Assembly (NCBI GenBank): GCA_020891255.1
Contig: BQFW01000011.1
Span: 1,860,001-1,924,000 of the forward strand
Source: Entomortierella parvispora E1425
Lineage: Eukaryota > Fungi > Mortierellomycota
Length of the DNA stretch: 64,000 bases
Reading direction: 5' to 3'
The translations under genes were made by a program, and so were the position numbers. Positions within the stretch are counted from its first letter, which is position 1. Every line of letters begins with the position of its first letter. Under the pieces are notes generated by a model, which worked only from the letters and a program-made list of their open reading frames with translations, made no database searches and was not told where the DNA came from. Below, piece by piece: positions 1 through 64,000 of the stretch.

Positions 1-663
1 CCCTTGTCCTTCTTTCTTTCTTCCGCATGGTTGCCCTTCCCCCTCACCCCACCGTCTCTTCCCCTTTCCTTGCTCCATGGAGTGACCGAGTGGAGTGGGT
101 GAAGGAAGGAAGGAAGGGTGGCTGCGTGAATGCATGCATGCATGAATGAATGACTGACTGTGGGAAGACAGCCATTGCAAGTGGCGCGAGTGGGAAGGGT
201 TCAGTCGACGATTGCGCGTTCTGGGACAGAACCCTTTGAGCGCGGCACTTGCGCCTTGCCTGCATTGCATGGCATGGCGTGGCCTTGCCTTGCCCGTGAA
301 GATACACGGCAGGGAAGGGAAGGGAAGGGAAAAGCGCGGTGCATTTGTCCCCTTTTGTTCATATCACTCTTGTCGACCTTTGCCTTCCTTCCTCCCTTGC
401 TTTCCCATCCTGCCCATCCTGCCCATCCTGCCCATCCTTCCTTCGTTCCCTTCCCTGGTCTCGTCCCCTGCCCTTGCCTTCATTCCTGACTTTGTTGTCC
501 ATCCGTCTGTCTATCTGTCTATCCGTCTGTCTGTCTGTCTGTGATCGACCATCATCCTCACTCTATACACATCAACTTCCTCTTTCTTCTTCTTCTCTCT
601 CTCTCTTCCTCTTTCTCTTGCCTTTCTCTATCTCCTTCAAAGGAGAATAGCCATCGTCTCAAC

Positions 664-3300
664 ATGGACAGCCCTCAGCGTCATGTGCTTTCCTCCGGGG
701 ACGACAATTCAGACTCGGACGGGGGCCTCTCTGGCTACGGTGATGCTGGATATGATGCTGATGACCAGCAAGCCTCCTCCGACTCTGAGCTCGTCTCCCA
801 TCCCTCCGACAACGAGGGCCCCCTTCGCTCTCTCTCTGCCTCTCCCTCGCCCGTCCCATCGACCTCCTACCATCAACACAACATGCACTTGGCGGAAACC
901 AGGTCCTTGCGCTATAGTCGCGACGATGATGAGGATACCGACAGCCAAGAGGACGAGGACGATGAGGAGGATGACGATGATACCCCGCTGCCGTCCTTCT
1001 CCTTGTCGCACCACGACCACGAACTGGAGCAGCTTGTCCCCGCCTCCCGCGACCTGGATGACTTCTGCCTCGTCTACTCTTCTGATCTCGACTCGCCCAG
1101 TCGCCCACAGAGTGCCTTGTCCCACCTTTCTGACCAGGACCACCCAGGCGGGCCAATGCAATTTATCTATCCGTCCATGGTCATATCGCCTTCGCCACCC
1201 CCCAGAAGCGCCCCTGTGAGACGCACGTCTGCATCCTCAAGGTCCGTGGCCTCGTCGTCGTCAGTGCAGCCACAGACACCAGAGGCAGCGTCGAGCCAGT
1301 CAGAAACACTTGCCTTCTTGTCCTCCGCAGACACAAGCTCGAGAACCGTTGCTAAACCATCTCCCCCACAAGGTTCTACTGGCCCCCTCGAGAGCTCTAC
1401 AGAGCCCCCGCACGAGCCTACGTTGGCGACCCATGACATCCCTCTGCCCAAGGTTGCACCTTCCCATCGGGTGACCTTGGAGACCACCCACACCGCGACA
1501 GCCGAGCCCGCACCATCGGCACCTGATCAGGAGACAAAGTCTGTAAAGAGCAGCAGTGCACTAGAGACTCATTCTGCTGGAGTGGACTCTGTGCCTGTGG
1601 TGAATGCAAAGAAGCAGACCAACACTTCCACGACGATCTCAACCATTTCAAGCCACAAAAGAACAATGCGAGCTGTGCCCGAGGCCCATCCCCATCAGGA
1701 AGAGCTTTCCCGAGTTAGTTCCGAGGACGAAAAAATCTGGGTCGCCTCTCCGATGCCGACCATCTCGGAAGCAGAGGCCTCCAGGCTTATCCCAAGAGTG
1801 TCTACGCCTCCAGTGCCTGCAACCAAACTAATCATTTCCGAATCACTACCTCCCGTTCTCGAGCCACCGTCGCGTAATAGAGTGCGAACTGTGGTCATTG
1901 GATTGGCAGGAATGGGCCTGTACGTCTTGGTGCTTTTTGCAGCATACTCTTATGGGGCATGGACGGCACGACCAGCACATGCAGAGATATCCCATATTCG
2001 GTACGCTCATGATCACCGGCTTGCAGTGGTTCAGCTTCAGACATACACCGCCAATCTCAAATTAAAGAAAAACACCCGCCCAGAGGAATACCACATCAGG
2101 GTTCTGACAAGCGACACTCCTTGGAGATTGGAGGATGCCCCTCCCCATGCCACTCTCTTTGGAGAGCCGATTGTGGGCGACTTTTTGAGTGGAACTTATA
2201 TTTACGTCCGCAGTTTACATCGACCCTCAAGATCTCAACAGAATCGTCGTCCTCTGGCTCTCCTCCAGCAGGAATCGCCATGGGCTTGCTCGGATGTCTC
2301 TTACTTCCTTCATGTCTGGTTCGCGAACGGGACCAGGATTTCGGATCATGCACCCGAGATTTTCACCACTCGAAGCAATGGACTTGGAAAGCCCCTGTTT
2401 TGTCTAACCCGCAGACCACCTGTGCTACAGGAGCCTCTTGGATCCGCCAACGTTGTGGAAGATAAGGAGAGCCAAGGATTTGAAGACGATGACGACGACG
2501 ACGACGAAGCAGACTATATTCGGTATTGGACTGAGCGGTGGCACGACATGTCAACGGCAGCCACCACAAACATTTTGGGACTCTCCAAACGGGTCAGCTG
2601 GACAGAGATTCAAAAATCAGTCACTGAGGTTCCCTACATCATCGAACAGGCACTCATGTACACGCGGAGAACTGTGGTGATGGCGGCGGAATACTTTGTT
2701 CGATGGGCTCAAGCATTCCTTTTCGAGTCGGAGGGATCTTTTCAGCAACGGACCAACTCAGCTTTTGAGCGAGCACGCGCGAATGCAAAGACCACCAAAG
2801 GAAAGGCGACGTACAGACTACGAGCGCTCGCGGAAAAGATGCACTTGGTGATCCCTGAGCAGAATCCCTATGAGCAGACCATGGCTGCGTTCAAGGAGCA
2901 ACTTCGACAGATTCAACGGACGGTCAATGAAGGTGCAGAAAAGCTTTCGACCAGGAATGTGCTTCAAGTGGCGGATGATATCCTTTTGGAAGCAGAGGCC
3001 GGAGTGGAAGCGATCATGCAATCCAAGACGATGAAAAAAGTCACCAAGGCTGCTCATGTGGACGACATCAAGAGGCAAGCCAAGAAAGTGGCGCGTAAAG
3101 CCGAGGACAGCGTTGAGGCGGTGATGCAGTCGAGACTGATCCGCCAGATGGGTGACAATTTTAACAACCGAATGGAGGAACTGGAGGCGACTGCGGTGGG
3201 CAAAGTAGTGAGTCGTAAATCCAAGGAGCTCAAGAAGGAAGCAAGACGCTACTGGCGACGGTTGAATCGAGAACTCGCCCTGGATGCCCTTGGACTCTGA
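664..3300 (+). CDS. Uncharacterised single-pass membrane protein: acidic disordered N-terminus, one TM helix, globular middle region, helical/coiled-coil C-terminus
   Basis: Uninterrupted ORF 541-3300. The likely start is ATG 664 (MDSPQRH), downstream of a pyrimidine-rich 5' leader. Hydrophobic stretch VVIGLAGMGLYVLVLFAAYSYGAW at about 1891-1962. No family recognised. Confidence 0.8.
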   Translation: MDSPQRHVLSSGDDNSDSDGGLSGYGDAGYDADDQQASSDSELVSHPSDNEGPLRSLSASPSPVPSTSYHQHNMHLAETRSLRYSRDDDEDTDSQEDEDDEEDDDDTPLPSFSLSHHDHELEQLVPASRDLDDFCLVYSSDLDSPSRPQSALSHLSDQDHPGGPMQFIYPSMVISPSPPPRSAPVRRTSASSRSVASSSSVQPQTPEAASSQSETLAFLSSADTSSRTVAKPSPPQGSTGPLESSTEPPHEPTLATHDIPLPKVAPSHRVTLETTHTATAEPAPSAPDQETKSVKSSSALETHSAGVDSVPVVNAKKQTNTSTTISTISSHKRTMRAVPEAHPHQEELSRVSSEDEKIWVASPMPTISEAEASRLIPRVSTPPVPATKLIISESLPPVLEPPSRNRVRTVVIGLAGMGLYVLVLFAAYSYGAWTARPAHAEISHIRYAHDHRLAVVQLQTYTANLKLKKNTRPEEYHIRVLTSDTPWRLEDAPPHATLFGEPIVGDFLSGTYIYVRSLHRPSRSQQNRRPLALLQQESPWACSDVSYFLHVWFANGTRISDHAPEIFTTRSNGLGKPLFCLTRRPPVLQEPLGSANVVEDKESQGFEDDDDDDDEADYIRYWTERWHDMSTAATTNILGLSKRVSWTEIQKSVTEVPYIIEQALMYTRRTVVMAAEYFVRWAQAFLFESEGSFQQRTNSAFERARANAKTTKGKATYRLRALAEKMHLVIPEQNPYEQTMAAFKEQLRQIQRTVNEGAEKLSTRNVLQVADDILLEAEAGVEAIMQSKTMKKVTKAAHVDDIKRQAKKVARKAEDSVEAVMQSRLIRQMGDNFNNRMEELEATAVGKVVSRKSKELKKEARRYWRRLNRELALDALGL

Positions 3301-3698
3301 AATTTGTTTGTTTGTTATCAAGTCTGTTGTCCTACCTATTTCCTCTCTTTTTCTTCCTTTCACTTCTTTTCTTTATCGATGCTGGGCAAGCTACCGCTGC
3401 TTGATCTTTTGCATTGATAGTTGTATCTACCCTCCCTTTACCCATTCCCAGTGTTGCCCCTTGCCCATGTCGTTTGTTTCTCTTCCTTTCCTTTCTTTTT
3501 TGCCTGTTTTTCCTTTCTTTTTACTTTTTTCCCTTTTTTTTCCCTTTCACTTTTTTCTGCTCCTTCCACGACGAATAAAGACTTTGATGTTTACTCTTTT
3601 TGCTTCCTGGATATCTATCTGCCTCCATCCTTCAAGACCTGAAATCCTTGGCACGAGTATGGAACTGTCTTTAACCTCTTGGTTCTTGGCTCTAGGAC

Positions 3699-6600
3699 TC
3701 AAAGCCCCACCAAAACTCGGAGATGGGCCGCGTTCTGGGCACCAGTCTCGTTGACCAAGCTTGTAAAGACCGAATCTGGGTTGAGGAGCAGATTTCTAGG
3801 TGTGTCGTACTCGGCCACTTGTCCTTGGTGCATCACCATGATTCTGTCGTAATCAATAACAGTGTTGATACGATGGGCGATTGTGATCACCGTCGAGGAT
3901 GCAAAATCATGCCGGATCGCCTTCTGAATCAACGCATCTGTGGCCATGTCCACACTTGCCGTGGCTAGAAATATTCAAAATAAAATAAGCGGTGAGATTC
4001 GCAATCAAAACATGCATTGCTTGTTTTTTTTTTTTTTTTTTTTTTTTGGCCATTGTCTCTCTCAAACTTACCTTCATCCAGAACGACAACCTTGGATTTC
4101 GCCAAGAGGGCTCTCGACAGACACACGAGCTGTCTCTGTCCCACACTCAGGTTCTCGCCTTGGGCCGAGACCATCGCGTCCAGCCCACCTTCCTGAGCTT
4201 GGACATAGGTCTTCAAATCGCTCGTTTCCAACACCTGCCAGAGTTCTTGCTCGGTGTACCTGCCAAGAGGGTCCAAATTGTATCGGAAAGTTCCTTGAAA
4301 GAGCACGGGGTCTTGCGGGATGATGCCGATACGCGAACGGAGGAGACGCGTCCCCAATGTTTGTGTGTCGACCGAGTCCAGAAGAATGTGGCCAGAGTCC
4401 AGTTCGGAGAGGAGGAAGAGCGCCTGGATCAGGGATGATTTACCAGCGCCAGTTCGACCCACAACCGCCACTTTGATTTTTTAAGAATGCGAAAGAGGTC
4501 AAGGAAGAGAAAGAGATGTTAGCGATAACTGCACCTTGGGGCCACTGGAAACGATTGAGAGCAAAGCAAAGGAATTCCACCTACACTTCTCGCCCGGCTG
4601 GATGTTGAACGAAACATCACACAGAACCGGAGGCAGGTCAGGACGGTAGCGCATCGAGACGTGATCAAAAGAAAGTGCACCCTGGCTGGGCCACGCGTGC
4701 TCTACGGCCGAATCTTGCCCCTCCCTTGTCACGTCCGTTTCCACCACCGCCACCACCTCTGAGAACTCGGCAACAGCGCCGCCTTGCTGCGTCTGTTCAC
4801 CCGCAGACACATTTTTGTCCGTGGGCTTCTCCGTCTCTCGCTCTTGACGCAAGTTCTTTACATAATGCCAGAGTCGCTCTGCAGAATTCATATTGTTTTC
4901 CAAAGTCGACAACCTCTGGACGCCCCAATTCATATCCCCCGAGGTTCTGGCCAAATAACTCAACACCAGTCCAGCACTGCTCGGGTTGATCTTGCCTCGA
5001 GTCGCCACCATCATCAACACGGTCGCAAAGGTCAAGCTCGCGCCCAAGACGTTCACCCGGATCGAGAGCCATCGCGATCCTATCTGGAACATGTAATAAG
5101 GCGCGCTCGAGGTATCAATCCAGCCTTCGTTTTTGAGAATGGCCTTCTCGAGGGCCCGGAAGGCCTTGAGGGTCGGGAGGCCCGTGAGGGATTCGGAAAA
5201 GAAGGCGTACAGGTGAGAGCGAAGGTTCGAGTCCAGTCGCTTGATCTCGCGAGAGGTCGTGCGGTAGTAGATCGAGATGAAGGTGTACGCGCACAGAATG
5301 GGAACCACGCCCAAGAACATCCAGGGAAAGACAATGACCACGAGGGACAGGGATCCCATCAGGGTCACGACGGTAATCAAAAAGTCGTTCAGAGTGCTCC
5401 ACAGGACGTTGTCGAGCGTGTCGACATCTCGACTGAACCTGCGGAGACAAAAAAAAAAAAAAAAAAAGAAAACAATCATTCAGATGAGTGAAAAAAAAGT
5501 GAACTCTCCTCGTCGTATTTTCAATCCCTCGAAAAAGGGTATGATCCCACACGGTTCTCTACCTGTTGAGAATACGACCCATGGGTGTGGTATCAAAAAA
5601 GGCAAGAGGCGAGTAGAGAACCTTCTTGAAGGCCTCATCATGCATCGCATTCGCTGTCCGAAGGACAGCATACGAGAGAAGCATGGACGCCATAAAGACC
5701 AGAACCATCTGGCCCACCGCCCAAATGATATACACACTCATATAAATCCCAAACGAAAAGTCAAACTGCTTCTCGCTCCACCAACTCAGCCACTGATTGC
5801 CCCTGTAATTGTTTGTCAAAAAGTGGAGAGAGGATCAAGTGTTAGCAATCATGGAACCAAAAGTTTTCTTTTAGGGACATTGACTTTTCCCTTGGGGGAA
5901 CAATCACCCCTTTCCCGATCGTGAAAACCGTACATGACATTGGCAACCTGTTGCAAAAGAAAGAGAGCAAAGACTGAAGACCAGAGCCAGCGACCTGACG
6001 CGTTCAGGTATCCACTGTAAACATTTCCCTTGACCGCGCCCGATTCGCGTTCTTCCTCAGTCATGAGCTTGACCTGAACCTTAGCATTGGCTACGGCAGT
6101 ATCTCCACCTTCCTCTATGATCTCCTCCTCCAAAAGAGCCTCGTCTTCCGCAGCACTGATATCCATGAAGGAAGAGGCTTTATCCATGGACCTTCTTTTT
6201 GGCAAGACTTCCGTTACTTTGGTTGACTTTTGATCTTCATCCTCCAGTGACGGTTCTGCCTTCAATCCTCCATACTGGGCCATCAGGGCGCAAAACTCCC
6301 CGTCCCCTTTGGCCATGAGATCCTTGAACGTGCCCTCTTCTGCAATGGAACCATTCTTCATGCAGAGAATATAATCCACATCGGGAAGGACGTGGAGCTG
6401 ATGAGTCGCCATGACTCGAGTTCGGTCCTTCAACGTCTTCAACACGCAGTCTTCCCAGAGCCTCTTGCCAACGTGCGCATCCACGGCTGACAAGGGGTCA
6501 TCCAAAATGACCATCCCTGCTCTGAAATAGACTGTTCGTGCCAAAGACAATCTCGCCTTCTGTCCTCCTGACAGGTTCACACCGCGCTCACCAATCTCGG

Positions 6601-8915
6601 TCTGATCCCCAAATGGGAACAGCGCCAGATCCTGCTCCAAAGCACAGGAGCGAATCACCTCTTCATACCGCTCCTTATCGTAAGGGGTATCAAAGAGGAT
6701 GTTGTCGCGAATGGTCGCGTTTTGGATCCAGGCAGTCTGAGACGCGTAGCTGATGTTTGTACCACGAACAATCTCTCCCTCTGTCATGGTCATGTTGCCA
6801 ATCATGGCCTGGAGAAGAGATGACTTTCCGGATCCAACAGGTCCCACTACTGCAACCAGACTTCCACGCGGAATCTGGACATTGATGCGCGATAGATAAG
6901 GCACTGTAGAACACTCCACACTCCCTTCACTTTCTGATCCTTCACTTTCTGATCCTTCACCCCTCTCATGAACAATGTTACTATCTAAACTAATCTCGGA
7001 TTCAGAAGACGTGGTAGCAATGGAAGAACTTGCGGAACTTGAGGGCAACTGTTCCCACCGGAAACTGGCATCCTTCATCGACAATGCAAAAGCATGGCTT
7101 GGGTCTGGAGGAGGGATCAATTCAGTCTCGTCAGACAGCAAAAACTTCTCGATGCGTTTCATGGCTATATAGGCATCCACACAAGCGGTGTAGGCCGAGG
7201 GCAGGAGCGAGACTGGAACGCGGAGGACGGTGAAAAAGGCCAGGGCTGGGAACACAACGGAGGACTGGAGATCGTTGCCCAAGGCTGCGTACATCACAAA
7301 CGAGAGAGTCGAGGCAAACACAGGAAGTGACTGCCCCAAAGAAGAAAGAGACAGAGAGAGAGAAAAAAGGACAAAGCTCATTAGAAAGAGGCGTCAAAGG
7401 GCAGGGGTAGATAGGGACGTATAGCTATCAGAAAGGAAAAAGCACTCACAGCAGAAGTGGCGGCGATCGCGCCACGGATGTAAAGCAACCTCCCCACATT
7501 CTTGAGTTCAGCCTTTCTGATATCAGACAATTTTCCAAGGAAACTATATCATCCATCGACGCGCGTTGTCGCGTGTTAGTCACAGACCCAAACTCAGACA
7601 CAGAAACGCGTCAGATTGGCCAATGCGATCATTCAACAAAAAAAAAAAGAAACACCCACCTATCCTCCCACGCAAAAAACTTTATGACTTTGATCCCTTG
7701 CAGGATCTCAGAGGTCAGCTTGATTCTTTGATCAGTGCTCTCTGACGCTTTCTTTCGAATGGGTCCCAACTTGGACATGGCCCAAGCCTGGACCGGGTTT
7801 ACCAAAATTAACAATGCGGCCCCCAGCAAGGCCGAGGGACCCATCAAATTGATCAACAAGCCAACAATAACAATGGTATATATAGGAACAGAGAAGGCCA
7901 AGGCACCCGAAATCATTCCAGAATCAATTCTTGACGCATCCGTGGACATGAGGTTGACGATCGCACCGTCTGGATAGATGAGGTGCGACTGGGCCGAGAG
8001 CGCGGTGGCCTTGCGGAACATGAGGTCAATCAGGGCAGCACGGATCAGGATCCCCATTCGAACGGAACCGAGGTTCCAGCACTGGTAAAAGAGGGCTTGG
8101 GCCAGCCCTAACACGAGCATGCCTACGGCAAGACCGTAGCCGTACGAAGCTGGGAGTGGGTTGGCCGTGGACGAAGAATCGAGAAAGTCAATGACTTTCT
8201 GCAGCATCAACGGCGACACCATTTGACAGGCATCTAAAAGGTAAAGAAAACGATTACAACCAAGAGGAGCGACTCTTTTTTTGATTAGAACTTTCGGCAA
8301 GAGACAAGACGTGAATATGAGTACTTTTGTTCACATACCTCCGAGCTCGAGTCCAATCATGGACATGTAATACCGTCCCCAAAAGGTCTTGAACGTGGCT
8401 CGGACCAACGACGGAGTCTGGTTGTTCTTGGACGCGGCGGCCCGCTTCCTCTCCAATTGCCATTGATGGTTCAATTGACAAGACAGGACTTGGGACCTAT
8501 TCTTGTCGAGCATCTGGTAGATGTCGTCCTCTTCGATTCGACGCTTGTAGCCCTTGCGATAGACACTGTTGAGCCACCACAGTGTGATGCGGGACAGGGC
8601 AATGGCATCGTTCTCCGGGGAGACGAGCCCTTTCTTGGGGCCTGGGGTGTCTTGGCTGCTGCCCGTGGCCTGTGGGCCAGGAGGGACGGCGGTGGGAGTA
8701 GCCAGTGTGGGTGCAGGGAACGATGTGGTAGTAGTAGCAGCAGCAGCAGCAACAGAGGTATTCTCCACTTCTCTCTCATGTTCACGGTCAAGGCCTCTCG
8801 CCATAGCCAAGACACCGCTGCCATCACCACCACCACCGGAACCGATAGGTGCACCTGCACCAGCACACTCTTTCTTGTTGTTGTTGTTCATTGGGGAAGG
8901 GGATGAGGGATGCAC
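3699..8915 (-). CDS. ABCC/MRP-type (YOR1-like, no TMD0) ABC transporter, paralog 1, multi-exon
   Basis: NBD1 has [22 protein letters not shown] and [13 protein letters not shown]2 has [20 protein letters not shown] and VVLDE. TMD2 has [13 protein letters not shown]. Exons are joined by GT-AG introns. Confidence 0.95.
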
Positions 8916-9318
8916 GCTCTTATTTCACAGATTCAATTGGTCTCTTCTGATGCTATGATTCAATTTAGCAACAAGGATGGGGGGGATGAGGGACCAATGA
9001 GGGAAACAAAAGACGGAGCCACACCGCTGTCCCTTTTATACCAGGCAAAGGGCCAGTCCAGGATCGGGTCTCGATTCCTTTGTCAAAATGACTCCCAAAA
9101 ACTGCGCAGCAATGGACTCAATGGACCAGGCACGGGTGGCTTGTGCCGGGTGAACTGACTGGCCTGGATGCGGCCCAATCACAGTCTCACCTGGCGTGTG
9201 TGGGTGTGCCTGCCTGTTCTTTGTGCGACCACGGAACGCTTTTCGCGTTTTTTTTTTTTTTTTTTTTTTTTGTGTGTGTCTTCACTCTTCCCTCATTACA
9301 TCAAAAAGACCCCCCACC

Positions 9319-10864
9319 ATGACCTGGTCAGAAGATATGAGATGGCTAGCCATCAGCATGTGCTACTTTAGGTTGATGCCCTCGGAACTGGCAGCAGCCC
9401 AACTTGGGGTTGGGGCAGGAACAATTCGCAATTGGTGTGGTAAAGAAAGAAAAAAAAAATGTTGGCTAGACACGACCCCCACCCATTGCTCTCCTCCGTC
9501 TGTCAAACCAGAAGAACCAGGTTCCATAGTCTGACCTCTTTTCAAAATCCACTTTGCTCCTCCTCTACATCTGCGCAGCAATATTTGATAAAGTGGGCTC
9601 GGTCGACAGGGAATTTCCCGTGGACATGAAAAAGAAACGATGGCCCGATCCAGCCGTCTACTCGCATGTGCGAGCCTACATCAAGAACCGTCCCGTCCTC
9701 CATCTCGAGCCACTGCAAAAAGAGTTGAACACTGCCTTTCCAAATCTAGCTGGGTACTTCTCGCTTCCCACACTCTGCAGCGCCTTGAGGCATGACATGG
9801 CCATGTCCAGAAAGGTCCTCAGGCGGCGAGCCAAGGAACTCGGCAAGACGAATAGATCGGAGATCAAGGATCGACACAGAGACTTATCGACCGATTCTCC
9901 CTCTCATCCGCCTTTACTTTTGGCGACACCCGCTACCGCAAGTGCACGGTCAGTTGGAACCCGAGACCCTGTGGAAAAACTCGCGAAGGAAGTAAAATCA
10001 AACAAACGACTTCCCCCTTCCCCCACAGAGTACCAATCTAACCCAGAGCGACGATGGCGGCTGATTGAAGAGGAAGCAGTGGATGATGAGATGGAGCGAG
10101 ACGGGGCTGACCCAAAGCAGCCACAGGAAAAAGAGCAACAGCAACAGCAACAGCCCCCTCGTTCTGGCATGCCAACGGGCAGTATATCAATGGAGGAGAC
10201 TCTGCAGAGCCAACGTCCAGATATCTTCCAGCTTCCTTCCAAGATCCAGATCTCACTGAACTTCAAGAGAGGGGAGCCCAGAGGAGCTCCACGGTCGATA
10301 AAAGCATGGCCAACTCCAACATGGACCCATTACAAAGAGGACGGCTTCAGTGTCCTGGTCGGTCGAATCTCAAATCATCTCAGAAATTTACAGGCAATCG
10401 ATATCAAAAACCGTGGACTTTACTGGCCTGGATCCGTGCCTTATATTCAACGGTCACACAGCACAAAGCAGATGAATTATCCTTCGCTCAACGAGGATAA
10501 CTGCTATAGAGCATTGGCCAAAGCCTGGTATAACGAAAAGAAACGGGTGGGGGACGAGGGAGACGTTCAAGTCAAGGTCTTTGTTTACTTAAAGGACAAG
10601 AACATTGAGAACCAAGCCATCCAACACACCCAGGTGCATGCATCAACAGAGACATGGGCTGCGGCGCCCATGGCGCGTCGAATGGACAAATCTCAGGCGA
10701 CACCCGTTCCAAGTCAGGAGACTGAGCGGAGGGGGTCTCTTTTGGTCCCTGGCGCTGATGAAACTTGTCAAGTCAGAGTTCAAATGTGTGATAACCAATG
10801 GGTCCGCTTGCGAATCCACATGGGGGATTTGAAACAAGCACTCGGCCTCGGACCCGCATCCTAG
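9319..10864 (+). CDS. Two-exon chimeric gene: Tc1/IS630-like transposase HTH DNA-binding region fused to an unrelated C-terminal domain, no DDE domain
   Basis: ATG 9319 in a CACCATG context. Exon 1 (9319-9439) reads MTWSEDMRWLAI...LGVGAGTIRNWC. A GT-AG intron at 9440-9578 joins in frame to exon 2 (AIFDKVGSV...WPDPAVYSHVRAYI...TLCSALRHDMAMSRKVLRRRAKE), resembling IS630/Tc1 N-termini. Confidence 0.7.
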
Positions 10865-10995
10865 TCGTATATACATTGATGTAATGAGATAGTCGTAGTA
10901 GAAATAAAGTCCTCTAGATAATATCAGTTTACATCGAGCAACATCTGGAAGAAAGGTGAAAGGTATATGTATTAGGGCATTCTAGTAATGGATGA

Positions 10996-12544
10996 TCAGA
11001 GTCCAGCTAAGGACCGCAAGTGAGCCGCGTTCTGAGGGCCTGTCTCGTTGACCAAGCTTGTAAAGACAGAGTCAGGGTTGAGGAGAAGGTTCCTAGGTGA
11101 ATCATATTCAGCAACCTGCCCCTGGTCCATGACCAAGATCCGGTCATAGTCGATAATGGTATTGATGCGATGGGCAATCGTGATCACAGTTGAGGATGCA
11201 AAATCGAGTCGGATCGCCTTTTGGATCAGCGCGTCCGTAGCCATATCCACACTGGCCGTGGCTAGAAGGTTTAGGAAGGGGGGAAGGGGTCATCCCTGTT
11301 AGCTCAAGAAATCTCGCCTTTTTTTTTTTTGTCATCAAGTTCTCAGCCATCGACAAATTACCTTCGTCCAAAACAACGACTTTGGATTTGGCCAGCAGTG
11401 CTCTCGACAGACACACGAGCTGTCTTTGGCCTACACTCAGGTTCTCACCCTGCGCTGAAATCATCGCGTCCAGTCCCCCTTCCTGTGATTGGACATAGGT
11501 CTTCAAATCGCTGGTCTCCAACACTTGCCACAGCTCTTGCTCCGTATGCCTTGCCAGTGGATCCAGGTTATACCGAACAGTTCCTTGGAATAACACTGGG
11601 TCCTGTGGAATAATGCCAATACTGGATCTTAGATCAACCGTGCCCAATGTCTGGGTGTCAACTCCATCGATCAAGATTTGACCTTGATCCAATTCCGACA
11701 GCAAAAACAAGGCCTGGATCAAGGACGATTTTCCAGCTCCTGTCCGGCCCACCACAGCAAGCTTTTGAGCAGCGTGGACACCAAAAGACACGTTCCGTAG
11801 CACAGGCGGCAGCTCGGGTCGGTATCGCATTGTCACTTTCCGGAATTCAATCACGCCTGCGTTTGGCCAGGATGCATTGGCTTCGCCTGCGACTGTAGTG
11901 GTTGTCGGAGGTCTGCCCTCTGGTCGCTCAGCAGCTCGCTCCTGTTGCAGGTTGTCGATATAATGCGCGAGTCTCTCGGCCGAGTTCATGTTATTCTCCA
12001 ACATTGACAGCCTCTGAACGCCCCAGTTCAGATCACCCGAGATTCTGGCCAAGTAACTCAGAACCAATCCTGCAGCTGCAGGGTTGATCGATTTTCGAGT
12101 AGCCACCATCAGCACCACGGTTGAGAAAGTCAAGATTGCTCCCAAGACATTGACACGGAGGGTGATCCAGCGCGAGCCCATTTGGAACATGTAATAGGGC
12201 GAGTTCGAGTAGTCAATCATGTCCTCATTCTTGACAATGGCCTTGTTCACAACCCCGAAGGCCTTCAACGTGCCCAGACCAGTCAGACTTTCAGAAAAGT
12301 AAGCGTACAAATGAGATCGAAGGTTGGAATCCAGTCGCTTGACCTCGCGCGATGTAGACCGATAATAGATCGAAAGCGCGTAATAGACCCCCAAAAGAGG
12401 TACGATTGCCAAGATGAGCCAGGGGAACACGGTGGCTACCAAAGTCATGGTTCCAATCAAAGTAACGACAGTAATCAGAGACTCGTACAAGGTCGTCCAA
12501 AGGATGTTATCTAGGGTATCGACATCTCGACTGAATCTATACGC

Positions 12545-12577
<33 letters not shown>

Positions 12578-15500
12578 GAGCGTGATGGCCCTCGATACTC
12601 CAAATCTTCGATCTGAAAAAAATCTGGTACCTGTTGAGAATGCGGCCCATGGGAGTTGTATCAAAGAAGGCCAAGGGAGAGTACAAGACTTTCTTGAATG
12701 CTTCGTCATGCATGTTGTAGGATGTCTTGATCACGGCGTACGACAAAAGAAGAGCTGCGATGAACACCAGCACCAATTGAGCAACAGCCCAGACGACATA
12801 GACACTCAGATATGTGGAAAAAGGGAAATTGTATCGTTCCTCACTCCACCAACTCATCCATTGATTTCCCCTATAGAACATACAGTCAAAGCAATCGAGT
12901 CTCGATGGTTAGGTGTCATCCATTCTTTAGTTGTTTTTCTCATCTCAATATCGATGAGTCACTTACATAACATTCGCAAACTGCTGCAACAAAAAGAATC
13001 CAAAGACCGCGACCCACAGCAGTCGCCCCGAAGCTTTGAGGTACCCTTTGTATACGTTGCCTTTGACTGCTCCCGACTCGCGCTCCTCTTCTGACATGAG
13101 CTTCTTTTGCGCCTGTTTCGCCGCGTCGGTAAGCTCTTCTTTACCTCCCGTCTCCGTGTCATCCAAAGCAATTTTGGTGTCTGCAAGCGATATCCTTTCC
13201 TGGCCACTTCCATTTTCATCATTGCTGTCGGTACTCTTTGTGGCGAGAAGGGTGTTGGTTCGTTCTAATAGCGTGCGTCCTTCATTTTGCATCTGCTCCT
13301 CAAGAACATTGTTGTCGTCTTCCAGCCCTCCATATTGAGTCATCAAGGCACTGAACTCTCCATCCTCGTTGGCCATGAGATCCTTGAACGTGCCTTCTTC
13401 TGCAATGGAACCATTCTTCATGCAGAGAATATAATCCACATCGGGAAGGACGTGGAGCTGATGAGTCGCCATGACTCGGGTTCGGTCCTTCAACGTCTTC
13501 AACACGCAGTCTTCCCAGAGCCTCTTGCCAACGTGCGCATCCACGGCTGACAAGGGGTCATCCAAAATGACCATCCCTGCTCTGAAATAGACTGTTCGTG
13601 CCAAAGACAATCTCGCCTTCTGTCCTCCTGACAGGTTCACACCGCGCTCACCAATCTCGGTCTGATCCCCAAATGGGAACAGCGCCAGATCCTGCTCCAA
13701 AGCACAGGAGCGAATCACCTCTTCGTACCGCTCCTTATCGTAGGGGGTATCAAAGAGGATGTTGTCGCGAATGGTCGCGTTTTGGATCCAGGCAGTCTGA
13801 GACGCGTAGCTGATGTTTGTACCACGAACAATCTCTCCCTCTGTCATGGTCATGTTGCCAATCATGGCCTGGAGAAGAGATGACTTTCCGGATCCAACAG
13901 GTCCCACTACTGCAACCAGACTTCCACGCGGAATCTGGACGTTCAAGCGATGAAGATACGAAACAGGGTCGATATCCTGGTCCTGCTGTTGGCTCATCAC
14001 TGTGGCATCGTCGCTTGAGCCCGAATCGCCCGAATCGTCTTGCAGAACAGAATGATCAGAAGGTGCTGTCGTGGTAGAGACGGGTTCGTCTGTTTCAGGA
14101 GACAAATGTTCCCACTTGAAGCTGGCGTTTTTCATGGAGAGCGCAAACTCATGGTTTGGGTCCGGTGGGGGAATGGTAGCGGTCTCTTCCGAGAGTAGAA
14201 AGGTTTGGATGCGTTTCATAGCCACATAGGAGTCGACGGTTGCGGTGTAAGCCGAAGGCAAGACCATGAGCGGGACACGCAAGACTGTGAAAAAGGCCAA
14301 GGCGGGGAAGACAACCGATGACTTGAGCTCATTTCCAAGAGATGCATAGAGGACAAAGGACAGAGCCGAGGCAAAGACCGGTAAAGACTTGAAAAAAAAA
14401 GTGTATTTCGATTCGAAGATGGGTTAGATCAAACCATGTTCATTAGACCGATCTGTTTCTGTCTTTTCAAGAAGGAGGGAGACTTACAGCAGAGGTGGCC
14501 GCGACGGCACCACGGATGTAGAGGAGCTTGCCAACATTCTTGAGCTCATTCCGACGGATATCCGAAAGCTTTTGGAGGAAGCTTCAGGTTCAATAGAGGA
14601 CAAGAATGATCAGTAAGAAAAAGAGAATGTAACATGTGCCACTTCACGATCGTCCATCTCATTATCATACCTGGCCTCCCAAGCAAAGAACTTGATCACC
14701 TTGATCCCTTGCAATATTTCCGAGGTGAGCTTAATCCGGCTGTCGGTATACTCGGAAGCCCTCTTTCGGATCGGTCCCAGCTTTGACATGGCCCAGCCTT
14801 GGACAGGGTTCATCAAGATCAGCAGCGCGGCACCAAGCAGGGCCGAGGGTCCCATCAGATGCACTAAAAGCCCCACTACTACGATAGTGTAGATTGGGAC
14901 CGAGATCACCAAGGCGATCGACAACATGGCAGTATCGATCCTAGACGCGTCTGTCGACATCAAGTTCACAATTCGTCCATCCGGATAGAGCAGATGGGAT
15001 CTAGCCGACAGCGTGGTCGCCTTTCGGAAGGTCATGTCGATCAGGGCTGCGCGAATCAGGATTCCGAGGCGGACAGAACCCAGGTTCCAACGTTGGTACA
15101 AAACATTTTGGACCAGCGTCAGCGCCATCATTCCGACTGCCAATCCATAACCGTGCCAGCTTGCAGGAGGATGGTCGGAGGTTGTGTTGTTGATGAAGGT
15201 GATCACCTATGGCCGAGAAGGGAGGCGTACTTATTAGTCAGTCTCTTTCCGAGATGCCAGGGCGGAAAAAAAGAGAAAGAGGGGGAAGGGTGGCGGCGCT
15301 TTACCTGTTGCATCATCAACGGCGTCGAAATCTGGCATGCATCTAAATATGGTTGCGAAGCATCAAGATCAGCTTATGAACCACTGCTCCTTCGCCTTTG
15401 AATGTCCCCCCTTACGCCTGTTTATCTTTCCCACGTTTTACCTCCCATCTCCAGTCCAATGAGGCAGTCATAATACCGTCCCCAGAACGTCTTGACCGTG

Positions 15501-15925
15501 GCTCGGATTAGGGACGGTGTCTTGTTCTTGAGGCTTGCGCGTTTCTTTTCCCTTTCCCACTGCAAAGTCAACTGTGAGCACAAAACGTGGGCTCGATTCT
15601 TTTCCAGCATCAGGTAAAGGTCGTCCTCCTCGATCCGTCGCTTGTAACCCTTGGCAAAGAGTCCATTCAACCACCAGAGAGTGATGCGAGAAAGAACGTT
15701 GGCACTGTTCTCTGGAGAGATCAACCCCTTTCTTGCATTTGGACGTTGTTGTGCCGGTAGGACTGGAGAAGACACGCATTTCTCCCCCTTGATCTCGTCT
15801 CTGGGACTCTCGTCCCTGAAACTGTCGTCCTTTTTTAGTTCAACGGAAGGTTGACTGTCTACACCGACTACTGCATAGTTCTTCTGGGACGCGTCTTCTT
15901 CCTTGTTTGATCCTTGCATGATCAT
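10996..15925 (-). CDS. ABCC/MRP-type ABC transporter, paralog 2, multi-exon
   Basis: Same NBD1, NBD2 and TMD motifs as paralog 1, with matching intron positions. Tandem duplicate. Confidence 0.95.
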
Positions 15926-16757
15926 GAAAAAAAGTAATGTAGAGATATTCTTGACTTGTTCAGCTACCCCCCCTTTTTCCGATATTCTGCCCTGTATGTT
16001 CCTCGTTTTCGCGTTCGAGGCAGGCTTCGAATGGGGAATGGAATCGGAATGCAGAATGAGCTAATGGTAACTGAATGGGAAAGAAGGGTGCCAAAGAAAG
16101 AAAGAAAAAAATTGAAAGAGAACAAGAAAGAGCAAGAGGCATGTAAAGGATGCTCATAGAGGAAAGGAAAAAAGAGGAAAGGAAAAAAGAGGAAAGGAAA
16201 AAAAAAAAAAAAAAAAAAAAGGAAGAGAAAAACCAGGATAGAATATACCGAGGGAGGGGATCGTTGCCTCTTTTGTGCCTCTCTCATGCTCACCCGCCCA
16301 CTTTGCCTTCTTTGCCGGCCTTCTTGTCATTCTCTGGTACCTTAGTTGCCTTAAACTCATCTTTCAGGCCCGAGCTGAGAGCCACAGGCGGACTGGGTGG
16401 GTGGAAGGCGGAACTTCCTCGGACAAAACTTTAGAAGGCCCAGAAATTGCATGCTCTGTACGACCCTTCTGCCAATCACCCATGGGAAAAAGAAGCGCCA
16501 ATGTATAGCGCAGCGAAAGGGAGTGTAGTCGAAAACTGCTGGGCCGGGTAAACTGAATCATCGAACCTTTGGATGTGGATGCACCGCGACCAAAGAAAAA
16601 GTCATTCCGTCTCTTCAAGGCAAATATCGTAAATTTTTATTTCTATCATCCTTCACAGCTTTGCTCAAAGTAGCAATTCATACGTCCTTCACAATCTTCC
16701 TACGGGGTTTGTAACACGGTTCCAGGGTTATATTCACACACTGTTGACTGTTATCCT

Positions 16758-19095
16758 TTAGATGGGAACAGAAGATCCACGGGTGATCTTGCCCCATCCA
16801 ATCAAACGCCAATGGTTGGCAATACGACGCGACAAGGCGACGTTGGCACCGGCTCTGTTGGGTGAAAAAGTGAAGACACAAAAAAAAAAAAGAGTCGATT
16901 AGCATTCAACTTCTTCCATAGACGAATACAAACAAATCCTTTCCTTTCTCAGGAGCAATGAAATCTACAAAGCAAGAAAAAAAAGGGTGGGATAAAAACT
17001 TACTCTGAACATGCAAGACCAGTAAGGGCAATCTTGGCAATATCGTTCTTGACCTGGATGACACGACCACCAGTCGAGGTCGAACCAATGTTGACCATCA
17101 AAACCTCGTTCTTGGTCAACTTGGTGACCTTGGCTTGCTTCTTGTCATCGGTCTTGACTCCCAAGAGACGACGGAGCAAGAAGTAGTTGATCTCCAACTC
17201 GGAGTAAACCTCGGGCAACTTTCCAACAGCTCCCAAAACCTGACCGACCAAACGATCGGCACGGCACAAAGTGGGATCAATCTTGGTACCCACACCGATC
17301 AAACCACCGGGAACGGCAAACTTCAAGTTGTTGCTCTCGGCCAACAGGGTGACAATGCGAGAGAAGATAGGTCTGCACTTGATCTTGCCCTCGTTATCCT
17401 TGGTGACAATACCGGGACGGATCTCAATCTCATCTCCAAGCTATAGGAGGAAAAAAATAAAAGAAAACGTCAATACGAATGCCTGACATATCCTTGATGT
17501 TCCTCTGAATTATCCAAAAACAAGCTCGAGGGTTGATCTGAATAGGACACTAAAATACTTACACGCAACACTCCGCTGAGGATAGAACCACCAGCAATAC
17601 CTCCAGTCAAGCTGTCGACCTCAGCACCGGGCTTGTTGACATCGAAGGAACGAATGACAATCAAGCGGGGATCGGAAGTGAAGTCACGAACAGGAATGGG
17701 GATGCGCTTGACAATGTATTCGTTGACGGCATCAATGTTGTACTTGAGCTGGGCAGAGATGGGGACAATGGGAGCAGAGTCGGCAATGGTTCCCTTGACG
17801 AACTGCAAGATGCTCTGGTAGTGCTCCTGTGCGGCAGACTCCTTGATCAAATCAACCTTGTTCTGAAGAATGATGATATGCTCCAACTTCATGATCTCAA
17901 TAGCAGCCAAATGCTCACTGGTCTGGGGCTGGGGGCAAGATTCGTTGGCGGCAACCAACAACAAAGCGGCGTCCATGACAGCGGCACCGTTCAACATGGT
18001 AGCCATGAGAATATCGTGTCCTATGTATCCATGATGAAATTCGATTTAGTGAAAAAGTACAAAAGCATTCCCGATGTGTGAGCCTTTGAACATCCTGCAT
18101 CCATCCAGCGATTTCCATTGCATTTTGACTGCATACCGGGACAATCGACGAAAGAGACGTGTCTATAGAACAACGAAAAAAAAAAAGCGAACGATTAGTC
18201 AAAGCTTCCAAGCTGACACGGGCAGCATAAAGATATTATCTTTGAGAAATCGATTGCCCTACCTCTCCAACTTCATGGTTCCACCGCAGAAGGGGCGCTC
18301 GCACTTGGGGTGATCCTCCATGTTACTGCGGTAAGACTTGTAGCATCCGGGGCGGGGGCAGGCCTCGTTTTGACACTTGTAGATCTACATTCGTCGATCC
18401 ATAGCAAATTTCTCGCGTTTAGCTTCCAGTCAAGATGCCAATGTACACTCCAGTTCGAATATCATCCATAAGTTCCTGAAAGGCGACAATATACCTTGGC
18501 ATTGGCATATCCCAGCTTGATGGTAATGTTACGCTCCAACTCGTTCTTGAAACGAACAGTCTGTACAGGGGAAGAAAAACAAAAAATAAAGTCGTTAGGA
18601 CAGGCTGCATCGCTTTTCGTTTGAAGGGGAGCCATTGTCAAAAGATCGCCGTACCTGAACTCCGGAAATGGCCTTGACGACGGTGGATTTACCGTGAGCG
18701 ACGTGACCAATGGTACCTGTGGATGGGATGGATGGATGTTAGGTATTGCTTTACATTAAGTCATAAAGAGCCTTTTGGAGGCTGTAGTTCGACTGGGTGA
18801 CTTTGGCGAAAAAGTTGGCGATGGCGACGATGAGAAGGTGAATCTCGGGGAATGTGGCGTGGAGGCATTGGGGCATGTGAAGGGAGACATGACGATAGAT
18901 CCTGCTGCCCTGGAAGGTCTCGTGCTCTCCATGGTCAAAAATGGATCGAGTGGGTGTAGGATGATTGCGAGAGGATAGATCTGTGCAGAAGGAGCGGAAT
19001 GATCTAAAAAAAGTACCGATGTTGATGGTGGCCTGCTTGGAGATGACCTCGTGAGAGAGCGCATGCAGCTTGGACAGGTCCAGTTCAGAATCCAT
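16758..19095 (-). CDS. GCD11: Translation initiation factor eIF2 gamma subunit, multi-exon
   Basis: [59 protein letters not shown], and C-terminal [18 protein letters not shown]. Stop at 16758-16760. Confidence 0.97.
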
Positions 19096-19532
19096 GATGG
19101 GCGAGCTGTGATGGAAGGAGGGAGGGAGGAGGAGGATGTTTGAATGCAACGGCGGTCAATCTAATCTATTGTCCTGCCCTTGCTGCCTGCCTCTCGTGCT
19201 GCGAGAAAAAAGACAATTGTCGAGGGCTTGGGGGAGACTGCAGAATCGCATGTCTTAACAGGCCGCAGTGTATTAAAAATACACGCACAAAAATACAGTG
19301 ACGTGTCACCCAGTACATGTATTTTGGGCGCATGTAGGGGGGAACGAAAGAAAGAAGAGTGAGGGACAAGAGGTGACAAGGAACAGGAAAGAACAAGAGA
19401 CAAAGGCAAGAGTTGTGTTGAAGATATTGGTCTTTAATGATAGCGAACAAGGGTAGAGAACTGCATGAAGAACTGTGCGAGAGACACACCACGAAGTTGT
19501 ACAAGGGGTTAAATGCTCTGGTGGCGTTTATT

Positions 19533-20972
19533 CTATGGCTGTGCCTCTGGTGGCAGGAAGCAGAGAACGGTCGTGATCTCATAGCACTCTTCGCCTCCGT
19601 TCTCCGCCAGCTCCATAAAGGCTAGCATCTGATCATGGAAGTACTGCACCCCCTGGGCCGGCATGCCCGGGTAGCTGCACAAGATTGCAAAAGTCCACAG
19701 CCACTTCTCAATGCCTCCCCGCACGAAATGTTTCCAGCACGTCTCGAACGGGTAATCGGTGGCCTTGACCACTCCCAAGGCGATCAAACGATCCCAGTAC
19801 TTTTGAAGTGCCTTGCGCGCGTGGGCCTTGAAGACTGGGGCGGCCACATCCGAGATCACTGTTTGGCCTAGATCCGTCGTAGGCTCCCAAATACACACCT
19901 CGGACCAATCGTAAATTGTCACGGTGGGCGAACTGGATCCAGTCCTGTCCAGGATCATATTGGCGGCATGGAAATCACCGTGTGTCAAAGTGAACGGCAA
20001 CGTCTTGTCATGTAACCGCTCTTGGAATCTCTCCCAGGATGCATTGTTCAAAGACGCGTCCATGATCTTGACAAACTTGTCCGAGTACTTGACATTATAG
20101 TCGCCCGAGGCCGCCATGGCTTTGCCCTTTTCCCAGGCTCGGATTCCGGCTTGAACACTCCATTCCCAACGCGTCCGCCCTGTACCGCGGTACCAGGCTG
20201 CAGTCTTGAGCCAATTCAATTGCAACAGACGCGAGTCGTTCCAATGCTGAGCATGCATCTCGGCCGCAGTCAAAAACATTTGATCCAACATGTCTGTCGC
20301 AGGAGGGAGCGTTTGAGATTTGACACTTTCGGGCAACCCCCAGATCTGGTTCCCAAAGACAAAGTTGATGTCGATGGGCTTCTTGTGAGGGTCCTCGCTC
20401 TTGTCCTTGCATCGACGTTGCTTGACATCTTCCATGAGGATCACATATTCGCCCAAGAACTGCGATCCGTGAGCGTAGTAGACTTTGGGCAAGAGAGTTG
20501 AAGGCAACAGGCTCTTGGCCAGATCAGAAGAGTAAAAGATGGCTTCGCGGGCATGGCCCGAGAGAATGTTGGCCAGGCGAGGCTTCTGTCCGTCGCGACT
20601 CTTCTTGAGAACCATGTGTATGCTCTGTGGGTCCTGGTTGCTGGGAAGGGTATAAGTGACCAAAACACGAGTCATGGCGCCAACAAGGCCGCGGTTTCCA
20701 TCGAGACCGGTGCATTCAACGGTTGAAATGAGTGCATTTTTAGGAATGGCGCCTGCTGAGATGAGAATGCTCTTGAGCCATGGAGTGGACAGCTCCACGT
20801 CGCCGGGATTCGGTGCATGGCCACCAACGAGATCATTCGAAAAGAGAGCCGAGGCCAGATGCCGACGGAGGGTTGCGAAGGCCTGCGCTGCTACGGACTG
20901 CAGAGTGTAGTACCGGTAGGTCAGCGGTGCACTGAATGTTGTTGATGTTGAGGTGGTGGCTACTGCTGTCAT
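19533..20972 (-). CDS. APH/choline-kinase superfamily phosphotransferase (ecdysteroid kinase-like, EcKL), intronless
   Basis: Brenner motif THGDFHAANM followed by IYDW; N-lobe VLKK and REAIFY. Single uninterrupted ORF; likely start MTAVATT at 20972. Confidence 0.8.
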   Translation of the reverse strand: MTAVATTSTSTTFSAPLTYRYYTLQSVAAQAFATLRRHLASALFSNDLVGGHAPNPGDVELSTPWLKSILISAGAIPKNALISTVECTGLDGNRGLVGAMTRVLVTYTLPSNQDPQSIHMVLKKSRDGQKPRLANILSGHAREAIFYSSDLAKSLLPSTLLPKVYYAHGSQFLGEYVILMEDVKQRRCKDKSEDPHKKPIDINFVFGNQIWGLPESVKSQTLPPATDMLDQMFLTAAEMHAQHWNDSRLLQLNWLKTAAWYRGTGRTRWEWSVQAGIRAWEKGKAMAASGDYNVKYSDKFVKIMDASLNNASWERFQERLHDKTLPFTLTHGDFHAANMILDRTGSSSPTVTIYDWSEVCIWEPTTDLGQTVISDVAAPVFKAHARKALQKYWDRLIALGVVKATDYPFETCWKHFVRGGIEKWLWTFAILCSYPGMPAQGVQYFHDQMLAFMELAENGGEECYEITTVLCFLPPEAQP

Positions 20973-21206
20973 GAAGGAATGGAGGATGAACAATGGTGAA
21001 GGGAAGATCAGGTGCTCTTTGGGCTTTTATGGGAACGACCAAACAAATATCCGCAGTTTCAGGAATGTTGCGGCGTCTGCTGCGGGCTCGCGTGTCAGTG
21101 GCGTGTGCCCAACGTTCTGGTTTTTTTTCTCTCCTTCATAGGTTACATGTGGTTTATTTGGACACTATGGTTTCAGGTCGTCTGCTTCCAGCTCAATGTC
21201 ATCTCC

Positions 21207-24200
21207 TTATTGCTCCTCTCTTGTGGCTGGAAAGGCATCATCTTCTCCTCCTGGGTTCTCTTCATCAGCCCCCATGAGATCGCTTGAAAAATCTCCAAAG
21301 CCGAGCTCTTGCTCGTCTGGAATGCTAGCCTCAGGGACAGGCTTTTTTGGAGGATGGGCCACCTTGGGTGCCTTGTTCTCCTCTCCTGCCGCTGGCTTTG
21401 GCGCCGCTGCAGCTTTGTGCTTCTCTTCTACAGGAGCTGGCTTGCCCTCCTTTGGATTCGAATCCTGAGTGTGTATCCTCTCGGGTGCTTTTACCTCCTT
21501 GCCCTCATCCTTGAGCGAATCGTGCACAGCCACTTTGAGCTTTTCCGCCTGTTTGTTCAACTCCAGGTGAATCTCTTGCGGCTGTCCCTGGTCCTGATCC
21601 ACAGGTACAGGGTTGTGGGGTAACAAATGCTCCAAAAAGTCGTGCGGCCTGTCCTCAGAGTGTACTGGCTCCTGCGGTTGCTGTAGTTGAACGACAGGTG
21701 GATCAATTATCCGCCCCGTCAAGTCTTCGTTGGATCTGGAGGGGTGGTAGGGCTTGTAGTGATCGTATGAAGTCGGGAACTGATAGCAGTCATAGTCCCA
21801 AGTCTTTAGCAATTTGGAAGCCTCGCACTGAGACCGCGTCCATTCAGATCCATATGTCAAAGGCGCCCGCGTCTTGAACACATAGATCGCAACAGTCGAG
21901 ACCACGATCAAAGCTGCCAGTCGATACCGGTTTGGCATGAAGCGACAGAGAAGATCGAATGTCACACAGAGCAGCAGAATCGAAAAATAAAGCGCGGGAA
22001 GATAATGGTGCAAGAAGAGCTGGCGATCCATCAGGAAAAATGGCAAGTAGTGGAAGCACCAGCCCATGAAGAAAAAGCCACCCGATAACTCGTAGTAATC
22101 TCGAAGACCTAGTGAAGAATGATTATTAACGTGGACGGATATCAAAAATACAACAGGCAGTAAACCTTTGCTTCTCTGTTTACCTCTAAAGTTGTCGCGG
22201 TACCCACGCTTGTCGCGGACAACGAGAAGAACGCGAATACACGCATAGAGTACGATCGAAAAGGACGACAAGTACCATGTAAACCAATTGCCGATCAAGT
22301 AGACGTGCTTTTGTTCCTTGCCCCAGAAACTGATTCCACGACGCATCCATGGCCAGGACGAGGGCCTCGAATCGTACGGATGTGAATCAGTCAGTCCTGC
22401 ATTCGTTCTCCACATGACCTTGTTGAGCTCAATGAATTTTCCAAAGAATCCTGGAATTTTGTAATTGACCTTGGGGGCGTTTGCAGGGTCTATTCAGTCA
22501 TACAGCAGAACATGATCAGCAACATGTAAAGGTGTCCAGTTGCGATCAGCAGCGCAAGAAGGAAAAAAAAGGCGTTTGAACTTACAGGCATCGTAGATGT
22601 TGGACTCGACCATCCATGTTGTCTTTGCCTGAATAGCGCTTCTCATGCAAGTTACCTCCTGCTGTTCAAATCCCCACTTTGGCAACTTGACGCTGTGCGA
22701 AAAGAGATCGCAAGCCATGTTGGTGTGCACCAGTTTGAATTTTGATCGCAGAGTGTGCAACATCTCGCCGGCCTTTTTGTCTCTTCCGTCAAAGTCCGTG
22801 ATCTCCACCCTCCATTCATCATTTGCATCACCTGCAAATTCCTTGGCGCCGTAGCCACTGACTTCAAAGTGATTCTCATCCTCCGTAACAGGTGCCTTCT
22901 TGTCGTGCGAATGCAACTTCTTGAACGTAGGAACGTGCATCAGGCGAATTACATCGCCATTCTTGACATATTCCAGAGTAGAGGGGATAGATCCGTCCCC
23001 TTTCTGAATGATCCAGTCGTTATTGGTATCCTTGTGAGGGTAAAGCGTGATTTGTTGCTCTAGAGATATAGTGGCAGTTGATAAGTCACCCGAAATACGT
23101 CAATTGACATTTGTTGAAGTTGAAACCACGACGAAATTCTAAGCCCTTACGCTTGCTTCCAGTTTCATAATTTGAAGGATGGGAGTGTAAATATCCTCCC
23201 TGAGTTCCCTGGTGGCGGATAGTGACTGTGGCACCATAGGCGATCGCTGTTTGAAAGGGGAAAATGAAGGGTCAGTATGGCTCCAAAAATACTCTCAGAG
23301 ATTACTGATAAAAGATCACCCAGGCATCTTACAGAGTGGTGAGTCCTCCAAAGACTTTCCAAGGGTCATCTGGAAAGGTGCACTCATAAAGCCATCGCCA
23401 TCGCCTGAGCTTCCCAGTAGCAAAAAGTGAATCTCGAACATGAACATGTAGATAACGACAGGGACCAAGATGAGACAGAACGCCCTGGCTGCAAAATGAT
23501 CCAGCCAAACACGTGTCGGTACTTTGAGATCTCCCCAAAGAATCCAGAGCTGATTGATGGTCGAAGTTCCGATCGTGGCAATGGTAAAGAGTCCGACCCA
23601 CTTGACACTTCCTGTCAATCCCAAGCCGACGCCTGTCAGGAACAACCAAATAAACCAATCATCCGAGAATGGGTATTTCCGCTGATTGTGAAAGTTTGTC
23701 CACGCCAGTGCTGTGAATGCAGTGAAGAATATCAGGGGAGAGTCCAGCAAGATGAGGCGACTCTGGGTTACAATGCTGTTCTCTAAGGGATGCACGCATG
23801 CATGGTGATGAAACAGGAGCAGGTTAATTTTTTTGTGCTGTGTGGTGTGTGGTTGTCCCTGAAACTGGCGGTAAAAAATAACTTTTTTCGCCAACTTTAC
23901 CAAAGAGAACAAGCACAGCAGCGAGAACGGCGGCATGTAGTGAGTGACCAGAGTTCTTTATCGTAAAGAAGGCCATAGGGACAACGGCCGCTCCCATGAG
24001 GCCGCAAAGCATTCTCATGGCAACGTAAGGCACCTTGGGTCCAATGTAGTCCCTAGTAAGTTCAAGCAAAGCCGAAATGAAAGGTTAAGACTCTTGAACT
24101 GCTCCTCTGAATCACTCTCGATCTGCAACGCTTGCTTTTGACTTGTAAACCTACATGCCAATGTCCTTGAAATCAAAACTAGGATCCAAGCCAAAAGCCC

Positions 24201-25148
24201 ATCCCACCAAGGCAATCAACATTTTTGCGAGTGGCGGATGAACATCCATGAAGAACCGACCTCGGATATATTTGGAGGCAAATCCGCCAAAGTGTACCTC
24301 ATCGAATCTATTTCATTTCACGTTAAAAAAAGATAGCGGTCAGGGCATTGTTGATAGAGTCCTTTGGATGATCCAAGCAAACACAGATAAGAGACGTACA
24401 CGACCGACGTGGGGTATCCGATGCCCCACAAGCGAACAATGAGTGACAGTACGCAAATAAAGCCCACGATCTGGACCTGTCGACTCTTGTACCATTGACG
24501 ACCTCGTCGACTCCTGAAAGACGAGATGCGTTTATGAATGCCCGCCGCACGTCTGCCTCCGATAAAATAGGCTTCATCGCCTTCCGAGCCACTGCTGCTA
24601 CTGCTCATCCCACCGATCCCACCAGAGCTGATGCGCGGTTGCGATGGGCCACGGAAGATGGGCTTGCCCGACTGGTCTAGGGAGGTGCTTTGACCGTTCC
24701 GCATCCTTTGAGTCCTCGAAGCATAGAGAGGAAGACCTGCTGATCCATTGCCACTCGCCCTTGTTCTGGGGTACTGATACCGCTGTGGTTGTTGCTGCTG
24801 TTGTTGCTGGAGGTGCGGTGGGTAGTAGGAAGAAGGCAGGGAAGGCGAGGCTGTCTGGGACCGATTGGGCGTATCTGCATAAAAGTGGCCTCCTGTTGGA
24901 TAACGAGGCGCCATTGAGGGTTCGTCCTGGATGGCTACTGGCGGTGCAGCGTAGTAGGGGTCCTGAAGACGCCCAGCATGGGCCTCTCGAATGTCCACAT
25001 AGTCAGCTTCCTCTTCCTGGTCGTCCTCATGGATGGTGGTGATGTGATTTGTAGGTTGGTCAGGAGGCAGATCAAGGTCGAGGCCAGTGGGATCTAGAAA
25101 GCTGAAGGACGAGGATGAGGACCGCGGGGCCTTAGCTGAGGAGTACAT
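21207..25148 (-). CDS. PMT: Dolichyl-phosphate-mannose:protein O-mannosyltransferase (PMT family), multi-exon, with long low-complexity N- and C-terminal extensions
   Basis: PTSVVFDEVHFGGFA, FFMDVHPPLAK, SVKWVGLF, GSSGDGDGFMS, MIR-domain LHSH motifs, HPYDSRPSSWP, RQLFLHHYLPALYF. Subfamily (PMT1 vs PMT2) not resolved. Confidence 0.95.
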
Positions 25149-25402
25149 TGGTCACTGCTGATGGGGGTTGCAGCGCCAGAATGAATGGATGCAAACGGGC
25201 GAAAAAGGAGGAATGAGATTCGGCCGTTGGGCACGATAAGCGACCGTTGCGTGTAGCGATGGGAGCAGAGAGGGATCAAAAGGACAATCGAGAGCAGCAA
25301 ATGAGGGGCGACGCGAGTAGAGGGAGAGCAGAGAGAATGAGGCGGTGTCAACAGGGGAGAGAGGGAATGAAGATGAAGATGGACGGGAGAAGGAAGAAAA
25401 GA

Positions 25403-25537
25403 AGGAAGGAAGGAAGGAAGGAAGGAAGGAAGCAAGGGAGAAAGAGGGCGGACGGAACAAAGAAAAAGAGGAGAGAAGGAAAGAAAGATGATCCCATGCA
25501 TCCATCTCCATCCCACCCACCTTCCCATCTCTCTCTT

Positions 25538-25585
<48 letters not shown>

Positions 25586-25690
25586 GCCTCATCCCAGAAA
25601 AGCAAACTCGTCGTCGTTGAGCTGTTCTCCTCTGCTTGCCCCTGTCCAGTCCAGTCCTGTCCAGTCCTGTCCAGTCAGCATTGTCCTGTC
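25403..25690. repeat. Microsatellite cluster: (AAGG)n, (CT)n and (GTCCA/GTCCT)n upstream of the PMT gene
   Basis: Visible directly in the sequence. Confidence 0.85.
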
Positions 25691-26161
25691 GTGCCTGACC
25701 TTGCCCTGTCGTGCCCTGCCAGTCGCCACTAATTGACACCGCCCAGAACCAGAACGAAACACACACGCATCCACATTGGGCGCACAACGAACCGCCCCGC
25801 GGGCGCACAGGACGGAGAGTTTCGCTCCTTCACTTCACTTCACTGCTCAAAATACATTTGACACCCCACAGCCCTCGATCTCGCTCGTGCTCTTCTTTTC
25901 CCCTTTCTGCTGCCCTGTCCACTTTTGCACTCTTGCTTCTGCGGGCAAATGCTCACTCTCTCCTCGGCATGCGATTCGTACTGTATCCACTCTGTTCAGA
26001 CGCAACATCCTCCTCCCAGTTGCGCCCCAGCTCTCCCTGTGGAGCGTCCTCTCCTCATTTCCGCCATTACCTGGTAATAAGACGTTTTTTTTTTCCTCTT
26101 CTCTCTTCGTTTCATTTTCCTGTCTTTTCTTTTATTCTATTGGGGCGCCAGTGAGGACTAT

Positions 26162-28217
26162 CTATGCAACATGAATGCGGTCACGGTCGCCATCTGTCAA
26201 GAACAGGCTCTCCGTGTCCCAACCTTTGCTCTCCATGACCTCGACTAGCCTTGGGACTGTCTCTAATGTTAAACTGTGGGCGGACCTCACAGCATCTAAT
26301 GGCTGCAATGATAATGTCGTTGAGGACAGCAGCTGTCTTGTGGCGCACGCGTGGTAGAATCCTTGCACCACATCCTGGCTTGTCGCCGTCTTGTCAAACC
26401 AGATGACGACCTTTCCCTTGCAAAGACGACTGCCTGTGCCACTACTCGTTCTTTGACTATGGGCCCCAACAGAGTCATCCACCATGATGTAGTATCGCTC
26501 CTTTTGCACAAAATCCCCTTGTCTCAACGCTCGCTCCAGGTTAGCAGCTCCAGCGCCTTGGCTTGAGAATCGACTGATGGCTGGCTCAATATCAATGCCG
26601 ATATTGAAAGGAGATCGGAAGGACGTTACGAAAACCTCGTCGTGGGCTATTTCCTTGGGCGTTGGCACGATCCGCTCCAATTGACTCTTCAATGTCACTT
26701 CCTTGTCCTTTGTTGATGTCTGTAAATCCTTCAAGACTCCGTGAAAGACGGTTTCCGCTCTTGGCACATTGAGTGAGGGTGTTGTGACATAATGACTGGA
26801 TCGGTAGTTGGAGTAAATATTGAAGATTGAGAAGGGCAAAAAAGTCAGGCACATAGGCACCAAAGGCAAGACTGTTGGATCCGCGGAGACATGGTTCATC
26901 ATAGCGGCTATGACCACTCCCAGTCCAGTTCCTACAGACAAACAAGAACAAGGCGTGAGACCGCTGTTTCATTCAAAGATCTCCGAGCTTCATAGAACAA
27001 TAAAATCCCCTTCGTACCAACGAGTCCCGCTGCTGTCGTTTGAGATCCTGACTTTCCAGTGATATCTCCCAGGCTATAGAATAATTGTGTCCTGAATTAG
27101 TACCGGTAGGCTTTCCCAAAAGCAAATGCCACCACCATTGTTACCACATACTTGTCTCTCAAAGCAAAAGTCTTGTTCATCTGCGCCCGCGTGGCAGAGC
27201 TGGCCAGCCATGCCATGTTCTTGCCTGCAACATGGAGATTAAAAAGAAAATGGATCAAAATCACGCCAATTGTGGATCGTCTGCCTCGTTTTTTTTTCAT
27301 CTGCATCATCAGCACATCAATCATAGACGCTGAGAAGCATACCGATGTTGGAGACTGAAGCGATCAGGAGAAACGATCCTGGCCAAAGAGGCGTCAGCAG
27401 CTCCAGTACGTTAGCGCCCTGCATTGCGACCGTTGCCTGGAAACGGAATCGTTTGGGTTCCGAATCAAACTTGTCACTGACAAAAGAGGCGTAGACGACT
27501 CCACCGAGTTGACCTAGTCCGTCTTTGATGATCCAGTTGAGGGCAGCCGCCATCGGGATAGATCCTGCTCCCAAGCCCATTGCGAACAAGAGGGATTGCG
27601 TCGAGATAACTAAAAGCAAGTTGGAAGATGTGGAAGAGATCCGATAAGGAGCTGGTCCTGCTAAAAATGCTCCTCTGTTTCGATCCATTTCCGCTTTTTT
27701 TTGCGATCTCCCATCCCGGATGCTACACACCTGCCGATACCGATCCAGTGACATTATGCACAAACTGCCACTTGGCATACGGCCAGTAGTTGGGAGTTAC
27801 AGATTCGGGAAAGCCCTTGGGAAGAAAGACGGCCAGGGCAGTTTGGGGCGACAAGAGCTGCTCAACAGTCTTTTCGCTGGAATCGGCACTGCCATCGGTA
27901 TCACTCTTGGCTGTCGGTGAGGGTTGGAAGGAAAAGGTGTTGTCGCTTTGGTCTTTAGACATTGTCAGGGTCATCCATTTCGGCAGCCATGTTCCTGATT
28001 TCCGTTGTCGGACCGTGAATGTGTCTGAATGCGAGGATGGCTCTTTCCGTTGAGATGCATCCGAGGCCGGGTCGTCTGTTGTGATGAAGCGGGTGATGAT
28101 GCGAGGATGAAGATGCGATCGGGTCGAGATGACCTGGGTCTGCCGCGACTTGATCAGCCGAGTCCATCGGACCTGAGGCGAGGCTGCGTGGGCAACTCGC
28201 ACCGAGTGGGGCAGCAT
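26162..28217 (-). CDS. RUS1: RUS1 / DUF647 family protein, multi-exon
   Basis: VFLPKGFPESVTPNY, LSTQSLLFAMGLG, AAALNWIIKDGLGQLG, FDSEPKRFRF, SLNVPRAE. Arg/Ser-rich N-terminus resembling a mitochondrial presequence. Confidence 0.9.
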
Positions 28218-30316
28218 CCTGTACAGTGCTCTATCTGTCTGTGCGGTGCAGACAAAAGAACAAAGAGAGTGAAGGAACAAAGGAACAGAAACGCACAAAG
28301 GGACAAGGAAGAAAGGAAAGAAAAGTGGCCGGGACAATGCAGCGGAAGGGAACGAACGATATCGCACGGCGCACCGTCTGAGTCAAAAAGTCAAAAAAGC
28401 GCGTCTGTCTTGCGAGCCTTTTTGGCTCTCGGATCAGGATTGACAGATTGACAGATTGACAGACACAGCCATGCCATGCAGTCCATGCCTGCCTGGGCGG
28501 GCAACATGGTTGTCCTTTAGGGCATTTGCACCATCTCTTTCAGCCATCTGGGCGCCATGGTTCCTTTGTTCGTCCATGTTTCTTACTGTCAATCAACGTC
28601 AACGGTGTGCCTTTATCGTGTGATCTCTGCTCTTCGATCAGGGTGTTTGCCAAAGGACTTCTCCTCAGCCCTAGATCGCTCTTTCAATGCCCAAAGTGAA
28701 GACACTATGATTGACTCTTCAAGAAGGCATGGCAACTAGACAATGGCTATTGCAAGATTTCTTTGATGGGTGAAGCGGCCATGGGATGCGGGGAGGGAAT
28801 AGATATGTGGAGAGCAAGAAAGTATTATCGTCAAGGCAGTCATCGTCACGCCCAATCGCGCTCAAGGACTGTGGGAGAAGGACGATCGTTCGATCTTCAA
28901 GTCTTTTTTTCTCTCCCCTTTTCGCGTGTCTTTCGTCATAGCTACGCTCTCGAACCCCGTAGTGACACCCGCCTACTTACTTTCTAGTCGGAGAGTTCCA
29001 AGATCTCGACGCGCCGTGTGAAAAGCCTACGGAGGATCCTTCGGCATACTGGTCCGTGTTGCTTCCTTCAGACGGATCTGGACTTCCGCAGCCGCCAAGC
29101 AGTGATCCCCGTCCCTGCATCAGAGGACAATCCTGTTTGAGCTCTACGGAGTATGGACTCTAATTGCTATTGTCAGCCTTCCAGAAATACAAGGAGGTAC
29201 GACATGAGTAACTGCAACTGGAGCCCATGAACAATGCACTCAACCTAGACAAGGCCATTGTCTCAATGTGCGCGAGAGCGATCAAAACAGCCGGTGGCCC
29301 CAGTTCATCCACAGAGGAGGAACCAGTTTCGGCCCCTCTCCGTTGCTCGCCCTTCACTCCTCCAGACTTGCCTTTTTTTTTTCTTGGATTTTCTTGCGCG
29401 ACGCCCTCCATAACTTTGTCCCTGACGCATGTTTTTTTTTGTTCTAGGTTGCTGTCGCGCTTGACTCCTGAATACGTGTTGTTTCTTTTTTTTTTTCTCT
29501 CCTGGCTCTCAATATCATAGCAAAGAAAAAAGACGCCTCCTACATTTTTTTTCCCTACTTGTGGAGGCTAATATCGTAGACGGGCTTTTTCCTCATGAGA
29601 AACGTAGTGTAAGCATTGAAACAAGATCGAAACAAGATCCAGGAGTTGCGTTATGAAGAGGTGAGGAGTAGAACAAGGAGATATACTGCAGAGTAGAGAA
29701 GACTTTCCCTTCTCTTTTTTTTCTTTTTGTTGTTTTTACTTCGAGGCGCTCACGGCTCCGCTTTTGCGCCTACTTGGGGTCATGTCTGTCGTCTGTGCGC
29801 TGACGCGACTGCAAATAGAACCCGGAGTGTTGGGCCCTTCGAGGAGCTTGCGATTGGATCAGAGTTCATCCCAATCGACGAAATAAAAAACAGCAGAGGA
29901 CAAACTCAACTCGTTGGTAAGGCCCACCCAGGAGTAGGATCATTCGGGACCCCAAAGAGACTGCAGCTCGACAGTTTCATTAAACTGTCCATGGTTCTTG
30001 AGTGACCAATTCGGCAACAAGGACAAGTTTGCTTGACTCTCTCTTGCTTCTTTCCTCTATAAAACGCAAGAAGTAAGTCCTCTTTTTTTTTTTTTTTTTT
30101 TTTAGGTACTCATCTTCTTGATCATTTTCCATCCTTCATCATCTGCATTCAGCATTTTTGCATAGGTTCCTACTCTCACTCCGCCCTTCCACCTTCCCCA
30201 CCCTCTTATTTTTCCACCCCCTGCACTCTCTCACCCGCACGCATACTCGGTCGCAGACACACACCTCGACCGCGACAGCACCACCATAAGCATCCAATTA
30301 CAACTCCATAGCAACC

Positions 30317-32005
30317 ATGAAGATCTCAGCTCTTATCCTCCTCTCCGCTGCCGCAGCCATTGCCTGTGCCCACGATGGCCCCCAACACAAGGCTCAGCGT
30401 GAAGAACTCTATGCTCGCAACCGATTCGCGAGCGCACTCTCTCAGCCCGAATCGATGGAAAAGCGCGAGATTCCTATTGTTGGAGGCCTCCTGAAAGGCC
30501 TTCCTGTAGTAGGACAATTGACGAAGCGCGAGATTCCTATTGTTGGGGGCCTCCTGAAAGGCCTTCCTGTAGTAGGACAATTGACGAAGCGCGAGATTCC
30601 TATTGTTGGAGGCCTCCTGAAAGGCCTTCCTGTAGTAGGACAATTGACGAAGCGCGAGATTCCTATTGTTGGAGGCCTCCTGAAAGGCCTTCCTGTAGTA
30701 GGACAATTGACGAAACGCGATTCGGAAGGGGAGGAAGGGGAAGGTGAGGCTGAAGACCTTATGAAGCGAAATAACGAAGATGAGGTTGAATGCGAAGAGG
30801 GAGGTGATGACAACGATGACAACGATGACAACCCTCCACACCATGGCGATCATGATGGTGATCACGACGGAAACCGCCCACACCACGGTGGCCATGACGG
30901 CGATCATGATGGACATCACTCACACCATGGAGGTGACCACGACGGCGATCACCCTCACTATGGGGGCGATGGAGATCATTACCCTCACCATGGAGGCGAT
31001 AGAGATCATCGTCCTCATCACCCTCACCATGGAGGCGATAGAGATCATCGTCCTCATCACCCTCACCATGGAGGCGATAGAGATCATCGTCCTCATCACC
31101 CTCACCATGGAGGCGATACAGATCATCGTCCTCATCACCCACATCATGGTGGTGATGGCGATCATCATCCTCACCGCCCACACTACCCTCACCACGGCGA
31201 CCATGGACATGGCCACCACTCTCACGATAACGATAACGATAACAATGATGGTCTTTGCGATTGTGACCGCCAAGGTGGACATCACGGCCATTCTCACCAT
31301 GGTGGCGACCACGGCGTTGGTCATCATCGTGACCATGATGGTGACATCAACATTGACTTGGATCTCGAGGCTATTATCGAGGCAAAGATCAGGGTCATTG
31401 CCAAAGCTTATATCAGCATCGTGGTGGACGCCGTTCTTGACATCAAGGCCGATATCCTGGCCAAGATCCTTCTCAAGCTGAACATTGATGTCAAGGTCCA
31501 CGTTGATCTGGTAGCCAAGATCAAGGGTAAGGATCGATCCTCCTGTTCGACCGCTCTGAAAAAAAAAATTCTATCAAGTGCCTGATCTCTAATTTTTTTT
31601 CCCCCTCTTTCTCTCTCCCTCTCTCTTTTATCAGCCATCGTCAATGCTCGCGTGGATGCGATCGTCAAGGTCTACGTCAACGCCGACATCAAGGCCCGTA
31701 TCGGCGATACCGTGCACGGTCACTGCTCCCACTCTTGCGGCTCAGATGTCGATTCCGGCATCTTGGCAGACATCACGGCGGCGATCAAGATTGACCTTGG
31801 CAAGATCTTGGTGGACCTCGATGCAGATGTCTTGGCCGACATCAGGGTTCGCTTGAACGCTTTGGGACTCAAGGTCAGGGCGGATGTGGACCTCCATCTC
31901 GGATTGGACCTCGGTGCCATCCTGGGTGATCTCCTGGGCGACTGCAGACATGCCCACCCAGCCATCATGGCCGACTTGAAGCTGGCCATCAAAGCCAAGG
32001 TTTAA
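30317..32005 (+). CDS. Secreted Kex2-processed repeat protein (KEP): signal peptide, 4x KR-EIPIVGGLLKGLPVVGQLT, acidic spacer, His/Asp-rich region, aliphatic C-terminal domain (about 526 aa)
   Basis: Signal peptide MKISALILLSAAAAIACA. Exon 1 30317-31526, GT-AG intron 31527-31634, exon 2 31635-32005 in frame. TATA-like TATAAAA near 30058. Confidence 0.9.
30461..30718 (+). repeat. Coding tandem repeat, 4 x 63 bp plus a closing KR
   Basis: Units begin at 30461, 30524, 30587 and 30650 (AAGCGCGAGATTCCTATTGTTGG...). One synonymous GGA/GGG difference, in unit 2. Confidence 0.97.
30983..31150 (+). repeat. Coding tandem repeat, about 4 x 39 bp (GGD[R/T]DHRPHHPHH)
   Basis: Recurring GGAGGCGATAGAGATCATCGTCCTCATCACCCTCACCAT units. 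Confidence 0.9.
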
Positions 32006-32292
32006 AAAAAGAATAATGCACCCCTTCACACATTGCATCTCTTCTCCATATACGACTATATTTACAGCGCAAACTTTTTTTCATTTGAAAAAAAAAAAAA
32101 AAAAAAACAAGTTGATTGCACCCTAAACAGTTCAAATTGGAGAGATGTGGTGTGGGCAGATATGGAGTCGACAGAGAACAAGGGCCAGGGTCAAGAATCA
32201 GATACCAGACGAGATGTTTATTTGAGATCCATGTGAAATATGAAAAATCAATGGTATAGCAAGAACAGCAGGCAGGAACAAGAAGAGGTACT

Positions 32293-34151
32293 CTAGACGC
32301 GTCCAAGGATCCGAGGGTTCATCATAAACTTGAGTACCACGCACAAGACTGCACCTGCACCCATCATCAGTCCCGCCCAAAGCTGCATCGGACGGTAATC
32401 CTTACTATCGCTCAAATCCAAGATGGCGCCTCCAACGGGGGATCCGATCAGACTGCCAATGGCAATTCCACCATAAACAATACCAGTAACACTAGCCATA
32501 CGGGCGATACCGCAGAGATGGGCCGCAACGGTGGGGATGATGGACACAAAACTACCAGAGAAGAAACCGTAGGTGATGCAGAAGAGTGTCATCAAAGCCA
32601 AAGATGTGCCAGCGAGAAGCCAGAGAGTGAGGATGCTGAGGGAGGCAAAGAGACAGGAGATCAAGAGCGTGTTGACATCTCCAATGAAGTCACTAGCAAG
32701 ACCCATGCTGACTCGGCCCACGGCACTGGCACCGTTGAGAACACCAATGAGTAGGGAAGCAGTCGATACGGAAGCACCATGGGTTTGCGCGTATCCTACG
32801 AGAGATGGAAATAGTATTGTTTAGATGAATCCTCAAGGTACCTACTGCGTATGGAAGGGGTCATAGCAACTTACGAGGAAAGTAATAAAAGGGGTTGAAG
32901 TATCCATTGGCGGAAGAGAGACCAATCAGGAACAAGACAAGGAACCGTTTCTCTTTCAGAGCCGAGAAATCAAGCGAGTTCTTTTTCTTTGTTGGTGCTT
33001 CATCGATCGCCTCCACTCCCTCAGTCGAGGCCTTCTCGTCTTCGCTTCCAGTCGTAGAGGCTGCAGCCATGCCTCGATCAGAATGCTCTCTCTTCAGGCG
33101 CTTAGCTAGATCTTTGCCAGATTCGATGCGAGACTTGAACAGGTAGGCGGCAGGGATAACAATTCCCAGGTGGAGGAAGGCCATGACCCGAACCGTCCAT
33201 CGGTATCCAATTTTCGAAAACAATGCTGTGGTCAATGGCGAGAGCGCCAGTCCGCCAATGCCTCCGCCTCCAACCACAATTCCGGTTGCGAATCCGCGTC
33301 GCCTTTTGGGAACAAAAGTAAAGTTTGTGTCACAACAACATGATTAGTTTTTTTGTTTTTTTTCAATTGCTTCCTTCTCGGACAAACAAGAATCAACAGA
33401 ACCCCGGGTCTTACCTCTTGAAGTATTGTGAGGGTAGTGCCAATGATGGAAAGAAGGCAAGACTTGCTCCAAAGCCATATGTGATGCCTTGAAAGATGTA
33501 AAGTTCCCAGACTTGGGTCGAGAAGGAGGTGGCGAGCAAGGAGAGACACATCAAGATCCCTCCAATACAGCAGCTGATTCGGAAGCCAAAGTGATCTGCG
33601 AGCTGACCCGTAATGGGTCCTGTAAGGTCCATACCGATAATCTGCATGGTGCCAACCCATGACAGCTCAAAGGTTGAGGCGTTGCTGTACTCATTGGTGC
33701 TGTATCGGTTCTATCCCGTTGAAGAAGATCCAGAGTGAGTCAAAGACACAACAAAAAATTATCAGCATAGGGCTCCAGAAGTGATCTACTGTTGCGACAG
33801 TACCTCATAGACACCGTAGCCATTGACGGTGCCAATGACCATGAATTGAACAAAGAACGCGGCTGCGACAACAATCCAGCCGTAGGGGTCATCCTCTAGG
33901 TTGTCATGATGGGCCTCGACCATTCCCTGTTCCATTTTGTCTTCGGTCGTTGGAAGATCTGAAATAGCCGCCTCATCGTTATTGCTCCCCTGAATGACTA
34001 AGGGGGCAACGAGTGTTCCTGGGGGAGGAGTGATAATCTCCTCTGCCAGCTCTCGTAGCTGATGGTGCTGTTCCTCTTGAGTATGTTGGTCCGTTGCGAC
34101 AACGGCTCCTTCCGTCTGATGTTTGTTCAAGTCGTCATCCTGGTGTTGCAT
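32293..34151 (-). CDS. MFS transporter, monocarboxylate porter (MCT/MCH) family, paralog 1, multi-exon
   Basis: DDPYGWIVVAAAF, GQLADHFGFR, PSQYFKRRRG, ATGIVVGGGGIGGL, GRVSMGLASD, IGSLIGSPVGGAILD. Confidence 0.92.
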
Positions 34152-34925
34152 TCTATTCTCCGTTTGGTCTGTGGAATAATATATCTTGAGCCGAAAATAA
34201 CGTGCGAAAGAAAGAGAAGGAAGAGAGATAGATGGGCGAGGTGAAGACTATATATATTGAACAAGCGCTACGCCCTGTCGTTCTTTGCCCACATAGGAGT
34301 CACTGGCCGTGCAGCCCCATTTGTCATCTGGAAAAAGAATGGTTTGCTGGGAGTGGTTCAACCTTGAGACAAGAGAGTTAAAGCAGGACAAGATCCGTGG
34401 GCAAAAAAAATCAAACCGGGCGTTTTTTTTTTTTTTTCAACGTTTCTCGCGTGTCGCTCTGCCTGCCTCTCCTTTAATTCTTTAATTTTCCGGTTTTTTT
34501 GTCCGAAGAGAGTTGATGGGGGTGAAGGGGTGGGTAAATGTTTGTAGACAAAAGACACTGTGGTTGAGATGGACCCCTATGAGTCGCAAAAGAGTGTCTT
34601 TGCTTTGGTTCCCGATCCGAACTCAACAAGAGAATCGTAGGACCGTACCCTCGTGGCCAGCGCCCCACTGCGGCAAGTTGAACACCGATCCTCAAACTGC
34701 ACAGTCAAAGTGCCTTTTGGCCGTCACCTCAAATTCAAAAATAAAAGCTCTCTTCCCCCTCATTCTTATTTTTACTTGCGATTTGCATTCGCCCTCCATT
34801 CCGCGTTTTGAAGACCAGATCTACAGGAAACTTATCCTAGATCCATAGGTGAGAGAGAGAGACAGGTCTTTATTTCAAGCAATTGCCGAAAGCACAAGGC
34901 GATGTGCAATGCAACGCATGCTGCA

Positions 34926-36227
34926 TTACATGTACTCCTGACAAACATCATAGTAGATCTGGTACTCCACAGGGGCCATGCGCTCGCGATGCTCGTCAGT
35001 CGTCTCGAGGAGGGACACCATATTGGCTGCCACTGGCACTGAAGGAAAACTGACACCCTTATAATATTCGCCCGTAGCCTGGACCTTGTCTTGAGACAGA
35101 GCAAGTTCATCGCATGGCCTGTCCTTGTAGCAGTTGATGATGTCTAGTGTAGAGGCGCCATACATCAGTTCAACTTCATGTCCTCATATATAGAGAAATC
35201 GGTCCTGATCATTACTCACAATCATCGAGTTCAGCTTCACGACCTGTGGACATTATGAATGCACCGTCTTTGACATTGTGCTCCAGAAACTCTTCGCTCC
35301 CATCCCTCGTTGTCGCGATTGGGTCCCCAGTGATACAGCTCTTGATGAACCAAGGCACAGGTTCGTTACCTCGTTTGTGTTTACTTTTTCCGGCCCCCGC
35401 CTGTTTGATATCGTTCTGTCTGACAACCTGAAAGGGAACACTTTCTGCACATTCGGGCACGTTGTCTTTTAAGAGAATGTTTGTTTGTCAATACATTAGT
35501 TGTGGGATGCTCGAGCAAAGGGTTGAACATTCTGTACTCTTCACCAGAAGCTAAAGCTGCTACGTTTTTGGACGCAATTATGGCAGTATATTGCTCGATT
35601 ACATAGGCCTCTTTGTTTGCCAACCATCTAAGAGAAAGGGTTCATATCATCAACTCTCAAAATCCAAGTGTAGAATCTGGGCCAACATGTAAGCCAGAGT
35701 TCCATTAAAGTCAGATCTTATACCTCCTTCTCATTTCCTCTGAGTGTTCCCTCTCGTTGGTGACCAAAGGATCCAAAAGGAGGCCGTCTGCTGGACACGC
35801 AAATCTAGCCTTTGCGCTGTCGAATGAATGTGCGACATCAACCTGCGTGAAAGTGCTGCCACCAGAGGGGCAACTGTATGCATCGCTGACAGCGGTGTTC
35901 ATTTTCAGATGTTGATCGATCTTGTGGATCTTGAACTTGATCAAGTCTACAAAGGTTTTGTAGTCCAGATAGTAGAGCACGACAGGAGTTGTTTTTCTTT
36001 ATCCAGGGTTCATCGCCTCCTTGTCAGAGTATCTATAATGATAACATAGGAGAGGTAGTTGTTAGGTATTACATCTCATTTGATCCGGGGCCATGTCTTC
36101 AAAGCAGAGCAAGCTGTTTACTCATTGATGAGTTTGTCTCCCAAAAGCTTGCCGCAAATTTTGTGGGTCTCAGCCTTTGATAACTTCAGGACAGATGTGA
36201 GGTCATCATCTCGAACCCTGTTCATTC

Positions 36228-36261
<34 letters not shown>

Positions 36262-36471
36262 GAGGCAAAGTCAGTTGGACTAAACTTAGTGAAACAGCTA
36301 CAGCTTTTTGTTGCACCACAGACTTCCTAAAGCAGGATGTGCTCACTGTCGAAGTTGACCGATGAGATCCAAAGCAACAACATGCTTGGGCTCGTAGAAG
36401 ACGCGGCCCACTCCGAAGATCAACTCGTCCAACACCTGTTTCTTCTGTGGAGAGAGTAGGCTGGTGCTCAT
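34926..36471 (-). pseudogene. TFA1: Diverged TFIIE alpha (Tfa1) paralog with an in-frame stop and a degenerate Zn ribbon
   Basis: Spliced reading gives RVFYEPKHVVALDLI..VRDDDL..LLGDKLI, then YYLDYKTFVDLIKFKIHKI, PVPWF..S.ITG, and PSVPVA..TDEHRERMAPVEYQIYY, collinear with Tfa1. In-frame TAA at 35999-36001. Zn knuckles read CPSG and CPAD. Confidence 0.75.
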
Positions 36472-37646
36472 TTTCAAGGTATTTGTGGCGGTCCTTTGGC
36501 TCGCTGACAAAACATGCGGTGCGAGGCAGGGAGACAGAGAGAGAGGAGGATAAAGACAGGCGGATAAAGACTGGCGATCGAAAAGCAATAATGAACAACG
36601 ATTTATTTTCAAAAGATAGAGAGATAAAGAGAGATAGAGAGAAAGAGAGAGAGAGACAGATCGAGCGGGTCAAGAGGGAACGCTCGACGAATGCAGCAAT
36701 GGAATGGAGGAAAGAAAGTGAATGCATTCGCGTCGTGCAGTTCATAGAGCTATATATGAAGGAAGGTTGAAAGAGCCTGAAAAGGATCCCGCGATCTGCT
36801 GTAGTTCTGTTCCAGCAGGTGGTCTGCAGTGCAGACAGACAGCTGCCAGTTTGCCACCAAGACACAAGACGACCAAGAATCAAGAGTCAAGACAGACAAT
36901 GACGACGAGACCGTCGGTGGCACACTCAAAGTCGACAGGGCAGCCGGCATGGATGTTCTCCATAGAAGAATTCCAACGAACAACCTTGAAAAGGCCGTCC
37001 TTGGACCAGTTCAGCCGCAATGTCTCACCAGGCAGAACCCGTCCCTGGTTCCTGGATTGCCGCGCTTAGCTCAATGCGCCAGCAGGGGGGCGCCATGGAC
37101 ACCACCATGGCACGGCATGGCATGACATGGCTGCATTCATAGAGATGACTTTGGAGAATGAATGCACTTTGGAGTGTGGATCCAATGGGCTGATCTGAGA
37201 GCAAAGGGATCAGAAGAGGGGGTTTTTTTCCTCTTTTCTTTCTGGCTGGATTGTCGACTTTGGGATCGATCGCAGATCGCCCGTCTTCTTGTGGCTGTGA
37301 GAGCATCTGCAACCTGCACCTGCCTGCCACCTGTGCAGCCATTCTCCGCCATGGAGAAGGAGCGAGAAAAGAAGGAAGGGTCGCCCACCCGGATCCAACA
37401 CCGCCGTTTTGACTCTTCTTGGTCCATCCGACTCTGATCTACTGTACTCCAGCGGTCTCATCGTCGGAAGCTTGTTTCTTTCTCTCTCTCTGCCGGGTGA
37501 AAAGCAAATATAAAAGCGCTCCTCCTTCTTCTTCTTCTTCTTCTTCATCGCCACTTCAAACATCTCTCCAAGCTCGACCTCTTCTTGCTGCCAGCACGCA
37601 CCACTCGTCGCTCTCATCCTCATTGCCTTCACCACAGCACATCAAT

Positions 37647-38848
37647 ATGGACTCTCTCTCTCCCAACTCCTCCACTGCCCCCATCTCGCAGCAGCCCACA
37701 TCGACGCACGGCATGGGTGCCCAAAGATCTTTTGCCTGCGAATACGCCAGTGAAGATGAATTCACCAAGCACGGCCTCTATGGGTCCATGATGAACGCTG
37801 CCGGCAACATCCTCGGCGCCTTTGGTGCTGTCCCCTGTTGTCTTTGCTTCCCTACCCCGTACGCACCACTGAGAACTCAAATGATCTCGGCTTGAACTGG
37901 ACCTGCGGCAATGGTACTAATCGCTCGAGTCGCTTCTCTCCAAATAGTTACAAGACCGTTCCTCAGGGTCATGTTGGACTCATCACCAGATATGGTCGCT
38001 TCTACAAGATAGTCGGTATGGATCACCTGCTTTGTCTGCTTCTTTGTTTAAACAAGTCGGAGGGCTTTGCATTTTCTAACCTCGCCTCGTCGACATAGAT
38101 CCCGGCTTAACGAAGATCAACCCCGTTACAGAAAAGATGATCAAGGTCGATATCAAGATCCAGTTGGCCGATATTCCTCAACAGGTCATCATGACCAAGG
38201 ACAACGTCAACGTCTCGATCGATTCTATCTTGTTTTTCCACATCGTCAACCCTCAACAATCCATCTTTGGTGTCTCGGACGTTCGCGCTGCTCTTATTGA
38301 GAGGTGAGTGAATCCTCAAAACAGCTTGGGAAATCGAAACCAAACAAAAGTAGCCAGCCTGTCGAAACAAGGACTCTAACCCGATCTTGCTTCCTCCAAC
38401 TTTTAGGACTCAAACTACCCTTCGTCACATCTTGGGTATGCGTGTTCTTCAAGAGTTGATCGAAAACCGTGAGGCTATTGGCGAGGAGATCCAGGAGGTG
38501 ATTTCTGAACCCGCCAGCGCCTGGGGTGTCAAGGTGGAATCTGTGTTGATCAAGGATATCTCATTCTCCAAGGAGCTTCAGGAGTCCTTGTCGTCAGCTG
38601 CTCAGGCCAAGCGTATTGCCGAGGCCAAGGTCATTGGAGCCCAGGCTGAGGTCGACAGTGCAAAGCTGATGCGCGCTGCTGCTGATATCTTGAACACACC
38701 TGCCGCCATGCAGATCCGTTACTTGGAGACAATGAGCGGCATGGCCAAGGGCAGCAATACCAAGGTCATCTTCATGCCCACTTCGACAAATGGCACTGAT
38801 TCACCAGCCATGCAGGCTACTCAGTGGCAACAAGTGGCCAACCAGTAA
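37647..38848 (+). CDS. Stomatin / band-7 (SPFH) family protein, multi-exon
   Basis: VPQGHVGLITRYG, IPQQVIMTKDNVNVSIDS, QTTLRHILG, WGVKVESVLIKD, AAQAKRIAEAKVIGA, AMQIRYLETM. Confidence 0.95.
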
Positions 38849-38986
38849 AAAAAAGCACGACATGTAGATATTGATACCACCGCCACAATAATAAGCCTTT
38901 CCTTGTGAAAAAGAACCATCAAAATGAAATGTAATTTTTTCTAGTTTTATTTTCATAGTAGATGCATGGTTATGGTACATTTGTAT

Positions 38987-41164
38987 TCACACTCTGGCAA
39001 AGACGCTTCTGCTTGTGACAATTCTGAGAGCAAGCAGAATCGCAGTTCCAATGGACATCATGATGCCCGTCCAAAGGATCACGCCTGTGTAGTCGGTCTT
39101 GTGGCCGACCGAGTCCAAAATCGCGCCGGATACGGGCGAACCAATAAGACTTCCAATAGCCATGCCGGCATAGATAATTCCTGCCACCGTCGCGAGTCTT
39201 TCCTGTCCGCAAATGGCTCCAGTGACGGAGACGGTGGAAGACAAGTAGGCACCGCAGCAAAGACCATAGAGGATCGAGAACACCATCATCACGCTCACCG
39301 TCTTCGCAAATGTCCAGATGAAGAGAATGCTGAGCGAGGCAAGGAAGGTCGAGATGAAGAGGGCATTGATGGCACCCATCTTGTCAGAGGCGAACCCCAT
39401 CACAATTCTACCCACAGCCGAGGCACCGTTCATCAGCCCGACCATCAAAGCGGCTGTAGAGCTATCAACGCCGTGCTGGACAGCGTACGAGTTGATATAG
39501 TAAAAGGGCGAAAAGTAGGCGCTCACCACGGCAATACCAGCAACGAACAACAGAGTGAACCGTGTGTTTTTGAAGATGGAGAAATCAATCATCTTGCGCT
39601 GCTTGTCCTGCTCCAAGGATTCGCCCTTGCGGTATCCAAATTTCTGGATTCGCTTGGCTCTCTGCACACCCGACTCTACGCGGGTACGGAACAGCATACA
39701 GACTGGGATCAGGATCACAAACTGAGCAATGGCCGTACACAACAAGGTCCAGCGAAGTCCCTTTGTTTCCAAAAACTTGGAAATCAGGGGAGACAACCAA
39801 AGGCCACCGATACCACCACCACTGATACTGATTCTGATAGAAGAAAAAACGAGACACAAACAAAAAGATGGTGAGCAGGGCGTAGTAGGGTAACATGCAT
39901 GTACATGTATGCAGAAGACTGCAGAAAAGGCATGTTGTTCCATCAAGCTCACTTGGCTGAGGTTCAATTGCTCCCATGCTTAAAAATTTACCCAGTGACC
40001 AATCCTCGGTTCGCCTTGAACCATTGAGAAGGCAAGCTTAGCGAGGCAAAGTAGACGAGGGAGGATCCACCTCCATAGAGGAGACCTTGCGTGAGGTACA
40101 GCATCCAGACTTTGGTAGAAAATGCGGCTGCCACGAGAGCGAGCGTCATGATGACTACACCCACCAAAGCAGAGCCACGATGACCGAAATGATCGCAGAT
40201 CGAGCCCGTGAAAGGACCTCCCAAATCAAGGGCCACGATGGTTAATGAGCCGATCCATGCTAGCTCGAAAGAGTTGGCTGTGCCGTTGAACGTGTTGGAG
40301 AGATAGAAGCTCTATTGATTTCCGAAGACCGAAGGGACCCAAGAATAAAAAAAAAAAAAAAAAAAAAGAGGTGCAGATTGGTCAGTTAGTCTGGAGTCAA
40401 TACCACATCACACCACCAAGAGCAAGAGAGGACTGATCATCCACCCCCTTGGGCCCTCCAAGCGCACGTATCGCAAATCCCAGCGATTTAAGCAAACCCT
40501 GCTGTGGAAGGACCAGTTGAATCGAGCACAGAGCCACGGAAAATAAAGATGCGGGCGGGGAAGGAAAAAAAAAAGAAAATTTTTTTTATCCCACGCCATG
40601 AGGCTATGGTGAACAAAGTTTACTCCAGCAAGCCCAGCAAAAGGGCTGAAAAGAGTCATCTCTGTTGGGTGTTGTGCTCGAATTGGAGGCGCCTGATGCA
40701 CACCTTTCTGGCTTGCTTGCTTTTTCTTTTCTGTTTTGGAAGCACAGAGGTCAAGGCGACTCAAACAAAAACGCGCAGCAACCACACCTGAGACCTCACT
40801 GATCAGGGATCAAAATATCGTGTCCAAAACAGGACAACAAAAAACGGAGCAATTGTCAATTGATGAACAGGGGGAAAAAAGGGACGGATTTTGATGTTCT
40901 CACCTGGTAGACACCATACACATTGCAGATACCCATACTGATCATCTGCGACACGAAGGAAGCAAAAACAATGACCCAACCGTACAAGGGGCCATCCACT
41001 AATACTGGCTCCTCGGATGGATCAAATGCAGAGGCTTTCTCGACATCCACTTCGGTCTTTTCATCGACCTGACCAATTGTCAGGTCAGAATCCTCGTGCT
41101 TCAGAGGTATAGGTGATTGACCAGGGGTGGTGGCCTTTTGATCTGTGGGCTGATGTTCTGACAT
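38987..41164 (-). CDS. MFS transporter, MCT/MCH family, paralog 2, multi-exon
   Basis: DGPLYGWVIVFASF, CDHFGHR, LPSQWFKANRGLVTG, SGGGIGGL, GRIVMGFASDKMG. Intron layout similar to paralog 1. Confidence 0.92.
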
Positions 41165-42199
41165 TGAGAATATTGTCGTTTAAAAACGTTGACAGGTGTT
41201 TGATGTTTAAGGGGAGAATGTGTGGCTGAAAAAGGAGGTAGAAGGATGAAGGCTAATAGTGTCGATCAATTGGGTGTTGGGTTGGCGAAGCCAGCAGATG
41301 GATGGTGGTACAGATCGACAAACAGGGATATATGTGGGCGACCGGGTATAAGATTAATCTGCTGTACAGTGCTGTTTGAGCGAGCAGTTGGGATAAGAAT
41401 TGAGAAGAGGTTGAGAAACAAAAAGAGAGAGGGAGGGCAAGGATGAGCTGGCTCAGTTTTATACGAAAGAGGTGAAGCAAGCGGCCAAAAAGAAAAAAAG
41501 TTGCGGTTCGGGGGATACTGTGAGAATCGATTTGTTTGGTTTGTCGGGGATCAACTCAACGCCGATTAGGATTTTCATTTTCAGTCATGTTTAGCCTCTG
41601 CCTCTGCTGATCCTCAGCGCTGTGGTGAACGCCCGACCACCCTCCGGAGGGACAGCAGGAAGTTTTAGCAGCAAGTAAATACCTGCGTCAGGTTTTATGC
41701 ACAGTACTAGGAAGGTTTACCAAAGGAGGTTTTAATTGTTCGTCCTCCTTCTCCTAGAGCTCGATTTCTAAGCAAATGAACGAGTGACCGGGTGACTCCC
41801 ATGACTCAACCAGCCAACGGTCTGGCGCAACTCTCCACTGTGTCTTGAACAAGTCTGCCTACATGTACTGTAAGGGTACAGATGGAGACGAAGGATCAAG
41901 GTTCTTCGAGTCACAGCACTACGGCTGTCCCTTTTCCCGCTCCAACGGGGCTGCGGCGGCTGGGCGAGATCTGTGCTCTGCCCTGGGAATCTGCCGCCAA
42001 AAAAGGAGAACCACCGTCGCGTTCGCAGTCACACTTTTTTTTGCCAACAACAACAAAAAACAACGCGTCAAATGAGCGAGCACTTCAAACTGCCAAAAAA
42101 GCGCGCGACGGTCCTTCTTTCCCTCTCAAGACTCTCTTCACCTCGACATCCATCTCTCTTCACTCCCTCTCCCCTCCCACCCTAAATCCTCCATTCACC

Positions 42200-42985
42200 A
42201 TGAGCCCAAGCAACAACGAGAAGCGTCCCCTCGAGTCTGAATCCTTGCCCCCTGCAAAGCGTGCCTCTCTCACCCCCATTGACGGACCTGCCATTGCCAT
42301 CGCCTCTATGCCTGTTCCCACCCCTGTCAAGCTCGGTCAATTGCTTGTCAAGAAGTTGTCCGACAAGGCTCGTCTCCCCACCCGTGGAAGCAAGCATGCC
42401 GCAGGATTTGATTTGTACAGGTAAATAACCAACTCTTCTTTTTCTCGAATGGTGGAAGATTGAATGAAATGGACGACCAATCAACTGACTTTTTTTTTTT
42501 TTTTTGTTGTTGTCCTTGTGGGTGAATAGTGCCAAGGCCATGACCATCCCCGCACAGTCGCAGGGTATTGTCCCTACCGATATCAGCATCGCTGTCCCAG
42601 AGGGAACCTACGGTCGTGTCGCTCCTCGCAGTGGACTCGCTGTCAAGCACTTTGTTGACACCGGAGCCGGAGTTGTTGACTTTGACTACAGGGTAAGTTG
42701 ATAACCTCCGGAATGTACTTGGCACAGGTGACTTTTTTTATTCCTCTTTGGAGATGACGAGGTTCTAAGTCGTTCCTGCGCTCTCTTTTTCCATAATGAT
42801 AGGGTCCTGTTGGTGTTGTCCTCTTTAATTTCGGAAAGAAGGACTTTGTGATCGAAGAGGGTGACCGTGTTGCTCAGTTGGTGCTCGAGAAGATTCACAT
42901 GTGCGACGCTGTCGAGGTGGAGGACTTGGATGACACTGAGCGTGGCTCTGGAGGTTTCGGCAGCACTGGTGTCAAGCTTGCTTAG
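42200..42985 (+). CDS. DUT1: Trimeric dUTP pyrophosphatase, 3 exons (42200-42420, 42530-42692, 42803-42985)
   Basis: [41 protein letters not shown]: all five dUTPase motifs. Confidence 0.97.
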
Positions 42986-43209
42986 AAAGGATTCTTTCGT
43001 CTCTGTTCTGTTCTGTTTTTTTTCTTTTCTTCACCATAATTCCTTTGTGTTTTGCTTTCATTCGTTCGTTTTGCTTTCCATGTACATATATAAAACGTCG
43101 GGCGACGTGCGCCAATTCATTTTTGGGGGTATTACGAACAACGTCAGCTATCTAATCTTGCTAGAGCAATAAACCCGTGCCAGATTTGCCCTCCCCTTTG
43201 TCCCCATTG

Positions 43210-44157
43210 TCATGAACTCTCGCGACTTTCCTGGCGAACTTCAGGGGTATCCGTGGGGCGTGCAGAATTGTCCAATGGAGCAGTATGATCGGGAACAGGT
43301 GGAGAATTTGGAGACGCAGGACTAACGGGTCGAGGAGGAGCGTCATTTGGTGGCGCAACCCCTCTCATTGTTTCTACTGCCGTTGCTATGGCGGCAGCGT
43401 ACGCGGGTGGTTTCCCGGCGTCCACCATAAACGGCGGCGGACTCACATCGTGTTGGTATGAAGGTGCCACGAACGAGACAACACTGCTAAAGGCTCCGTC
43501 GCCCCCAGCAGCGGCCCCGATCGGCTCCTGCTGATATGGGTAGACGTAGCGTCTAGATTCGGCAATCTGTTGATACGCGTTCAATCTCGCAGCCAGAGTC
43601 GGAGCATTCGTGGGAACCATATTGGACCTTCTTCCTGTGTTGCCTGTTGCAGCCAAAGCGCGAGCATGCCGTTGAGCCAAAGACATATTGGACCGGCGTG
43701 CACGCGCCTCAGCCAGAGCACGGTTTTGTCGATTCACATAGGCGCAGCGCAAGGTCACGACCAAGATGATGAAGCCTCCCAAACAGCCGAGAATCAGCTG
43801 AACTGGAAGACTCTCGAGTGGGGCGTGACCCGAGACCTGGGAGGTGTTGGTGGGAGTGGGTGTCGCCCCGATGTTCCCTCCACTGGTGTCAGTCGAGATG
43901 GAAGTAATGGCAGGCAGGGATATCGAGGAAGTGACCCAAGCTGTAGACGACGGCGTTAGTATTCCGGAGAGGGTGGGTTCTTCCACTCCTGGTTGTTGTC
44001 GCTTGGATAAATGTCGTGCGGGTCGACGTTGTCGTATTGTCCGGTAGGGCTGCGGGGGTTCAAGATCATGACCCTCGTCGGTGTGGCCAAAATTAAAAGT
44101 CGAGTCGTGCGATTGCCTCCTTTTGCCTCGTTTAAATTGCATCTCTGATGAGTCCAT
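43210..44157 (-). CDS. Uncharacterised single-pass membrane protein with a Ser/Thr-rich N-terminal part and a Pro-rich tail carrying a PPxY motif
   Basis: 315-aa ORF; TM VQLILGCLGGFIILVVTL followed by basic residues; PPAY motif. The true 5' end may lie in an upstream exon. Confidence 0.7.
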   Translation of the reverse strand: MDSSEMQFKRGKRRQSHDSTFNFGHTDEGHDLEPPQPYRTIRQRRPARHLSKRQQPGVEEPTLSGILTPSSTAWVTSSISLPAITSISTDTSGGNIGATPTPTNTSQVSGHAPLESLPVQLILGCLGGFIILVVTLRCAYVNRQNRALAEARARRSNMSLAQRHARALAATGNTGRRSNMVPTNAPTLAARLNAYQQIAESRRYVYPYQQEPIGAAAGGDGAFSSVVSFVAPSYQHDVSPPPFMVDAGKPPAYAAAIATAVETMRGVAPPNDAPPRPVSPASPNSPPVPDHTAPLDNSARPTDTPEVRQESRESS

Positions 44158-46170
44158 AAGGTGGGTGCAGTATAGAGGATGAAGTTGGCGATACTAAAGC
44201 GGTTAAGGGAAGGGTCTCTGGATGCTGGGGTTCGGTATAAAGGGGGCGCGGGAGTATCGGGAACAGGAAGCAGGTCTAACTGAAGACTCTGGAATCCGCG
44301 TCAAGAGAAAAAAAAGATCAAAGAACAAAAAACAAAGACAGGAAAGAAGGGAAGGAGAGAAAAAGAAGGAAAAGTCGTTCTCAAAGTGCAGCTCGGCTCC
44401 AGCCGCTGACATTTCATTAAAAGACTGTCAGAGTTTTCAAACGAATGTGATCATGAAGACATGCAGTCAAGTACAGGGACGTCTGCCAATGCCTGTGCGC
44501 CATAGGGGTGAATCAGCCCAAGGCTTGATTCGATATAAAAAAAATCCCTCATTAGGCCTACTTAGAGGCTCTTTGCACTCTTTTCTGTTTTCCAGACTTC
44601 CTTCTATCCTCCATTCGCCCGCAGATCATGTTCCTGAACACAGACAACCAGTGCCGTTCTCATCTTTTACCAGGTCGGGGGAAATAAAACGATGGAGGAG
44701 CAATCAACAAATGAGAAACCATCGTTCAATGATGTTCTAGGGCCACCAAACCACATATTTTTTTTTTAAAATTTTTTTCTCTGCGAATAGGAGAAATACC
44801 GCAAATCAAACTTGTCAATGTTTGAAGTCAAGGTCGCGGAGTGAAGGAGGCCAAACCCTTGCCCTTTGTCCCCTACTTTTTTAGCAAGAGGGAAATGTTC
44901 TCAAAGGGCGTGAGGCTGCAAGAGAAAAAAAAATAGCGCACATTTTTTTTTGCCTGCCAACAAAAAAAAAAAAAAAAGGCGCGTTGTTCTCTTTGGTCCT
45001 GACGTTTCACAGACCGGATGTCATTTTTTCTGACCAATTGTGGGTGCAACCAAAGTCGGACAACCCTATTCCTTGCTAGTGTCTTTCTTTGCCTTGAAAA
45101 TCGATGCCGAGGATGGATTGGGGACGACAAGTAAGGATGCAGGGGGGAGCACAGGAGCTGTGCGCGCTGACCATCTGCAACTGCCTGATGGGAAAACACA
45201 GAGTTGATAGATGTCATTTGTGCTGGCTGCTGCCACAAAATCAAGGTAGTTCGATGTGTCCAGATGTACAAAACATGCAATAGCAGATGATGAAAACAAA
45301 CAAGAAACGATAGGCGACGCGTTTGCTTTGCCATGCAAGTTCAGTAGAAAAAATAGACATTTTCCGTAAAAGGGGGTACTGTTTGCGCAAGCGGATCAAT
45401 TCATCATCCAGTCTAGGGTAGATAGATGCCTCTGAACAAAAAGCAAGCACTGTGCGGTTGCAGGAAAAACTGCCGTGGTGAATCACGATCTCTTCTTGAT
45501 ATATGATATCGTGTGTGTGTGTGTGTGTTGGGGGGGGGGGATGACAGGCAGTGCACAGGATAACGATGTGGGATCGATACGTGACCCGATGTGGTTTGCA
45601 AGAGTGAGGATCGAGGACAGCAGCGATGAACAGAGAGCACGAGAGGAGAGAAGGAAAGAAGGAGAGAGGGGTGCAGGGGAAGGGGAAGAAGATGAAGATC
45701 CAACAAACAAAGGCGAGGCTGGCAGACATAGCCTGCAGCATATGGCACAATCTGCACAATGGACCCAAGGCCCAAAGCCACCCACCCCATCCCCACCCGT
45801 CGAAAGCCCCCCAGGTGCGAAGTCCGTGCGCTGTCCTTCTGCGCTTGCTCTCCACCACTCAGTGGCCGTCGACCATTTCCATTTCCATTTGCATCCGTCC
45901 GTCTCTGTTGCATCGCAGACATCACCACCGCACCACACCATCCAGACTGATTGCTGTGCATCTCGACTTCTTCCTCTCTTTGTTTCCACCTCGAGTGCAT
46001 GCATTGCTCGTGAGCTGAACCGCTCGGACACCGTGTGCGTTGCGACTTAGCCTGGAATTCTCCTCCTCCTCCCTTCTTCTCCTCCTGCCTCCTCTGTTAT
46101 TTTATCTCCCTCCCCTTTCTCTCCTCGCTCTGCCGTTCTCCTTTCCTCGTCTATATACTGCATCAGCAAA

Positions 46171-49100
46171 ATGTCAAAACCAATGCCAATGGCAATGTCC
46201 ATATCCATGCCAATGACCCCCGAGCAGGATGACCCCATGGAGTCATGCGAACCATCCTTTCTCCGGCCGCCTCGTCGACCAAAAGAATCACTTTTACGGT
46301 CCCTCAGAGCTCGGGAACTCGGTGCAAACAGAAGAAAATGCCCGGCGATCGCCTCTCGTCTGCTCTACCGGTCCATCCACCCCAACTCGACCGTCCATGC
46401 GGTTGACTGCCAGTTCTCCAATCTCAAGCGGTTCACGCCCTGTGGCCAGGTAGGGGTTATTTTGCAGTCAATGGTGGATTAGTAATTGTAGGATTTCTCC
46501 GACTGCAGAAGGTTTCTTCATAGACACCAAGGGCTTTCGTTTTCCCTTTGGATATACTGAATCCCAAGAGTCCCTGCAACACAAAGATCGCATCACTGGG
46601 GAAGAGGCTGGATGACTTTTGTGCTCTTGCTGAGCGATCCTAAAATGATTTCTAATCATAATTTTTTATTTTTATGCTACCCACGCCGCACATTGAAATT
46701 GCCAATGTACAGTACCTAATAGGCATGTCTAAGAATCAGCGATCGATTCACATCTACAGATTCAAAGGGTCAGGGGGACCCCCGGACGAGCGCTCCAGAG
46801 ACCAGCTACAATTCAAGGATTTCTTCGACCTTCAGCACGAGACAATGGTTCTTCGAGATTCGGAGCAACTCTCAAAGGACTTTTGTCTTGTTACTGCAAA
46901 CGGACGATTTGTAAGGCAGCGCAGACCTTGAAGTGTTGATGTGGGGATGGCACGAGGGTTTTTTTTACCCCCGCATTTCTGACTAATTCCTTGGAATTAT
47001 TGATGGCATTCATTTTTTAGATCATTGTGGCGGCTGTATCACCAATGACTGGCAGCTCTTCGGATGGCCGATCATATCCATGCTCTTTGAACTGTATACC
47101 CAACTTGGACACAGTCGTGTTCTATGTTCTGGAGCTGACCACGGGAAAGGTACTGTCCGCATCCGCATCCCCATTTCTTGTTTTGTGCACCTTATCATAA
47201 TTCTAAGGGATTACGAATTATTTCTTTAGATCATCGACAGACGCGAGTTCAAAAACGAGTACATTACTATCGCCCACCATTCTGGAGTCAGTCTCTATGA
47301 CAACTTGTTTGCCGTCATGTTGATCCAGAGTCAGGCGATCCAGATCATCCATATCAAGGTAAACCTTGACTTGTAATGGTTTGATGTCTACGCAACAGAC
47401 TCGATCTAGAAACCCCACTCACCTCTCCACCTCTTGCCGAATAGAACGACGGGAGAATGATTGATCTACATCGGATAGGCTGGTTTAATCACGATGACGA
47501 TGAACTGGTTCTAGCTCGTTTCCGGGACTTCAACGAGCAATACCTTGCCAGACAAACTGAAACATCCAACTCTCCATTTTTCCTGCATGGACTCAGCCTG
47601 AAGAATGAGGACTATGGCGACTATCGAGGCAAGGATAAATACGACTCATTTGCAGTAGCCCCGACGATCACTTCTCTGGCAGCGGACTTTATCCCCGATG
47701 CAACATACCACCAAGTCCCTACCAACTCCAGTACCAGCAGCAGCATTGGAGCACTCCGGTCAAGCATTGTGCAGCCGACATTTGTTAACCAGGTATCTTT
47801 CAACACTCAAAAGAACCGGGATGAGGTAAGGCTCTGGATTGTCTGGGCATCTGCTTTCAGAATATTTCTAGCACCCTCTTACTTACATCCTTCTTTTGGA
47901 TTCGCGTTAGCCACATGCACAGACCATCAGTGGGATCAAGCAGCGGCTGATGGCCTATTTGTTCAGGAAGGCGTTCGATGCGGACGATGAGTAAGATTGG
48001 AATCGCCCTGCTTTTAACTTGTTTGTCCTGTGAAATGGCCAATGCCTAACAGTCATTGATTCCAATTACTTAGTGGGGCGGCTCTCAGACATTTCCACTT
48101 GACGTTTGACCAGTTTTCAAGTCTTATCATGTTACGGATGCAATTTCTGGATGAATCGACGCTTCTCATCAAATTCGGCAAACTGGATTGTGTCATTAGC
48201 AGAGTAGGTGCAAAAACATATTTTTATCATTGAGTAGACTCGTTTGTATTGTTATAGTGAACTAATCCTTTGCAACAGTCGGATAGCACCTATCAAACAG
48301 CATTCTTTGTGTTTTACGACATCAAAACAACCGAGATTCTTCAAGTATACGACAATGCTTCGGAGGAGTTCCTCCGGATATACGAGGCATGGGCCGATCA
48401 GTTCTGTGCGACGGCTTACTCTACTGCAGGAACCGACAAACGACACTTTTCTTCAACGTGCTCCAACAATATCTTTACCAAGGATCATCTCAAGAAGACA
48501 CAGTATGGCATGCGCCATGCCAGAAACGGAGGGTAAGATAGATCCAAGCAGCCCAGCCCACCGATGCCGTGAAATCCAGCTGAGGACTAATGGCCTGCTC
48601 GCTGTTTTATTCCGCTAGGTCTGCACAAGCTGTGAAAAGATCGCTTTGCGTTCTTCCGTACAGTCCCCAATCTCTAAGTGACAGCCCATATCTGGATCAG
48701 GCCTTGTTCAGTTATGATGAAAAGGTCATTTCAGCATCAGATCGGTAAGTGGATACATGGAGACTTGGGAAGGAGCTGTCGAACTGAATCCAATCAACAA
48801 TACTAAACCTTTTTTTTTTTTTTTGGAAATGATAGACAGCGGCCATGTCAGGATTTCCCAATCAAATTCTATCTGCGAGGCAGTGGAGAACTACGTTTCA
48901 AGATTCACCTCTTCAGGCCAGGCGTTCAGGGCGGTGGCGGCAGCAGCAACAACAGCAGTAATGGAAGCGTCAACAATGCAAGCGCGGGAATCAACAGCAA
49001 CAACACACTGAATGCTATGACAAATAATGGAACCAATACCAACAACAATGCAAACTCTGGAGGCGGAGGAACAACGGCTGTGCGATCCAAGAAGGTGGCG

Positions 49101-49211
49101 ACGTTTATTGCCCACCCTCGTGAACCGTTCATCATCTCGATTATCCAGCAGCATTTGCAACCCACGATTCTGAACTTTCATATCCGGTCCTCGGACCCAG
49201 AACCGTTGTAA
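46171..49211 (+). CDS. DET1: DET1 (de-etiolated 1) homolog, CRL4/DDB1 adaptor, multi-exon
   Basis: LKRFTPCG, LSKDFCLVT, IAHHSGVSLYDNLFAVM, FLDESTLLIKF, SPYLDQALFSYDEK and FIAHPREPFIIS are collinear with animal and plant DET1. Confidence 0.88.
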
Positions 49212-51337
49212 TGTAAAGTACCCCACTACCCTCTCTTCATTTTCAAAATTTGATCTGTGACACAAAGGAAGAACAGACGTCTTTATGAATCTGCCAATGA
49301 TGTGTAAAATAAACACCACGGGACGCCAACATGGCGAAGCCCGCGACCATGAGATTTATCAGACCGTAAAGGACCTGCAAGAGGAAGACTGAGAAGCGGG
49401 GCTGACTGGCCGAGTGAGCGGCAGATGGTGTTTGCAATCTGAAGTGGTGGCTGCTGAGCCAAAAGTCCTTGTGTTCTGGAGAGGAGCCAAGGTGATAAAC
49501 TGAATGGATGTTCGGATCCCCGGACAAAAAGGAATTTGAGGAAGAAGGGAACGCAATGTGCCTGGGGGATCGGCCTGTGGCGGAGTTATGGAATTGGTGG
49601 CGCGCCGCAGCGGTGTGGCAGTGTGAAACAAAATTGGTGGCCAATCTGAGCTCCCTGAGGAGAGACGCGACATTTGGGGTGCTGAAAAGACAGGGGGATG
49701 AGAGACAACGGGAGACAACACAACAGCTACCCTTGGTTGTGTCGAAAGAAAAGAAGGTTGTGAAAGACGCCATTGCTCATGGGGGTGTCAAGAAGGAGAA
49801 TGTGCTCGCATGACACCATGCTGGTGGTTGGTTGTCAACGGGAAAAGGCCTAAAAGGAAAGAAAGAGTCGGAGAGCACGCCTGTGTCATCCCCGAAGACG
49901 GAGGAGGCGCACAGATGGTCACCAGTGGGGACCCCCGGAGGAAAAAAAAAGACAAGTGGTTCTTGCTGAGCGGACCAAAAGGGCTGTCGCAACGTCACCA
50001 GTGCCGCTACGGCTATTCCGTAGCCTGACCCTGTAGACTCCAACACTGATAAGCAGTAGTTGCCGCTGATGCTTCATTCAACCAATAGTGTATATAAAAC
50101 TGCCCTATATATATGGGTATTTTGAGGACGACAAACATTTGCGGTACCAGAGGTGAAAATGGTAAAATGATTTCAATCGACGTGTTTGTTGACAAAACCG
50201 TTGCATGGTGCCAGCACGCAATTGGCCAGAAAATAGAAGAATCGCATGTAAAATGGCAGTCAGTCATCGATGTGGCTTGTTGCGTCGATGCGACGGACGT
50301 AATGTCCATGGGGATTTTGTGCACTGGCAATGGTGGGCACCGTTGACAGCAGCTGCTTGATAATTAAGGAGCGCCGGACCCTTTCGACCCTGCCAGCAGA
50401 AATGAAAAGGAAAAGGGCTTTTTTTGGGCCCTTTTCCTTCCTTCTTCATCATCACCCCCTCCCACTTCCCAAACGCCCCTTCGGTCAGTCACAGTCGCTG
50501 GTCAGTAGCTCGTCCTTTGAGCGCGGCTAGAACTGTGAGCTGGACCCCTGGTAAAGGCAAAGAACGGCTCTGGGGTGATGCCCAAGCCGATTGACCTTCA
50601 ACTCTGGGACCAGTCTAGATCCTTTGGGGTGATGCCCAGGTCTCTGTTTGGTTCAGAGACGCAGGGCCCGAGTGGATGTATGAGAATCTACTTTGACCTG
50701 AAGTTCACTGGTGTGAGCTGAAAAAGTCCCTTGTCCCTTTTTTTTTCTCACTTATTTTTTTGAGGACAACAACAAGGGGTGGTGTTTTAGGTTGGCATGG
50801 TCGTCGGCGAGATCAGTTCTCTGAGCAGGATACCTGTCAAAAGGGTCCAAAAGGAGCCGAAGGAGCGTCGTCGGTCCATGGGAGGAGATGAATATCTGAA
50901 CGAGACAGGTCCCTTTGTGTCCCTCACGATGACAATTGCCACCACAACATTTTTTGGGATGCGAAAGATCTGTCGCCTGCTCGTTCGCGCATCCTGCCCA
51001 ACTTTAGTTCTCTGATCAGAGAGCTGGGGTTGACTGAGAGTAGACCTCTAGATAGAAAAATAAACATACAGGCATTTTAACAATGAACAACAAGTGGTCG
51101 AAGGGATGCATTCGTCCTCGACATTGAGCGACATCCATGGCGCGTGGCGCGACTGAGCTTCGCCCAGGCAGGCGGCAAAAAAAATCTTTTGATTATTTAT
51201 TAAAATTTATTCAAGGAGCTGATAATTCCCATTTCTGCTTCGGGCGGGGACAGAACCTCCAGATCGTTTCTTTTTTTTGGTCCATTGAACATCCCTTTCA
51301 CAACCGCATCACAGGGAGATCAATTCGAAACGACACA

Positions 51338-52163
51338 ATGGGCTGGTTTTCTCGTTCATCCACCACTACGGCCTCGGAAGCAATCCAACAGGAAGATCAT
51401 TCCGTCAAGGCTGATCAGCACACAACCGACGCTTCAAATAGTCAACAACAGCAACAACAACCACAGCAACCAGAGAGTAGTACCAGCAACGTCAACAGCC
51501 AAGAGAATAGCCAACCACAATCAGATCCCGAGACTCAATCACCGACCACTACGCCCACGACACAGCACCATGGCTACAATGGAGAATTACCCGAGGCTCT
51601 TCATTTCAAGGAATACGAAGATGCTGACGATATCTATGCTCGTTTCAAGGTTGGAGACGCCATGAACCATTTGGCTGCCTGTTCATGTAAGAAGACCAGA
51701 TCTACCGCCACGAGGATGAGGAGAAGAAAAAGGGCAGGAGGAAGATAGAAGGTTCTTGGCTTAAACGTTACAATTGACCCGAATGTGTATTCCTTTTTTG
51801 TCCATAGCATTGGGATCCAACATTCGCAACTACTACCGCTTCGGAACTTTCAGGGACTGTACCGACAAGTATGACCACTTGAAGTTCTGTCTGAGCCTCA
51901 AGACTAAATCCACCCAGGTGGCGCAGGTCATGATCCAGAAACACGATGCGGAAATGAAGGTCAAGAAGGCTGGTCAACCGAACTCGGAAGATGTCTGGAC
52001 CAAACGAACGTAAGGAGAAACCTGGCCTTGATCCTTTGCGGGTTATGTGTAACGGGGGAGGATCGGCACCTATGCTTTCGATACTTACAAAGTGATATGA
52101 CACTGTCCTTGTTCTTTTAGACATCCACCAGAAGATTTGGTCAGCCTGTCCAGACAGGGATAA
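51338..52163 (+). CDS. EMI1: EMI1 / DUF3128 family protein, 3 exons
   Basis: C..SLGSNIRNYYRFGTFRDC..KY..LKFCL..SEDVW twin-Cys pattern. In-frame GT-AG introns at 51687-51807 and about 52010-52120. Confidence 0.8.
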
Positions 52164-52394
52164 TGCGGGAAACTCTGCCCGTTTTCATAGCCACCAAACC
52201 AATGTAAAAGCAATCAATCTAATATCATGACCCAAGTCATTCCTGATTCAGATGATTTGGTCAATGGGGGGTCCTTTTATTAGAGTCCTCATCGCGGTGG
52301 ATGGAGGGTAGGGGCGGTCAAAAATGTACAGTGTTTAAGAAGAGTTGCATCAGGTGGTCGGCAGTGGTATCGAGAGAAGGACAATCGGTCTCTT

Positions 52395-54185
52395 TTACAT
52401 GTCTTCAGCAGCGCCATCGGGAGCAGTAGCGGAAGGGTTCCAGTGCATGGTGGATGCCACCGCGTATGGATGGAGAGCTTCCTGCGTCAGGGGAAGAGTC
52501 TGGACCTTTTGCTGTTGTTGCTGCTGCTGCTGAAGTTTCTGACGAAGCTGATATTGTTCTTGGACAGACATAGGAGTAGGGGTGGCGTTGTTGCTGTGAA
52601 GCCGTCCAGACTCGGAAGCAAAAGCGGCTCCTCCCATGCGGACCTCCTCCACTGCTGCAGGCAAAGACGACGCGAGAGGTGGTGCGCTCCAGACACTCTC
52701 GGCCGAGTCAAAAAGAGCCGCCTCGGCAAAGGCACCAGAGTCATGGGGGGAGCTCGACATCAACTCGCGATGCAAGTCCAGAGGTTGGTGCTGAGGTGAC
52801 GCAAGTCGATTGTGAAGTTGAGGATGTTGCAGGTGCTTGTGCTGAAGCTGCTGCTGTTGCTGTAAACGTTGATGCTCCAAGAAATCTTCGTCGTCGTCCT
52901 CATCGTCCTCATCATCGTCAAATGTGTTTCTTCTCATGCGACCCTGGTTTAGATCATGGAAGGTTGCGGTATCTCTTCTGGAACCGCTTTTGGTGCAAAA
53001 CTGTTGCTCAAACTGTTGCTGTTGGTAATGAGGTTGCTGTTGCTGAAACTGTTGATGTTGCTGTTGCTGCTGCTGAGCCAAAGTTGAGGGCAACATCTGG
53101 AGACTGACCGGTCTAGAGCTGGATCCGCCTCCACTTCCGCCGCCTCGGCTGTGATGTGACATCTCTGACTTTAGACTGTGGTTACTTGGCTTTCGAGCGA
53201 CCTCGCGACCATCCTTGGATTTGGCCTGGATCAACGGCTGGAAGTAATCAAAGATCAAGGTCGCTCCGCGCCGTTGAGCCCACCAGAGAAACAGGAGCTT
53301 GCCAAGGTTGTAGCCTGGGATCCAGTCCAACAAGAACGACGACCAAGTATCCACAACCTGAACAGTTCCATAGATACTCCAGTACGCCAGCCATTGTCGC
53401 GTGGCCATTTCCTTGCGCGTCTGCGAAAACAAGGCCCACTTGCGGCGCATCCGTTGCTTCATTCTTTCCTCAACTGTCAAGGACAGTATGGAGCCGCTAG
53501 TTGTTGTGAGGTTGTCTTCAGAGTAATTGGAATACTCGGAGGGTCGACCCCAGGAGGACACGGATCGTCGACTGTCGTAATCCTCCTGACTGCTGCTATA
53601 AGAGTTACCACTTTGCATCAAATCGTCTGTGCTCTGGTGGTTGCTCATCCGGTTCAGGTGACGCGACGATCGTCGATGGCGACTCTGGCTCCTGCTTCGC
53701 CTGCCGCCCACATCAAAGTCCCCGTAGACGCTGCTGCTCCGACGGCGACGATGGTGCAAGGGTCCATACTCTGTCGGTTCCAAACCCAGCTCTCTGGGCG
53801 GAGCGATCGGCTCGCTGTTGATAGTCTTGATGGAGCAGTAGGCTGGATAGGCCACGGCACAGAGATTAGTGGTAAGATAGACGCTCCTTCGGTAGAGCTG
53901 TCGGCAGCCGTAGAGAGTCAGGAAACAGAGGAATGAAAAGACATGCTGGGGTTTGAGACCAATACGAAAGAGAATGGCCCTGAAGAAGAAGTTTTGGGAG
54001 AGAAGGCTCTCGAGCTGTTCTATCCGCGAAAGATGATGGCGACGAATGTAGAAGGTGATGGAGGACAGATTCAGCGGAACGGTAGCCTCGACCCGGTCCA
54101 GGGTGCGGTCCAGCAGAGCCGTGAAGGGCAGCGGCGGGTCCGTCTGCGTGGACGAGTCCACCTTGGCACGGGGGAAGGATGCCAT
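52395..54185 (-). CDS. TB2/DP1/HVA22 (REEP/Yop1) domain protein with a large insertion and a polyQ tail, intronless
   Basis: AVAYPAYCSIKTI ... RQWLAYWSIYG..VVDTWSSFLLDWIPGYNLGKLLFLWW..GATLIFD. Confidence 0.85.
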   Translation of the reverse strand: MASFPRAKVDSSTQTDPPLPFTALLDRTLDRVEATVPLNLSSITFYIRRHHLSRIEQLESLLSQNFFFRAILFRIGLKPQHVFSFLCFLTLYGCRQLYRRSVYLTTNLCAVAYPAYCSIKTINSEPIAPPRELGLEPTEYGPLHHRRRRSSSVYGDFDVGGRRSRSQSRHRRSSRHLNRMSNHQSTDDLMQSGNSYSSSQEDYDSRRSVSSWGRPSEYSNYSEDNLTTTSGSILSLTVEERMKQRMRRKWALFSQTRKEMATRQWLAYWSIYGTVQVVDTWSSFLLDWIPGYNLGKLLFLWWAQRRGATLIFDYFQPLIQAKSKDGREVARKPSNHSLKSEMSHHSRGGGSGGGSSSRPVSLQMLPSTLAQQQQQQHQQFQQQQPHYQQQQFEQQFCTKSGSRRDTATFHDLNQGRMRRNTFDDDEDDEDDDEDFLEHQRLQQQQQLQHKHLQHPQLHNRLASPQHQPLDLHRELMSSSPHDSGAFAEAALFDSAESVWSAPPLASSLPAAVEEVRMGGAAFASESGRLHSNNATPTPMSVQEQYQLRQKLQQQQQQQQKVQTLPLTQEALHPYAVASTMHWNPSATAPDGAAEDM

Positions 54186-54738
54186 TCAACGGTGGAGAGG
54201 GGGGGGAAGATGATTGAGGTTGCAGGAACAAGGATGCACGCGTCAAGGAGGAGAGGGAGAGGAGAGGGAGAGGAGAGGGAGAGGAGCGGGAGGAAGAAGA
54301 AGAGGGGAGGAGAGGAAGGAAGAAAGGACAGCAGAGAAAAGAATCCTTGACTAATCGCCTTTACCAGCTTTCGCCTGAAGAAGAACACAGGGAGGGGAAG
54401 AGGACAGGGCAAATTCGCTGAATGAATCCCATGCGAATCCACGTCAAGAAGCCAAGACAAGAACACTCTTTGGACATGTGAAATGAGCCCGCGTCGGGTG
54501 AGGAGAGGGTGAGGACAGCCAGTCAGGATTGTTCCGGAGGTGGGACTAAAATAAGCCGGATAAAAATACTGCGAATAAATCAGTCATGTGATGTGTGACT
54601 GCCTCCCCTGCGGTAAACACTGCCGAAAAAAAGAAAAAAAAAGAAAAAGAGGCTGGCATCCACACCAAGTCCATCACAGACGATCCCCTTCCTCATCACA
54701 TCCCTCCATCCTTCCATCCCTCATCCATATATACCGCC

Positions 54739-55929
54739 ATGTTGCGCACCATCACCCCCCGTAATGCCCGTGTGAAGCGTGTCCTCAAGAACAGAGAGGC
54801 CAAGACCGAGGAGAACGTCAAGACTGCCATCTTTATTCGTGGAAGTCAGACCAGCCAGGTCGTCAACGATGCCCTCGCCGACCTTGTATGTTCAATGGCA
54901 TTTCAATGTCTTTGCATTTCCTTTCGTTCATTCTGATGGTCTATTTCAGTAGACTCTTGGGTCTTATTCTGGGACCGAAGTTGGAAACTATTGCTAACCA
55001 TGTCTCCACTATTTGATTCTTCGATAACTGAAAATAGTACATGCTCAAGAAGCCATATGCCGTCAACTTCACAAAGAAGAACCAGATCCACCCCTTCGAA
55101 GATCAGTCCAACCTCCAGTTTTTCTCACAAAAGAACGATGCCTCGCTCTTTGTCATTGGAACTCACTCCAAGAAGCGCCCCAACACCCTCACTTTTGCCC
55201 GTATGTTTGATCATCAGCTCTTGGACATGATGGAGGTTTCGATCGAGCACGGTGTTCCCATGAGGGACTTCAAGGTACAATCACCTTCTAGGATACTACT
55301 CACAAGAATGCTGGTCATGCGTAATTCATGGCTTTTGATAACTAATATCTGTTCCTGGAAAAAAAAAATAGACTCCCAAGAGCGCCATTGGAATGCGCCC
55401 CTGCTTCATGTTCAACGGAGACATGTGGGATCAGAACACCAACTACATCATGCTCAAGAGCATGTTGCTGGATTTTTACCACGGTCAGACTGTTGACAAG
55501 GTCGCCTTGGCTGGATTGGAGTATGTGATTTCAGTTACTGCAGGACCTATGACCTCGGAAGGAAAGCCAGGAAAGGTCTACTTGCGCACATACACGATCG
55601 TCTTGAAGCGATCCGGTGTCAAGTTGCCCCGCATTGAATTGGTCGAGATGGGACCTAGCATGGACATGACTTTTGGACGTATCACAGAGGCCAAGCCCGA
55701 TGTGTGGAAGCAGTCTCTCAGGGTACCCAAGGAGCTCAAGCCCAAGAAGAAGAAGAACATTACCAAGGACGACATGAACAACACTGTGGGCCGCATCCAC
55801 TTGGGCAAGCAGGACTTCGACAAGATCCAGACCCGCAAGATGAAGGGATTGAAGAAGCGCTCGGCAGAGGACGAGGATTCGGCCAAGGAGAAGAAGCAGC
55901 GCATGGATGCAAGCGACGACGAGGAGTAA
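54739..55929 (+). CDS. RPF2: Ribosome biogenesis Brix-domain protein Rpf2, multi-exon
   Basis: PRNARVKRVLKNREAK, HPFED, FFSQKNDASLFV, HSKKRPNTL, PRIELVEMGPSMD, GRIHLGKQD..QTRKMKGLK. Confidence 0.96.
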
Positions 55930-56190
55930 AAAAGACCCTGTTTGCTCGAATCCCTTCGTTTGTTACATTACTTTCTTTGCATCCTCCCCTTCTTTCTAGT
56001 TACCTCGTTCATGACAGATTTTACCATTCACTTTTGCATATAAAATAACGACTACCCCGCACCGAGCTATTCTCACTGTAGAATGCATGATTTGTATGAG
56101 CATAGAGTGCAAAACCCGGCGATCTTTGGCCCATTTCGTGCCTGTGCCCAACGGACTTTGCGTTCACCGCTGTGATTTGATCGATCGACG

Positions 56191-56744
56191 TAGTCTCGTC
56201 ACCATCCCCTCCGCCGGTTCACAGGAGAGTCACAAGTGCTGACGCACCTGCCTTTTTAGGCAGCTCTCACTGAAAACCTCTAGAGGGGCTGGTCGGCAAG
56301 TAAGGTTTCCACTATGACCCTGCAGAGCTCTGTCAAAAAAATAACGGCAAAGTCGAAAAACAGCTCAGTTTTGCTCATCCTCCCTTCATCATTCACCTCA
56401 TCTCGCACCATTAATCTATGGTCGCCTTGCCATTCCACTCCCATTCCCCTCCCATTCCCCTGTTTCCATCGCAATCTTCCACTCTCAGTGCGTTCTCGCT
56501 CTCTTGACGACCTTCATACAAAGCGCCTCCGCCGTTCCCCGTCTCTCAGGTTATTTGTTTTCGCTGAGAAAAGTGCTCCAGGTACGCCTTCATGGACACG
56601 AATATATGAACTAGCACGCTCTGGCCATGGAAACTAACAGCTATTCCCTCTTCTACACCAAAAGCCCAGTCCTCAATTGATCCCCCCCGCTCTTCAATTG
56701 ATCCCTCCGTCCTCATATCCCGTCCAATTGGTATCACGCTAGTA
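56191..56744 (+). repeat. Left terminal inverted repeat (554 bp)
   Basis: Reverse complement of 61887-62440. No mismatch seen in the stretches compared, and the spurious ORFs in the two copies translate identically. Confidence 0.95.
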
Positions 56745-58360
56745 TGCCTCCTTTGTCTGATACTGATCGCGTCATAAGTGTCTGCGAAGACAAACTCGGC
56801 GTCATCCCCAAGCCCGAGCAATTGGACGTTCTCCGATCCATTATTGATCGGAGAGATTGCGTCTTAATTGCCCCCACAGGTTGGGGAAAAACTCTGGCCT
56901 TCACTCTTCCACTATTTCTGTGGAGTGACGCTGCCATCCTTGTAATAACACCTCTTAAGGCTCTTGGCATCGAACAAAGAGACAAGCTCAAGAATCTCAA
57001 CATCGAATGTGTCAGTATCACGGAGGATGATAAGGATATCAACGCCTCCAAAGTCCTCCAAGGTGGATATCGGGCAATTTTTCTATCTCCAGAGATGCTT
57101 CTTGAATCCAAACGATTAAAGGGTCTTTGGGAAAACAGCAAATGGGCTGAAAGCATACGCGCTGTTGTTGTTGATGAAGCCCATTGCATCCACGCCTGGG
57201 GATCGTCATTTCGCCACGCTTTTGGGGAGCTTGCTAAGTTGCGCTACAGGCTAAACAATCGAGCACCTTTCATAGCTGCCTCGGCTACACTTCCCAGATC
57301 AATTTTGAAGACTACAATACTATCACTGGACATGATGAACCCGACTATCATCAACATCGGTAACGATCGACCCAATATCATGTACAAGGTCACTTCATTT
57401 AAGGAGGCCGTATCATCATTTAAAGATCTCCTTTTCTTGAAGGACAAGGCCAAGACCATCGTTTATTTCGACAACCGGGATTTAGCAGAGCAAGCTGGAC
57501 ACCTTCTACGCACTTGGTTCGGCCAAGAACAAGTTCGGGTGTATCATGGTTTCAAAACCGATGATCTCAAGAATCGTCGCATGAAGGAGTTCCGTGAAGG
57601 CAAATATCCTATTTTGCTAGCAACGGAAGCCGCAGGTATGGGATGTGACATTAGGGATATCGCTCGTGTTGTCCAGTATGGCTACCCTCGGGATATAAAT
57701 TGTCTTTTTCAGCGATTTGGACGAGCTGCAAGGGACGGCACAATCCAAGGATACGGTATATTTTTGGTCCCAAAATCGGCACCAAAAGTTACCCCCAAAA
57801 AAAAAGATCCCGTTCAGCAAGATCTTAAAGACCTTATTGACCTAGCGAACTCTCCTGGATGTATCCGAAAGTATTTTAACGATTACTACGGGAACGAGCA
57901 CGTCCCAGTTACGGACGTGTGCTGCAATATCTGCAATCCGGATGAAGCTGATGACAAGGACGAGTCGTCAACAATTCAGCCAGCAGACAAGGCATCGAAA
58001 CGAGAGAAATGGGATAAGAATGAGGCGGAACAAGTCCGGAATGCGCTGATAGTATGGAGGGATAATATGTATGACTTGCACTTTAAGGGCCGCATGCACG
58101 ACACAGAACAAACGGTCATGACCGACTACATGTTAAACAAGACCGTCAAGAAGTACAAGAGTATAATTGCTGCCAGATCAATCGACATGCTATACTGGGA
58201 CCCACTGAATGAAACATATCCAAGCCAGGTGCTAGAGATCATCATGGGTTTGGGCAAGCAATTCTTGGAGGAGAAGGACGAGAAGGAAAAAAAAATCGCC
58301 AAGAAAAGGAGCGACGGCGGCAATTTGGAATGGCCCCATCTTTTCAAATTCCTCCTTTGA
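56744..58360 (+). CDS. Transposon-encoded RecQ-like SF2 helicase; probably extends to 58776 via a frameshift
   Basis: APTGWGKT, VVVDEAHCI, ASATL, LATEAAGMGCD, QRFGRAARDG, and the Zn-binding C..CCNIC module. Confidence 0.92.
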   Translation: MPPLSDTDRVISVCEDKLGVIPKPEQLDVLRSIIDRRDCVLIAPTGWGKTLAFTLPLFLWSDAAILVITPLKALGIEQRDKLKNLNIECVSITEDDKDINASKVLQGGYRAIFLSPEMLLESKRLKGLWENSKWAESIRAVVVDEAHCIHAWGSSFRHAFGELAKLRYRLNNRAPFIAASATLPRSILKTTILSLDMMNPTIINIGNDRPNIMYKVTSFKEAVSSFKDLLFLKDKAKTIVYFDNRDLAEQAGHLLRTWFGQEQVRVYHGFKTDDLKNRRMKEFREGKYPILLATEAAGMGCDIRDIARVVQYGYPRDINCLFQRFGRAARDGTIQGYGIFLVPKSAPKVTPKKKDPVQQDLKDLIDLANSPGCIRKYFNDYYGNEHVPVTDVCCNICNPDEADDKDESSTIQPADKASKREKWDKNEAEQVRNALIVWRDNMYDLHFKGRMHDTEQTVMTDYMLNKTVKKYKSIIAARSIDMLYWDPLNETYPSQVLEIIMGLGKQFLEEKDEKEKKIAKKRSDGGNLEWPHLFKFLL

Positions 58361-59357
58361 TCAGTGCCACAACGGATCAGCAGGAAATGCAAGTCGTTTC
58401 CACAGCCAGTCGCGACCAGCAACAGTCAGACCAACTAATAAGTGAAGATGAAATGGAGATTCATTCGCTGCAGGACGGCTATGGCCAGCGGCAGATTGAT
58501 CAAAACCTTCCACCGCAACAAGTCAAGGAAAGCAAAAATCTCACGCAATTGCTGCTTAAACCCCCGAAAACACCTCCAAAAAAAACGAAGGCGATACGAA
58601 AAAAGGGAGGAACAGCAACAGAGAACAACCCTTCGTCTAAACAAAAGGAACTCAAGGTAATCCAATATTTTCTTCCGCCATCACCACAGAGAAGCAATCA
58701 AGTTCAAGACAATACTTCCACGCCTCCTACAATATCAATTATTCAACATTTCGGCCCCTCTGCTCTGAAGCGGTGACAACTATAACAGCACTTCAAATAG
58801 AAATAAAAAAACCTCGCTCATGAAAGTCGAGGAGGTGGAGGTATACTACCGGCAGCCTGCACAAACGTTGCAGTTGGGCAAGGGGACTGGGACTGGGCGA
58901 AAAAGAGAACCGGTGCACTGCGTCTCTCAAAAGAAAAAAAGCCAGTGCGCCGAACTGGTTCACTGCTCTCACTCAATTTTTTTTCTTCATTTTTTCCCTG
59001 GACCAATTTATTGAGGCTGAGAAGGGTCGAAACAAGAAAACAGAGACCTCAAAGAGTAGTATGAGAAAACAATGTCACCAACACCAGTGACATCCCTTGG
59101 AGGATTGGAAGCAAAAGAGAGGAGAGGGATCTGTATTTCAGCTCAGGCTGCGTACGATCAAAGCAATGGACCGAGAAAAATTTCCGGAAAAAAAAAATCA
59201 CTAGAACCACGGTTCCAAAAATGTGCGCCGACCTCGAAAAAAAATGAGAACCGAAGTACACCACAGAGTGGTCCCAATCCAATGGACAGATACTTGTCGG
59301 CAGGGGCGCCGTGTGGCTCTGCGGTTAGATGTACATTGCAGGGAGGTGCTGCTTTAT

Positions 59358-61785
59358 TTAACAAAAGTTATTTTCAACGAACTCGTCCAGGTCGAATTGT
59401 GAGATGTCGAATTCAGGAAACTCTAGTGCTTCATCATCAGCAATTGTAGGGCGTTCCTCGTCCATCTCAGCATCTTCCTCCTCCTCCTCCATCTCGACAT
59501 CCATCTCACCAGCGTCTTCATTACAATAGCGACCACAGCATTTCTTGAAAACAGCAATTCGACGCTTATCTACAATATTATTGCGTCCCTCTGCCAAAAG
59601 ATCTCTCACAGCAGGAACCACAAGATCAGGAGATATATCGTCATGCGTGAAAAAGCCAGCCTCGATGCACCGCTGCTTAATTATATCGATGTCCGCCACA
59701 GAGGATGGAGCTGAGTGGTTGGTTCCACAATGAGGCGTTTTGAACATTTTCTCGACCGTCCTCGCAATCTCCTGGAACGTGCGAACGTTTGGCGCAATTT
59801 TTTTCTCTAAAATACCCCAGTTCAGATTGCTGGACTTTTGCCGCGTGTCTGATTTTTGTAAGAAGATTGTTGTGCTCTTGATAAAGGTCGGTGGGTATCC
59901 ATCTGTTTGGTTGTCCAGTAGTATTAACTAGCATCGAGGATAATATGGTATTCCTATCCTCTGTCTTCCAAGAATAAAAGAGGCCACAGTGAAGTCGTAG
60001 AAGCTCATTTGCGTAGTTTCTATTGCCTCCAGCTTGAAAGGTCAAGGTAAGCCATCGGATCATCTCCAGAATTCGCCCTATATCCCCTGCTTTGATCGCT
60101 GATCCCAGCTCAATGTAGAACAGCATGTCCCGAATGAACAACGCGGCGTTGACTGACTGCTGATTTGCCATGCCACCAAGGCCTGTTGCTGTCAAATATT
60201 GGCCGATGATACCGTCAACCTTATCCATGACATCCATTGATGAGTGAGGCATCTGTCCGGAGGACTTGCTGGACAATTCCTCTTCACTCTTGAGCTTGAT
60301 TTCCCAAATGAGCAAGACTATGGCATCAAAAACATGGCGAAGAAATTCATCAAGATCATGGAAACTAGACTTGTCTGGGCTGATCCGCTTTTTTTCCAAG
60401 GCCGCGACGAAGGAGCTGAGCGATCCAGGTGTTGTTCGAGTGCCCCAGTGCGTCTTCAAAATTGTTGATGCCAGAACCATCTGAAGATGAAAAAGTTGAA
60501 GGACAGGGATTGCCCATTCCACACGGTAGTACGCCAAGTCCTCATCCCATCGTAATCTTGCTACACTTCGTATTCTGGCCAAGGTGAGTTGATCTCCTGC
60601 AACAACAAGACGCGTCTGATCAAAGAAAGTCTCTGGCGAAAGCTGAAGCACCTTCATGATCTTGTCAAGAATATCCCTGTTGCCTTCCACGGTTGACTGG
60701 TCAATGTGCATGGATGGAAGTGGGTAAGCTTTGGTTCTCTCCACTTTGAGTTTGTTCTTGACTGGCTCAGGAATAGGGTTTTTGAGAGATATGGTTCCTC
60801 GTCTTCGCAGCGCCTCAATCAGATGATAACGGTATGTTTCCTTCAAATGACTGTCCTGTTCTTTGGAGGGGTACAAATCGGAGGCACGTATATGCCTCGT
60901 GGCATCTTGCACCCCTTCAACAGCAGGCATCTCAGAAGTGAGAATTGCCGTCGCTGTGGCACCATTTTCGAATGAATCTTTGTTTGTCGTTCTCTGATTG
61001 TAGCGCCGAAATGCCATGTTGATGTTATCGTACACAATCATGAACGGTTGTTTCCTGTCCTTCAAAATTGACTGGATTTTTTCTAAATGTGCCGTGGTCA
61101 GATGATCCAAGCCCTCCATAATCCAGTCAAAGCTATTGCTGAGTCCAGCTCTTTGGAGAACACTGACCAACGACTTTGTAGCACCCTGGCTATAAAAGTA
61201 GAGACTGAAGATACCTTGGAGGAAATTTGCCCGTCTATTCCACGTCCTGAGGACGACACTGGCGACTACAGGGACGGCGGGGATTTCTGGTTCGAAAGGT
61301 GAAAGCCTCTTGTCGTTTATGAGACCACGCAGCAAGGCTAGGGATATGGGGGCATGCCCCTCCATTTCTCGCAGGATATTTTCGAGGCGGAACTGTTCCA
61401 GAGCTTCCCCGGTTACTGCAGTGGCAGGGAGCCCAATATTCATGGTATGGCTGGCTCGTTCGATTTCTGGCCGTGCGAACTTCAGCACGAAATCCATGGC
61501 AGAAGTCAATAGAGTTTTAGAATGGTCCTTCTTGATGCTGTCCTTCCAGATATCGAAGCAACGGGCGGGGCATCCATGTGCGAGGAAGTGATCAACTTTT
61601 CTTTTCACCACAATGTCATCTGAATTGAGACAGGCTTCAATGAACGAACCAAACGAAAGCCCGCAATCTCTGATATACTCTAGAATAGCAACGAGATTTT
61701 TGCCTTGGTCCTCAGAGACAGGCCTCTCCTTTGGTTGTTTGACCCACTGGCTTCGGGGAATGCGACGATGAAGAGATGTGACCAT
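59358..61785 (-). CDS. Academ transposase (DUF6589-like) with an apparent frameshift near 59835
   Basis: IVYDNINM, HIDQSTVEG, VAGDQLT, LFHLQM, IPTDLYQEHNN. The C-terminal part (SSNLNWGILEKKIAPNVRTF...GTNHSAP) continues in another frame to 59358. Confidence 0.85.
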
Positions 61786-61886
61786 ATTTTTTTTCGTGGG
61801 GGGGGGGGCTGTCAACAGGACGGGAGAACTGATATCGGCCGTTAGAACAATGATTTTTTCATCAAACGCGAAAAAATCGCGAACTT

Positions 61887-62440
61887 TACTAGCGTGATAC
61901 CAATTGGACGGGATATGAGGACGGAGGGATCAATTGAAGAGCGGGGGGGATCAATTGAGGACTGGGCTTTTGGTGTAGAAGAGGGAATAGCTGTTAGTTT
62001 CCATGGCCAGAGCGTGCTAGTTCATATATTCGTGTCCATGAAGGCGTACCTGGAGCACTTTTCTCAGCGAAAACAAATAACCTGAGAGACGGGGAACGGC
62101 GGAGGCGCTTTGTATGAAGGTCGTCAAGAGAGCGAGAACGCACTGAGAGTGGAAGATTGCGATGGAAACAGGGGAATGGGAGGGGAATGGGAGTGGAATG
62201 GCAAGGCGACCATAGATTAATGGTGCGAGATGAGGTGAATGATGAAGGGAGGATGAGCAAAACTGAGCTGTTTTTCGACTTTGCCGTTATTTTTTTGACA
62301 GAGCTCTGCAGGGTCATAGTGGAAACCTTACTTGCCGACCAGCCCCTCTAGAGGTTTTCAGTGAGAGCTGCCTAAAAAGGCAGGTGCGTCAGCACTTGTG
62401 ACTCTCCTGTGAACCGGCGGAGGGGATGGTGACGAGACTA
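61887..62440 (-). repeat. Right terminal inverted repeat (554 bp)
   Basis: Reverse complement of 56191-56744. Confidence 0.95.
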
Positions 62441-62588
62441 CGATCGACGGCCGTTTTTGGGTTTCTGCGCTTTGGTCACCCACGACCGGCTCGGGGTCTT
62501 TCTTGCCCTGTACTGCCACCCTCCAGCTTGATTCCGTTTTTCTTTGTCTCTTCATTCCCTCATTCCCTCCATCTACCTTCACCGTACC

Positions 62589-63632
62589 ATGTCCCTTGCA
62601 ATCTCAAAAAAGGGCTCTACCCCTCCAGGACCCTACAAAGCTGTGTTCTTTGACATTGGTGGAGTCGTCGTCGGTTCGCCATTCCAAGGCATTGCTGAGT
62701 TTGAGCGTGAACACAACCTGCCGCCCAACTACTTGAACGTCGCCATGTAAGACGAATCCTAGGCGACTCTTTCTTCCAAAGGCAACAATGATTATAGATG
62801 CGCGTGCCTTCTAACCTAACAGGTCTTTCCACACCTAGTTCACGATCTGGACCAAAAGGTGCCTTCCAAAGGTTGGAGCGTGGAGAGATTGATCTGTGGG
62901 AGTTTTACGGTGCTTTCTCCGAACAGTTGTCAAACCCTTTGAACGTCTCGGCCTACTCGAAATACGCCGAAATGAGAGGGAAAAGTAAGACAATGTTGCG
63001 CTGAAAGCCTCTGCATTGACTGTATTTTGTTTCCGCTTCCTAATACTGGTTTGTATTGCCCTGAAGCAGCCTTTGATCGGGCTTCGTTCAAAGCACCAAA
63101 GGTCGATGGTCGAGCGTTATTCCACCAGATGATGGGAAAAGCCGCGATTGTGAACCAAAGCATGGTCCAAGCCATCGCACTGCTGGCAGATGCCGGATAC
63201 ACGGTGGTAGCGTTGACAAATAACTTCCACTATCCCTCAGACGAACGCGGAAGACAGGAGCAGGAACTGATCCTGCAGGTTACCGCCAAAACTTTGGCCG
63301 CCTCTTCCGACCCGCAATCGCCAGCTTCTTCATCTGGACCATTGGTCATGGGACAAGATCAACTGAAGACCATCTTCCATCATTTTCTCGAGTCTGCGAT
63401 TATGGGATTACGGAAACCGGACCCAGCTATCTACAAGAAGGCATGTGAAGTTGTTGGAGTAGAGCCTTCACAAGTTGTGTTTTTGGACGACATTGGAGCC
63501 AATTTAAAGTCGGCTCAGGACGTTGGCTACAAGACCATCCGAGTTGAATTGGGAAAGCCAGAGAAGGCTATCAAAGAATTAGAGCAGATTCTAGGAAACG
63601 GAATCAAGTTGACCCCTGCACCCAAGTTATAG
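62589..63632 (+). CDS. HAD-superfamily hydrolase (ACAD10 / soluble epoxide hydrolase N-terminal-like), multi-exon
   Basis: KAVFFDIGGVVVGSP, ALTNNF, ESAIMGLRKPDPAIY, VFLDDIGANLKSA. Confidence 0.92.
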
Positions 63633-64000
63633 AATAAAGCCCTTTATTTCCTTGAGCCTCCTTTCATTTGTTGGTACGGCATCGAAATTAATCATATGAA
63701 GCATTCAAAAACTCGAGCAGGTTTCCTCTGTTCTTTTCACGTTTCTTGTCGTTACTTGATTTCGCCACCTTCAGTTTTAACTACAGCAACAGAATAAAAA
63801 AAAAAGATGGGAAGGCTGTCAGTGCTGCATCTTTTCAAAGTGCATGAATATGTTTAATCCTCATGGGGTTTTACCTTTTTTCCTGTGATGGCGCTCCGAG
63901 GGTTATCAGAGTCGTCCGAAGAAGATGATCTACGACGATGCTTCTTGCTTTTTGACTTTTTTGATCGAGATCGAGAGCGAGAGCGAGAACGCTTCCTGTC

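Follow-up and report, generated by a model that had tools for sequence, protein, structure and literature searches.

A selected KEP-type peptide array in the predicted pro-region of an undescribed, Mortierellaceae-restricted protein family

To our knowledge, Kex2-processed repeat proteins (KEPs) are common, mostly uncharacterised, and studied in no member of the Mortierellaceae. A KEP is defined as a protein with a signal peptide and three or more repeats with KR or RR between them, and a long C-terminal fragment is common in these proteins (PMC6339444). For the Mucoromycota, two surveys (PMC6339444; Umemura 2020, PMC7329392) catalogue 357 KEPs in 38 strains, eight of them in M. verticillata, and the 2019 survey by Le Marquer et al. 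(PMC6339444) has M. elongata among its species. Distinguished from such repeat-peptide precursors are the Kex2-processed pro-domain (K2PP) proteins, which are recognised by a KR or LxxR that closes an N-terminal pro-region and whose pro-domains have been proposed to act as folding chaperones (Outram et al. 2021, PMC8528282). Kex2 sites have, by consensus, Arg at P1 preceded by Lys or Arg at P2; P4 is Leu or some other aliphatic residue, and Asp is unfavourable at P3 (PMC8528282). Two precursors from Ustilago maydis are of particular relevance here: Rep1, which gives rise to Kex2-released peptides that form surface-active fibrils as well as to one large C-terminal fragment, and Hum3, in which Kex2-separated amphipathic repeats are followed by a surface-active hydrophobin C-terminal domain (PMC4617103).

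The gene described here is found in a 64,000-nucleotide stretch of the genome of Entomortierella parvispora E1425, which we refer to as the window (Table 1). An initial annotation of the window had proposed a secreted polyprotein that would release four copies of a temporin-like peptide from KR-bounded units, preceded by a signal peptide and a short pro-region. The position and description of the four units proved accurate when set against repeat finding, translation and read depth, and the signal peptide (residues 1–18) and pro-region (a 30-aa piece) are also present as described. Judged by reading, the signal peptide has the expected n/h/c layout, with A-C-A (A-x-A) immediately before the cut between ...AIACA and HDG. 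The annotation omitted the continuation of the open reading frame, which runs for 392 further residues after the array, including a spliced second exon. The predicted spliced protein is 526 amino acids long: the array occupies residues 49–134, all six dibasic sites fall within the first 151 residues, and a C-terminal domain of ~184 residues (343–526) completes the protein. Between the two lies a His-rich region with 58 His in residues 174–343, a C-x-C motif at residues 314–316 and a 39-nt (13-aa) unit repeated 5.1 times at 30976–31173 (Tandem Repeats Finder). This tail, which is shorter in the orthologs and in the close relative L003 than in the window protein, is probably metal-binding. Neither an N-x-S/T sequon nor, by reading, a GPI-type tail is seen in the 526-aa protein.

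Table 1. Coordinates of the gene, its predicted parts and its upstream neighbour in the window
Feature	Position	Strand	Basis
UVB_sens_prot (RUS) gene, upstream neighbour, synteny anchor	26162..28367	-	Pfam PF04884 matches window ORFs
Exon 1	30317-31526	+	ORF begins at 30317 and runs on past the array
Start codon and signal peptide, residues 1-18, MKISALILLSAAAAIACA	30317..30370	+	Sequence reading; both kept in orthologs P0007, P0010 and P0013 (family alignment)
N-terminal pro-peptide, residues 19-48 (30 aa)	30371..30460	+	Family alignment
Family-conserved motif ELYARNRF in the pro-peptide	30404-30427	+	Family alignment
Array, KR + 4 x (19-aa peptide EIPIVGGLLKGLPVVGQLT + KR)	30461-30718	+	Translation, repeat finding, read depth, L003 homolog
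Four 19-aa peptide copies in the array	30467-30523, 30530-30586, 30593-30649, 30656-30712	+	
Acidic 15-aa spacer DSEGEEGEGEAEDLM (residues 135-149) and sixth KR (residues 150-151)	30719..30769	+	
Acidic/Cys stretch (residues 152-173), then His-rich low-complexity region (174-342)	30770..31342	+	
C-terminal domain, first part (end of exon 1)	31343..31526	+	Starts the 84-residue alternating aliphatic stretch
Intron, 108 nt, GT...AG, phase 1	31527..31634	+	Gapless spliced alignment; intron position shared with orthologs
Exon 2: remaining C-terminal domain, conserved H-C-x3-C and D-C cysteines, stop	31635..32005	+	

How does this gene compare with the described systems? By the sequence definition it is a KEP, having a signal peptide and four 21-aa modules with KR between the repeats. 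It shares with other KEPs the signal peptide, the three or more identical tandem repeats, the intervening KR and the long C-terminal fragment but, unlike them, it carries its array as an insertion in a pro-region, the conserved part of the protein being a domain of its own. It also has the mark of a K2PP protein, a D-L-M-K-R at residues 147–151 of 526, in the first half of the protein and upstream of the conserved domain. K2PP proteins have the same N-terminal pro-region ending in a conserved L-x-K-R ahead of a conserved domain, although their pro-domains are usually single and non-repetitive whereas the pro-region here has six predicted cuts and an amplified peptide. The sixth KR is thus the predicted boundary between pro-region and mature protein. 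As predicted, then, the gene product combines a KEP with a K2PP protein in a layout like that of Hum3, which with Rep1 is the nearest on record. The logic is that of Hum3 and Rep1, with several small hydrophobic peptides and one larger product encoded by a single precursor, the window gene being known from its sequence. The units are shorter, however (19 aa against 31–55 aa in Hum3 and Rep1), the C-terminal domain is, unlike that of Hum3, no hydrophobin, with no Pfam match in either exon or in any ortholog, and there was no Ustilago protein among the matches of a word-limited search with the N-terminal region. The 19-mer motif was likewise not found in the accessible text or supplements of the KEP surveys (PMC6339444, PMC7329392), nor in the other literature searched.

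Alpha-factor precursors, another class of Kex2 substrate, carry Ste13 X-Ala or X-Pro dipeptides after KR. Membership of this class was rejected: there is no MF_alpha_N or MF_alpha Pfam match, and the window peptide starts E-I-P, with neither Ala nor Pro at position 2. In a comparison of language-model features, the nearest neighbours of residues 1–152 were the alpha-factor, bombinin and apidaecin multi-peptide precursors, with a score of 0.72 that makes the likeness to multi-peptide precursors a lead only.

The array itself is highly regular, with a period of 63 nt, 4.1 copies and 98% matches at 30461–30720 (Tandem Repeats Finder). It is in frame with the long ORF and encodes four identical modules of KR followed by the 19-mer, with a fifth KR at 30713–18. 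The units differ only by GGA/GGG at 30547, which is synonymous, and by AAG/AAA in the last Lys codon. Each 21-aa unit reads as two decamers, IPIVGGLLKG and LPVVGQLTKR, and KR terminates the second alone; the initial annotation had pointed out the internal motif repeat (IPIVGGL / LPVVGQL). The 19-mer EIPIVGGLLKGLPVVGQLT contains two Pro and four Gly, and has a computed monoisotopic mass of 1902.155 Da, a net charge of 0, a GRAVY of +1.07 and a helical moment of 0.23. No paralog of either the 19-mer or the C-terminal domain is present elsewhere within the 64-kb window. In the DNA sequencing run that best covers the array (X1), which may come from the source sample of the window itself, short repeat unitigs have a word depth of 183–249 and the flanks one of 70–76, and the resulting ratio of 2.4–3.3 fits three to four array copies. 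That the repeat depth exceeds that of the flanks shows that a multi-copy array exists in the reads and is no assembly artefact. A second run (X2) yielded short high-depth contigs less than 90% alike to the array unit, which suggests that another strain carries a diverged multi-copy array.

To place the gene in a family, exon 2 was compared with 1.84 billion representatives by exhaustive phmmer search. The search returned only 11 clusters, whose E-values range from 5e-40 to 8e-12. The named members are all Mortierellaceae entries annotated as ‘hypothetical protein’ (from M. polycephala, Mortierella sp. AM989 and GBA30, Linnemannia elongata, Actinomortierella wolfii and A. ambigua, and Entomortierella chlamydospora), the remainder being unnamed environmental assemblies. 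Judging from these matches, the C-terminal domain family is restricted to the Mortierellaceae and is uncharacterised. Pfam found nothing above threshold on both exons and 15 family members, a PDB profile search with the C-terminal domain family gave no match, and shape searches with Foldseek (PDB and AFDB clusters) and of the ESM Atlas matched nothing beyond generic helical bundles, all with TM below 0.5. The Atlas feature neighbours of exon 2 score 0.59 or less. In a word-indexed protein search, residues 338–403 found nothing, and the family alignment recovered three members only, the word filter being saturated.

In both M. polycephala and Mortierella sp. GBA30 (L001 and L002), a UVB_sens_prot gene is likewise found upstream of the family member, and because this gene flanks all of them, the M. 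polycephala and GBA30 genes are positional orthologs of the window gene. The splice junction (...AKIK followed by AIVNARVD...) aligns gap-free with the orthologs, and a phase-1 intron occupies the same position in M. polycephala (81 nt) and GBA30 (110 nt; both NCBI models) and in the close relative L003 described below. Synteny and the common intron position together establish orthology. The C-terminal domain of the orthologs is 45–64% identical to that of the window protein.

Alignment of the family reveals a common order of parts: a conserved signal peptide, ELYARNRF, a variable region with predicted dibasic cuts, x-K-R, an acidic/Cys stretch, a His-rich region of variable length and the C-terminal domain. 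Across M. polycephala, L. elongata, Actinomortierella, Entomortierella and Mortierella spp., the variable N-terminal part of every ortholog has between two and nine dibasic sites, and the C-terminal domain next to none. The x-K-R at the pro/mature boundary, ahead of the acidic/Cys stretch, is found in seven of nine lineages, with AM989 having L-V-T-R and A. ambigua P-Y-D-R. By contrast with the C-terminal domain, pro-region sequences vary among genera, and the four-unit array is seen in none of the orthologs at 64% identity or less in the alignment; read by eye, the equivalent region of these orthologs shows no more than one or two loose (L/I)P-x-x-G motifs. The pro-region of a further relative (L004, Logan SRR5823778) is punctuated by KR and is non-repetitive. 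As the array is missing from orthologs at this distance, the 19-mer is no old conserved product. The ‘polyprotein’ identity given in the initial annotation is not supported here: the array is an insert in a variable pro-region, and what is conserved is the Mortierellaceae C-terminal domain.

Among the relatives, the array is present only in L003, a soil-metagenome contig (Ga0302182_10012658) found in a single-protein metagenome scan and 89% identical to the window over exon 2. The contig begins inside the array and contains at least four units of ELPVVGSVLKGLPVVGALT, E(L/I)PVVGSVLKGLPVVGALT plus KR, after which come an acidic spacer, KR and a His-rich region of reduced length. Compared with the window unit, the L003 unit has 70% nucleotide identity, with ten synonymous codon changes and five conservative replacements (I/L, I/V, G/S, L/V and Q/A). 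KR is unchanged throughout; the initial annotation had made its reading depend on conservation of these sites, and in the one relative that carries the array every one is retained. Nei–Gojobori estimates for window against L003 are pN 0.13 and pS 0.73 for the array, where pS is near saturation and each of 21 codons enters four times to give the 83 counted, and pN 0.07 and pS 0.41 for the C-terminal domain. That all KR are kept, and that synonymous changes outnumber the replacements, all of them conservative, indicates constraint: on this two-species comparison the 19-mer is under purifying selection. The units are near-identical within each species, which implies concerted evolution or repeated re-amplification. 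We read the array as a young, clade-specific amplification of a pro-region module, homogenised within species. The secreted Kex2-type repeat-precursor architecture of the initial annotation is thus upheld by L-x-K-R contexts, by the retention of KR in L003 and by purifying selection; its polyprotein identity and, as discussed below, its temporin-like label are not. What emerges is a real, selected array of KEP type, as read from the sequence, within an undescribed Mortierellaceae-restricted family.

With moderate confidence, we propose the following scheme for the processing of the protein. Once the signal peptide had been removed, a Kex2-type kexin of the late secretory pathway would cut after each of the six Lys-Arg pairs, following which a Kex1-type carboxypeptidase would trim the basic residues. 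The products would be a 30-aa pro-peptide with ELYARNRF, four identical neutral hydrophobic 19-mers, a 15-aa acidic spacer and a mature protein of ~41 kDa made up of the His-rich tail and the amphipathic C-terminal domain of ~184 aa. The 19-mers would then work with the mature protein at the wall or surface of the hyphae, as surface-active or repellent-like agents rather than as cationic antimicrobials. Gene anatomy, orthology, KR conservation and selection on the 19-mer are shown here, whereas we infer cleavage, release and any function; the case for expression, splicing and cleavage is comparative.

The most serious alternative, which we nevertheless regard as unlikely, is that the KR-punctuated N-terminal region is disposable as a whole, a pro-region with the array in it that Kex2 removes, the 19-mers being functionless once released. 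Such a region might keep an aggregation-prone C-terminal domain soluble or act as its intramolecular chaperone, as proposed for K2PP pro-domains (PMC8528282), and the 84-residue alternating pattern of that domain (see below) should favour aggregation. The family picture fits as well, with conservation concentrated in the C-terminal domain, pro-region sequences that differ between genera and an array that most orthologs lack. What speaks against it is the strong amino-acid constraint seen between the window and L003, together with the maintenance of at least four copies in both, when one would expect drift or collapse if the array were a mere spacer. Release of 19-mers that have a role of their own remains our preferred reading.

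Whether the array is cut at all is a separate question, and here it is the dibasic sites that are informative. The array has KR at residues 49, 70, 91, 112 and 133, with L-T-K-R as the unit context; five of the six sites in the protein are L-x-K-R, which Kex2 prefers, the first is M-E-K-R, and none has Asp at P3. In the N-terminal part six KR are observed where 1.8 would be expected (p=0.0035), a count to which one duplicated unit contributes four of the six sites. We also considered the depletion of dibasic sites in the C-terminal domain as a sign of Kex2 avoidance and dropped this idea, as the alternating pattern forbids adjacent basic residues; arising in part from that pattern, the lack of dibasic sites there provides no independent evidence for processing.

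Related repeats from elsewhere bear on the same question. A search with the N-terminal region gave motif-level matches in other fungi and in one bacterium. In Microstroma glucosiphilum (P0002) and in sequences from Logan (P0004) and ENA (P0005), LP(I/V)VG(G/Q/D)L occurs with KR or RR boundaries, whereas proteins from Marasmius (P0001), Mycoemilia (P0003) and an actinobacterium (P0006) have LP(I/V)VG(G/D)L decamer repeats without dibasic sites. The first three resemble the window array in being tandem and uncharacterised, with the decamer directly upstream of KR/RR and an acidic residue after it, but only the short repeat is alike (E 1e-5 to 1e-4), which leaves homology unproven, and the C-terminal parts differ, P0002 for instance having an RlpA-like DPBB domain. 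A possible association of LPIVG repeats with alternating D/N-rich stretches in P0003 and P0005 was reduced to a weak lead, the runs being no longer than those in shuffled sequences.

It is the versions without dibasic sites that, along with the two-decamer unit in which KR ends the second decamer only, lend some credence to the view that the array is never cleaved and forms a hydrophobic, Pro/Gly-rich, elastin-like region of a wall or matrix protein, with KR incidental. We judge this improbable, since all unit boundaries in the two species have KR with Leu at P4 although their nucleotide sequences diverge by 30%, KR enrichment is seen in the N-terminal part (as above, four sites being duplicates) with the same tendency across all orthologs, and KR/RR-bounded versions of the motif exist in the three fungal sequences P0002, P0004 and P0005.

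Least of all do we favour the released 19-mer being a temporin-like, membrane-lytic antimicrobial peptide of host defence, a very improbable reading for which speak its match to temporin B, its hydrophobicity and predicted release at KR, as in frog peptides, and a bombinin precursor cluster among the weak feature neighbours (0.60), and against which stand its charge of 0 (temporin B has +1, or +2 if C-terminally amidated), its low helical hydrophobic moment (0.50 in temporin B), its two Pro and four Gly, a unit end of Q-L-T-K-R with no Gly amidation donor before KR, a match of just 7/11 for the L003 peptide and the wide occurrence of the motif in unrelated secreted proteins. The match to temporin B is itself correct: the core IPIVGGLLKGL agrees with LPIVGNLLKSL at eight of 11 positions, and the full string LLPIVGNLLKSLL is confirmed in the literature. 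Temporins are peptides of ~10–17 residues whose C-terminus is amidated by way of a Gly that precedes the basic pair. The label ‘temporin-like’ consequently fails on length and amidation signal, as it does on precursor homology, charge and helical amphipathicity, and no amphibian protein was among the matches of the N-terminal or C-terminal-domain searches. As LP(I/V)VG(G/Q/D)L recurs in unrelated secreted proteins of fungi and bacteria, the frog match is a motif-level coincidence, with chance or convergence the most likely source of the resemblance. The caveats that accompanied the label in the initial annotation, namely a net charge of 0 (as computed here), a possible surfactant or repellent role and possible convergence, were well placed. 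Support is lacking both for a new class of antimicrobial peptides and for reading the gene as one for a frog-like antimicrobial peptide.

A very unusual alternating pattern marks the C-terminal domain. Over the 84 residues from 344 to 427 every second residue is aliphatic, giving 42 consecutive positions, while 76% of the residues in the other phase are polar; neither Gly nor Pro occurs in this stretch. The longest run obtained in 300 shuffles, with two misses allowed, was 15 (observed, 42). Alternation is kept in the orthologs, with 41, 37 and 32 consecutive positions, and the readable ortholog gaps in the domain are all of even length (10, 2 and 2). In the family-averaged hydrophobicity spectrum the power is 32.6 at 180 degrees and 0.07 at 100 degrees, while a minor peak appears at 90 degrees; autocorrelation of the domain shows periods of 2 and 4 only, and there is no longer internal repeat in it, such as a solenoid unit of ~22 residues. 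AlphaFold2, given a family alignment of 15 rows, models four long helices with a domain pLDDT of ~80 and a pTM of 0.56; in the modelled ortholog the N-terminal part equivalent to the His-rich region is disordered, and exon 2 alone gives an uninformative pLDDT of 46. Long helices as modelled would lack a hydrophobic face, and both helix and amphipathic sheet would be in play. In either predicted fold, the domain is strongly amphipathic.

A more specific version of the scheme proposed above, which we put forward as distinctly speculative and rather unlikely, would see the 19-mers and the His-rich protein as a two-component surface coat specific to the Mortierellaceae, with the alternating segment of the latter forming an amphipathic sheet or an amyloid-like film on the hyphae. 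If so, the system would match hydrophobins and repellents in function, in fungi where canonical hydrophobins are patchy, and in the window and L003 we would be seeing a KEP array newly born from a pro-domain module present in single copy. The exact mass of the 19-mer gives a definite target to look for. The unannotated, lineage-restricted alternating domain beside its His-rich tail may in the end outrank the peptides in interest, and we consider it most worth following, together with the apparent origin of a KEP in a pro-domain module. Two close species with at least four homogenised copies, set against loose motifs in more distant orthologs, suggest how repeat-peptide precursors may come about, namely when, in an ordinary processed protein, a single Kex2-bounded module of the pro-region is amplified in tandem.

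Over 84 residues of the C-terminal domain of the predicted pro-protein, an aliphatic residue occupies every second position (42 consecutive; Gly and Pro are absent), a periodicity with a power of 32.6 at period 2 vs 0.07 at the helical angle. The alternating pattern is kept in the orthologues. Despite this, AF2 predicts four long helices for the domain (pLDDT ~80), and searches of known folds and families returned no match for it. The His-rich low-complexity region that precedes the domain contains 58 His in ~170 amino acids and includes a 39-nt unit repeated 5.1 times. In L003, a soil-metagenome contig from a close relative, and in other orthologues this region is far shorter, which makes it a second recent tandem expansion within the gene. 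The region may plausibly bind metal.

Features of the gene, its flanks and a related locus
Feature	Position	Remarks
UVB_sens_prot gene (RUS, PF04884/PF24160)	window 26162-28367	minus strand; multi-exon
T21 run	window 30083-30103	~215 nt upstream of start codon
ELYARNRF motif	window 30404-30427	in pro-peptide, elsewhere variable
Region matched by X2 contigs	window 30488-30630	
His-rich region	window 30836-31342	low complexity
39-nt repeat	window 30976-31173	inside His-rich region
C-terminal domain	window 31343-31526 + 31635-32002	
A20 run	window 32088-32107	~85 nt downstream of stop
DPBB_1/Barwin-type domain	L007 3995-4208	Mortierella sp. AM989

The gene is flanked by homopolymer runs, T21 and A20, at both of which the read contigs break. 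The neighbouring UVB_sens_prot gene is syntenic with the orthologous loci of M. polycephala and Mortierella sp. GBA30. In X2, a DNA read run from a different sample with the same organism label, the contigs matching the array measure only 41 and 82 nt, are under 90% similar to the repeat unit and have a word depth of 364-470, which suggests that in another strain the array exists in diverged form and in multiple copies.

Within the pro-peptide, ELYARNRF is common to several genera (M. polycephala, L. elongata, GBA30 and A. wolfii) and could be a sorting signal or itself a peptide. There is no signal peptide in the orthologue model from Mortierella sp. AM989, whose start lies 194 nt from the end of the contig; the model is thus probably truncated. 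The gene downstream of this orthologue encodes a DPBB_1/Barwin-type domain.

A decamer repeat of the form LP(I/V)VG(G/Q/D)L recurs in secreted proteins from three fungal phyla, namely P0001 (Marasmius), P0002 (Microstroma), P0003 (Mycoemilia), P0004 (Logan) and P0005 (ENA, locus L008). P0002 is a fusion with an RlpA-like DPBB domain; the presence of DPBB both here and downstream of the AM989 orthologue may be coincidence. KR or RR followed by an acidic residue bounds the decamer in three of the five proteins, and their decamer strings were absent from the literature searched. These decamers may represent an unrecognised peptide class or low complexity that arose convergently.

Follow-up and report, generated by a model that had tools for sequence, protein, structure and literature searches.

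The inverted-repeat segment examined here, in a 64,000-nucleotide stretch of Entomortierella parvispora DNA (hereafter the window), raises three questions: what kind of DNA transposon it is, how recently it moved, and whether it can still direct its own movement. The first-pass annotation had described it as a near-complete, apparently young member of AcademH, reportedly a lineage of the Academ superfamily set out in Kojima 2020 (Mobile DNA 11:15).

Direct reading of the sequence places the element at 56191–62440 (6,250 bp, with ends TAG...CTA), between exact copies of a 9-bp target-site duplication (TSD), CGATCGACG, at 56182–56190 and 62441–62449, which bears out the length, ends and TSD first proposed. 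The junctions read ...GATTTGAT CGATCGACG / TAGTCTCG...CGAGACTA / CGATCGACG GCCGTTTT..., where slashes mark the element boundaries. A repeat search of the window returned inverted arms of 556 nt (56189–56744 and 61887–62442) with 100% complementarity; since the count takes in two bases of the TSD, a self-complementary CG, the true length of the terminal inverted repeats (TIRs) is 554 bp, free of mismatches as had been claimed. The left TIR (56191–56744, plus strand) begins TAGTCTCG and makes up the entire upstream region of the helicase gene, and the inner edge of the right TIR (61887–62440, minus strand) lies 101 nt upstream of the transposase ATG. A perfect 554-bp inverted repeat flanked by a 9-bp duplication cannot be explained by chance, and the same ends are seen in seven copies at separate loci. 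Within the TIR, the repeat search also found two tandem 21-bp repeats, each with a CAATTG core (56665–56706 on the plus strand, mirrored at 61923–61964), which are candidate protein-binding sites. Both annotated genes are present and convergent, the RecQ-like helicase gene on the plus strand facing the transposase gene on the minus strand. The spacer between them carries a nested MITE-like repeat of ∼400 bp (58882–59280), shared by all seven copies and found elsewhere at no fewer than 10 loci with 70–84% identity. An ORF of 125 aa, considered as a third gene, was rejected because of its location inside this nested repeat, and a sub-threshold Rfam match to SNORD57 at 60000–60068 was taken as chance.

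A search of the 38.9-Mb E. parvispora genome for copy number, TSDs and non-autonomous derivatives, as envisaged in the first-pass annotation, recovered seven full-length copies on six contigs, their TSDs, and one 621-bp derivative. Differences among the seven copies amount to 4 substitutions and single-base indels at ∼19 sites, which lie mainly in homopolymers (at least 99.9% identity). Perfect 9-bp TSDs with unrelated target sequences flank six of them, including the window copy, and copy L006 has a TSD of 7 bp. The 621-bp derivative is internally deleted, retains only TIR sequence and is flanked by its own 8-bp TSD. These data support a very young and recently mobile family. Recent transposition, which had been proposed from the matching TIRs and the intact TSD, is now supported mainly by the near-identical copies with TSDs of their own and by the mobilized derivative. 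The matching TIR arms lend lesser support, because retrotransposition regenerates LTRs, whereas cut-and-paste transposition involves no such renewal of TIRs. The CGATCG palindrome pointed out in the target is present at the window insertion, but none of the seven other target sites is palindromic; a palindromic target preference was thus rejected, CGATCG being peculiar to the window insertion among the target sites compared. The TSDs do show a weak bias toward GAT. An exact 27-nt search of metagenome contigs for the predicted unoccupied site gave no match.

On the minus strand, an ORF at 59677–61815 matches Pfam DUF6589 (E 9e-91). The 5′ part of the transposase gene starts at an ATG at 61785 (59677–61785, 702 codons as assembled) and holds the candidate catalytic residues D253, D398, E637, and K644, while the 3′ part, encoding residues about 651–808, occupies 59358–59835 on the same strand and lies in a different frame from the 5′ part in the window copy. 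The break coincides with a T4 run at 59836–59839 (A4 on the coding strand, directly after ...HAAK). The description of the element as near-complete thus stands for its overall structure but not for its transposase, the frame of which is broken in the window copy as assembled. The extra base is common to six of the seven copies; L002 alone has T3 at the run and with it an uninterrupted 808-aa transposase ORF. In at least five related species, the orthologues keep the frame here. An intron across the frameshift was rejected, as the sole GT...AG pair spans 29 nt and would excise conserved residues. The RecQ-like SF2 helicase ORF (56744–58360, plus strand; 538 aa as assembled, with DEAD and Helicase_C matches) departs from the frame of its homologues at an A9 run (58287–58295), where the window copy as assembled loses the conserved C-terminal tail, the helicase core being open. 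In copy L007 the run is A10 and the helicase frame continues. A 148-aa ORF at 58330–58776 on the plus strand was rejected as a third gene, because helicase homologues of 623–703 aa align with it at 35–48% identity and identify it as the shifted helicase tail. None of the seven assembled copies combines a helicase gene and a transposase gene that both reach the full length supported by homologues. These frameshift calls rest on one NCBI assembly, which is the source of all E. parvispora proteins, and the private one-base indels look like assembly errors.

Given the frameshift after residue 650, the window copy would need transposase supplied in trans, unless the extra base is itself an assembly error. 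One reading is that the family has lost its autonomy: every copy would truly carry the A4 frameshift, the open 808-aa ORF would be the assembly error, and recent movement would have used another transposase source or ceased. The presence of the extra base in six of seven copies is consistent with this, as are the private one-base indels, which show that the assembly miscounts homopolymers in repeats. We nevertheless consider it unlikely, as the orthologues of related species are in frame at the same point and copies so nearly identical imply movement in the very recent past. Nor are the four other DUF6589 families of the E. parvispora genome, in each of which the transposase gene faces a RecQ-like helicase gene, a likely source of cross-mobilization, since the transposases are only 34–38% identical. 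A second reading, somewhat easier to credit though still less likely than not, is a natural two-component system, in which the six-copy frameshift is real and one autonomous master with the open 808-aa ORF very recently mobilized the rest, namely a set of transposase-defective, helicase-competent copies together with the 621-bp miniature.

The AF2 model of the transposase (pLDDT 75) has the topology β1-β2-β3-α-β4-α-β5; strand 1 carries D253, D398 lies just beyond strand 4, and the helix that follows the insertion bears E637. All three residues, and K644, are invariant in an 18-sequence transposase alignment. In VIA-align comparisons, the model scored Z 11.2 to Hermes (model 210–670 on chain 135–604), Z 10.4 to the P element, Z 8 to ISCth4 (IS256/Mutator-type), and Z 7 to RAG1/Transib; Foldseek E-values were weak by themselves (3e-3). 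The alignment ends place D253 near Hermes D180 and E637 near E572, with residue mapping being approximate. The AF2 model and the 18 sequences thus pair a fold of RNase H-like type with conserved acidic residues at the three canonical positions, suggesting D253, D398, and E637 as a candidate DDE triad. DUF6589 spans most of the catalytic region, with the first candidate catalytic aspartate outside it, and this Pfam family, labelled as of unknown function, would thereby gain a likely transposase function. The nearest solved folds, those of hAT (Hermes) and the P element, share a DDE core of RNase H-like type into which a large helical domain is inserted. In contrast, hAT and P transposases have ∼10% sequence identity to the protein described here, which carries no hAT or P Pfam domains; their TSDs are 8 bp rather than 9 bp, and neither has a helicase partner. 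A divergent Mutator-like element (MULE) that acquired a helicase would also account for long TIRs and 9-bp TSDs, both typical of MULEs, and for the appearance of ISCth4 among the structural matches. However, when the 808-aa protein was run through hmmscan with E-values as high as 10 admitted, it matched DUF6589 and no other Pfam family, the MULE domain PF10551 included, and both Hermes and the P element outscore ISCth4 structurally. Pairing of the transposase with a helicase is moreover kept over deep divergence, which recent helicase capture does not fit, and a MULE origin is accordingly very improbable.

The motifs Walker A (GWGKT), DEAH, SAT, and QRFGRAARDG are all found in the helicase ORF, as is the Cys cluster that belongs to the RecQ zinc subdomain. 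It matches TIGR00614 recQ_fam at E 6e-54 with 183.6 bits, under the curated cut-off of 219.8 bits, and among solved structures its closest relatives are WRN, RecQ, and BLM. The domain search gave a weak RecQ_Zn_bind match (E 0.018) and no match to RQC or HRDC domains. By sequence, the predicted protein is RecQ-like and appears to be no orthologue of a host RecQ. The same facing transposase and helicase pair occurs on five metagenome contigs at 34–71% identity and at most of the distant WLWD01 loci examined, where the aligned C-terminal transposase segment is 24–37% identical. The 27 complete WLWD01 elements end TAGTCTGGCG...CGCCAGACTA, with a perfect 9-bp TSD in 21, and distant relatives show no variation in the TAGTC terminus. 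A TAGTC(T) terminus and a 9-bp duplication are therefore kept across deep divergence. TIR length is not shared to the same extent, the TIRs of distant relatives (∼95 bp) being far shorter than the 554-bp TIRs of the window element. A profile search for homologous proteins returned Mortierellaceae and one Lactarius protein, with none beyond. An HMM search matched 7,884 representative proteins, and the ten named among these are all from Mortierella or Agaricomycetes, with none from rust fungi or animals.

The 9-bp TSD, the SF2/RecQ-like helicase beside the transposase, and the bounding TIRs are all features of AcademH, and we consider it highly probable that 56191–62440 is a copy of a very young E. 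parvispora DNA transposon family within this helicase-encoding lineage. The first-pass assignment is thus supported, every testable AcademH feature having been found in a comparison made through published descriptions. The likeness extends to TIR-bounded cut-and-paste organization, a DDE-type transposase with a separate SF2/RecQ-like helicase, a Mucoromycota fungal host, and low copy number, and no tested feature differs. AcademH TSDs are 9–10 bp, as compared to 3–4 bp for AcademX (PMC10045372), and AcademH has already been reported from Mucoromycota, the host phylum (PMC10799480); Academ is also listed for Mortierella (PMC5751038). AcademX, presumed to share the same transposase superfamily, differs in its shorter TSD and in encoding an XPG nuclease and no helicase (PMC10045372); the domain search detected no XPG domain in the element, which has a helicase and 9-bp TSDs instead.

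KolobokH, the other fungal DNA-transposon lineage with a RecQ-type helicase, would explain the helicase equally, but Kolobok elements have a TTAA-specific 4-bp TSD and 5′-RR...YY-3′ ends (PMC9587614). The element has neither: its TSDs vary in sequence and measure 9 bp, its ends are TAG...CTA, and the helicase has a gene of its own, on the strand opposite the transposase gene. The 9-bp TSDs fit AcademH and exclude KolobokH, with its TTAA duplication, so that a KolobokH identity is the most improbable of the classifications considered, with next to no likelihood. It is also improbable, though less so than a MULE origin, that DUF6589 elements with a helicase form a separate, undescribed superfamily resembling AcademH in layout and TSD length only. 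Consistent with such a superfamily, the support for placing the transposase itself in Academ is indirect, drawing on its DDE/RNase H fold, the lack of matches to domains of any other superfamily, and the published occurrence of Academ in Mortierella and rust fungi, and Pfam labels DUF6589 as of unknown function. Against it, layout, TSD length, and host range agree with published AcademH. Among the superfamilies listed for Mortierella, moreover, only Academ and Kolobok are named as having no Pfam model (PMC5751038), and Kolobok is excluded as above. DUF6589 is also recorded as enriched in rust fungi, the first fungal finding place of Academ (PMC5751038).

With the AcademH assignment preferred, a mechanism may be proposed. 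The DUF6589 protein would act as a DDE transposase with an RNase H-like core and a large helical insertion, of the structural type of hAT, P-element, and RAG/Transib transposases. It would recognize the conserved TAGTCT... ends, excise the element, and join it to the target across a 9-bp stagger, which on repair would produce the 9-bp duplication. The second gene is predicted to encode a RecQ-type 3′–5′ DNA helicase with complete catalytic motifs, and its tail-to-tail pairing with the transposase gene over deep divergence suggests that the helicase is a required accessory factor rather than cargo. The helicase would most likely serve to unwind or process DNA, acting on the ends of the transposon or on the donor and target sites where these are gapped, and it may also favor donor-restoring repair, which would raise copy number. 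As both genes read inward from identical 554-bp TIRs, they are probably driven by the same promoter.

The element belongs to an already known group, AcademH, and transposon classification is unchanged. AcademH is a described lineage but, to our knowledge, untouched by experiment. In the E. parvispora family, seven copies are almost the same in sequence, ends and TSDs are clean, and a miniature derivative has arisen naturally. If the two-component reading is true, these would constitute a compact natural donor, helper, and miniature set for dissecting the role of the AcademH helicase. As a young family in a culturable soil fungus, it provides a practical entry to assays of excision and integration in which the helicase is either present or left out.

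A repeat search of the window returned two inverted arms of 556 nt (56189–56744 and 61887–62442) with 100% complementarity. When the ends were read directly, 2 bases of these arms were recognized as a self-complementary CG belonging to the flanking duplication, so that the element occupies 56191–62440 (6,250 bp) and is bounded by perfect TIRs of 554 bp each, with the termini 5′ TAGTCTCG and 3′ CGAGACTA; the duplication CGATCGACG flanks it at 56182–56190 and 62441–62449. Size, ends, TIR length, and TSD all agree with the first-pass annotation. The insertion site is intergenic: on its left, a Brix-domain gene ends 253 bp away (at 55929), and on its right lies a HAD-type hydrolase gene (exon 63027–63632).

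The first-pass annotation had proposed that copy number be determined and had taken matching TIRs and an intact TSD as a sign of recent transposition. A search of the 38.9-Mb genome of the host, Entomortierella parvispora (Mortierellaceae, Mucoromycota), yielded seven full-length copies on six contigs. Their alignment shows 4 positions with a substitution and about 19 with a one-base indel, and 17 of these indel positions fall in homopolymer runs. Perfect 9-bp TSDs, different in sequence each time, flank six of the seven copies, and the remaining copy (L006) has a TSD of 7 bp. Recent transposition is supported by this identity among copies, while identity of the TIR arms is not the real evidence; the transposon is real and very young. 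A 621-bp TIR-only deletion derivative (contig 11:93627–94247; L023:1501–2121), in which the first 226 bp are fused to the last 396 bp, bears its own 8-bp duplication GCTGGTCG, indicating that nonautonomous mobilization has taken place. This derivative is a natural miniature, nonautonomous copy of the element, and shorter TIR fragments are found elsewhere in the genome. The palindrome CGATCG, pointed out earlier in the target, is present in the duplication flanking the window copy but is not a general feature when TSDs of the other copies are compared. GAT (on either strand) occurs in five of eight target duplications, those of the full-length copies and the derivative, a weak, post hoc sign of target bias from too few sites to judge; GATT(T)G is present in several flanks of the same sites.

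The transposase ORF (59677–61815, minus strand) matches Pfam DUF6589, and its true start is the ATG at 61785. The window copy is one of six in which a T4 run at 59836–59839 (coding-strand A4, after ...HAAK) breaks the frame past residue 650; L002, a full-length copy with T3 at this site, encodes an unbroken ORF of 808 aa (L002:4673–7096, minus strand), and in other Mortierellaceae each homologue is encoded by one ORF of 800 to 808 aa. The Pfam match spans residues 297 to 690 only of the 808-aa protein, leaving out the first candidate catalytic Asp (D253, in VYDNINM) and hence covering only part of the catalytic core. D253, D398, E637, and K644 are invariant in an alignment of 18 transposase sequences. 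An AlphaFold model (pLDDT 75, pTM 0.73) has RNase H-like strand order and places the candidate catalytic residues D253 on strand 1, D398 right after strand 4, and E637 on the helix after a long helical insertion. Foldseek matches to this model were weak when taken alone (E 3e-3), but the transposases among them were all DDE transposases, and VIA-align gave Z scores of 11.2 for Hermes, 10.4 for P element, 8 for ISCth4, and about 7 for RAG1 and Transib. Shortly past the fifth strand, Q430 is near-invariant and H433 invariant (QLFH), at about the place of the C/DxxH motif of hAT, P, MuDR, and Kolobok transposases, a possible resemblance. The 5′ leader (window 61790–61810 and equivalents) carries a C run of 11 to 13 and an A run of ~8 on the coding strand, with lengths that vary among copies; either this leader is hypervariable, or its assembly is less reliable than that of any other part of the element. 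An Rfam match to SNORD57, a C/D-box snoRNA, within the transposase coding region (60000–60068, minus strand) is subthreshold, scoring 27.7 bits (E 0.014) where the gathering score is 47, and most likely due to chance.

Facing the transposase gene is a helicase ORF of 538 aa (56744–58360, plus strand) with DEAD and Helicase_C domains, in which Walker A, DEAH, SAT, and arginine-finger motifs are all legible. It matches the RecQ family model with E 6e-54, under the curated cut-off of that model, and the RecQ zinc-binding match is weak; the nearest solved structures are WRN, E. coli RecQ, and BLM. The nearest homologues are 623 to 703 aa long, and their alignment runs on into a 148-aa ORF (58330–58776) that lies in another frame than the helicase in the window copy. 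Among the seven copies compared, L007 alone is in frame at this tail, with A10 versus A9 at 58287–58295. Conservation relative to homologues is 35 to 48% in the tail and 67 to 73% in the core.

These frameshifts were assessed in the single NCBI assembly of E. parvispora. Most copies have at least one private one-base indel, while private substitutions are absent from six of seven, a pattern that argues for long-read consensus error in repeats rather than mutation. The A9/A10 helicase site is of the same type as these putative errors. The A3/A4 transposase site is common to six copies and so reflects either a true difference or an error made systematically. A tentative history was drawn from homopolymer lengths, taking the in-frame state of orthologues as outgroup; the most parsimonious version would root the copies on the branch of L002, and the window copy, which has two further run-length states in common with L002, would then be its nearest relative.

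The spacer between the two genes contains a nested MITE-like repeat of about 400 bp (58882–59280), whose ends are short and inverted (GGGRCTGGGAC...GTCCCAATCCC) and which has GAACCGGTGCAC inverted repeats inside. Each of the seven copies carries this repeat, and at least 10 further loci have it at 70 to 84% identity. A 125-aa ORF (59072–59449) lies mostly inside this repeat and is probably no gene.

The helicase is conserved together with the transposase. Four further DUF6589 families in the E. parvispora assembly (contig positions C9:27499, C7:1586380, C5:494862, and C9:534425; loci L031, L056, L042/L050, and L058), with 2 to 4 copies each and 34 to 38% identity to that of the element, each face a RecQ-like helicase. 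The same layout is found on five soil-metagenome contigs (34–71% identity) and at most of the loci examined on metagenome-derived contigs of a low-GC eukaryote (WLWD01; GC 0.37–0.39), where the aligned transposase C-terminal segment is 24 to 37% identical. The WLWD01 contigs (L076–L139) hold dozens of related elements of ~6.8 kb with 9-bp TSDs and TIRs of roughly 95 bp ending TAGTCTGGCG; 27 are complete, ending TAGTCTGGCG...CGCCAGACTA, and 21 of these have a perfect 9-bp TSD. The first five terminal bases, TAGTC, are invariant across the window element and all 27. At 13.5 kb and 10 kb, respectively, the WLWD01 loci L090 and L092 seem to be copies that carry nested insertions. In two of the four E. 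parvispora families, the frame changes or an intron intervenes around Pfam position 311 to 319; a degenerate copy interrupted by stop codons is located at C2:3966045.

TSDs of AcademH are 9 to 10 bp and those of AcademX 3 to 4 bp (PMC10045372). AcademH is known from Basidiomycota, Ascomycota, and Mucoromycota (PMC10799480), and Academ is one of few DNA-transposon superfamilies listed for Mortierella (PMC5751038). KolobokH, the other fungal RecQ-carrying lineage, was ruled out by its 4-bp TTAA TSD and RR..YY ends, and a MULE by the lack of a PF10551 match in the transposase. Set against published descriptions of AcademH, the element fits this lineage, with a small chance that elements combining DUF6589 with a helicase form a separate group.

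Together, the observations establish that the element is bounded by TIRs and 9-bp duplications, encodes a transposase of DDE fold and a helicase conserved alongside it, and has recently spread to multiple copies. In the mechanism we propose, the transposase would bind the TAGTCT ends, and perhaps also CAATTG-containing repeats within the TIRs, then cut the element out and reinsert it at a target cut staggered by 9 bp. The helicase would work on the ends or on gapped intermediates and may favor donor-restoring repair. Each TIR abuts a start codon or sits within about 100 nt of one, consistent with the two identical TIRs serving as matched promoters for both genes. The element is a member of an already known kind of transposon, and its main value is as an experimental handle.
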